DNA of 32,000 nucleotides from Ferroglobus placidus DSM 10642. Its GTDB lineage: Archaea > Halobacteriota > Archaeoglobi > Archaeoglobales > Archaeoglobaceae. The notes beneath the pieces were generated by a model. The model was not told the DNA's origin, ran no database searches, and saw only the letters and a program-made list of their open reading frames with translations. The stretch is taken from positions 210,001 to 242,000 of the forward strand of contig NC_013849.1 in assembly GCF_000025505.1 (NCBI RefSeq), read 5' to 3'. Below are positions 1 through 32,000 of this stretch, piece after piece. Numbering within the stretch: the stretch's first letter is position 1; each line of letters starts with the position of its first letter. Made by a program: the position numbers and the translations under genes.

Positions 1-364
1 AGTCAGCGTAGCTTTCAGCTTCTTTAGCCTCTTCCACGTTGTCAACCGAAACGCCAACGATCCCGTCAAAAATCTCCTTAATTTTATCCGCCGGCGGATC
101 CTCCTTTCCCACATGAACTCCGTCCGCGTCGCTTAGCATAGCGATATCCAAGCGATCGTTTACGATGAAGATCGCATCGTATTCGTCGCAAAGCTTCCTG
201 ATTTTCCTCGCCACCTCGTAGATTTTTCTTGCCGGCATTCTCTTCTCCCTGAGCTGTATTATCCTCGCTCCAGCTTTTAACGCCATCTCAGCTATTTCCT
301 CGTGCTTCCAGCCGAAATCAGCGGAAGTAATCACATAAAGCCCGCGAATTTTCACAGAAAACAT
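1..364 (-). CDS. thiE: thiamine-phosphate synthase, N-terminal ~121 aa (C-terminus lies beyond the window start)
   Basis: Manual minus-strand translation from the ATG (complement of 362-364) gives MFSVKIRGLYVITSADFGWKHEEIAEMALKAGARIIQLREK...IFIVNDRLDIAMLSDADGVHVGKEDPP...GVSVDNVEEAKEAE. ThiE-like motifs are present (QLREK, FIVNDxxDxA, ADGVHxGxxD). It is absent from the ORF track because it runs off the window edge. Confidence 0.75.
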   Translation of the reverse strand, partial: MFSVKIRGLYVITSADFGWKHEEIAEMALKAGARIIQLREKRMPARKIYEVARKIRKLCDEYDAIFIVNDRLDIAMLSDADGVHVGKEDPPADKIKEIFDGIVGVSVDNVEEAKEAESYAD

Positions 365-402
365 TCAGAAACTTTATTTTTAAGGATTGCGGAGAAACTA
401 CT

Positions 403-729
403 ATGAGAGAACTCGCTGCCTTTGAGGCTGGGATAAAGCTCGGAGCCCTCTTCCATCAATTCGTCGGAATTCCGGTAAGTTTCGAGAACGTGGAGCTCGT
501 TGAAAAAACGATGGAAAGCTGCATGAAGCTTCAGCCATACGTGGTTGACGCTGAGGTGAAGATAGACAAGAGGAAGCTTAAAGAAAGGCTCTCATCCTTC
601 AACTACACGTCCCTCGAAGGAGACATGATTTTCGCGAGGGTGAAGGTGAGGGTTGAAAATGATGAAGTTGAAGCCGTGCTCGAGTACGATAAAAAGCTGA
701 AATACCCTCTCATGAGATTGCTCTTATAA
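403..729 (+). CDS. small conserved archaeal protein, possibly an MptD-type dihydroneopterin aldolase family member
   Basis: 108-aa ORF with an ATG start. An AT-rich TATA-like box (ctttatttttaagg, ~372-385) sits about 25 nt upstream, so the mRNA may be leaderless. The FEAGIKLGALFHQF motif recalls the archaeal COG2098/MptD family, but this is from memory only. Confidence 0.4.
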   Translation: MRELAAFEAGIKLGALFHQFVGIPVSFENVELVEKTMESCMKLQPYVVDAEVKIDKRKLKERLSSFNYTSLEGDMIFARVKVRVENDEVEAVLEYDKKLKYPLMRLLL

Positions 730-1585
730 ATTCGTCGACCATCCTCTTCGGCGGAAAACTCCTTGCTCCGTAGTGCTGAATGTTGTAGGAAGCTACGAAG
801 TTTCCGAGCTTCAAACACTTCTTAACATCGAGCCCGAGAATTCTCCCGTAAAGAAAGCCAGCGGCAAAAGCGTCTCCAGCTCCAGTAGTGTCGACTGGAG
901 TGACTTCAAGAGCTTTTTCGAAGAACCAGACGCCGTTTGAGTAAGCCTCAGCTCCTTTTTTACCCAATGTAACAACGACAGTCGAGCAGTAATCGAAAAC
1001 TCTCTCTCCGAGCAGCTTAAGTTCGGACTCGGAAAGAATCAAGACGTCGACGTACTTCAAAAGTTCTTTCAACTTCCTCAACCCCATGGAAGCGTAAGGA
1101 TAGCCGGGATTGAGAATAACTTCTATCTTAAACTTCTTAGCCTTTTTCGCCACGTCTAAGTGAAAATCGAGGCTCTTCTCGCTCGGATAGGGATCGAGAT
1201 AAACGTAATCGAGATCGAAGAATTCTTCATCGTCTATCTCAACATCGAGATGAGAGGAAGCGTTGGGATGAACAAAGAAAGTTCTTTCTCCACTTCTATC
1301 TACGAAAACCTCCACTATTCCCGTTTTCCCCTCAACCTCCCAGAGCTTTAAAATCACCCCTACTCTCTCCATGCTTTCCCTGAAAATCTTAGCCTCCTCG
1401 TCTTTGCCGATGGGAGAGTAAAATTTTGTCTTCACGCCGAAGCTTGCAAGTCCGAAAATGACGTTTGCAGCAGCTCCACCGGGCAACTTGAAGCTTTCCT
1501 TCACGATCGCATGTCCTCCCCTTTCGGGATATTCGTCGATTACATTTATTACGTCCACTAAAGCCGGTCCGAAGCCTGCGATCAT
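710..1585 (-). CDS. PfkB/ribokinase-family carbohydrate kinase
   Basis: 291-aa ORF with an ATG start. It has the C-terminal DTTGAGDAFAAGFLYG signature of PfkB kinases and an N-terminal GG dipeptide region (LPGGAAANV). Confidence 0.8.
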   Translation of the reverse strand: MIAGFGPALVDVINVIDEYPERGGHAIVKESFKLPGGAAANVIFGLASFGVKTKFYSPIGKDEEAKIFRESMERVGVILKLWEVEGKTGIVEVFVDRSGERTFFVHPNASSHLDVEIDDEEFFDLDYVYLDPYPSEKSLDFHLDVAKKAKKFKIEVILNPGYPYASMGLRKLKELLKYVDVLILSESELKLLGERVFDYCSTVVVTLGKKGAEAYSNGVWFFEKALEVTPVDTTGAGDAFAAGFLYGRILGLDVKKCLKLGNFVASYNIQHYGARSFPPKRMVDEFIRAIS

Positions 1586-1630
1586 CGTTAAAACAAAAGC
1601 TTTAAATTGTTAATAAATTATACTGAAGGT

Positions 1631-2929
1631 GTGAAAGTTGCCATAGTCGGTGGTGGAGCTGCTGGCATGAGTGCCGCTTCAAGAATTAAGAGGCTCAACC
1701 CCAAAATGGACGTTCACGTTTTTGAGAAAAGCAATTTCGTGAGCCACGCTCCCTGCGGAATTCCTTTTTTCGTTTCCGGAATTGTCCGAGATGTTGAAGA
1801 GCTTTGTGCATATACTGCAGATTTTTTCAGAGAGGAGAGGAAAATTAACGTTCACTTAAACGCTGAAGTTGTGGACATCGAGTACGGAAAGCTCGAGTAC
1901 GTTGAAAGAGGAAAGAGTAGAACTTACGAATGGGATTACCTTCTCTTTTCCACCGGAGCGTCTCCGATAAAAATTTCGAGTTCGAAAAAAGTTTACTACG
2001 TAAGGTCGATAGAGGACGCTCCTAAGATAAGAGCAGTGGCTGAGAAGTCCGAAAAAATCGTAGTTGTCGGATGCGGTTATATTGGAGTTGAGGTCGTCGA
2101 TGCTTTGACAAATCTCGGAAAGAAAGTCGTCGTCATTGAAAAAGAGTACCCCCTCCCAGATCACGATTTGGAAATTTCTAAACTGTTGTTAAACGAAATG
2201 AGTAAATACGCAGAGGTTAAATCTGAAGAGGCTGTAGAAGAGGTAAGAGAAGTCGGAGAAAAACTGATCGTAGAGACGAGAGAAAATGAATACGAAGCCG
2301 ACATGGTTATCTCCGCTATTGGAGTGAAACCGAACGTGGAGCTGGCAAAGAAGCTTGGAGTAAAGCTTGGAGAGAGCGGAGCGATAAGGACGGACCCCTT
2401 CCTCAGAACGAACGTGGAAAACGTTTACGCAGCCGGAGATTGTGCTGAAACTACGAACATCGTAACCCAAAAACCGGACTGGATACCATTAGCTGCTCCG
2501 GCAAACAAAATGGGGTTTGTAGCTGGAAGCAACATAGCCGGAAAGCGAATGAAATTTCCGGGAGCTTTGAAAAGTCAAATGACCTCTTTTAAAGATTTAG
2601 AAATAGGAAAAACGGGATTAAGCGAAAAGGAGGCTAAAAAACACGGATTCGACGCGATTTCCGTTACGATTACTTCACGAGCTACGGCAAAATATATTCC
2701 CAACGGAGAGCTTACCGTGAAGATGGTCGCTGAAAGAAACGGTAGAGTTCTCGGTGTTCAGGCAATAGGAAAAGGTGTGGCTAAACGGATTTATGCGGCA
2801 GCCTCGTTACTCTACAAAAATGCAAAGGTCGAAGATTTCTTTTTCGTTGACCTCCCCTTCTACCCGCCGAAATCTCCCGTTTGGGATCCGCTGGTTGTAG
2901 CTGCGAGAAAACTCATGAAATCAATTTGA
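1631..2929 (+). CDS. NADH oxidase / CoA-disulfide reductase family pyridine nucleotide-disulfide oxidoreductase
   Basis: It has an FAD-binding GGGAAG motif, a redox-active single Cys (SHAPCGIPFF), a second Rossmann motif (VVGCGYIGVE) and GDCA. The ORF track starts at TTG 1607. That codon overlaps a TATA-like tttaaa (1601-1606), so GTG 1631, preceded by GAAGGT, is the more plausible start. Confidence 0.8.
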   Translation: MKVAIVGGGAAGMSAASRIKRLNPKMDVHVFEKSNFVSHAPCGIPFFVSGIVRDVEELCAYTADFFREERKINVHLNAEVVDIEYGKLEYVERGKSRTYEWDYLLFSTGASPIKISSSKKVYYVRSIEDAPKIRAVAEKSEKIVVVGCGYIGVEVVDALTNLGKKVVVIEKEYPLPDHDLEISKLLLNEMSKYAEVKSEEAVEEVREVGEKLIVETRENEYEADMVISAIGVKPNVELAKKLGVKLGESGAIRTDPFLRTNVENVYAAGDCAETTNIVTQKPDWIPLAAPANKMGFVAGSNIAGKRMKFPGALKSQMTSFKDLEIGKTGLSEKEAKKHGFDAISVTITSRATAKYIPNGELTVKMVAERNGRVLGVQAIGKGVAKRIYAAASLLYKNAKVEDFFFVDLPFYPPKSPVWDPLVVAARKLMKSI

Positions 2930-3440
2930 TAAGCTTTTCCAAGTGTTCGAGCTCCTTTTTTATCGCCTCGACCGCTTTAGTGTTATCGAGGTACTCCAGC
3001 ATTCCTCCGCACTTCGGACACATGAAGTTGTACTCCATCGCCTCTTCGTAGCTAACTTTGACGCATCCGTTCTTGCAGAGGTAGTAAACGCTCTGGTCTT
3101 CTTCCTTCAGCTTTTCTTCGAGGTTTCTCTTAGTTTTCGTAAGTTCCCTCAGTAAAACTTCCTTTTCCTTATCGTAGTTCAGCTTCCAGAAATACTCGAT
3201 CCAGCCGGTGTCATCATCTTTGACCCTTCTGTAAGAAGCTAAACCTATCTCGTACAGAGCAAAAAGAGCCTTTCTGACTTCGTTTATTTCCACTCCCAAC
3301 TCGTTGGCTATCTGCTCATCTGTGAACTCTTCCTCCAGACCCATGGAATATATAACGAGGCCGATTTCTCCCGCAACTCTTTCGATCAGCTCTGCCAAAA
3401 GCTCGTCTACTTCACTAATCTCTTCCTCTTTTACCTTCAC
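2913..3440 (-). CDS. tfe: transcription factor E (TFE alpha, archaeal TFIIE-alpha homologue)
   Basis: 175 aa with a GTG start. An N-terminal winged-helix region ([27 protein letters not shown]) is followed by a Zn-ribbon (C..GC...CPKCGG). Confidence 0.8.
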
Positions 3441-3544
3441 AAAAAATAATTAGAACTTCAACATTTTTTAACTTTACGCAACAAAAGTATATATACTCGC
3501 TAACTCAATTATTCTTGCTGCAGAGAGCGAGCGAGGTGAAAAGA

Positions 3545-4726
3545 ATGAAAGCTCCAAGCGACACAACAAAGTATCTCATTCACGCAGAAATCGTTGCGGA
3601 AGGAGTTGTTGAGCGCCCGGACGTTGTCGGAGCTATATTCGGACAAACCGAAGGATTGCTCGGCGACGATCTGGACCTCAGGGAGCTTCAGAAGACCGGA
3701 AGGATAGGAAGAATAGAAGTGAAAATAGAGAGCAAGTCGGGAAAAAGCTACGGGGAGATAAAAGTGCCGAGCAGCCTTGACAAGATAGAGACGGCAATTC
3801 TCGCAGCCGCTTTGGAAACTATCGAGAGAGTGGGTCCGTGTTCGGCTAAAATCAAAGTTAAGAAAATAGAGGACGTAAGGGCGAGCAAGAGAAAGAAAAT
3901 AATAGAGAGAGCTAAGGAAATCCTGAAGGAGCTGTTCGAAGAGCCTGAGATTGAAAGCGAAAAAATAGTAGAGCTTGTCAGACAAGCGGTGAGGAGCGAG
4001 GAGATAATAGAGTACGGAGAAGAGAAGTTGCCGGCTGGTCCAGCTATTGACGAGAGCGACGCCATAATAGTCGTCGAGGGCAGAGCTGACGTGCTTAACT
4101 TACTCAAGCACGGAATAAAGAACGTCATAGCCGTCAACGGAACAAACATACCGAAGACGATAATCGAGCTAAGTAAAAAGAAGACCGTCACGGCTTTTCT
4201 CGACGGAGACAGAGGAGGAGATCTCATACTCAAAGAACTTCTGCAGGTAGCGGATATCGACTACGTGGCGAGAGCACCAGAGGGAAAGGGCGTGGAAGAC
4301 CTGACGCAGAAGGAAATAATTAAAGCGCTGAGAAATAAAGTTCCGGTTGAGCAAATACTATCGAAGATGGAGAAGAAGGTCGAAGAGAAGGAAACTGCTG
4401 AGAAGGAGGAGAAAGAGAACAAAGAAGAGGAATTTGATCTCATAGCTGCTCTCAGAAAGCACAAGGAGGAAATTGAAGGCAAACTCTTAGCGAGATTCGT
4501 AGACAGCGATATGAACGTCGTGAAGGAGATACCCGTAAGAGACCTCGTGAAAGTGCTGAAGACTAACAACATAAAAGCGAGCGGAATAATATTCGACGGA
4601 GTTATAACGCAGAGAGTTGTTGACATAGCTGCAAAGAAGAACATTAGCTATCTTGTCGGAGTAAGGTTGGGTAGCGTTGTTAAGATTCCGACAAAGCTCA
4701 AAATCATAACCTTTGACGAGCTTTAA
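3545..4726 (+). CDS. dnaG: archaeal DnaG-type primase/exosome-associated Toprim protein
   Basis: It has the TKYLIHA...[15 protein letters not shown]-terminus and a Toprim core ([27 protein letters not shown]...[10 protein letters not shown]). The track starts at TTG 3515. ATG 3545 is preceded by GAGGTGA (3533-3539), with a TATA-like aaagtatatatact at ~3484-3497. Confidence 0.9.
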
Positions 4727-4779
4727 CTTTTATCTTTTTGAAAAAAATTATATAATCCTCCCTCCAACACCTTTTTTTA

Positions 4780-5604
4780 ATGATAGAATTGCTGATAAAG
4801 CACGCTAAGGAAATTGCTAAAGCAGTAGGAGCGAAGAGAATTGTTTTACTTACCGACGAGTACGTTAATCCGGAAAATATAGACGATAACGACGAAATTA
4901 AAATCGTTCTCTCTCCAGAAAAGTACGTCAATGCTGTGAAGAACACGATATCCATGGCTGACTCTTCTGGCTTCTTTGAGAAGGTTCTCGCAACTCCCGG
5001 AATTTCTGAATTCCTCACAAACTACTTGCAAATAATCGGGGAGTTCGGGAAAAGCGTTCTTGTTGTGAGCGTTGGAACGCTTAAAGGGATTATCGTTCTT
5101 GATGCCGAGAGCAAGTTCGAGAGAGTGCTTAAAGAGTGCTCGAAATACGTTGATCCCGAGGTTTTAAGAGCCGTTATAGCTCTCGCAATATCCATCGGAG
5201 CTGAGGGAAGGGAGGGAAGGAAAATTGGGACTGCTTTCATAGTTGGCGACACAGAAGAAGTTCTGAAGAGGTCGAGGCAAATCGTTCTCAATCCGTTTGA
5301 GGGACACGATGAAAGTGTAAGAGACATAAAGAATCCGGAAAACTGGGAAACGATAAAAGAATTCGCTCAAATAGACGGGGTTTTCATCGTGGATGAGAGA
5401 GGAATAATAGTTGCTGCTGGAAGATACTTGAACGTTGAAGGTGATGTGGAGATAAAATCTGGACTCGGAGGAAGGCATTTGGCAGCTGCTTCGATAACCA
5501 AGAACACCAAGGCTATAGCTGTAGTAGTCTCGGAAAGCGGAGGAAACGTGACAGTTTGGAAAGACGGAAAGATTATCCTTGAAATACCTGTTTCGATGAT
5601 GTAA
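4780..5604 (+). CDS. dacZ: diadenylate cyclase, archaeal DacZ type (DAC/DisA_N domain)
   Basis: The C-terminal half carries DAC hallmarks: GTAFIVGD, DGVFIVDERG, GLGGRHLAAASIT and AVVVSESGGNVTVWKDG. The ~274-aa length and N-terminal regulatory-type domain fit the archaeal DacZ architecture. Confidence 0.75.
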   Translation: MIELLIKHAKEIAKAVGAKRIVLLTDEYVNPENIDDNDEIKIVLSPEKYVNAVKNTISMADSSGFFEKVLATPGISEFLTNYLQIIGEFGKSVLVVSVGTLKGIIVLDAESKFERVLKECSKYVDPEVLRAVIALAISIGAEGREGRKIGTAFIVGDTEEVLKRSRQIVLNPFEGHDESVRDIKNPENWETIKEFAQIDGVFIVDERGIIVAAGRYLNVEGDVEIKSGLGGRHLAAASITKNTKAIAVVVSESGGNVTVWKDGKIILEIPVSMM

Positions 5605-6756
5605 ATGCCGAGGATAATTCTTTTTACCGGAAAAGGAGGAGTTGGAAAAACAACTATTGCCTCAGCTACAGCGTTTTTAGCAAGCGACCTCGGATACAAA
5701 ACTCTCGTAATTTCTTCCGACCCAGCACACAGCCTTTCCGACGCTTTTGAAGTGGAGTTGGGATACAAGCCAACGAAGATAGAGGAAAAACTCTACGGAA
5801 TGGAGGTAAACGTTCAGAAGGAGCTTGAGGAGCACTGGGATACGATAAAAAGGTATTTAGCGTTATTCTTTAAAAGTCAGGGGATAGACGATGTTTTAGC
5901 CGAAGAGCTTGCCATATTTCCCGGATTTGATGAGCTTGCGAGCCTTCTGCACCTCATAGAATTCTACGAAAAGTCGGATTTCGACTTGATAGTTCTCGAC
6001 TGCGCTCCAACTGGAGAGACCTTGAGGCTCTTAAGCGTTCCGGAAGTGGCAAAGTGGTACATGAACAGATTTTTCGGCATAGAAAAAAAGCTTCTGAAGA
6101 TAGTGAGACCAATAGCGGAGCCGATAATTGACGTTCCACTCCCGGACGACAACGTTCTCGATAAAGTGCAGGAACTTTACATAAAAATTGGTAAAGTTAA
6201 AAGCGTCCTCGAAAGTGAAGACACGACGATTAGAATAGTCATGAATCCGGAAAAGATGGTAATAAAGGAGAGCGAAAGAGCTTTCACTTACTTGAATCTC
6301 TTCGGCTATAGAGTTGATGCAGTTATCGTCAACAAGTTGTTCCCCGAGAGGAATGAAGAGTTCGTAAAGAACTGGAGAAAAATTCAAGAGAGATACATGG
6401 AAGAAATAAAAGAAAAGTTCGACCTGCCTATTTTGAAAGCCTACTACAGAGAGAGGGAAGTCGTTGGAAAAGATCTCTTGGAATTCGCCAGAGAAATTTA
6501 CGGGGAGAAAGATCCAACGGAGGTTTTCGCGAAAGAAAAGCCGATGAAAATCTACAGCGAAGACGGTTACATGGTTTTGGCTGTGAAAGTACCCTTCGCT
6601 AAGAAAGAGGAATTGAAGCTTTTGAAGAGAGGAGAAGAGCTGATCATTCTGCTTGGACAGTGGAAGAGGTACATCTACCTTCCCCAAAGCTTGGCTTACA
6701 GGGAAGTTAGCAAGGCTAAGCTCGAAGGTGGAGAGTTAAAAGTTTACTTCAGTTAG
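5605..6756 (+). CDS. ArsA/Get3(TRC40)-family P-loop ATPase with a C-terminal HSP20/alpha-crystallin-like domain
   Basis: It has a deviant Walker A (GKGGVGKTT), a DCAPTGETLRLL switch motif and a C-terminal beta-rich segment (MKIYSEDGYMVLAVKVPFAKKEELKLLKRGEELIILLG...). The ATG follows directly after the dacZ TAA stop (5602-5604), with no spacer. Confidence 0.8.
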   Translation: MPRIILFTGKGGVGKTTIASATAFLASDLGYKTLVISSDPAHSLSDAFEVELGYKPTKIEEKLYGMEVNVQKELEEHWDTIKRYLALFFKSQGIDDVLAEELAIFPGFDELASLLHLIEFYEKSDFDLIVLDCAPTGETLRLLSVPEVAKWYMNRFFGIEKKLLKIVRPIAEPIIDVPLPDDNVLDKVQELYIKIGKVKSVLESEDTTIRIVMNPEKMVIKESERAFTYLNLFGYRVDAVIVNKLFPERNEEFVKNWRKIQERYMEEIKEKFDLPILKAYYREREVVGKDLLEFAREIYGEKDPTEVFAKEKPMKIYSEDGYMVLAVKVPFAKKEELKLLKRGEELIILLGQWKRYIYLPQSLAYREVSKAKLEGGELKVYFS

Positions 6757-6787
6757 CTTTTTATTTTCCTTATTCAAAACTAATTTT

Positions 6788-6970
6788 ATGAAAGAAGTTA
6801 AGATAAAAGTGCCTGAGCCAAAGGACTTCATTTCGGAAAAAGCGCTGCTACACTTTATGAACGCTTACAGAGAGTTTCTCCTCGGAATTAAGGAGCTGGT
6901 GGATTTCGCTATAGAGAAGGCTATTGAGGTTGAGAGGAAGGGAGAGGTTAAAAAGATTGAGATAGAATGA
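6788..6970 (+). CDS. hypothetical small protein (60 aa)
   Basis: The ORF has an ATG start. Its stop overlaps the next gene's start in an ATGA junction (6967-6970), which suggests translational coupling. No family was recognised. Confidence 0.4.
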   Translation: MKEVKIKVPEPKDFISEKALLHFMNAYREFLLGIKELVDFAIEKAIEVERKGEVKKIEIE

Positions 6971-7602
6971 TAGAAATCGTTATTTTTTCAATTTCTCCCG
7001 CCCTCTTCCTCCTCTGGTACTTTTACCACAAAGATAGAATTGAGCCTGAGCCAAAAATTTACGTTTTAGCGGTCTTTTTGTTTGGAGCAACGGTTTCGCC
7101 GCTAATATCTACAATTCTCTCCCTCCCCTTCGCTTTTTCAATTTACGCGCCGGTTTTCATAGCACCGATTTTTGAGGAGGCTTCGAAGCTTTTGGCAGTA
7201 TATATACCTTACAAAAGAGGACAGATGGACGGAGTAATGGACGGAGTTGTTTACGGAGTTGCCGCTGGTCTGGGATTTGCAACAACGGAAAACATAATCT
7301 ATGGTCTGAGTTTCGGAGAAAACGTGGTTTTGCTTAGAGCTATTTTCACTCCAATAGCTCACGCCACGTTTACGGCAGTTTCAGCAGTTGGCTTGGGATT
7401 AATGGCGGAGAAGAAAGTTAATACCGTTCTTCCATTCTTGGTGACTGCAATAGTATTGCATTCTATCTGGAACTTCTTCGCTCTGATATACTTCCCCTTC
7501 AACGCAGTCCTTTTAGTTCTCAACATTCTACTCCTCAGAAAACTCGCGGAGATTGGTTTAAGAGAAGACATGGAAAAAATAGACTACTACCTGTCAAGGT
7601 AA
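6967..7602 (+). CDS. PrsW-like intramembrane metalloprotease
   Basis: This is a polytopic membrane protein. It has the EExxK motif (FEEASKLL), FATTEN, HATFTA and HSIWN motifs typical of the PrsW/CAAX-like protease superfamily. Confidence 0.65.
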
Positions 7603-7634
7603 AAAGTTTTATTCAAGCCCAAAAAATTCTGAGC

Positions 7635-9056
7635 ATGGACGTGAAAATAGGACTGGAAGTGCACGTTCAGCTGAATAAATTAAAGACGAAGCTCTTCTGT
7701 TCATGCTCACTCGATTATCATAAAGACGAGCCGAACACTCATGTTTGTCCGGTATGCCTCGGATTGCCGGGAGCCATGCCAGTTTTGAACGAAGAAGCTG
7801 TAAAAGCAGCTGTAAAAGTTGCCTTAGCTTTAAATGCGGAAGTTCAGCCTGTTACCATATTCGACAGAAAGAACTACTTCTACCCCGATCTTCCCAAAGG
7901 TTTTCAGATAAGCCAGTACGACATGCCCCTCGCCAAAGGTGGATACGTAGTGATAGAAACTGAAAACGGGGAGAAGAGAATAGACCTCAAGAGAATACAC
8001 ATGGAAGAAGATCCGGGCAAGCTCGTTTACAAAGGAAGCATAACCACAGCAAAATACAGCCTGATAGACTACAACAGAAGCGGAGCTCCCTTGCTTGAGA
8101 TCGTCACAGAGCCGGTGATTAGCTCTCCTAAAGAGGCGAGACTTTTCCTAAACAAGCTCAGGATTATTTTGGAGTACTTAGACGTTTTCGACAGCGAGCT
8201 CGAAGGAGCTATGAGAGTTGACGCAAACATAAGCATAGCTGGAGGAGGGAGAGTAGAGATAAAGAACATCTCAAGCTTCAAAGGAGTGGAAAAAGCTCTT
8301 ACTTACGAGATTACGAGGCAAAAGAATTTGCTGAAGAGGGGGATGAAAGTAGAAAGAGAGACGAGACATTTCGATGAAGCGAACAACATAACAGTATCCC
8401 TCAGAAGCAAAGAGGAAGAGCAAGATTACAGATACTTCCCCGAGCCCGATCTCGTTCCAGTTTATACGTCAGAGTTTATCGAGATAGCCAAGGCTGAACT
8501 TCCAGAAATGCCGGAGGAGAAGAGAGAAAGGCTCATGAGAGAATACGGAATCAGCTTGGAGAAGGCGAAAATCCTTGTTCTCGACCCTAAAATGGCTGAT
8601 TACTTCGAGATCGTCGCTAAAGAAGTTGATCCGAAAGTTGCCGCGAGCTGGATAGTCGATGTTTTCAGGGGGGAGCTTAACTATAGAAGCATGAGTTTCA
8701 GAGAAGCTTTCAACGTTTTCAAGCCCGAAGAGTTCGTAAAACTTCTGAAACTCTTTCTTGAGGAAAAAATAACGGAAAAAGGAGTCGTGGAAGTTATAAG
8801 GAAAAAGCTCGACGAAGGGGGAGAGGTGGAAGAAATAATAGAGAAAGAAAAGCTTTACGCGATTCCAAAATCCGAAATTGTGAGACTGTGTAAAGAAGCG
8901 ATAGAAAAGAATCCAAAAGCCGTAGAAGACTACAAAGCCGGCAAAAAACAGGCTGCGAATTTCCTGGTTGGGTACGTGATGAAAGCGACAAGAGGAAGAG
9001 CTGATCCGGCTGAAACCGCGAAAATTATAAGGGAAATGCTTGAGAAACTTACTTGA
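7635..9056 (+). CDS. gatB: Asp-tRNA(Asn)/Glu-tRNA(Gln) amidotransferase subunit B
   Basis: It shows [41 protein letters not shown] and a C-terminal GatB/YqeY tail ([18 protein letters not shown]). The 473-aa length fits GatB rather than GatE. Confidence 0.9.
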
Positions 9057-9420
9057 CGATATTTTCCTTTCTCGAAATAAATTTCTCTATCTTTTCAACT
9101 AATTCCATCTTTTTTATGGGCTTTTCAATTATATCCACTGCTCCAGCCTTTAGCATCTCCTTCCCCTTGTGAGGAGCGTAAGCGGTGATGGCTAACACGA
9201 CGGCGTTAGGATCAATGGACTTTATAATTTTCGTCGCCGTAATTCCGTCCATTTTTGGCATGAGAATGTCCATCAAAACGATATCGGGTTTGTGTTTTTT
9301 GTACAACTCTATAGCCTCCTCTCCATTCGTAGCTGTTATGACTTCGTAATACTCGGAGAGCATCATTTTTAGCAGATCAAGTAAGATTAAATCATCGTCA
9401 ACGACCAGCACCTTTCTCAT
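9049..9420 (-). CDS. stand-alone CheY-like response regulator receiver domain
   Basis: The 123-aa product starts VLVVDDD and has the phospho-acceptor context [10 protein letters not shown], a T (AITA) and a K (KP). GGAGGTG lies 7 nt upstream of the ATG. The 3' end overlaps gatB by 8 bp in convergent orientation. Confidence 0.85.
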
Positions 9421-9570
9421 CAGTGCACCTCCAGTTTTTCATTATTGTGATAGTTATGTTGAAAGTACTTAATCTTTTCGGTAATAGATACTTTTTGACC
9501 CTTTAACAAACGATAATTACTATGAGAATAGTAAGTTTTAATTAGGGTGCAGCGATGAAAAATAAATTAG

Positions 9571-11097
9571 ATGCTAAAACTGAAGCTCCGAAAAAAGGAA
9601 AAAGACGAAAAAGAAGTTCCTCAAGAAGTTGACGAAGTTCCTATAGACGTTAACTTTCCCGAAGGTTACGAGGTTGCAGAGGACTACTGGATAGAGGAGC
9701 CATACTCCAAAATCTTCATCTTATTCGATCCGAAGGAGGAGGAGTATTTATACTACGTCTCAACACCCGTTCTGAACGAATACGAGAAGTCGATATACTA
9801 CGTCGTCGAAGATCTAATTCCAGAATTCGTTTCCTCCGACACCGAAGATAAGGTTGGGTATTTGAGAAGCGTTTTCGAGGAAATTGTGAAAGACATAGGA
9901 TTCAAACTTTCGGAAATCTCAAAGGAGAAGATATTTTACTACTTAAAATGTGACTTCATAGAGTTCGGACCGATCACTCCTCTTATGAAGGATCGTCTGC
10001 TTGAGGATATAAGCTGTAACGGGTACGGCAAGCCTATTTATGTTTATCACCGCAACTATCAGAACTTGCGGACGAACGTTGTTTTTTCCGAGGACGAGCT
10101 CGACAGCTTCATAATCAAGCTTGCCCAGCAGTGCGGGAAGCACATAAGCATAGCTGAGCCTATGCTCGATGCTACTCTGCCAGACGGAAGCAGAATTCAG
10201 ATGACTCTGGGGAGAGAAGTAACTGACCACGGCTCGACGTTCACGATAAGAAAATTCAGAGACGTTCCTCTTACTCCTATAGACCTAATAGCTTGGAGAA
10301 CCTTCAGCTTGGAGGAAATGGCTTACCTCTGGCTGTGCATAGAAAACAAAAAGAACTTGATATTCGCCGGAGGAACTGCAAGCGGTAAAACGACGAGCAT
10401 GAACGCAATAAGCCTATTCATTCCGAAGAACGCTAAGATCGTGAGCATAGAAGATACGAGAGAAGTAATGCTCCCCCACGAAAACTGGATTCCGGCTGTG
10501 ACGAGAGAAGGTGTTGGAGGGAAAGAGATAGACATGTACGAGCTGCTCAGAGCAGCTCTGAGACAGAGACCTGAGTACATAATAGTCGGAGAAGTTAGAG
10601 GTAAGGAAGCTCTAACTCTGTTCCAGGCTATGTCAACCGGACACACAACCTATTCCACTTTGCATGCGGACAGCGTGAACGGAGTAATTCATCGATTGGA
10701 GAATCCGCCGATAAACGTGCCGAGGAGCATGATAGAAGCTCTCGACATAATAAGCATACAAGCTCAGGTTTACCTCGGAAATAAAAGAGTGAGAAGAAAT
10801 TTGGAAATAGCAGAAATAGTGGGAATGGACCCCCACACAAAGATAATAAAGACTACAACAGTCTTCGCTTGGGACAGCGAAAAAGACGAACACCTAATGA
10901 TCGGCTCCTCAAAAGTTCTCGAAGAAATAAGAAAAATGAGAGCTTGGAGCAGAAGAGAACTGGAAGAAGAACTCGAAACAAGAAAAAAAGTCCTGAAGTG
11001 GATGCTCGATAACAACATCAGAGACTACAAAGAAGTAGCTAAAATAATTCACTCGTATCAGAGCGATAAGGATAGCGTTTTGAGGATGATCTCATGA
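9571..11097 (+). CDS. FlaI/PilB-like type IV filament (archaeal T4P/archaellum family) assembly ATPase
   Basis: It has Walker A (GGTASGKTT), Walker B/Asp box (EYIIVGEVRG) and a His box (TGHTTYSTLHA). The 508-aa length fits the family. Confidence 0.85.
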   Translation: MLKLKLRKKEKDEKEVPQEVDEVPIDVNFPEGYEVAEDYWIEEPYSKIFILFDPKEEEYLYYVSTPVLNEYEKSIYYVVEDLIPEFVSSDTEDKVGYLRSVFEEIVKDIGFKLSEISKEKIFYYLKCDFIEFGPITPLMKDRLLEDISCNGYGKPIYVYHRNYQNLRTNVVFSEDELDSFIIKLAQQCGKHISIAEPMLDATLPDGSRIQMTLGREVTDHGSTFTIRKFRDVPLTPIDLIAWRTFSLEEMAYLWLCIENKKNLIFAGGTASGKTTSMNAISLFIPKNAKIVSIEDTREVMLPHENWIPAVTREGVGGKEIDMYELLRAALRQRPEYIIVGEVRGKEALTLFQAMSTGHTTYSTLHADSVNGVIHRLENPPINVPRSMIEALDIISIQAQVYLGNKRVRRNLEIAEIVGMDPHTKIIKTTTVFAWDSEKDEHLMIGSSKVLEEIRKMRAWSRRELEEELETRKKVLKWMLDNNIRDYKEVAKIIHSYQSDKDSVLRMIS

Positions 11098-12995
11098 TAA
11101 AGAACGAAAACGAGTTCACGAGACTCGCTTACAGAATTTTCGGAGAAAGAGCGAAGAGGAATCTTACAAAGTACTACGAACTCGGAAGAGATCTGCAGAG
11201 AGCTATGATAAACGTTCCTCCGGAAGTTTACGTAGCTACTCAGATGCTCATTTCGGTTATTCTCGCTATAGTCGGGCTAATAATCGGGATAATAGCGGCG
11301 ATAATAGTTATAAACTTTGTCGAGATACCGAAATTCCAAATTTCATTCCCGGAGCCCATTCTCAGTTACTGGCTGAAGTACAGAAAATTTTTCTGGGCGA
11401 GTGTTCTCGCAGCTTTAATTACTCTCGCGATGTATTTCCTCGGAAAGTTCCTCTTCAAAATTTACCCCGGCTTCATCATTAGCGATAGAAAGAGCAAGAT
11501 AAACCGCCTTTTGCCCCACGCCGTTATGTTCATGTACTCCCTCTCAAGAGGCGGAATGGGCATAATCGACATATTCAAATCGATAGCCGCCTACGAAGAC
11601 GTGTACAGCGAAGTATCCAAGGAGTTTGCGAAAATCGTAAGAGATATAGAAATTCTGTCCAAAGATCTCAGAACGGCTTTAACCGAAGCTATAGAAAACA
11701 CCCCCTCAGAAAACCTCAAAGACTTGCTTCACGGGCTCATAACAGTCATTGACAGCGGTGGAGACGTAACGAGTTATTTGGAGGAGAGAGCCGAGTTCTA
11801 TCTTGAGAGAGCGAGACAAGAGCAGAAAAGCTTTCTCGACTTCCTTAGCCTGATGGCAGAAAGCTACATAACCGCATTCGTGGCTGGACCTCTTTTCTTA
11901 ATTATAATCCAGACGGTAATGGCTGTGATGGGGCAGGGAGATGAATTAATGCTCTACAGCATAATCTACCTAATAATTCCGATCGGTTCGTTCATGTTTG
12001 CGATGGTAATAAAGCTCATAAGTCCGATGGAGAGCGGCGCCCCACCGCTTATAAAGGAGAGACACAGAGTGAACAGGAACATTCTGCCGGAGATAGAGAA
12101 GAAAGTTAACTCGTGGAAGTTCAGGAGGGAGTACTTAAATCCGATAAGGCTTCTTAAGAAGTATCCAGAAGCGATACTCCTTTTCAGCGTTCCGGCGGGG
12201 ATGATTTTCGTTGTTCTCGGATTCCTGAACAATCCCTTTTATCCGAGCATCGACTGGTTCTTCAAGTTCGACGACTACCTTTTTGTCGCTTTAATAATAA
12301 TGCTCTCCCCCTACGCCGTATTCTACGAGATAAAAAAGAGGCAGCTGAACACGGCATTAAAGCTCACTCCAGTTTTCTTGAACAAGCTCGCATCAGCTAA
12401 CGAGAGTGGAATGCCCATTCACAAGGCTATAGCTATGATCGCAAAGACGGAAACGAGCGCTTTGAAGAAAGAAATAGAGAAAATCAAGCTCGACCTCGAC
12501 TGGAAGATAAGCTTGGAGGACGCTTTAATTAGGTTCGCTAACAGAATAAGAGTTTTCGAATTGACGAGGACTATAACCCTTCTCGTAGAAGCTTTAAGAT
12601 CAACCGGTAACGTAACGGAAGTTTTGAGAATCTCAGCGAAGGATGCGAGTAACGCGGAGCTGCTGAGAAGGGAAAGACTCGGAAACATGTTCATGTACGT
12701 CATAATCATTTACATATCCTTCTTCGTGTTCATAGGCATAGTTTACATAATCTCCACGACTTTCCTTTCAGTTCTTGCGGAAAGCACCGCTAAAATGCCC
12801 CAAGGTGGTTTCATGGGTTTGGCTTCGATAAGCGAGGAGTTTTACAGAAACGTGTTCATGCATGCGGCAGTTTTCCAAGGAATTTTTGCCGGACTCGTTG
12901 CCGGAGTTATGGGAGAGGGAAGCTTCTCCTCGGGAATAAAGCACTCGGTGGTTATGCTAACCTTCGGCTACGTCCTTTTCACCCTCTTTATCTAA
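11094..12995 (+). CDS. FlaJ/TadC/PilC-like polytopic membrane platform protein
   Basis: The 633-aa product has two T2SSF-like cytoplasmic repeats separated by TM segments. Its ATG overlaps the ATPase stop (ATGA at 11094-11097). Confidence 0.75.
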   Translation: MIKNENEFTRLAYRIFGERAKRNLTKYYELGRDLQRAMINVPPEVYVATQMLISVILAIVGLIIGIIAAIIVINFVEIPKFQISFPEPILSYWLKYRKFFWASVLAALITLAMYFLGKFLFKIYPGFIISDRKSKINRLLPHAVMFMYSLSRGGMGIIDIFKSIAAYEDVYSEVSKEFAKIVRDIEILSKDLRTALTEAIENTPSENLKDLLHGLITVIDSGGDVTSYLEERAEFYLERARQEQKSFLDFLSLMAESYITAFVAGPLFLIIIQTVMAVMGQGDELMLYSIIYLIIPIGSFMFAMVIKLISPMESGAPPLIKERHRVNRNILPEIEKKVNSWKFRREYLNPIRLLKKYPEAILLFSVPAGMIFVVLGFLNNPFYPSIDWFFKFDDYLFVALIIMLSPYAVFYEIKKRQLNTALKLTPVFLNKLASANESGMPIHKAIAMIAKTETSALKKEIEKIKLDLDWKISLEDALIRFANRIRVFELTRTITLLVEALRSTGNVTEVLRISAKDASNAELLRRERLGNMFMYVIIIYISFFVFIGIVYIISTTFLSVLAESTAKMPQGGFMGLASISEEFYRNVFMHAAVFQGIFAGLVAGVMGEGSFSSGIKHSVVMLTFGYVLFTLFI

Positions 12996-13775
12996 AGTCG
13001 AGACGAAGGATGCGAGGAGGATGATCGCAGCTCCGACCAACTGTCTAGAATTCAGAACTTCCCCAAAAATCGAGTAACCTATGAAAGACGCGACAACTGG
13101 CTCTATCAGAGCTATAACTGCACCCCTCTCTTCTTTGACGAACCTCATTCCGTAGCTCAGCAAAACGAAAGGAATTGCGGTGGGAATTAAGCCGAGAAAT
13201 ACGTAAATAAGTTTGAAGCCGTGAACGTTAAGGGAAAATGGAGAAAGCAAAACCGCTCCAACAAGAAGGTTCGAGAACGTTATCTGCAAAGAAGAGTAAT
13301 CTTTCCTAAGTTTTCTGAGATAAGCAAAGAGAAGAGCGTAGAACAAACCGGAAAGGAATCCGAAAATTACGCCGACGTTAGCTTCTCCGAAAGGGTAGAG
13401 CATTAGAAAAAGCCCGGATACCCCTAAAAAAGTAACGGAGAGAGAAATCAAAGAAATCTCTCCTCTCAAAAGTTTGTAAGCCGAAATGTAAACGGGAGCC
13501 ATGTAAAGGAGCAAAGCCGCAAAGGCTGCGTAGAGCATGGAAATTGCTGAGATGTAGAAAGCGACGACTCCGGTGTTAATCACTCCAAGCAAAAAAAGCC
13601 TCTTCGAGATTTTCGGCTTTTCTCTGAGAATAAGCATGAAAAAAGAGACGAAGATCAACCCGAAGAAAACTCTGAGAAATGTTATGGAAAAGGGGTGCAA
13701 CTCGATATTTTTCACGAAGTAAGGAAGCGTTCCCATCAGAATTGCAGAGATAAGCACGGCCAAACCGCCTTTCAC
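12957..13775 (-). CDS. EamA/DMT-superfamily transporter
   Basis: 272 aa with a GTG start, about 10 TM segments and the duplicated-half topology typical of EamA. The call rests on hydrophobicity pattern and length only. Confidence 0.7.
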   Translation of the reverse strand: MKGGLAVLISAILMGTLPYFVKNIELHPFSITFLRVFFGLIFVSFFMLILREKPKISKRLFLLGVINTGVVAFYISAISMLYAAFAALLLYMAPVYISAYKLLRGEISLISLSVTFLGVSGLFLMLYPFGEANVGVIFGFLSGLFYALLFAYLRKLRKDYSSLQITFSNLLVGAVLLSPFSLNVHGFKLIYVFLGLIPTAIPFVLLSYGMRFVKEERGAVIALIEPVVASFIGYSIFGEVLNSRQLVGAAIILLASFVSTLDKEGEKDVAEG

Positions 13776-13809
13776 GAAGCGTTGTAAGAAGGAAGGTATT
13801 AAAATGTTT

Positions 13810-14120
13810 GGTGGGCGCGCCTCCGGTCGACCCTTCCGGGCGGAGCTATCCGCTCCTCGGACTCTCCTCTCCGCACCCCCGAAAGCGCCGAACGTCCGGG
13901 GTTAGCCTGCTCCCTTCCGGGCCTGGGCCGGTCCCCCCGGCAAACACGGCGGACATCCCCTCCGGGAAGCCCAGCCGTGACCGCCGGCCCTTCGGGACGG
14001 AGATTCTGCAAGCCCGAGGAGCTCTTCACCCCGCCCTTCCGGGCCTTCCTTCGGCTTCGGCCCCCGCATGACGACGGTTTCGGGTTACAGGGGACGCCGA
14101 ACCCCCCGGCCTAGCCCACC
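13810..14120 (-). ncRNA. ffs: signal recognition particle 7S RNA (archaeal type)
   Basis: This is a ~311-nt GC-rich island in AT-rich surroundings. The minus strand reads 5'-GGUGGGCUAGGCCGGGGGGUUCGGCGUCCCCUGUAACCCGAAACC...CCAGGCCCGGAAGGGAGCAGGCUAACC...GCGCGCCCACC-3'. The 5' GGUGGGC pairs perfectly with the 3' GCCCACC. The 5'-domain loops and the helix-8-like GGAAGGGAGCA motif match archaeal SRP RNA. Ends are accurate to about +/-5 nt. Confidence 0.85.
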
Positions 14121-14141
14121 ATAATATAGTGCGCGACAAAG

Positions 14142-14149
14142 TATATTAA
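14142..14149 (-). promoter_or_regulatory. TATA box for the SRP RNA gene
   Basis: The minus strand reads TTAATATA, centred about 26 nt upstream of the inferred RNA 5' end at 14120. Confidence 0.5.
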
Positions 14150-14159
14150 TGTTTGCTCT

Positions 14160-14453
14160 CTAAAATTTCGTCTTCTTTTTCACTATTTCCGCCAAAACTC
14201 TGCCCTCGTCGGTCAAACTTATTTTATCTCCAACTGTAATGCACGAAGCTTTTTCGAGGGTGTCGAGATGAAATTTGAGAAGCTTTTCGTCAATCTTAAG
14301 CTCCTTTTTCAATTCCTCTAAACTCTTTTCACTTTCATTAAGCAGAGCGAGAATTCTCCTCCTTATCGAATTCGATATAGCCATCTTAAACCTCTTCCTG
14401 TACTCCTCAGCTTCTTCAGTCGATTTTGCCGAAATCCATTCCTCGAACTTCAC
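14160..14453 (-). CDS. ArsR-family winged-helix transcriptional regulator (small)
   Basis: The segment SIRRRILALLNESEKSLEELKKELKIDEKLLKFHLDTLEKA fits the ArsR HTH pattern. The track start is GTG 14453. ATG 14384 is an alternative, because a TATA-like element sits at ~14458-14468. Confidence 0.6.
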   Translation of the reverse strand: MKFEEWISAKSTEEAEEYRKRFKMAISNSIRRRILALLNESEKSLEELKKELKIDEKLLKFHLDTLEKASCITVGDKISLTDEGRVLAEIVKKKTKF

Positions 14454-14490
14454 ATAGAAATTTTAGAAAAGCGGTACCAAAACGTTATCC

Positions 14491-15207
14491 CTAAAATTTT
14501 CGTCTTCTTTTCGAAAAAATTTTAACGACCGCAAAAAGAGGTGAAAGAAACACTATAATGGCTGCAAACATTTTCACGGCTGTGTATAGAAATTCAACGA
14601 TTTTTCCCCTCAAGACGTAGTCCGCCAGCATGAAAGCAAAAGTAACGTAAGAGAGAATTATTAAAATTACGTACGTAGCCAAATTCGCTTTTTTGTCGCT
14701 TGCAAATTCCTCTCTGCTCAACGAAGAGGAATAAGCAATTAGTTCCGGGATATCTCTCCAGCTGTAATTGTTTTTTCTTAGGAGAACGGTGATGAAAAAT
14801 GCCACAATCGTAAGCAAAACGAGTTCCGCCATTAAAAGCTCCGGAAACTTATTTTCAATTGAGTATTCGCTCGATCTCCTGAACAAAATAACAGACCACA
14901 CGCCGACTACCAGTACAAGAAAAAGTAAAGTGTAAACGATTCCAAAATACTTTCTCGCCTCGGAACCCCTCAAATCCTTCCAGCTGTAACCGTAACGGTA
15001 GGCTAAAATTAACGCAAATATCCAAGGGAAGAAAACATAAGTAGCCGTTATCAGAATGAATTTCCCGACAGCCAGAAAAACTTCTAAATCGAACTTATCT
15101 TTAGGAGAATCGGGTCTGCTAACTTCAAGAACGTAGTTAAAGACGAAAGGGTACGTAAGAGAAAAGATTAACGAAACAACGAGAACTTTTCTGAATAGTC
15201 GCTCCAT
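14491..15207 (-). CDS. hypothetical multi-pass membrane protein
   Basis: The ORF has several hydrophobic helices. The track's N-terminal extension to 15282 reads into the orphan tRNA fragment and is discarded, so the start is set at ATG 15207 (MERLFRKVLVV...). Confidence 0.5.
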   Translation of the reverse strand: MERLFRKVLVVSLIFSLTYPFVFNYVLEVSRPDSPKDKFDLEVFLAVGKFILITATYVFFPWIFALILAYRYGYSWKDLRGSEARKYFGIVYTLLFLVLVVGVWSVILFRRSSEYSIENKFPELLMAELVLLTIVAFFITVLLRKNNYSWRDIPELIAYSSSLSREEFASDKKANLATYVILIILSYVTFAFMLADYVLRGKIVEFLYTAVKMFAAIIVFLSPLFAVVKIFSKRRRKF

Positions 15208-15279
15208 ACTTCTACTTCGAATTTTTACTCTTAAATTTTTTCGAAAGAATTTGTGACGAGAGAATTTCGACGAACGAGC

Positions 15280-15336
15280 CATGCGGGGGGAGGGATTTGA
15301 ACCCTCGAACCCCTACGGGACGGGACCCTGAATCCC
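15280..15336 (-). repeat. attL: orphan copy of the 3' portion of tRNA-Leu (57-bp direct repeat)
   Basis: The sequence catgcggggggagggatttgaaccctcgaacccctacgggacgggaccctgaatccc is identical to 17906-17962. Confidence 0.9.
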
Positions 15337-15467
15337 TCAGAGTTTAATTTTTCTTCATTCTGAATGCTTTTTATGGCTTCTTCTAAGAGTTGGGAGAGCT
15401 TTATCTTATTCTGTTTCGCCCACTCCAGTAATTCAGCGTCGATATACGCACTCGTTCTTTTCTTCAT
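15283..15467 (-). pseudogene. Int(N): N-terminal fragment of the partitioned SSV-type integrase (RHH-like 44 aa plus att-encoded peptide)
   Basis: The fragment reads MKKRTSAYIDAELLEWAKQNKIKLSQLLEEAIKSIQNEEKLNSE, then the att-encoded GFRVPSRRGSRVQIPPPA. ATG 15467 has GGAGTGAT upstream and a TTTATATA box at ~15488-15495. The ORF then reads out into flanking DNA. Confidence 0.7.
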
Positions 15468-15662
15468 TTTATCACTCCAATTAAATTTATATAAAGTTAT
15501 GAAGTTAAGCGGTAATCCCAATTAACCTTAAAATTGTCGTCGACAATGATAAGCAGAGCGATTCTAATCTAAATAGCAAACTACTTTAAGAAAGTCAATC
15601 TCACCGATCGCTGGTAAAAAAATCAAATAAAAATTAAAAGCAAAAAATTAACGGCTTAGAAC

Positions 15663-15938
15663 TCACTCCCAACGCTCAAGAACACTCCGAAGAGTTTCTA
15701 TATCATTTCTGGCAATCAAATCGAGAATTATCGAGGTTTTTCGAATGTAATAGCTAATTTCTGCCAAGATGCAAAGCTGTAAATTCTCCCTGCAGTTCGG
15801 AGCTTCATACTGGCATGACTTGCAGACTCCGTTCAAGAAAGAATTGATTCCTCTTGGTTTTCTCTCCGATGTTTCTTGCTTCATTTCAAACTCCCCAAGT
15901 TCTAACATGTAACACAAATCGCTTCCAGAAAAACTCAT
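15663..15938 (-). CDS. hypothetical Cys-rich protein (91 aa)
   Basis: Start ATG 15938 overlaps the upstream gene's stop as ATGA (15935-15938). It contains CKSCQYEAPNCRENLQLC. No family was recognised. Confidence 0.4.
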   Translation of the reverse strand: MSFSGSDLCYMLELGEFEMKQETSERKPRGINSFLNGVCKSCQYEAPNCRENLQLCILAEISYYIRKTSIILDLIARNDIETLRSVLERWE

Positions 15939-16408
15939 TTGATTGTTTTCAACATTCTTTTGATTCTTCCTCTCCATCTTTCGACGATCCCTCTAACATC
16001 GTGCTTAACCGGCATTTTACTCGTCCCATATATCAGGTATTTGGCATACTCCACATTGTTGCTGATTGCATACTTCAGTTTTCCAAGCTTCGTTGAAACC
16101 CACGCAGCTCTGTATCTTCCAGTTCTCACCGGAGCGGTAGCTTTTATCTCTCCTTCGAGTTCGAAAACAGCCATCTGTAGCTTCTTATCGACCTTATCTG
16201 GGAGTGACTTTTTGAGATCCTCCAGATTTTTGATTGTTCTATCAAGCCCTTCGATTCTGATAGAAATTCCCAGAGATGTTCTCGATCCAGCTACTGGAAC
16301 CGATCCAGATGTACCAACTCGTGTAGAAGTCCTCCCTCTCGCTTTAAGTCTTCTCGCTGTACTCAACCCGATGCGTCTCCCCACCCTTCGTACCCACATC
16401 GAACACAT
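15935..16408 (-). CDS. HK97-gp10-like head-tail (tail completion) protein homologue
   Basis: The segment IEGLDRTIKNLEDLKKSLPDKVDKKLQMAVFELEGEIKATAPVRTGRYRAAWVS...NNVEYAKYLIYGTSKMP matches the HK97-gp10_like pattern recalled from memory (EGLdel...L, aPvdTGxLrxS, veYAxyvEfGTskm). The N-terminal ~50 aa are Arg/Ser/Thr-rich. Confidence 0.6.
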   Translation of the reverse strand: MCSMWVRRVGRRIGLSTARRLKARGRTSTRVGTSGSVPVAGSRTSLGISIRIEGLDRTIKNLEDLKKSLPDKVDKKLQMAVFELEGEIKATAPVRTGRYRAAWVSTKLGKLKYAISNNVEYAKYLIYGTSKMPVKHDVRGIVERWRGRIKRMLKTIK

Positions 16409-16507
16409 TTCGCAGGCATTTTCAACACCTCTTTAATCTCTTTATTTTCTTTACATTCTTTACTATGAAACGTAAAGTATTTAAAATTTTCGTTACTTAC
16501 TTTACTT

Positions 16508-16663
16508 ATGGAAAGCGATGAAAGAATCCTTGATGTTGCCACGCTGAGTTCAAAATACCAGATAACTATAACAAAAGCGATTCGAGAGAAGCTTGGACTT
16601 ACGGCAGGGGATAGAGTCGTGTTTGTTGAGAAAGATGGCGAAATCATCCTGAGAAAAGCATGA
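16508..16663 (+). CDS. AbrB/SpoVT/MazE-type antitoxin-like DNA-binding protein (51 aa)
   Basis: This gene is not in the ORF track because it is under 60 aa. Manual translation gives MESDERILDVATLSSKYQITITKAIREKLGLTAGDRVVFVEKDGEIILRKA, which fits the swapped-hairpin AbrB pattern (SKYQITIPKxIRExLGLxxGD). Its stop overlaps the next gene's ATG (ATGA at 16660-16663). Confidence 0.7.
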   Translation: MESDERILDVATLSSKYQITITKAIREKLGLTAGDRVVFVEKDGEIILRKA

Positions 16664-16926
16664 AGTTCACAAATCACATAAGAGAACGAATGCTGGAATA
16701 CAATATCTCAGAGCAGGAGGTCTTAGAAGCCATCAAAGAGCCTGACAGCCTCTACCTTGATGTCCTGACTGGCCGCTTTGTGGCGGTTAAGAAAACTGGA
16801 AGCAAAGCCATTGTTGCGGTGTTTGAAAAGAACGATGAAACCACATTGATCACCGTATTCCCGACCAGCAAGATTAATAAGGTGGTTGAGAGTAGAATTA
16901 GGAGTGGAAGGTGGATCGAGATATGA
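16660..16926 (+). CDS. DUF4258-family protein (putative toxin, BECR/RNase-like)
   Basis: The sequence FTNHIRERMLEYNISEQEVLEAI...AIVAVFEKNDETTLITVFP fits the DUF4258 pattern (ftxHaxeRmxeRgIsxeev). Confidence 0.6.
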   Translation: MKFTNHIRERMLEYNISEQEVLEAIKEPDSLYLDVLTGRFVAVKKTGSKAIVAVFEKNDETTLITVFPTSKINKVVESRIRSGRWIEI

Positions 16927-17135
16927 TGGTTAAATATGATAGAGAGGCCGACATTCTGTATCTGAAATTTTCAGACACGAAACCGGTAGATTCGGACATG
17001 CTGAATGACGATGTAGTTGTCTCCTTCGATGAGAACGGCGAGATTGTAGGTATGGAAATCTGGAGGGCTAAGGAGCTGATTCTGCCCGCTTTCCTGCAGT
17101 ATCTGAAAGAAATGCGGGAGGTTGTTAAGAGGTAG
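16923..17135 (+). CDS. DUF2283-family protein (putative cognate antitoxin/partner)
   Basis: The sequence MMVKYDREADILYLKFSD...VVVSFDENGEIVGMEIWRAKEL fits the DUF2283 pattern (YDxEADxLYi...dGxivGiEi). ATG 16923 overlaps the upstream stop (ATGA at 16923-16926). The track's GTG 16911 start is less likely. Confidence 0.6.
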   Translation: MMVKYDREADILYLKFSDTKPVDSDMLNDDVVVSFDENGEIVGMEIWRAKELILPAFLQYLKEMREVVKR

Positions 17136-17138
17136 TTT

Positions 17139-17962
17139 TCATTTCAGAATCCTGAAGTCCTTCCAATACCTCTCATAGATCTTCTTCAACTCTTCTTCAT
17201 CCTGAAAGTCATAGTGATTCAAGTCCACATCGCCCCTCAGCGAATGACCCATGAGGATCTTTTTCACGGCGGTTGGCATACCCAACCTGTCGCTCTGCTG
17301 TGAGAAGAACTTACGCATGTGCTTGAGCCTGAGTTTTGAATTCAACTTACTGAAATGATAATGGATCGACTTCTTCGAGAAAAGCCGTTTCGGTTTCGTG
17401 CTGAGGTACTCGATTAAAGCTTCTTTAGCCTCCTGGGATATAGATCGTCCTTCTCTCGATGTCGATATTTTCAGGCTTAAGGCGGTAAACCTCCTCAGAA
17501 CGCATCCCTGATGTTGCCGCCAGCAATACGGCGGCTTTTAGCTTCAGATTGTATGGATAAGTTAGGGTTTCAATTTCTTTTATCAGATCTCTTATGTCTT
17601 CAACCTTAATAACAGCTTTCTTTCTCCGTTTAGGGATCTTCGGCAGTTCAATACTCTTTGCTAATGGATAATTTATAAATTTCAAGAATGCTCGGATATA
17701 GATAGTCAACCTCCGGGCGTAACGATGGGAGTACTTGGATTTTATTTCGTTTATATAAATAATAATAGCGTCATCTTTAAGATTAAAATTCAGCCATTTT
17801 AATAATTTTTCAGCTGAGCTGATATATCTTCTCTTTTCGTCGTTTGAGATATCTTTAAGTTGAATATGTTTTTTAAAACTCTCAAATTTTTTAAGAATCT
17901 GATCGCATGCGGGGGGAGGGATTTGAACCCTCGAACCCCTACGGGACGGGACCCTGAATCCC
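17139..17962 (-). pseudogene. Int(C): C-terminal catalytic fragment of the SSV-type tyrosine integrase, with an internal frameshift near 17425-17430
   Basis: The reading frame leaves the att repeat (GFRVPSRRGSRVQIPPPA) into CDQILKKFESF...ATSGMRSEEVYRL...IYIPGG and then hits a stop. The frame offset by one nucleotide continues AKEALIEYLSTKPKRLFSKKSIHYHFSKLNSKLRLKHMRKFF...MGHSLRGDVDLNHYD. These are tyrosine-recombinase-like Arg, KHxR, GH and Tyr regions. Confidence 0.8.
17906..17962 (-). repeat. attR: 57-bp direct repeat forming the 3' portion of the intact tRNA-Leu
   Basis: It is identical to 15280-15336. Confidence 0.9.
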
Positions 17963-17992
17963 GCGCCTTTGTCCTGGCTCGGCAACCCCCGC
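17908..17992 (-). tRNA. tRNA-Leu (anticodon CAG), class II with a long variable arm
   Basis: The minus strand reads GCGGGGGUUGCCGAGCCAGGACAAAGGCGCGGGAUUCAGGGUCCCGUCCCGUAGGGGUUCGAGGGUUCAAAUCCCUCCCCCCGCA. Hand folding gives a 7-bp acceptor stem, anticodon stem CGGGA/UCCCG, loop UUCAGGG, a long variable arm and a T-arm GAGGG-UUCAAAU-CCCUC. No CCA is encoded and there is no intron. Confidence 0.9.
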
Positions 17993-18040
17993 AGTTTTTA
18001 TGATTTACTTAACTACCGATTAAATAAGTTTGTGGTAATT

Positions 18041-20377
18041 TCACGCGATCTCCCAGTTCCTCATCAGGAACTTTCTGACGTCTTCAGATTCGACCCAGCC
18101 CTTTTCAATATCTCTCACGATCTCAACTATCTTCTTCACCTGCTCCTCAATTTTCTCTTTAATTTCCCCTTCTATCTCCTCTAAAAGTAACGTTATTGCG
18201 GCGAGCGGATTCTTTATTTTGTCAACGAGAGTCGCCAAGGTTACTATGTTGTCTTCAATTTGCTTCAAAGCTTTTATCCTCATCTCAAACAACCTCGCTT
18301 CTTGAATCGCTATTCCCAACTGACCGGCAAGAGTTTCCAAGAATTTGAACTTTTCCTTATCCTTTTCGCTAAAAGTTTTTCGAGTTGCCGCTAAAAGCAA
18401 ACCTACCTTCTCTCCCCTCGAAACCAACGGGATTGTCGCATAGCTTTTCAGTCCAGCTTTCAGGAATTCTACGTCAAGCTTCGTCATTTCTCCAAGTTCG
18501 AGAACGTTTTCAACGACTTTACTTTCCACCCCAGAAAAGAGTTCGGGGTTTAAATCGATTTTAACATCGGAATCGTGAACAACAAAGGGATCTTCTCCTA
18601 AGACTAAACAAGCTAAAAGATCAAAGCCGAGTTTTCTTCTTGCAAGTTGCAAAGCTTCGTAAATGGCTTCCTTCAACTCCTTGCCAGAAAGGATAGCGTG
18701 ATCGATTGAGCGGAGAATTTCCAGTCTTTCAAGAGCTTCTTTGATTTCCCTTTCATAGTTCTTTTTCTCTGTCACATCCTCGATTATGTTCAAAAAAGCG
18801 TAGGGCTTGTTATCTTTCGTGAGTAAAACTGGAAACACGTTTATCCACCTTTCTTCTCCGTCAACTTTTATTCTGAATTCGTAAACACCACTTTCTCCTC
18901 TTAAACCTCTGTAGAACATTTCTATGGCTCTGGAAAGTTCTTCCTCGTCGAAAATTCCTAAATCGATCCACTTAATTCCAATTACTTCTTCTCTTTTCAT
19001 CTTTACCATTTTTAGCGCAGCATCGTTGCAGTCAATAATTCTCATATCAGTTCCAGCGACGACTATTCCGAGGGGTGAGAATTCGAAAATGCTTCTGTAC
19101 AGCTCCTCACTCTCTTTCAGTTTTCTCTCAACTTCCCTAAGCTTCGTTACATCGAGCATCGATAAAACAACGCACCCGAAATCGGGGACTGGCGTTGCCG
19201 TTACAAAGACAATCCTTTCTTCACCGTCCTTCCTTAAGATGCTCACTTCCAAGTTCTCAGGAACGTAACTTGGATCGTAAAAGGCAAGTTTGTAAATTCT
19301 TAAAATTTCTTCTCTGTCGCTTTCGGAAAAAATTTCAACGAATTGTCTACCAACCAACTCTTCCTTACCATACCCGCTCAAATTTTCAGCGGCTTTGTTT
19401 GCGTAAATTATCCTTTCGTTACTCACCACGATAATTCCGGTTTTTGAACTTTCCACAATTGCCCTGTAAAGTTTCTCAAGCTTTTTTCTCTCTTCAGCCT
19501 CCCTTATTGATGTAACACCAAAAGAGACGACTTCTGCAACTTCTTTCAAAAGACCTACTTCATCCTCATCGAAAGCGTCCTTTTCAAAGGCGTAAATGTT
19601 GAGAGCTCCAATTACTTCGCCCTTCACTTTTAAAGGTAAAGCTATACTCGAACGATAACCTTTCTTTAAAGCCTTCTCCCTCCACGGAGCGAATCTCTGA
19701 TCCTTATCTATTTCCCTCACGATAACAATTTCTCCCGTTCTTATCGCAGTTCCCGTAGGACCTTTGCCAGTTTCACTCTCGTCCCAGGTAATCTTAATTT
19801 CGTAAGCGTAATCTCCCTCTCCAGCCTTTGCAACCGGCTGAACGCTCTTGTCTTCCTTCTTGTAACCAACCCAAGCGTAAGCGTATCCTCCCTCTTTAAC
19901 TATTATCTCACAAACGGCTTTGAGAAGAGCTTTCTCATCATCGATTTTGCTCACAGCCTGACTAACTTTGCTGAGAACCCTTAAAGCCCTCTCAACTCTT
20001 CTCCTTTTAGCTTCTTCTTCAGCGAGAACACCCTCGTAAATTTCAAAAATTTTATAGAAAATTTCAGGCTGTACGAAAGCTAATTTTACGATCATTTCTT
20101 GGGCTTCTTCACTTTCCTTCTTTTCCATTATCAGTTGAAGGAGCAATTTTATTCTTCTCGCAATATCTTTTATCTTTACTCCTTTTTTCAAAACATCTTC
20201 GACAAAAGCGTCATCAATCTCACTTACAATTTCTTCCGGGCTTCTCTTCCCTGAAAGAACCTCAAAAGCGATCTTTTTAACAAAGGTTATGTACTCCTCT
20301 CTAAATTCAGGAGGAATTTCTTTTCGAATTTCGTTCGTCCACTCCTCCAAAAGTTCGTTTATTATACCTCCATCCAT
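18041..20377 (-). CDS. multidomain cytoplasmic sensor: GAF-PAS-PAS-GAF with a C-terminal His-less DHp-like helix; no HATPase domain
   Basis: The 778-aa product has a first GAF-like block (GYAYAWVGY...SSIALPLKVKGEVIGALNIYA). Two PAS-like blocks follow (LYRAIVESSKTGIIVV..., ELYRSIFEFSPLGIVV...). A second GAF-like block is present (ATIPLVSRGEKVGLLLAA...LAGQLGIAIQEARLFE). The C-terminus VDKIKNPLAAI resembles an H-box with Asp in place of His. Confidence 0.7.
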   Translation of the reverse strand: MDGGIINELLEEWTNEIRKEIPPEFREEYITFVKKIAFEVLSGKRSPEEIVSEIDDAFVEDVLKKGVKIKDIARRIKLLLQLIMEKKESEEAQEMIVKLAFVQPEIFYKIFEIYEGVLAEEEAKRRRVERALRVLSKVSQAVSKIDDEKALLKAVCEIIVKEGGYAYAWVGYKKEDKSVQPVAKAGEGDYAYEIKITWDESETGKGPTGTAIRTGEIVIVREIDKDQRFAPWREKALKKGYRSSIALPLKVKGEVIGALNIYAFEKDAFDEDEVGLLKEVAEVVSFGVTSIREAEERKKLEKLYRAIVESSKTGIIVVSNERIIYANKAAENLSGYGKEELVGRQFVEIFSESDREEILRIYKLAFYDPSYVPENLEVSILRKDGEERIVFVTATPVPDFGCVVLSMLDVTKLREVERKLKESEELYRSIFEFSPLGIVVAGTDMRIIDCNDAALKMVKMKREEVIGIKWIDLGIFDEEELSRAIEMFYRGLRGESGVYEFRIKVDGEERWINVFPVLLTKDNKPYAFLNIIEDVTEKKNYEREIKEALERLEILRSIDHAILSGKELKEAIYEALQLARRKLGFDLLACLVLGEDPFVVHDSDVKIDLNPELFSGVESKVVENVLELGEMTKLDVEFLKAGLKSYATIPLVSRGEKVGLLLAATRKTFSEKDKEKFKFLETLAGQLGIAIQEARLFEMRIKALKQIEDNIVTLATLVDKIKNPLAAITLLLEEIEGEIKEKIEEQVKKIVEIVRDIEKGWVESEDVRKFLMRNWEIA

Positions 20378-20478
20378 TTACTATACCTCTATCCATCTAA
20401 ATTTTTAAAAATATTGCTACTGTTGTAACAGTTAAAATAAAAATAAAATTATTAAAAAATTGCCAAAATTTAAACTTC

Positions 20479-21642
20479 CTAAATTTTCTTAGCAAGTTTT
20501 TCAAGCTGCTCCTCCGTCAACGGCTCTCCGTAGAGAATTTGAGTCATGTCAGCTCCCGTTTTCATGTAGGTCCAGTTCTGATCGAAGGGCTTCACTGGGT
20601 TGTGAGGATCGGCTTTGTAGTCGAGGAAGTCGAGAACGAAAGCTTCGCTCCAGTTGGGGACGAGGGGAATTACTCCTTTCTTCCACTCAAGCTTTCCGCT
20701 GCTCTCGTTCCACTTCGTAATAATGATCTTTCCTGTTTCCTCGTACTCTTTCAAAGCCTCGTTTCCGTGGCAGTCGGAGCAGCTAACGTCCTTTGTTACC
20801 GTGTGAGCATAAAACGGCGCTACGACGTAGAACGTCTTATCCTTATACTGAACAGCCATAAACGTTGCTGAAGTGACTTTGCCGTTGAAGTTCATCAGTA
20901 TCTTGAATCCGCTTAGGGGGGCGTAGGGTCTCTTAACGTGAGCCTCTATTAAGCTGTCGAGGTGACAGTTGTAGCAAGAGATGACCGTCTTAACGTGGCA
21001 GGCTTTGCAATCCACTTTATCTCCGTGCAGCAAATGAGCAGTGTTCTTCGGCAGCTCTTTATGGCAGTTTTCACATTTCGCCTTTATTGCTCCTTCGAGC
21101 ATCGAATTGTATTCCTTTCCGTCTCCGTGAACGTCTAAAGCGTGACAGTTAGCACACCCCAATCCAGCTTTTCTGTGAACGTCTGAGAAAAGCTCGGGTA
21201 TATTCTTCTCGAGTTTTAATTCAGTAGCCTGCCTTCCGTGACATCCGAGACACACCTCATCCTTCACGTAGTCCCCCGGAGTTTTGTGGCAATCGTAGCA
21301 GTCCGGCTTATATTCCTCGGTTTTGATAGGCGTTCCGTCAGCTTTTGTCGGAGCGTGGCACTTCTTGCAGCCAAGCTCTTCTATTGAAATTCCGGTCAGT
21401 TTTTCAAATCCTCCGTTTTCAGCTGAGTAAAACGTCTCCTTTCCTTTCCTCGTGTAGTGGAGGCTCGTTAGAAAGAGTTTCTTTATTTCCTCCACCTTGC
21501 TCGGGGTTGGGGTCGGCGTTGCTTTTTCTGGCGTTGGTGTCGGAGTTGGCGTAGGAGTCGGTGTTGCTTTTTCTTGCTGGGCGCAGCCAGCCAGCAATAG
21601 AGATGCTACAACCAGAGCAACGACGATTGAAACTTTTTTCAT
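20479..21642 (-). CDS. octaheme c-type cytochrome, predicted lipoprotein with a Thr-Pro linker
   Basis: It has eight CxxCH motifs: CKKCH, CYDCH, CLGCH, CANCH, CENCH, CKACH, CYNCH and CSDCH. A signal peptide with a lipobox-like LLAGC is followed by a TPTPTPTPTPTP...TPTPTP linker. ATG 21642 is preceded by GGTGAT. The track's TTG 21654 start lies inside that SD-like sequence. Confidence 0.85.
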   Translation of the reverse strand: MKKVSIVVALVVASLLLAGCAQQEKATPTPTPTPTPTPEKATPTPTPSKVEEIKKLFLTSLHYTRKGKETFYSAENGGFEKLTGISIEELGCKKCHAPTKADGTPIKTEEYKPDCYDCHKTPGDYVKDEVCLGCHGRQATELKLEKNIPELFSDVHRKAGLGCANCHALDVHGDGKEYNSMLEGAIKAKCENCHKELPKNTAHLLHGDKVDCKACHVKTVISCYNCHLDSLIEAHVKRPYAPLSGFKILMNFNGKVTSATFMAVQYKDKTFYVVAPFYAHTVTKDVSCSDCHGNEALKEYEETGKIIITKWNESSGKLEWKKGVIPLVPNWSEAFVLDFLDYKADPHNPVKPFDQNWTYMKTGADMTQILYGEPLTEEQLEKLAKKI

Positions 21643-21690
21643 ATTTATCACCAAATTACTATTTAATTCGATTAAAATTTAAGCTTTTTC

Positions 21691-21720
21691 ATAAACACTG
21701 TTAAATTTAACGATGTTTAT
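21691..21720. promoter_or_regulatory. 30-bp near-perfect palindrome in the divergent promoter region (candidate operator)
   Basis: The sequence ataaaca-ctg-ttaaatttaa-cga-tgtttat has 7-bp outer arms and a 10-bp perfectly palindromic core. It lies 49-78 bp upstream of the cytochrome ATG at 21642. Confidence 0.35.
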
Positions 21721-21811
21721 CGATCGTAGCAAGCTTTCAAAAACAAAATTTAATTATAATAAGTTACAAATGTAAAATTAATATAACGTAGCTTGGCATT
21801 TAGAATTCCCG

Positions 21812-22780
21812 ATGAAGATTCAAATTCACGGTGCCGGAATGGCTGGCAGCTACTTGTACTTTCTTTTGAGAGACGAATTTGAAGTTGGGATAGATGACGT
21901 AAGAAACAAGCCGGATTGCAGATGCGCTTGGGGGATATCCTACAAAGAGGCGAAGGAGCTTTACAAAAAAATAGGCGTGAATTTAGACGACTACGTTTTA
22001 TCAAAACCTAAATATGCGATAGCAAACGGAATCAGGCTGAAAAACAAGTACGTCGTGATTTTCGACAGATCCAAGCTGCTTTCAGACCTGTGGAAAGAGA
22101 TGGAGTTCAAAAAAGTTGACGCCGATATAGAAGTTGACGCAACTGGCTATAAAAGAGCTTACCTTCCGAAGATAGAAAACGATAGAGTGTATCCGACAGT
22201 TCAGAGAATTGAAGTTCACGAGATGGAAGAGAACATCTACACCTACTCTTCACAGTTCGGCTACGCCTGGGCTTTTCCTCTCGGAGACGACAGGTGGCAC
22301 ATAGGTGCTGGGGAGAAAAGCTTGGAAAGGGCAAAAGCCTTAATAGAAAAGCTCAGAAGAGCTTACGGATTCGAGGAAAAGGAGGCTTCTTGCTCTTGCA
22401 CCTCCGGAGTACGACTTCTTCCTCCATCCAAGTGCCGTCCCTTCGTTAAATGCACTTGCATCGGAGTTGGAGAAGCGATAGGATGCGTGAGCGGATTCGG
22501 AGAGGGTAACGCTCCAGCTTTAAAATCGGCGGAAATTTTGAAAGACTGTTTAGTGGAAGAGAACTTCAACGATTACGAGAGGAGAATCCTGAAGGAGTTT
22601 AAGTGGATAGAAGTGGAACACAAGTTCGTCGATGCAGTGCAGCAAAACAAGATGATCAAAGCCCTCTTTTACATGCTTAGAGTGATGTCTATCGAGAGGA
22701 AGAGAAGCCTCTCGTACTCGCCGAAAGATATTTTATCAATAATTAAGTTGAGCTTCAACCCGGATGCGCAAAGTTTTTAA
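21812..22780 (+). CDS. FAD/NAD(P)-binding oxidoreductase (geranylgeranyl-reductase-like fold), Cys-rich
   Basis: It has an N-terminal Rossmann dinucleotide motif (IHGAGMAGSYL) and several Cys clusters (CRCAWG, CSCTSG, CRPFVKCTCIGVGEAIGC). The specific function was not recognised. Confidence 0.5.
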   Translation: MKIQIHGAGMAGSYLYFLLRDEFEVGIDDVRNKPDCRCAWGISYKEAKELYKKIGVNLDDYVLSKPKYAIANGIRLKNKYVVIFDRSKLLSDLWKEMEFKKVDADIEVDATGYKRAYLPKIENDRVYPTVQRIEVHEMEENIYTYSSQFGYAWAFPLGDDRWHIGAGEKSLERAKALIEKLRRAYGFEEKEASCSCTSGVRLLPPSKCRPFVKCTCIGVGEAIGCVSGFGEGNAPALKSAEILKDCLVEENFNDYERRILKEFKWIEVEHKFVDAVQQNKMIKALFYMLRVMSIERKRSLSYSPKDILSIIKLSFNPDAQSF

Positions 22781-22826
22781 TAAGCAGCAGAGAGGATTGC
22801 GTTAATTCACTCAAGTTGAGGCGATG

Positions 22827-22859
22827 CCCGTAGGAGGCGTTCGCCGTTAGCACTACGGG
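22827..22859 (+). promoter_or_regulatory. structured 5' leader of rpl1: candidate L1 autoregulatory binding site
   Basis: A 7-bp outer stem (cccgtag 22827-22833 with ctacggg 22853-22859) encloses an asymmetric loop and an inner GGC-GUUC-GCC hairpin. The AGGAGGC...GCC arrangement abuts the SD-like GGGGTGAT and ATG 22868. Confidence 0.4.
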
Positions 22860-22867
22860 GTGATAGG

Positions 22868-23515
22868 ATGTTAGTTGAGAAGGAGAAGCTCGCTGAAGCG
22901 ATAAAAGAGGCAATAGAAAAAGCAAAACCGAGAAAGTTCGTAGAGACGGTAGAGATGGCTGTAAACTTGAGAGGAGTGGATATGAGAAAGCCTGAAAACA
23001 GAATAGACGCCGTCGTTTACTTACCTCACGGTCTCGGAAAGCCGAGAAAAGTTGGAGTGTTCGGGAGAGGAGAGGTAGCTGTGAAAGCCAAGGAAGCTGG
23101 AGCAGACGTCGTGCTCTCTCCGGAAGACATAGACGAACTTGCGAAGAATAAGAGGGAAGCGAAGAAGTTAGCTAACAGAATAGACTTCTTTATAGCTGAA
23201 GCACCTCTAATGCCGGAAATCGGTAAGAAGCTTGGACCGATTCTCGGTCCGAGGGGTAAGATTCCTCAACCGATTCCTCCCGCTGCAGATCCGACGCCGA
23301 TGATAAACAGGTTGAGAAAATCCGTTAGGATAAGGACGAGAGACAGAGTTACTTTTCACGCTCCTATCGGATCGAGAAATATGGAGCCTGAAAAAATAGC
23401 TGAAAACGCTCTCGAAATTCTTAAGGTTGTTGAGAACAAGTACGAAAACGCGAGCCAGGTTGTTAAGTCCGTATACGTTAAAACTACAATGGGTCCTGCC
23501 GTTAGGGTGATCTGA
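22868..23515 (+). CDS. rpl1: 50S ribosomal protein L1 (uL1)
   Basis: 215 aa with typical archaeal L1 sequence (RKFVETVEMAVNLRGVDMRKPENRID...FIAEAPLMPEIGKKLGPILGPRGK). Confidence 0.95.
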   Translation: MLVEKEKLAEAIKEAIEKAKPRKFVETVEMAVNLRGVDMRKPENRIDAVVYLPHGLGKPRKVGVFGRGEVAVKAKEAGADVVLSPEDIDELAKNKREAKKLANRIDFFIAEAPLMPEIGKKLGPILGPRGKIPQPIPPAADPTPMINRLRKSVRIRTRDRVTFHAPIGSRNMEPEKIAENALEILKVVENKYENASQVVKSVYVKTTMGPAVRVI

Positions 23516-23516
23516 A

Positions 23517-24527
23517 ATGGCAGCCGTAACAGGACAAGTTCCCCAGTGGAAAAGACAGGCTGTTGAGGAAATCAAAAATCTCCTTAAAAGTTATCCAGTC
23601 GTGGCTATAGTCGGATTTAGGGGAGTTCCTTCACCCCAGTTTCAAAAAATAAGAAGGGACTTCAGAGAATTTGCAAGAATAAGAGTGGTGAAGAACAGCC
23701 TCTTGGAGAGAGCCCTCGACGAACTTGGTGGAGACTACGTAAAACTGAAGGACTTCATAGAAGACCAGACAGCAATAGTAGTAAGCGAAATGAACCCCTT
23801 CAAACTCTACAAAAAGCTCGAAGAGACGAAGGTTCCTTCTCCGCTGAAACCGAATCAGGTTTCTCCAGTAGATGTCGTAGTTGAAGCAGGTCCGACGAAA
23901 TTCCCTCCCGGTCCGATACTCGGTGAACTTCAAGCTGGAGGAATTCCAGCGGCGATAGAAAGAGGCAAAGTTGTTGTCAAGAATACCGTTACCGTTGTCA
24001 GAGCTGGAGAAGTCGTTAGACCAGAAGTTGCGAGAGCCTTGCAGCTTCTCGACGTTAAACCGATAAAGATAGGTTTGGAAACGAGAGCAATAATGGAGAA
24101 GGGAATAATCTTTACTCCAGAAGATTTAGCAATAGACGAAGCGAAAGTCTTCGAAGAATTCGTTGATGCTGCAAGAAGAGCACTGAACTTGGCTGTTAAC
24201 GCCGCATACGTGACTGAAGAGACGGCTGAGATTTTACTGGCGAAGGCTTTCATCGACGCGAAGAACCTTGCCATCAACGCTCTGATATTCGAGAAGGACG
24301 TGATGCCAGAAATACTTGCAAAAGCGTATTCAGAAATGCTCGCTCTTGCTTCTCTCCTGCCTGAAGATGCCCTCGACGAAGAGCTGAAGAAGCTTTTGGA
24401 AGGCAGAAAAGTTGAAGTTAAGGAAGAAGTGAAGGAAGAGAAGAAGGAGGAAGAGGAGAAGGAAGAGGAGGAAGAGGAAAAAGCTGAGGAGGAGGCTCTC
24501 GAAGGTTTAGGTGCTTTGTTTGGTTGA
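23517..24527 (+). CDS. rplP0: 50S ribosomal stalk protein P0 (uL10)
   Basis: 336 aa. The N-terminus reads PQWKRQAVEEIKNLL...VVAIVGFRGVPSPQFQKIRR. It has an acidic K/E tail ending [12 protein letters not shown]. Confidence 0.95.
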   Translation: MAAVTGQVPQWKRQAVEEIKNLLKSYPVVAIVGFRGVPSPQFQKIRRDFREFARIRVVKNSLLERALDELGGDYVKLKDFIEDQTAIVVSEMNPFKLYKKLEETKVPSPLKPNQVSPVDVVVEAGPTKFPPGPILGELQAGGIPAAIERGKVVVKNTVTVVRAGEVVRPEVARALQLLDVKPIKIGLETRAIMEKGIIFTPEDLAIDEAKVFEEFVDAARRALNLAVNAAYVTEETAEILLAKAFIDAKNLAINALIFEKDVMPEILAKAYSEMLALASLLPEDALDEELKKLLEGRKVEVKEEVKEEKKEEEEKEEEEEEKAEEEALEGLGALFG

Positions 24528-24545
24528 GAGGTGAGGTGAATGGGA

Positions 24546-24860
24546 ATGGAGTATGTGTATGCTGCTTTGCTGCTGCATTCAGCTGGAAAGGAGATAAACG
24601 AGGAGAACGTTAAGGCTGTACTCGAAGCTGCTGGAATAGAGGTGAACGAAGCGAGAGTCAAGGCTCTCGTGACCGCTTTGGAGGGCATAAACATAGACGA
24701 GGCTATAAGCAAAGCCGCTTTCGTAGCCGCTCCGGCAGCGGCTCCAGCTGCTCCAGCTGAGGAGGCTAAGGAAGAGGAGAAGAAGGAAGAGAAGAAAGAG
24801 GAAGAGGAAGAAGTGAAGGAGGAAGAGGTCCTCGAAGGACTCGGAGCACTCTTCGGATGA
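24546..24860 (+). CDS. rpl12: 50S ribosomal stalk protein P1 (aL12)
   Basis: It starts [30 protein letters not shown], has an Ala/Pro hinge and an acidic tail ending [12 protein letters not shown]. The track starts at ATG 24540. ATG 24546 has better spacing from GAGGTGAGGTGA. Confidence 0.9.
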
Positions 24861-25450
24861 AGAAAAAAGACCTTGAAATTTTTTTACAATCCCTTAAAGG
24901 TTTTAAAAATCCCAAAATTTTTCTTGAGCAATACGTAACTCCTCCAGCCCTCGTTGCGGAAATCGTTCTTTTCGCAAAAATGCAAAACGACCTCGATCTC
25001 GTTTTCGATCTCGGATGCGGAACGGGAATTATCTCAATAGCTTCCGCGTTACTCGGAGCTTTTTCCATCGGCGTGGATGTTGACAGGGAAGCTTTAAGCG
25101 TTGCAAGGGAGAATTCGAAGACGTGCGGAGTTCCGGTGGATTTCGTTTTATGCGATGTGGAAAATTTCAACGCGAAGAAGAAAGGAACCGTGATAATGAA
25201 CCCTCCCTTCGGAATTCAGAGAAGACATGCAGATAGAAAATTCCTCATGAAAGCTTTCGAAATAGCGGAAGTTATTTACACGATACACTCAGCCGGGAGT
25301 GAAGAGTTCGTGAAGAAGAAAGCTGAAGAAAACGGGTTTAAAGTTACCCACGTGTGGAAGTATTCGATACCGCTGAAAAGAACCTACGCTTTCCACGAAA
25401 AACCATATAAATACATACCTGTAGAAGTTTTTAGAATTGAGAGGTGTTAA
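24857..25450 (+). CDS. METTL5-like (COG2263) class I SAM-dependent N6-adenine RNA methyltransferase
   Basis: It has SAM motif I ([11 protein letters not shown]) and the catalytic NPPFG motif (VIMNPPFG). ATG 24857 overlaps the P1 stop (ATGA). Confidence 0.7.
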
Positions 25451-25451
25451 A

Positions 25452-25991
25452 ATGAGAGCATTTCCCGGAGATTATCTCGGATGTAGCGAGGAATTTTTAG
25501 CTGGAGAAGGAGTTTACGAAGAAGACGGAAAAATTTACGCAGCCGTAGCCGGAAAGGTTGTCGTAAAAGATAGAAAGATTTCGATAAAACCGGAAAAGGA
25601 GATTCCAAAAATAGAGAAGGGTGACGAAGTTATAGGGAAAGTTGTAGATGTGAAGAAAAAGTTCGCCCTCGTTGAGTTGTTAAAAAAGGTTAACATGAAC
25701 AGGTCTCCTCCTTACTACGATTTGGCTTTGCTTCCAGCTTCGGAAATTTCGGAAAAATTTGTTGAAGACGTAAGCGAGTTTTTGAGCCACGAAGACATAA
25801 TCCTCGGCAGAGTTATAGACGAAAATCTGCGAATTTCGATTAAAGGGAAAAATTACGGAGTTATAAGCACGAAGTGCTCCTGCGGCGGAGAGCTAATTCT
25901 TGAAGAGGATAAGCTTAAATGTAGTAAGTGCGGCAAAACAAACAGGAAGAAGATTTCAAGCTACTACGGAGGTGCGTTCGAATGGAGATAA
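25452..25991 (+). CDS. csl4: exosome complex RNA-binding subunit Csl4
   Basis: The sequence PGDYLGCSEEFLAGEGVYEEDGKIYAAVAGKV is followed by an S1-like region and a C-terminal Zn-ribbon (CSCGG...CSKCG). ATG 25452 is preceded by GAGGTG. The track's TTG 25437 start is less likely. Confidence 0.8.
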   Translation: MRAFPGDYLGCSEEFLAGEGVYEEDGKIYAAVAGKVVVKDRKISIKPEKEIPKIEKGDEVIGKVVDVKKKFALVELLKKVNMNRSPPYYDLALLPASEISEKFVEDVSEFLSHEDIILGRVIDENLRISIKGKNYGVISTKCSCGGELILEEDKLKCSKCGKTNRKKISSYYGGAFEWR

Positions 25992-26242
25992 AAATAACCG
26001 AAATGAGCGAAAATTTCGTTAAACTCGTGATCAAGGGGGAAGATCACACGTATTTGAATCTTCTCCAGCACGAGCTCCTTAAAGATGATGACGTAATCTT
26101 GGCGAAATACCACATACCCCACCCCTACGTTGGCGAGCCAGAGCTTGTCGTCAGAACTAAAAGCAAGAATCCTATTCAGGCGATAAAGGAGGCTAACGAA
26201 AGGATAGTAAAGAAAATAGACGAGGTTCTGTCTCAGATCTGA
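25982..26242 (+). CDS. rpoL: DNA-directed RNA polymerase subunit L (Rpo11)
   Basis: The sequence MEIKITEMSENFVKLVIKGEDHTYLNLLQHELLKDDDVILAKYHIPHP shows the EDHT..N.L motif typical of Rpo11. The start is set at internal ATG 25982, which overlaps the csl4 end by 10 nt. Confidence 0.8.
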   Translation: MEIKITEMSENFVKLVIKGEDHTYLNLLQHELLKDDDVILAKYHIPHPYVGEPELVVRTKSKNPIQAIKEANERIVKKIDEVLSQI

Positions 26243-26811
26243 ATTTTTAAAGCGTAAAGCTCCTCAAAAAACAGCTTTCTTTTCTTTACAACCTCGAATT
26301 TATAGCCGAGTTTTTCAATTTCCTCCTTAAGCCTTTCGAAGTTGTGGGAAGAGGAGATCAGAATTATCCTCCCATTTTCTTTAAGCTTTTCCTTGGCTTG
26401 CTTAAGAAATTCTACAGAGACTTCTATTCCCCCTCTCCCACCATCTATAGCTTTCTCCAGCCAATCTCCTACTTTTTCCTCCTCTTCGAGTTCCAAGTAC
26501 GGGGGGTTGAATAGAATGAGAGTAAATTTCCCTTTTATTCCTCTGAAAAGGTCGGCTATGACGACTTCAAGCCCCTTCTCCTTGCACATCTTCGCAGCGT
26601 GAGGGTTTATGTCGGTAGCAAGGAGAAACTTGCACTTCCCCTTTAATTTTTCCGAAACGAATCCGCTACCGGCCCCTATTTCTATTACAACGTCCTCCTC
26701 TTTAACTTCTTCCATAGCAGCTTCAAGCAAAAGCTCCGAATCCTCAGCTACTTCATAAACTGTCGGCAATCTCCGCAAAAACTTCTGGCGGAATTTTTTC
26801 CGGTCTTTCAT
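26233..26811 (-). CDS. Mtq2/HemK-like (N6AMT1 family) protein-glutamine methyltransferase
   Basis: It shows VYEVAEDSELLLEA, SAM motif IEIGAGSG and the catalytic NPPY motif (ILFNPPYLE). The track's N-terminal extension to 26940 overlaps ksgA and is discarded. ATG 26811 is used, although a downstream TTG start is also possible. Confidence 0.65.
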   Translation of the reverse strand: MKDRKKFRQKFLRRLPTVYEVAEDSELLLEAAMEEVKEEDVVIEIGAGSGFVSEKLKGKCKFLLATDINPHAAKMCKEKGLEVVIADLFRGIKGKFTLILFNPPYLELEEEEKVGDWLEKAIDGGRGGIEVSVEFLKQAKEKLKENGRIILISSSHNFERLKEEIEKLGYKFEVVKKRKLFFEELYALKIQI

Positions 26812-27499
26812 CCCCGTACCCCATGTCGCTAACTCTAACTTTTCTTTTCTCGCACCACTCCTCAAGAATCTTCGAGAACTTCTTCCTCCTCCTCGAAAAA
26901 ACGAAGGTAACGAGATCCTCGAAAACCTCAAGGTTCTCAACCTTAATCTCGGGCTCGTGAACGATTTTTACTATCGCCGCGTCAACCTTCGGCACCGGCT
27001 TAAAGGCGTATCTCGGAATTATGTCGACTATCTCAGCTTTACAGTAAGCTTTTGCTATAACGCTGAGCCTTCCGTACTTTTTACTTCCCTCCCTAGCAAC
27101 GAGCCTTTCGGCAAATTCCTTCTGATAAGTTACGACGCTGAGCTTAAAGCCGTGTTTGAGAACTTTGAAGGTCAATGGAGAAGATATCGAGAAAGGTATA
27201 TTCGAAACGAACTTGTCGCATTCCGGAAATTCGACCTTTAAAGCGTCCCCTTCGATTATCTCAAGCTTCCCCTCTTCAATATAGCCGCTAAACTTCTTTT
27301 TTAAAAGCTCAACAAATCTCCTGTCCTTCTCTATTCCGTAAACCTTCTTAGCTTTTTTTAAGAGAAGAGACGTAAGATTTCCCGGACCGCAACCGACTTC
27401 TAAAACCACGTCATCTCTTACTTCGGCAACGCTAACGATCTTCTTCAAATACCTCTTGTCCTTGAGTATGTGCTGATCTCTACTTTTTAAAAGCTTCAT
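26753..27499 (-). CDS. ksgA: 16S rRNA (adenine1518/1519-N6)-dimethyltransferase KsgA/Dim1
   Basis: It shows QHILKDKRYLKKIV, VLEVGCGPGNLT and SNIPFSISSP motifs. Its ATG overlaps the upstream stop (ATGA at 27496-27499). Confidence 0.9.
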   Translation of the reverse strand: MKLLKSRDQHILKDKRYLKKIVSVAEVRDDVVLEVGCGPGNLTSLLLKKAKKVYGIEKDRRFVELLKKKFSGYIEEGKLEIIEGDALKVEFPECDKFVSNIPFSISSPLTFKVLKHGFKLSVVTYQKEFAERLVAREGSKKYGRLSVIAKAYCKAEIVDIIPRYAFKPVPKVDAAIVKIVHEPEIKVENLEVFEDLVTFVFSRRRKKFSKILEEWCEKRKVRVSDMGYGDERPEKIPPEVFAEIADSL

Positions 27500-28074
27500 G
27501 CGGTAAACAGCTTATATTTTTCTCTCGGATTCTGAAGTTCGTGGATGATTCTATTGACTATGCACTTCTCGGGATGAGACAAACCCTTCACCCTCTTCGC
27601 TATGTCCTCAAAACTTTTAAACGGCTCTTTCTTTCTCTCCTCCAGTATAGCCCACATAGTTTTCTTCCCAATTCCCGGAAGTAGTTCGAGTTGGTGGAGT
27701 TTCGTCGTTATCGGTGAAGCTTCGTTGAAGAACTTCACGAAGCGCTCCTCCTGATCCTTGACTATTTTTTCAATCACGTAAGGCAACTCAGCTTTTGCCG
27801 TAGGAGTTAGATCTTCGTACCTCAGCCTTCTCTTTATCCTGTCAACAACATCTCTCTCCCCTTTCCCTATGTAGACTCTATCCATTATCAGAGGGTTTTG
27901 CCCCTTTTTTATGCTGACCTCAAGAAGAGTGAAGTACTTTTCACCAACAACCTGAGCTAAAGGCTCCCTTTTGTGAATCGGTCTTTTATCATCGGGGTGA
28001 CCGTAAGGAAGGAAATCGAGAACGTAAGCGTAATCCTCGTACCTCTCTTCCTTCCTATCCTTACCTCTAACCAT
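27496..28074 (-). CDS. DUF655/COG1491 family OB-fold plus HhH nucleic-acid-binding protein
   Basis: It shows EDYAYVLDFLPYGHPDD...HQLELLPGIGKKTMWAILEER. It sits between rpoF and ksgA, which is the conserved archaeal position for this family. Confidence 0.75.
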   Translation of the reverse strand: MVRGKDRKEERYEDYAYVLDFLPYGHPDDKRPIHKREPLAQVVGEKYFTLLEVSIKKGQNPLIMDRVYIGKGERDVVDRIKRRLRYEDLTPTAKAELPYVIEKIVKDQEERFVKFFNEASPITTKLHQLELLPGIGKKTMWAILEERKKEPFKSFEDIAKRVKGLSHPEKCIVNRIIHELQNPREKYKLFTA

Positions 28075-28118
28075 AGCAATCGACCCTAAAATAGGTTTGA
28101 AACTATTTAATTTTTTCT

Positions 28119-28484
28119 TTAAATTCGGTATTTGTTAACGACTTCGAGAATCTCTCGTATCTGCTCTTCGGTCAGCGTATATCTTTCCTTGGCGTAGATT
28201 ATTCTAACCTCATCGGGAATTCTCGGCATTATATCCGCTATTTTCACAGCCAGCTCCTTTTTCCCGTAAAGCTGAGGAAGCTTTAACAACTCTTCCACGA
28301 GCTCTTTTGCTTTATCAGCTGGAAGCTTCGAAAAAGTTCTAAGGTATTTAAGGGTCTTCCTCGTTTCGTAAAGAATCTCAGCCTTCTCCCTCCTCTTTTC
28401 GACTATCTTCTCAAGAATTTCTCTCGCCTCAGAGATGGTTATATAGTCAAAATCCAAAACCTCTTTAAACGGCATTTGATCCAC
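28119..28484 (-). CDS. rpoF: DNA-directed RNA polymerase subunit F (Rpo4)
   Basis: About 120 aa, helical, directly downstream of L21e, which is the conserved context. The start is either GTG 28484 or ATG 28475. Confidence 0.7.
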   Translation of the reverse strand: MDQMPFKEVLDFDYITISEAREILEKIVEKRREKAEILYETRKTLKYLRTFSKLPADKAKELVEELLKLPQLYGKKELAVKIADIMPRIPDEVRIIYAKERYTLTEEQIREILEVVNKYRI

Positions 28485-28770
28485 CCTGAGGCTTCAAATG
28501 TTCAGGACGGGCAAAAACAATCTTTTTCTTACCTCCGTCGGTTACCTCTACGAGATAAGCTCTTCCTCTTACTCCAACAACCCTTCCAGTCCTTCCCTGA
28601 AATCTCGGGTGAGGCATTCCTTTGTGTACAGCCGGATCTATGTCTATGTGTACTATCTGACCGATTTCAAACGTCTGAAGAGCTCTTCTAATCTTAATTC
28701 CCTTTTCCCTCACTTTTTTTCTGAGCTTTCTCCCGGACTTGAACCTGAAACCGTGAGATTTCCAGCCCAT
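28465..28770 (-). CDS. rpl21e: 50S ribosomal protein L21e
   Basis: The sequence reads MGWKSHGFRFKSGRKLRKKVREKG...HPRFQGRTGRVVGVRGRAYLVEV. Confidence 0.9.
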   Translation of the reverse strand: MGWKSHGFRFKSGRKLRKKVREKGIKIRRALQTFEIGQIVHIDIDPAVHKGMPHPRFQGRTGRVVGVRGRAYLVEVTDGGKKKIVFARPEHLKPQGGSNAV

Positions 28771-28791
28771 TCTTATCCCCCACGTTAGGTT

Positions 28792-29460
28792 TTATTCTCT
28801 GTTGATAAACTTATCTACGTAGACCTCAAGCATCTTTTCCACGTGGATCTTTGCGGAATCAAATAACTCTACATTTAAATCTTTCTGAGAGATAGCTAAA
28901 GGTAGCTCGGTGCATCCGAGAACGACTCCGTCTACAAATCTTTCGTACTTCTTAATTACCTCCAAGAGCTTGTCCTTCTCAAATTTTCCGAGAACGAGTT
29001 CCTCCATTATCACCCTGTGAACAACTTCCCTATCCTCCTCTTCTGGAACTATGATTTCTCCACCGTACTTTTCGAAAGCTCTCTGATAGAAATCGCTTTC
29101 CATCGTCTTTTTCGTTCCGAGCAAAAGGAATTTTCCTTTTCCAGCTTTCTCAGCCACAGCTTCCACTATGCTAACGAGTTCAAAGCTAACAGCCTTTTTT
29201 AGCTCATCGAAGAACATGTGAGGTGTGTTCGAAGCTATTCCCCCCACTTTCACTCCAGCCTCGTCAAGCTTTTTCAAAGCTTTAACGAGCAACCTCTTTC
29301 TCTCCTCGCTACTTCCTTCTACAAACTCCTTGAAGTTCAAGCTGTAAATTAAAATCTCCGGGTAGAAGTATTTCGGAAATCTTTTCCTCGATTCCTCGAT
29401 GAAGAGTCGGTAGTAATAAGCTGTCGCTTCCGGACTCAATCCTCCTACGATTCCAATCAT
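28792..29460 (-). CDS. aspartate/glutamate-family amino-acid racemase (aspartate racemase-like)
   Basis: It has the MIGIVGGLSPEAT N-terminus, a first catalytic region (IASNTPH; the usual Cys is not obvious) and a second catalytic Cys (VVLGCTELPL). The start is set at ATG 29460 rather than the track's TTG 29466. Confidence 0.75.
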   Translation of the reverse strand: MIGIVGGLSPEATAYYYRLFIEESRKRFPKYFYPEILIYSLNFKEFVEGSSEERKRLLVKALKKLDEAGVKVGGIASNTPHMFFDELKKAVSFELVSIVEAVAEKAGKGKFLLLGTKKTMESDFYQRAFEKYGGEIIVPEEEDREVVHRVIMEELVLGKFEKDKLLEVIKKYERFVDGVVLGCTELPLAISQKDLNVELFDSAKIHVEKMLEVYVDKFINRE

Positions 29461-29497
29461 AGGCAAAGTTTTTTGAGTCAGCTAAATAGTTTTCCCC

Positions 29498-30322
29498 ATG
29501 AAGCTCGTGGTGTTCAGCAAAAAAGATCCCGCAAGCCAGAACATAAAAAATTTCATATTCACGGAATTTTCCGCTGAGGAAAAGAAGGTGGAAGATTTCA
29601 CAATTTACGATTTCGGCGAGTTCTTAGGGGTTGAGATCGAGGAAAGGCTAATCTACGCTGACTTCCTCGATGAGAAGCTTTCAAAATTCTTAAGCTTTGA
29701 GGAAATGATTTTCGCTTCGAGACACAGCAGCAAGGACGGGAGAAAAATACTCACCGCCCACTTCACTGGCAACCTTGAAAGAGCTGATTACGGGGGAAAA
29801 GCTTACAGCTTAGCAAAACCTTCCCCGGACACGCTGAAAAATTACGTCCTCAACTTAGAGCTGCCGGAGGGTTTTGAATTTTCTTTAGAAGCCACCCACC
29901 ACGGACCTTCGGAAATTAAAAAGAAATCCCTCTTCGTTGAAATAGGATCGACCGAGGAGGAGTGGAAAAACGAGGAGGCTGGAGAAGCTGTCGGAAGGGC
30001 GATAATCGAGGCGGTAAAATCCGAAAGTAAGTGGAAGAAAGCGATAAGCGTTGGAGGAACGCACTACGCTCCGAGACAAACGGAAATAGTTCTCGAAACA
30101 ACCGTGACTTTCGGACACATCTTCGCAAAATACACCTTCGAATCGCTAACGCCGGAATTTCTCGTCAAAGCTTTTGAGCTGAGCGAAGCTGAATTTATTG
30201 TTATAGACGAGAAGTCAGTGAATGCGAAAGTGAAGGAGAAAATCTTTTCGGCAGCTCAAAGGATTGAAGCGGAGGTTTTGAAAAGTAAGGAAGTTAAGAG
30301 GAATTTCAGACTTTCCAAATAG
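29498..30322 (+). CDS. dtdA: archaeal-type D-aminoacyl-tRNA deacylase (DTD2/DtdA, GEK1 family)
   Basis: 274 aa with an MKLVVFSKKDPASQNI N-terminus and SRHSSK, HFTGN, EATHHGP and GGTHYAPR motifs, as recalled for DTD2. Confidence 0.75.
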   Translation: MKLVVFSKKDPASQNIKNFIFTEFSAEEKKVEDFTIYDFGEFLGVEIEERLIYADFLDEKLSKFLSFEEMIFASRHSSKDGRKILTAHFTGNLERADYGGKAYSLAKPSPDTLKNYVLNLELPEGFEFSLEATHHGPSEIKKKSLFVEIGSTEEEWKNEEAGEAVGRAIIEAVKSESKWKKAISVGGTHYAPRQTEIVLETTVTFGHIFAKYTFESLTPEFLVKAFELSEAEFIVIDEKSVNAKVKEKIFSAAQRIEAEVLKSKEVKRNFRLSK

Positions 30323-30353
30323 CTTATTATAGTTATATTCTTAACACACATAA

Positions 30354-31941
30354 ATGCTTGCGAAGAGAGTACTATTAATCGGAGGAGGAATACTGCTGGT
30401 TTCTATTCTTGCCATTCATTTAATTATCGGTGCCGTTGCTTTCGACACGGCAGATAAAATAGATGTCGCAATCGCAAAAGAAGAGGTTGAAAAAGCAAAT
30501 ACCTCTCTGAATTATATCTTAGAGAACATAGACAGATTTTGCTCGGATTGGGCAGAATGGGACGACACCTACGAATTTATTTTAAACAATAAATGAGGAA
30601 TATTTGAGATCAAACTGGGTTAACGAAACTTATCCAACTTTAGGAATAAACTACGCGATATATTTCGACAAGAGGGGAAACGTGGTCTTTGCGGGAGGCT
30701 ATAACCTTCTGGAAGATGAACCAATGAAAGTTCCACCCAGCATTATCGCTGAATTCAGATATCTCCTTGCTAAAAGCGACGAAGACGTAAAGAAGGGCTT
30801 TCTGAGAATAAACGATGAAATTCTTATATTTTCTTCGAGACCGATACTACACAGCAATGAAACCGGACCGTTTGTTGGAACGCTGATATTTGCGAGAGTT
30901 CTGGATGAAGAGATAATCAATGCGGTTCGAGAGATTTCTGGAATCAATGTCTCTATCTCGTTGACTGCTAAAAATAATACTGAGACTACACAGAAATTCG
31001 TAATGGCTACTTATCCTTTAAAAGACTACAGGGGTGAGCAGATAGCGAGCATAGTAGTGTTGAAGGATAGAATTGCCAGAAATATCCTCTATCAGTTTTA
31101 CTTACCCTTCGCATTATCTGCTGGAGTGGTCGGAGGGATAGTCATTCTTAGCTATCTTGTTTTTGTTAAAAAATACGTTGTCAAGAGACTTGAAAATGTT
31201 ACGAGCACTCTGCAAGACATTACTTTGAAAGAGGATTTCGAGAGAAGAGTTTCCGATACTGGCGACGACGAAATAGCTGTGCTGAGTAGGAACATTAACG
31301 TTCTACTCGACAAAATCTCAAAAAATTTAAAGGAAATCAAGAGTTTGAACGACGATTTAAGGCTAATTAATAGAATAATGCGGCATGACATTTTGAATTC
31401 TCTGACAGCGATTCAGTTTTATGCCGACCTTCTGGAGGAAGAGTATAAGAAGGATTACGTAGGGAAAATTAAAGAGAGCACAGAAAAAATTGTTGATCTT
31501 ATAAAGAGAATTAGAGTTTTCGAACTTTCCTTAGAAAAAGGAATTAAAATGAAACCTGTGGATTTGGAAGAGATAATTCTCGAACTTTCCAAAGAGTACG
31601 GGGTTGAAGCTGTTGTTAAGGGAGATCTTAAGGTTTTAGCCGACGACTCTATCAAAAATGTCTTCGACAACCTCATATCGAACTCCGTAAAACATGGAAG
31701 AGCAAAAAGAATTTTTGTTGAAGGCAAGAGAGAAGGGGATTTTGCGATTATAACTTTCTACGACGATGGAATCGGAATTAGGGAAGATATAGCGGATAAA
31801 ATATTCGAAGAGGGTGTAACCACTGGAGGAAGTGGTTTAGGGCTCTACATAGCTAAAAGAATCCTTGAAAAATACGGTGGGGAGATAACATTAGCGGATC
31901 GAAAACAAGCTAAGTTCCTAATAAAATTAAAGGCATCGTAA
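30354..31941 (+). pseudogene. CHASE4-HAMP-HisKA-HATPase sensor histidine kinase interrupted by a 1-nt frameshift near 30585-30596
   Basis: ORF1 (30354-30596) has TM1 and the CHASE4 start, ending ...DWAEWDDTYEFILNNK and then a stop. The next frame continues NEEYLRSNWVNETYPTLGINYAIYFDKRGNVV. After that come TM2, a HAMP-like linker, the H-box (RIMRHDILNSL), the N-box (DNLISNSVKHG), G1 (DDGIGI) and G2 (GGSGLGLYIAKRI). Confidence 0.75.
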
Positions 31942-32000
31942 ACATTTAAATTTCCAGCAGCATCTACTTGAAAAGATGAGTTTCAGTGCCAAAGAGCTGC

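Follow-up and report, generated by a model that had tools for sequence, protein, structure and literature searches.

One question raised by this locus of Ferroglobus placidus DSM 10642 is whether the DNA lying between two copies of a tRNA 3' end is a mobile element whose integrase gene was cut in two by its own integration and, if so, whether it is a decayed remnant or a small element by nature. The window, i.e. the whole stretch of 32,000 nt that was analysed, contains a single tRNA gene, tRNA-Leu(CAG) on the minus strand, on which ARAGORN and Rfam agreed (RF00005, 47 bits; gathering score 29). The first-pass annotation described an exact 57-bp direct repeat, which was confirmed at 15280-15336 and 17906-17962; the copies are offset by 2626 and bracket 2,569 bp. 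The right copy, which had been placed in an intact tRNA, spans the region from the anticodon stem to 2-3 nt beyond the discriminator. No tRNA was called by ARAGORN at the left copy, the orphan fragment of the same annotation, and this copy lies at the element junction farther from the intact tRNA. The features of the element are collected in Table 1.

Table 1. Features of the integrated element of F. placidus DSM 10642 (positions in the window).
Feature	Position	Strand	Evidence or remarks
Int(N) pseudogene / remnant ORF	15231..15467	-	Translation; homology to P0017 and L102
Left att copy	15280..15336	-	Orphan tRNA-Leu(CAG) 3' part; 100% identical to 17906-17962
TATA-like box TTTATATAAA	15486..15495	-	Read from sequence, ~20 nt upstream of the Int(N) ATG
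4-Cys cargo ORF, 104 aa	15663..15977	-	Conserved motif PxGIxxF..CxxC..C..C.LAE
HK97-gp10-like (tail-completion / Neck1) gene	15935..16408	-	Pfam PF04883, PHROG_5
AbrB/MazE-type small DNA-binding protein	16508..16663	+	Pfam PF04014 E 2.5e-11
DUF4258 protein, putative BECR/RelE-like toxin	16660..16926	+	Pfam PF14076 E 1.3e-8; weak PBECR2 match
DUF2283 protein, putative partner / antitoxin	16923..17135	+	Pfam PF10049 E 6.5e-20
Int(C) distal piece	17139..17436	-	Other frame than the proximal piece; three-frame translation
Int(C) proximal piece	17425..17905	-	Core-binding domain and start of catalytic domain
Deletion junction in Int(C)	17429..17442	-	TATATC/CCAGGAGG; breakpoint about 17436/17437
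Right att copy	17906..17962	-	3' part of intact tRNA plus 2-3 nt downstream
Intact tRNA-Leu(CAG), integration target	17908..17993	-	ARAGORN 17907-17993; Rfam RF00005 17908-17992

Two minus-strand ORFs (15231..15521 and 17425..17985) run across the repeat copies, and three-frame translation confirmed that both cross it in the same frame and encode the same peptide, GFRVPSRRGSRVQIPPPA. The first of them contains Int(N), which starts at the ATG at 15467-15465 and consists of 44 element-encoded amino acids, followed by 18 from att and 16 from read-through into the host flank. The 44-aa N-terminus corresponds to a ribbon-helix-helix/CcdA-like domain (Pfam CcdA, E 2.4e-4; PHROG Arc-like repressor, E 0.016), and Int(N) is 64% identical to the first 44 amino acids of the homologue P0017 and 70% identical to that of locus L102. 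The TATA box and Shine-Dalgarno sequence that had been ascribed to this N-terminus are present as TTTATATAAA and GGAGTGAT, the latter directly upstream of the ATG. The same start context, a CTTTATATAAAT box followed by ATGAAGAAG, is found in the homologous loci L001 and L102, and the TTTATATAAA box is a candidate promoter of Int(N).

When Int(N), att and Int(C) were rejoined in silico, the resulting protein matched tyrosine recombinases in profile searches, as the first-pass annotation had anticipated (PHROG_1, E 1.8e-19; PHROG_5127, E 1.6e-11, residues 29-315; Pfam PF00589, residues 162-223). A total of 125 integrase homologues were found, mostly from Archaeoglobales. In the family alignments A1 and A4 the Arg of the ATSGxR motif, the Lys of the hairpin, K-H-x-R, G-H and Y are invariant.

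The right ORF does not, as had been assumed, continue into a full recombinase body. The proximal piece of Int(C) carries the Arg in ATSGMRSEE and ends with ...IDIERRTIYIPGG at the TAA at 17425-17427; the remainder lies in another frame and encodes SQEAKEAL...KHMRKFF...MGHS...NHYDF...FRILK, with the HxxR, His and catalytic Tyr motifs (K258, R261, H284 and Y295 are the invariant columns of the homologue alignment). A MAFFT DNA alignment with loci L095, L002, L088 and L087 revealed a single 47-column gap. This 47-nt deletion takes out about 15 amino acids, RAEIAKDYEDRVTFF, which form the hairpin with the near-invariant Lys; the codons for Arg, HxxR, His and Tyr are kept. The sequence across the deletion was found identically in two independent Logan assemblies (L141 and L142). 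Because the deletion shifts the frame, the joined integrase ORF ends after 221 codons, and the ~320 aa given for the reconstructed integrase are reached solely by correcting the frame in silico, still minus 15-16 residues; the placement of attP inside the ORF was right, the length was not. Since the Lys hairpin has been removed and the frame shifted, the native F. placidus integrase is predicted to be inactive. Judged from its sequence, the integrase of the window belongs to the tyrosine recombinases by descent, not as an active enzyme.

The locus is very probably a fossil integrated mobile element that was split by suicidal type I integration and decayed afterwards. Its ancestor would have been a circular element encoding a tyrosine integrase of about 334 aa, a length deduced from the family, with a 57-bp attP that duplicates the 3' part of tRNA-Leu(CAG) lying inside the integrase ORF, at the linker between a ribbon-helix-helix-like N-terminal domain and an Xer-like core. 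On recombination of this attP with the chromosomal tRNA gene, the element would have entered the chromosome and restored an intact tRNA, with Int(C) left beside the tRNA and Int(N) at the far end, beside the orphan tRNA fragment. Int(C) has since lost 47 nt, so that its HxxR, His and Tyr motifs are no longer in frame. The present element should be incapable of integration or excision by its own enzyme, and its upkeep is probably passive or may depend on an addiction module. Excision by a related integrase acting in trans would be possible in principle, because the att repeats are still perfect. A metagenome scan with the flanks of the element gave no match, neither an empty site nor an excised circle was found, and the relatives examined had no conserved synteny around the element locus. 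The missing empty site or excised circle counts against proof of the insertion polarity. The perfect repeat, free of decay, counts against the fossil reading, and at a length of only 57 bp it is weakly informative.

The cargo had been described as one virus-like structural gene plus a toxin-antitoxin-like module, with no replication gene. These three statements stood; the list itself was incomplete, as it omitted the 4-Cys ORF (15663..15977). This ORF gave no Pfam or PHROG match, and its homologues occur in locus L105 (two copies) and in provirus L090/L143, beside tail chaperone and tape-measure genes. The structural gene, which the F. placidus annotation lists as an HK97 gp10 family phage protein (P0124), matched PF04883 over residues 56-128 with 57.3 bits (E 3e-15; gathering score 21.4 bits) and PHROG_5 with E 2e-17. 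At its N-terminus the product bears an unusual Arg/Gly/Ser-rich extension of about 46 aa; ordinary gp10 homologues measure 106-113 aa and lack it, and hardly any of the 150 homologues listed has it (256 were found among the 1.84 billion representatives searched). On the opposite strand, the AbrB gene is the first of a three-gene operon, with its stop codon overlapping the DUF4258 start; DUF4258 and DUF2283 are also paired in loci L011, L013 and L105. Domain matches and operon layout are those of type II toxin-antitoxin systems, PADLOC gave no match for the operon, and the three genes constitute a putative toxin-antitoxin module. Neither capsid nor packaging nor replication genes were found in the element.

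Decay and a minimal helper-dependent element had been offered side by side as origins of so small an element, and decay is the better fit, because the 47-nt deletion additionally kills the integrase. The locus L105, an incomplete 5.8-kb contig from an Archaeoglobaceae metagenome-assembled genome, bears on the second possibility. Five genes are common to L105 and the F. placidus element (identities of 72% for gp10, 79% for DUF2283, 55% for DUF4258, 61% for AbrB and 44% for the 4-Cys ORF), and the L105 gp10 carries the same rare N-terminal extension. At the end of L105 a homologous ribbon-helix-helix Int(N)-like ORF abuts tRNA-Leu(CAA), which is intact, with att oriented the other way, and no capsid, portal, terminase or replication gene is present in its 5.8 kb. 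As L105 shares these derived genes at another tRNA-Leu gene, the gene set must have moved at least once after it was formed, and this sharing fits a natively small mobile lineage better than the random erosion of a 30-40-kb provirus. The corresponding alternative, that helper-dependent, satellite-like integrative elements of about 3-7 kb accompany the tailed viruses of Archaeoglobi and that the F. placidus copy is one of them, recently inactivated, and not the stump of a full provirus, is unlikely, although it retains an appreciable chance. Its cargo would comprise an integration module, addiction genes and a modified gp10-like neck protein exploiting or interfering with the helper virus, and the conservation of the gp10 extension at both loci, when it is nearly absent elsewhere, speaks for it. 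Against it, there are only two loci, one of them an incomplete contig, and their gene orders are unlike; packaging, helper interaction and a function for the gp10 extension are hypothetical, the F. placidus copy has a dead integrase, and both loci may be independently eroded kin of an unsampled complete virus.

It is rather improbable that the F. placidus element and L105 make up an undescribed lineage of miniature Archaeoglobi elements that are satellites of tailed archaeal viruses. Such elements would have retained nothing but a suicidal integration module, an addiction operon, the 4-Cys protein and the gp10-like neck protein with its unique Arg/Gly-rich N-terminal extension; their replication and packaging would fall to a helper virus whose gp10 and integrase genes are related to theirs. 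The plasmids pSSVi and pSSVx, of about 5-6 kb, are satellites of Sulfolobus fuselloviruses that have no capsid genes and need a helper virus, and pSSVi has an SSV-type integrase. They serve as an analogy for the putative satellites; the helper of the F. placidus element would be a tailed virus, and the copy in the window is non-functional. If true, the lineage would be a first, slender hint of satellite-like parasites of tailed viruses in the hyperthermophilic Archaeoglobi.

The preferred reading, a suicidal integration followed by decay, draws on the homologues for the claim that attP lay within the integrase ORF and that integration divided it into Int(N) and Int(C), and this claim was upheld. 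P0017 (locus L001) is an uninterrupted homologue of 325 aa, 47% identical to the rejoined integrase over its full length, in which an Int(N)-like stretch of 44 aa, a tRNA-3'-like stretch and the recombinase core follow each other in one continuous ORF; GGGTTCAAATCCCGGCGGGCCCG, inside this ORF, is tRNA T-arm and acceptor sequence. Two further full-length homologues, P0083 and P0100, contain tRNA-derived peptides. The split layout of the window recurs in five loci: in L002, L087, L088 and L094 the homologous Int(C) starts within a same-strand tRNA gene, and in L102, at the end of the contig, Int(N) reads on into the 3' fragment of a tRNA. The tRNA genes holding these Int(C) starts are tRNA-Leu(GAG), tRNA-Leu(TAA) and tRNA-Thr(TGT), at provirus ends. 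Two marks of a type I integrase were observed, namely attP inside the integrase ORF (in P0017, and in the window in the two half-ORFs that read through att) and Int(N) and Int(C) at opposite ends between tRNA-derived direct repeats. A classical type II (lambda/pNOB8-like) integrase would have stayed intact on integration, the left ORF being an unrelated CcdA/ribbon-helix-helix regulator that reads into att. The 44-aa N-terminus does itself match CcdA/Arc-like ribbon-helix-helix families, and the recombinase core aligns from about residue 70 with complete XerA proteins. However, P0017 joins the same N-terminus, att-like stretch and core, P0083 and P0100 are full-length too, Int(C) lacks its own promoter and, apart from a TTG within the tRNA, its own start codon, and the two ORFs of the window cross the repeat in one frame, so that a type II origin is very improbable. 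A repeat arising by chance or by segmental duplication of the tRNA, without site-specific recombination, is effectively excluded, as chance falls far short of explaining an exact match over 57 bp, the recombinase gene enclosed by the repeat is split exactly there, and homologous loci show the same architecture at other tRNA genes.

The designation "SSV-type" was correct for the mechanism and not for the sequence kinship. The SSV1/SSV2 integrases of Sulfolobus fuselloviruses share the mechanism, the partition into Int(N) and Int(C) and the tRNA target; a separate directionality factor is reportedly not needed in this family (PMC8371274). The host virus of SSV1 integrase is spindle-shaped, whereas the F. 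placidus relatives are linked to tailed viruses. PF16795 (Phage_integr_3) scored 18 bits with the rejoined integrase (E 0.0029), below its gathering score of 27, and matched 9 of 16 relatives weakly (best E 9e-5); SSV1 integrase was absent from the PDB sequence matches and from the 50 Foldseek matches listed. The best profile matches were archaeal XerA proteins (Pyrococcus abyssi 4a8e, E 7e-17; Thermoplasma acidophilum 5hxy, E 7e-15), and archaeal XerA was also the best match for the predicted fold (Foldseek, E about 6e-12). By these comparisons the integrase is nearest to archaeal XerA, not to SSV1 integrase. XerA has the same SAM-like core-binding domain and catalytic domain; unlike the F. 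placidus integrase, it resolves chromosome dimers at dif and has neither attP in its gene nor a ribbon-helix-helix N-terminal extension. The genes of the F. placidus integrase family lie at mobile-element ends beside tRNA genes, and the NCBIfam XerA model NF040815 gave 49 bits for the window, 96 for P0017 and 77 for P0001, all far below the equivalog cutoff of 220. The homologue P0003 (61% identity) resides in the siphovirus-like provirus L103, which also has a gp10 homologue (66% identity), and gene neighbourhoods of this kind tie the Archaeoglobi members of the family to tailed proviruses. Related integrases are present in the tailed Archaeoglobi proviruses that hold the gp10 and 4-Cys homologues.

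Suicidal (SSV-type, type I) integrases have been documented in Archaeoglobales (Badel et al. 2020, PMC7253208). Those related to pT26-2, from Thermococcales and Archaeoglobales hosts, likewise have attP inside the int ORF; their tRNA targets include some with a long variable arm, and their int genes, once split, should decay (PMC7253208, PMC8371274), gathering lesions as Int(C) of F. placidus has done. Leu-type att sites with a long variable arm occur in AprDSM5631_IE2 and AveSNP6_IE2, and up to five pT26-2-like integrases in Archaeoglobus profundus (PMC7253208); F. placidus is absent by name from the main text of that paper. Three integrase fragments of A. profundus DSM 5631 (P0007, P0037 and P0050) are 60-65% identical to the F. 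placidus integrase. Thermococcales proteins are 32-34% identical over 66% of its length, and the pT26-2-like cluster was delimited with BlastP thresholds of 25-35% similarity and 60% coverage of the protein (Badel et al. 2020, data sets 1, 2, 4); pT26-2 itself gave no match in the plasmid collection. The F. placidus element differs in its very small size (2.6 kb), in the additional 47-nt deletion and in the position of its integrase relatives at tailed-provirus ends, in contrast to pT26-2-type plasmids. It represents a new case, in a decayed state, of a mechanism known from earlier work on related archaea, and with it F. placidus joins the Archaeoglobales that carry suicidal-integrase elements. 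It offers a clean, minimal case of the fate that follows integration, in which the split gene decays while the att repeats and the tRNA stay perfect. The family, nearer to XerA and linked to tailed proviruses, bears on the origin of suicidal integrases. For genome annotation, the element accounts for a gp10 gene labelled "phage" and for two or three pseudogene fragments next to tRNA-Leu(CAG). Another member of the integrase family, at locus L093, is likewise broken up by frameshifts.

An exact direct repeat of 57 bp was found at 15280-15336 and 17906-17962, flanking an interior of 2,569 bp with a G+C content of 40%, vs 42-45% in the flanks. The right copy spans the 5' strand of the anticodon stem, the anticodon loop, the long variable arm, the T arm, the 3' strand of the acceptor stem and 2-3 nt beyond the discriminator of the tRNA-Leu(CAG) gene, which was also found by Rfam (47 bits, with a gathering score of 29); the left copy is an orphan tRNA fragment. 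Both the repeat and the tRNA at its right copy, as claimed in the first-pass annotation, were confirmed, the tRNA by the ARAGORN and Rfam searches. The membrane-protein gene to the left of the element was identified as Ferp_0256 (100% identity), which assigned the host genome. The final three bases of the left repeat (15280-15282, CAT; ATG on the minus strand) provide a new in-frame upstream start for this gene, lengthening its ORF from 238 to 263 aa; the internal Met is used in public gene calls. Elsewhere in the window, the 62% G+C spike at 13800-14200 is due to the archaeal SRP RNA located there.

Features of the integrated element and its surroundings (positions in the window unless stated)
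Feature	Position	Strand	Remarks
Archaeal SRP (7S) RNA	13809-14121	minus	Rfam RF01857, 214.5 bits
Int(N) ORF	15231..15521	minus	True start ATG 15467; 44 element-encoded aa, MKKRTSAYIDAELLEWAKQNKIKLSQLLEEAIKSIQNEEKLNSE
4-Cys ORF	15663..15977	minus	104 aa, conserved 4-Cys motif; without family match
HK97-gp10-like tail-completion/Neck1 gene	15935..16408	minus	Pfam 3e-15, PHROG_5 2e-17
gp10 extension	16270-16408; L105 4145-4350	minus (window)	Motif RRVGRRxxLSxAxRLxAR, conserved between both loci
AbrB/MazE, DUF4258 and DUF2283 genes	16508-17135	plus	Overlapping three-gene operon; domain matches
Int(C) ORF	17425..17985	minus	Peptide GFRVPSRRGSRVQIPPPA over right repeat, then recombinase
tRNA-Leu(CAG)	17907-17993	minus	ARAGORN; sole tRNA in 32 kb

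The two halves of the integrase gene, Int(N) and Int(C), both lie on the sense strand of the tRNA. After its 44 element-encoded residues the Int(N) ORF reads GFRVPSRRGSRVQIPPPA over the repeat and then 16 residues of host flank. Upstream of its ATG are a TTTATATAAA box (15486-15495) and GGAGTGAT, and a near-identical box and start context precede the homologous genes of loci L001 and L102. A palindrome, ATTGTCG-T-CGACAAT, is located at 15533-15547, some 40 nt upstream of the TATA box of Int(N), and could be a candidate operator for ribbon-helix-helix or AbrB proteins.

One important question is whether the halves still add up to an enzyme. An integrase of about 320 aa had been proposed from rejoining them; the split halves do share the att peptide, but the joined ORF is broken. 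It stops at TAA 17425-17427, after ...ENIDIERRTIYIPGG, and the remainder of the catalytic domain lies in another frame, reaching 17139. Protein alignment with 15 homologues revealed that the window integrase lacks about 15 residues, RAEIAKDYEDRVTFF, which form a beta-hairpin bearing a near-invariant lysine, and DNA alignment with four homologous genes showed a single gap of 47 columns at ~17436/17437. One Logan contig (five samples) was identical to window positions 15307-17935, and a second, from a different run, matched 15366-17872 except for one indel elsewhere. Since these independent assemblies reproduce the region, the 47-nt lesion is real and an assembly error is excluded. The integrase copy of locus L093 is likewise disrupted by frameshifts. 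With the frame corrected in silico, the two joined halves give a protein of 318 aa; the intact ancestral integrase would have been about 334 aa long.

The rejoined protein matched the PHROG_1 integrase (1.8e-19), the PHROG_5127 integrase over residues 29-315 (1.6e-11) and Pfam PF00589, and 125 homologues were retrieved, for the most part from Archaeoglobales. One of them, P0017 (locus L001, next to tail-fibre-like genes), is a single uninterrupted ORF of 325 aa. Int(N) is 64% identical to its first 44 residues, beyond which P0017 has a stretch encoded by GGGTTCAAATCCCGGCGGGCCCG (tRNA T-arm and acceptor sequence) followed by the recombinase core. This bears out the earlier proposal of a tyrosine recombinase with attP within its own gene. 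Homologues of Int(C) begin within the tRNA genes tRNA-Leu(GAG) (L002 and L088), tRNA-Leu(TAA) (L087) and tRNA-Thr(TGT) (L094), and in L102 Int(N) reads into a tRNA 3' fragment at the contig end. Both orientations of attP with respect to the tRNA are represented in the family: sense in the window, antisense in L105 and in the homologue P0100, which carries an antisense "RDLNP" peptide. In the AlphaFold model of P0017 (mean pLDDT 88.6) the att-encoded segment (~residues 41-60) is a low-confidence linker that joins a short helical N-terminal domain to a confident two-domain recombinase; this position would account for the tolerance of arbitrary tRNA-derived peptides. The N-terminal ~40 residues are modelled as two helices, compatible with a ribbon-helix-helix/CcdA-like domain, and from this model the Int(N) fragment left after integration might be a functional small DNA-binding protein.

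The layout of the element is that of type I, SSV-type or "suicidal" integration, known from SSV, pTN3 and pT26-2 (PMC7253208; review PMC8371274). Badel et al. (2020, PMC7253208) added 14 Archaeoglobales integrases to the suicidal class, up to five of them in A. profundus, and Leu-type att sites are present in AprDSM5631_IE2 and AveSNP6_IE2 (PMC7253208); both the mechanism and its occurrence in Archaeoglobales have thus been published before. The window integrase shares 60-65% identity with three proteins of A. profundus. The label "SSV-type" used in the first-pass annotation holds for the mode of action but not for close kinship with the SSV1 integrase. The SSV-integrase model PF16795 gave a match below threshold only, and the SSV1 integrase was neither among the PDB sequence matches nor among the Foldseek matches listed. 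A PDB search from a single integrase sequence gave no useful match; the profile search with the family retrieved archaeal XerA (4a8e, 7e-17; 5hxy, 7e-15), and 5hxy and 4a8e were also the best Foldseek matches. Archaeal XerA is therefore the nearest relative by sequence and fold; NCBIfam XerA scores were 49-96 bits and did not reach the cutoff of 220. Searches of plasmid and phage collections gave no direct match to pT26-2 or SSV integrases; a weak match to Acidianus pAH1 was the sole one, with zero phage matches.

The site carries perfect att repeats, an intact tRNA and an int gene that is both split and deleted, and a relative holds an uninterrupted homologue with an internal attP. The overall interpretation offered earlier, an element integrated at a tRNA with its integrase split, was essentially right in view of the repeats, the tRNA and P0017, and the window element is a doubly inactivated fossil. 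A circular element would have been inserted by recombination between attP and attB, the int(C) remnant probably decaying after insertion, and self-driven movement would no longer be possible. Int(N) may still be expressed from its conserved promoter as a 78-aa ribbon-helix-helix protein. No F. placidus protein was present among the named matches within the 125 homologues, which thus give no indication of a resident helper integrase. The empty site was sought in 80 loci of Archaeoglobi surrounding ribosomal protein L1, none of which combined the sensor gene with the tRNA and Ferp_0256; only two Ferp_0256 orthologues were found (49-51% identity), in different neighbourhoods with tRNA-free surroundings. 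An exact-match scan of metagenome contigs with the left flank plus repeat gave 0 matches. The same-strain Logan contigs all end 30 nt into the repeat on every side, because the k=31 assembly graph meets a duplicated 57-mer; these breaks fit an occupied site in every sample and are uninformative on excision.

Neither replication nor capsid nor packaging genes were found in the element, and PADLOC gave no defence-system match for its cargo. DUF4258-DUF2283 pairs with 39-44% identity to the window pair were also detected in chromosomal contigs of other Archaeoglobi (L011 11595-12052 and L013 150-607), indicating that the two genes recur as a module in this class. Retention of the element may be promoted by its toxin-antitoxin-like operon. 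The gp10 protein has an Arg/Gly/Ser-rich N-terminal extension of ~46 aa, absent from the ordinary homologues of 106-113 aa; among the 150 homologues listed of 256 (1.84 billion representatives searched), only one distant protein had an N-terminal overhang. The extension may be a fusion scar or a new domain.

The sole close relative with this extension is P0125 (72% identity), encoded on L105 (1-5797), a contig of 5.8 kb in the Archaeoglobaceae MAG GCA_027061505.1 that has five genes in common with the window element (DUF2283 79%, DUF4258 55% and AbrB 61% identity). L105 also contains two 4-Cys ORFs, together with several small ORFs of ribbon-helix-helix-like type, and at its end a ribbon-helix-helix Int(N)-like ORF extends, in antisense, into a tRNA-Leu(CAA) gene that is intact. 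Its 5.8 kb hold neither capsid nor terminase nor replication genes. The module order is broadly alike at both loci, with several genes rearranged. Since the tRNA genes differ and the att orientations are opposite, the shared reduced gene set moved after it was formed. A natively small, possibly helper-dependent (satellite) lineage comprising both elements would account for such a set at different tRNA genes, but its support comes from two loci, of which L105 is incomplete, and we consider it of low probability.

The cargo of the fossil element has its counterparts in larger proviruses. The gp10 homologue P0126 (66% identity) lies within the morphogenesis module of the siphovirus-like provirus L103, which terminates in integrase P0003, 61% identical to the window integrase. 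Myovirus-like proviruses (L002, L090 and a 17.5-kb IMG/VR contig) have further integrase relatives at their ends, and in L090/L143 a homologue of the 4-Cys ORF adjoins tail chaperone and tape-measure genes. This indicates that both "structural" cargo genes derive from the gene pool of those tailed viruses of Archaeoglobi that use the same integrase family. A single-sequence gp10 query of viral contigs gave zero matches; an alignment-based query matched tailed proviruses. L090 and L143 correspond to IMGVR_UViG_3300037598_000452 (13.2 kb), with the order TerS, TerL, two small ORFs, 4-Cys ORF, tail chaperone, tape measure, baseplate, fibres and Int(C); portal, capsid, sheath and tube genes were not seen in these 13.2 kb, and this could be a provirus that has undergone deletion or else an unusual element consisting of a tail only. 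At the end of the L002 provirus a homologue of Int(C) is fused to tRNA-Leu(GAG). At 8915-10515 this myovirus-like Archaeoglobales provirus carries, beside tail-fibre-like genes, a bAvd gene and a gene for a reverse transcriptase (RVT_1, 345 aa), a cassette that resembles a diversity-generating retroelement.

Follow-up and report, generated by a model that had tools for sequence, protein, structure and literature searches.

The three genes and the provirus relic around them

Three small genes follow one another on the + strand of a short island in the 32-kb window (the whole stretch of DNA that was analysed, 32,000 nucleotides). They are an abrB-type gene of 51 aa (16508-16663), whose product is a stand-alone swapped-hairpin DNA-binding domain and the putative autorepressor, a DUF4258 gene of 88 aa (16660-16926) for a putative BECR-fold RNase-type toxin, and a DUF2283 gene of 70 aa from its ATG (16923-17135) for a putative antitoxin or immunity protein. 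An earlier note on this DNA had described the genes as chained by two ATGA overlaps, and both positions were exactly reproduced, at 16660-16663 between abrB and DUF4258 and at 16923-16926 between DUF4258 and DUF2283. A GTG at 16911 is also in frame with the DUF2283 gene; homologues start with ATG instead. The family assignments of the note held as well, all three proteins scoring above the Pfam thresholds: AbrB matches PF04014 (MazE_antitoxin/AbrB) over residues 10-50 of 51 at 2.5e-11 (43.8 bits, cut-off 24.7) and TIGR01439 at 4.8e-14 (51.8 bits, cut-off 28.3), DUF4258 matches PF14076 at 1.3e-08 (35.5 bits, cut-off 25), and DUF2283 matches PF10049 at 6.5e-20 (71.5 bits, cut-off 23).

The short abrB frame is a real gene. 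It is called by a second gene caller, and comparison with the orthologue from Geoglobus gives 17 synonymous and 5 non-synonymous differences (dN/dS ~0.06). An antisense ORF at 16363-16677 was rejected as a gene because the substitutions follow the frame of the + strand. The two junctions differ in their conservation. TATGA at the DUF4258/DUF2283 junction is kept in nearly all of ~24-25 related archaeal loci, and a Shine-Dalgarno-like GGAAGGTGG, lying within the C-terminal codons of the DUF4258 gene ahead of DUF2283, is invariant across the DNA alignment. Translation of DUF2283 is predicted to be coupled to that of the toxin gene through TATGA. The abrB/DUF4258 overlap is not conserved: the gene for the DNA-binding protein shares an operon with the pair, which it overlaps by ATGA in the window and locus L001 and from which it is separated by 12 nt in L002 and L027, a spacer also present in L013.

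The island is a 2.6-kb relic bounded by a perfect 57-bp direct repeat. The left attachment-site copy lies at 15280-15336, and the right copy (17906-17962) lies inside the gene for tRNA-Leu(CAG) (17907-17993, - strand), whose 3' part is duplicated by the repeats. The N-terminal part of a tyrosine integrase (15280-15467, - strand, RHH/CcdA-like) is parted by the integration from the C-terminal part (17139-17905, - strand; Phage_integrase 3.6e-06, Phage_integr_3 0.022). When the two parts are joined across the repeat, the frame is continuous, as expected of an SSV-type split-gene integrase; it is broken only once, by a frameshift further along the C-terminal part (about 17345-17425). The proposed siting on a tRNA-integrated element is borne out, but what remains is a dead relic of 2.6 kb and not a functional element. 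The relic of an HK97 gp10-like tail-completion gene (15935-16408, - strand; PF04883 3e-15, PHROG 5 'tail completion or Neck1' 2e-17) traces the island back to a head-tailed virus. An 18-codon stump of a divergent Zn-ribbon gene (16363-16419, - strand) marks the left edge of a cassette shared with a provirus of Geoglobus acetivorans, where this gene encodes 62 aa. Homology to that provirus by blastn is confined to 16377-17107 of the window. Across the ~16 kb of HK97-type provirus genes analysed in G. acetivorans, the + strand carries just two units, this cassette and a lone 130-aa ORF.

Searches of the island with Rfam matched only the tRNA and its attachment-site fragment, and hence no known RNA antitoxin. 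PADLOC gave no defence-system match, and tblastn against plasmid and phage collections gave no match. A 2,629-nt Logan contig holds the unique island sequence with 30 nt added at either end; we rejected it as an excised circle, its length fitting an assembler break at the attachment repeats (inferred with an assumed k of 31).

The AbrB protein and its promoter

Ahead of the three genes lies a divergent promoter/operator region (16420-16507), which contains CTTTAC-type hexamers and a TATA-like box. The hexamers lie at 16440, 16449, 16458, 16491, and 16500, in a 9-nt phase, with an inverted GTAAAG at 16472-16477. The putative TATA box, TATTTAAA (16478-16485), lies ~23-30 nt ahead of the abrB ATG, a distance that suggests a leaderless mRNA. 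A bacterial promoter and terminator scan is uninformative here, the host being archaeal. A 21-nt direct repeat lies on both sides of the TATA box, and with at most one mismatch all three matches to CTTTACNNNCTTTAC in the 32-kb window fall within 16420-16507 (0.37 expected). Over 88 nt, the window and Geoglobus are 96.6% identical in the promoter, against a divergence of 49-85% at synonymous sites in the genes on either side. In three elements (the window, L046, and L028) the CTTTAC motif is confined to the promoter of abrB, and in 20 kb of the provirus no other promoter carries it. The motif co-occurs with AbrB across orthologues of 60-92% identity and is under strong constraint, which lends indirect support to the repeats as a candidate AbrB operator.

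The DNA-binding domain occupies the whole of the 51-aa AbrB protein. By sequence, its matches in the PDB are the N-domain of SpoVT and the 48-54-aa archaeal AbrB proteins 2l66 and 5itj, and the C-terminal extension with which MazE, VapB, and PrlF-type antitoxins wrap their toxins is absent. A weak match to the PrlF_antitoxin profile (6.9e-05, below the cut-off) aligns positions 2-42 of 99 and leaves 43-99 unmatched. Nor does AbrB behave as an obligate or co-evolving partner of the adjacent toxin. Between the window and Geoglobus, AbrB is 92% identical, DUF2283 81%, and DUF4258 60%. In orthologues that share 80% and 60% identity with AbrB, the CTTTAC-repeat promoter is retained and no toxin gene is present; the genes that follow are unrelated (for a membrane protein in L028 and a Cys-rich one in L029).

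The abrB gene is intact in four loci, namely the window, the G. acetivorans provirus, and two metagenome contigs, and it is absent from most DUF4258-DUF2283 loci. In two others (L013 and L033), it is truncated and the pair is still intact. The truncation in L013 took the promoter too, so that the pair there may be silent, and this locus is a weak witness on whether AbrB is dispensable. A word-indexed homologue search gave only three relatives of AbrB. By these comparisons, AbrB and its promoter make up a portable front end for regulation that occurs in a single lineage associated with proviruses, and AbrB would be the regulator of the pair and not its neutraliser.

The DUF4258-DUF2283 pair

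DUF4258 is predicted by AF2 with high confidence (pLDDT 95.7) as an alpha-alpha-beta4-alpha-beta fold, in which two helices precede a four-stranded sheet. A word-indexed search returned only two relatives, and an exhaustive search was needed for a wider set. Among 46 aligned relatives, 42 match the DUF4258 profile, nine BrnT_toxin, nine PBECR2, and five PBECR3; the window protein itself has sub-threshold matches to PBECR2. Foldseek with the DUF4258 model gave no significant match in PDB or BFVD, and PDB sequence searches with DUF4258 and DUF2283 returned nothing. The BECR assignment rests for this reason on the profile matches and on the literature, which places DUF4258 among BECR/colicin-like RNase toxins (PMC11980606; bioRxiv 10.64898/2026.08.28.747851) about which nothing is known experimentally (PMC11980606). 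The invariant family residues H6, D34, and T65 and the nearly invariant W85 are all present in the window protein, as are T4, S70, and R84, which are invariant in the archaeal clade. Residue 7, beside the invariant His, is Ile in the window and Ala in more than 90% of the family, so the window toxin may be attenuated.

In the AF2 model of DUF2283 (pLDDT 91.7), five strands are combined with a C-terminal helix, and Foldseek gave no significant match to a solved structure. Within their detection limits, Pfam, NCBIfam, and the fold search revealed no DNA-binding domain in this protein.

Both genes are intact in ~24 distinct archaeal loci. DUF2283 lies immediately 3' of DUF4258 in all 13 metagenome loci seeded with DUF4258, a scan that used a narrow DUF4258 alignment and reaches close relatives only. 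The two genes are small, adjacent, co-oriented, coupled, and co-inherited, as in type II toxin-antitoxin systems, and across 22 loci the distances of toxin and antitoxin are correlated (r = 0.86). In L003-5, L017, L018, L021, L022, and L043 (counted as six loci), DUF2283 persists although DUF4258 is missing, deleted, or frameshifted, and in this sample of close archaeal relatives no locus has DUF4258 without DUF2283. Such an asymmetry is the usual toxin/antitoxin pattern. Many of the pairs lie in ordinary chromosomal settings, beside genes for tRNA-guanine transglycosylase, tRNA synthetase, or TldD-like proteins.

DUF2283 is better conserved than DUF4258 in 93% of pairs, which runs counter to the usual faster evolution of antitoxins.

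The order AbrB-DUF4258-DUF2283 was found by neighbourhood survey in three further loci, and the proposal of a tripartite module therefore withstands this check; it does so in part, as the conserved system in these comparisons is the two-gene pair and not the trio, with AbrB added on. Neither the pair nor the trio was described in the literature that we searched. The term 'DUF2283' does appear in a paper on FseA/QseM of ICEMlSym, where it refers to an ICE regulator of proteobacteria that is not evidently connected with the present family.

A proposed model, its rivals, and known systems

On balance, we consider it probable, with moderate confidence, that the locus is a virus-derived operon of three genes, an autorepressor, a toxin, and an antitoxin, left in a dead provirus remnant. 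Its core would be a type II-like toxin-antitoxin or toxin-immunity pair, in which DUF4258 acts as a small BECR-fold toxin, probably cleaving RNA, and DUF2283, whose translation would start at the overlapping TATGA, downstream of a strong ribosome-binding site within the toxin gene, binds and neutralises it. AbrB, as a dimer or tetramer, would bind the CTTTAC repeats around the TATA box. It would thereby repress the synthesis of its own mRNA, which is probably leaderless, and likely the divergent leftward promoter too, and this repression would set the expression level of toxin and antitoxin. For such a module we infer a role in addiction or defence. Of the two readings offered by the earlier note, a dedicated repressor with a toxin and a neutraliser is thus favoured by the evidence on AbrB and on the pair.

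The second of those readings, in which two antitoxins bracket one toxin, fares worse. AbrB would then be the true antitoxin of DUF4258, as PrlF is of YhaV, and DUF2283 a second antitoxin or accessory factor. The weak PrlF_antitoxin match, the overlap of abrB stop and toxin start that the window shares with L001, and the published DUF4258 gene order of antitoxin-then-toxin (Gerdes 2025), which would suit AbrB as antitoxin, all point this way. We nevertheless regard it as improbable, since AbrB is without the C-terminal tail, its sequence has hardly changed despite a 40% divergence of the toxin, its gene is missing from most loci of the pair, and its orthologues occur with no toxin gene at all. 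To a similarly small degree we credit a reading in which the pair, instead of serving intracellular addiction, is either a virion-tied polymorphic-toxin/immunity pair of the MuF type or serves an unrelated purpose that involves no toxicity. In L034, a Phage_Mu_F-like ORF runs into the start of DUF4258, DUF4258 overlaps Ntox49 of polymorphic toxins, and DUF2283 resembles immunity proteins in that no DNA-binding domain is recognised in it. The fold search also hints at phage minor capsid proteins, colicin D, and CDI toxin/immunity chains, but every one of these matches is non-significant. Against this reading also stand the many ordinary chromosomal contexts and DUF4258 itself, which in the window and most loci is free-standing (87-91 aa) and has no delivery domain.

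The strongest competitor to the autorepressor-toxin-antitoxin model, although still unlikely, gives AbrB a wider task. In phage lambda, rexAB is co-transcribed with cI in lysogeny. By analogy, AbrB and its 88-nt promoter would be the switch of an archaeal head-tailed provirus family and of related elements, a repressor that keeps the late leftward operon for packaging and structural proteins off, with the toxin-antitoxin pair co-transcribed in lysogeny from a swappable cargo slot. In agreement with this, abrB always diverges from a leftward gene cluster across a spacer of 82-133 nt, and the leftward genes of G. acetivorans reach terminase, with portal and capsid further on in the same strand; the cargo behind abrB varies among related elements, of which L001 and L028 have a leftward gene in common. 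However, the leftward neighbours vary between elements, and the leftward gene of the window is already destroyed while promoter and abrB are still intact. The confinement of the CTTTAC motif to one promoter in 20 kb of provirus argues for AbrB as a local, not a global, regulator. If the switch reading were true, the locus would be an archaeal counterpart of lambda cI-rexAB, and DUF2283 would be more than a plain neutraliser.

Under the favoured three-gene model, the comparative data give a clear and testable assignment of toxin, antitoxin, and regulator for one of the few BECR toxin families without experimental data, and one for which the literature found does not name DUF2283 as a partner. 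The loci also provide a natural decay series, from the full trio through loss of the regulator to loss of the toxin. They suggest that a pair whose antitoxin seems unable to bind DNA may gain transcriptional control by docking behind a portable AbrB/operator unit. In addition, AbrB-type repression in hyperthermophile viruses could be studied on the compact and sharply delimited archaeal promoter/operator that the cassette provides.

Each component has relatives among known systems. In PrlF-YhaV, too, the gene immediately ahead of that for the BECR-type toxin is of the AbrB type, but PrlF is about twice as long and has a toxin-binding C-terminal half, whereas AbrB here is a DNA-binding domain only. 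Sso7c4-type archaeal AbrB proteins (2l66, 5itj) are described as general DNA-binding or chromatin-like proteins. They share the size (48-54 aa) and, by sequence, the domain of the present AbrB, which unlike them is associated with one particular repeat-rich promoter on mobile elements. BrnT-BrnA of Brucella abortus, a type II system, has the same order of toxin gene and then antitoxin gene and a small BECR RNase toxin, whose profile is also matched by nine of the 46 DUF4258 relatives. BrnA has its own RHH DNA-binding domain and autoregulates. DUF2283 differs in that no such domain is recognised in it, and the window DUF4258 stays below the BrnT profile.

The closest likeness is to paaR2-paaA2-parE2, in which a toxin of the BECR superfamily is combined with a small antitoxin without a DNA-binding domain and with a separate HTH transcriptional regulator. 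Three genes, a (here predicted) BECR-type toxin, a small antitoxin in which no DNA-binding domain is recognised, a separate (here proposed) dedicated regulator, and a location in a cryptic prophage are common to both, the known systems residing in cryptic prophages of E. coli O157:H7 (PMC7167474). The present operon departs from them in its order of regulator-toxin-antitoxin, in an AbrB-fold instead of an HTH regulator that is present in a minority of loci, and in a DUF4258 toxin in place of ParE. Omega-epsilon-zeta is likewise a three-component toxin-antitoxin system with a dedicated regulator. Other pairings of DUF4258 have been described, with HicB for slr1421 of Synechocystis (PMC4963859) and as fusions to MqsA (PMC11980606); in these, too, DUF4258 is treated as a type II toxin whose partners can be exchanged, although here the partner is DUF2283 and lies downstream. 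Taken together, these comparisons indicate that the trio is most likely a modest variation on a known toxin-antitoxin module and not a new system.

A coupled trio of small genes

Sequence reading and the ORF listing place three plus-strand genes in the window, chained by ATGA stop/start overlaps at exactly the positions claimed by the earlier note: an abrB-type gene (51 aa, 16508-16663), a DUF4258 gene (88 aa, 16660-16926) and a DUF2283 gene (70 aa, 16923-17135). The proposed family assignments are upheld by Pfam, with all matches above the curated cut-offs (MazE_antitoxin/AbrB, 2.5e-11; DUF4258, 1.3e-08; DUF2283, 6.5e-20), and the NCBIfam AbrB domain model agrees for the 51-aa protein (4.8e-14). 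This shortest ORF, also picked up by other gene callers, is a genuine gene, with 17 synonymous versus 5 non-synonymous changes against its Geoglobus orthologue (dN/dS ~0.06).

In the AlphaFold model of DUF4258 (pLDDT 95.7), two helices are followed by a four-stranded sheet, one more helix and a short strand; the DUF2283 model (pLDDT 91.7) has five strands and a long C-terminal helix. Structure searches gave no significant neighbour for either model; the non-significant hints were to CDI toxin/immunity chains, colicin D and phage minor capsid proteins. PADLOC returned no match for DUF4258 or DUF2283. Among 46 DUF4258 relatives, 42 match the DUF4258 profile, nine BrnT_toxin, nine PBECR2 and five PBECR3. 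The family has been listed among the BECR toxins, with activity unknown (Gerdes 2025), and a 2026 preprint reassigned it to a colicin-like branch, equating it with Ntox49. The window protein retains the invariant T4, H6, D34, T65, S70 and R84 and the nearly invariant W85. Codon 7 (16678-16680), which immediately follows that for the invariant His, encodes Ile, versus Ala in more than 90% of relatives, a change that may be attenuating.

A TATA-like box (16478-16485) lies ~23-30 nt before the abrB ATG with no ribosome-binding site in between, which suggests a leaderless abrB transcript. DUF2283 has a good predicted ribosome-binding site in the invariant GGAAGGTGG, which lies among the final codons of the toxin gene.

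The two-gene core and its upstream partners

Related loci were gathered by exact-protein look-ups, a DUF2283-seeded genome scan and a DUF4258-seeded metagenome scan, and their reading frames were classified with HMMs built in this analysis; the survey covers fairly close archaeal relatives. In homologue searches DUF4258 diverges faster than DUF2283, which has many near relatives (63-84% identity) in Archaeoglobales, Hydrothermarchaeota and Freyarchaeota. Among the relatives surveyed, DUF4258 is followed by DUF2283 in ~24 distinct loci, nearly always with a TATGA junction, and DUF2283 is present in 13 of the 13 DUF4258-seeded metagenome loci. Six loci of the survey keep DUF2283 with DUF4258 lost or broken, the latter being absent (L003-5, L018), internally deleted (L017, L021), fragmentary (L022) or frameshifted (L043), and none has DUF4258 without DUF2283. 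Such one-directional loss is expected under toxin-antitoxin dependence. The distances of the two partners are correlated (r = 0.86), with DUF4258 evolving faster in 93% of pairs, which is unusual for toxin-antitoxin pairs. Upstream of the orphan DUF2283 of L018 (~920-1250), the translation resembles, by eye, a Doc/Fic-type toxin C-terminus followed by a short helical ORF.

Only four loci have an intact AbrB gene ahead of the pair, namely the window, L001, L027 and L002, the last being identical to L046 (G. acetivorans CP009552.1). The earlier note had counted lack of conservation of the 51-aa ORF in homologous loci against its proposal; since the gene is intact in these four, that objection fails for the closest loci. 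The proposed three-gene unit thus recurs in order, but as a lineage-specific elaboration of a two-gene core. Loci from Geoglobus MAGs form a decay series of the cassette: L013/L033 lack the promoter and keep only the 3' third of abrB, with DUF4258 and DUF2283 both retained, while L017 shares this abrB truncation, has also lost the DUF4258 body and retains DUF2283.

In the remaining loci, the pair is preceded either by nothing or by a Cys-rich ORF of 39-53 aa coupled by ATGA. This recurrent ORF (…CPFMGAISKCHKEKCMHW…C…), without a Pfam match, overlaps the toxin gene in L009 (2625-2744), L015 (2083-2244) and L036/L037 (1343-1504), and lies upstream of a MuF-like ORF instead in L034 (952-1107). 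It may be an alternative small regulator. In L035, the pair is preceded, 122 nt away, by a very different and unrelated 51-aa AbrB-domain gene (1223-1378; Pfam 4.2e-10), reflecting either independent recruitment or chance adjacency.

A provirus stump carrying a mobile cassette

The earlier note placed the genes on a tRNA-integrated island. Integration is borne out by perfect 57-bp direct repeats (15280-15336 and 17906-17962), copies of the 3' part of tRNA-Leu(CAG) (17907-17993, minus strand), which carries the right repeat; what lies between them, however, is only ~2.6 kb of a dead provirus stump. When the two ends are joined at the repeat to mimic an excised circle, a single integrase frame is restored on the minus strand, from an RHH/CcdA-like N-part (15467 down to the att site, 15280-15467) and a catalytic C-part (17905 down to 17139). 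This arrangement is SSV-type, with att inside the gene and the two parts split by integration. A single frameshift near 17345-17425 makes the integrase a pseudogene. The relic of an HK97 gp10/tail-completion-like gene (15935-16408, minus strand), identified by family matches, attests to head-tailed virus ancestry; together with an overlapping 104-aa minus-strand ORF without family match (15663-15977), it looks like a leftover of such a virus. The first 45 N-terminal residues of the relic appear non-native. Given the inactivated integrase and the relic, the island is a dead stump and the three-gene cassette its sole intact transcription unit. A Logan contig, L050 (SRR3923786_136), of 2,629 nt, near-exactly the island length, is present in 5 samples. 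Since this length is the sum of the island's 2,569 unique bases and 30 more on either side, the contig was probably broken off by the assembler at the att repeats and is probably not an excised circle.

Directly past the tRNA, the translation of a 778-aa minus-strand ORF (18041-20377) suggests, by eye, a multi-domain sensor protein. Farther along, runs of GAA/GAG-rich repeats with a 12-nt phase (24402-24840) probably encode Glu/Lys-rich low-complexity stretches in two plus-strand ORFs.

In G. acetivorans, the provirus around the cassette is HK97-type, encodes capsid, protease, MuF, portal and terminase proteins as well as PCNA, and is represented in IMG/VR by a viral contig of 34 kb. The cassette separates the gene array on the replication side from that on the packaging side, and in the ~16 kb of provirus genes retrieved only one other unit, a single 130-aa ORF, is on the plus strand. 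DNA similarity between island and provirus is confined to 16377-17107, that is, the cassette and the beginning of a divergently oriented Zn-ribbon gene, indicating that the cassette transfers as a whole from one element to another. Of the Zn-ribbon gene, 62 aa in G. acetivorans, only 18 codons are left in the window (MPAKCVRCGYEGWGDASG; 16363-16419, minus strand), marking a deletion by which most of the provirus was lost. Synonymous-site differences between the window and Geoglobus rise along the cassette (abrB 49%, DUF4258 73%, DUF2283 85%), and this gradient suggests recombination inside it.

Assigning roles to the three genes

Several observations argue that AbrB is a regulator and not a neutraliser. 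Its domain spans residues 10-50 of 51, and its closest solved structures are domain-only AbrB proteins (48-54 aa) and the SpoVT N-domain. Between the window and G. acetivorans it is 92% identical, compared with 60% for the toxin and 81% for the antitoxin, and the 88-nt intergenic region upstream of abrB (16420-16507) is 96.6% identical, against differences of 49-85% at synonymous sites of the three genes. AbrB orthologues in L028 (5001-5923; 80% identity) and in L029 (865-1206) and L030 (144-530; both 60%) precede quite different, unrelated cargo genes, encoding a 237-aa membrane-like protein and a Cys-rich protein. These loci keep the promoter design, with CTTTAC hexamers in a 9-nt phase upstream of a TATA-like box; in them and in the window, an inverted GTAAAG abuts the box and more CTTTAC copies lie between box and ATG. 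The phased motif is confined to abrB promoters, with all 3 matches in the window (0.37 expected), all 3 in 20 kb of the Geoglobus provirus (0.06 expected) and all 4 in L028 (0.12 expected). L028 and L001 also have in common a leftward gene of 118-122 aa.

The earlier note offered two readings, a dedicated repressor with a toxin and a neutraliser, or two antitoxin types bracketing one toxin. The second, in which AbrB would be a PrlF-YhaV-like antitoxin of DUF4258, is disfavoured, as AbrB matches the PrlF profile over its DNA-binding part only. The first is the best supported. Also plausible, and overlapping with it, is a provirus switch repressor, with the pair as cargo expressed in lysogeny. 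A virion-linked polymorphic toxin/immunity pair is hinted at by L034, where a 130-aa Phage_Mu_F-like ORF (1109-1501; 3.9e-12) stops precisely at the start codon of DUF4258, reminiscent of the MuF-linked polymorphic toxins of temperate phages.

The trio is thus best read as a regulator-toxin-antitoxin operon, for which we infer the component roles as well as toxicity, binding, repression and a part in addiction or defence. AbrB would autorepress the operon promoter, providing the DNA-binding function apparently missing from the antitoxin DUF2283, which would neutralise the toxin DUF4258. An incomplete literature search found no description of the pair or the trio. The trio would belong with known three-component toxin-antitoxin modules that have a separate regulator, its closest functional parallel being paaR2-paaA2-parE2 of E. 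coli cryptic prophages (PMC7167474).
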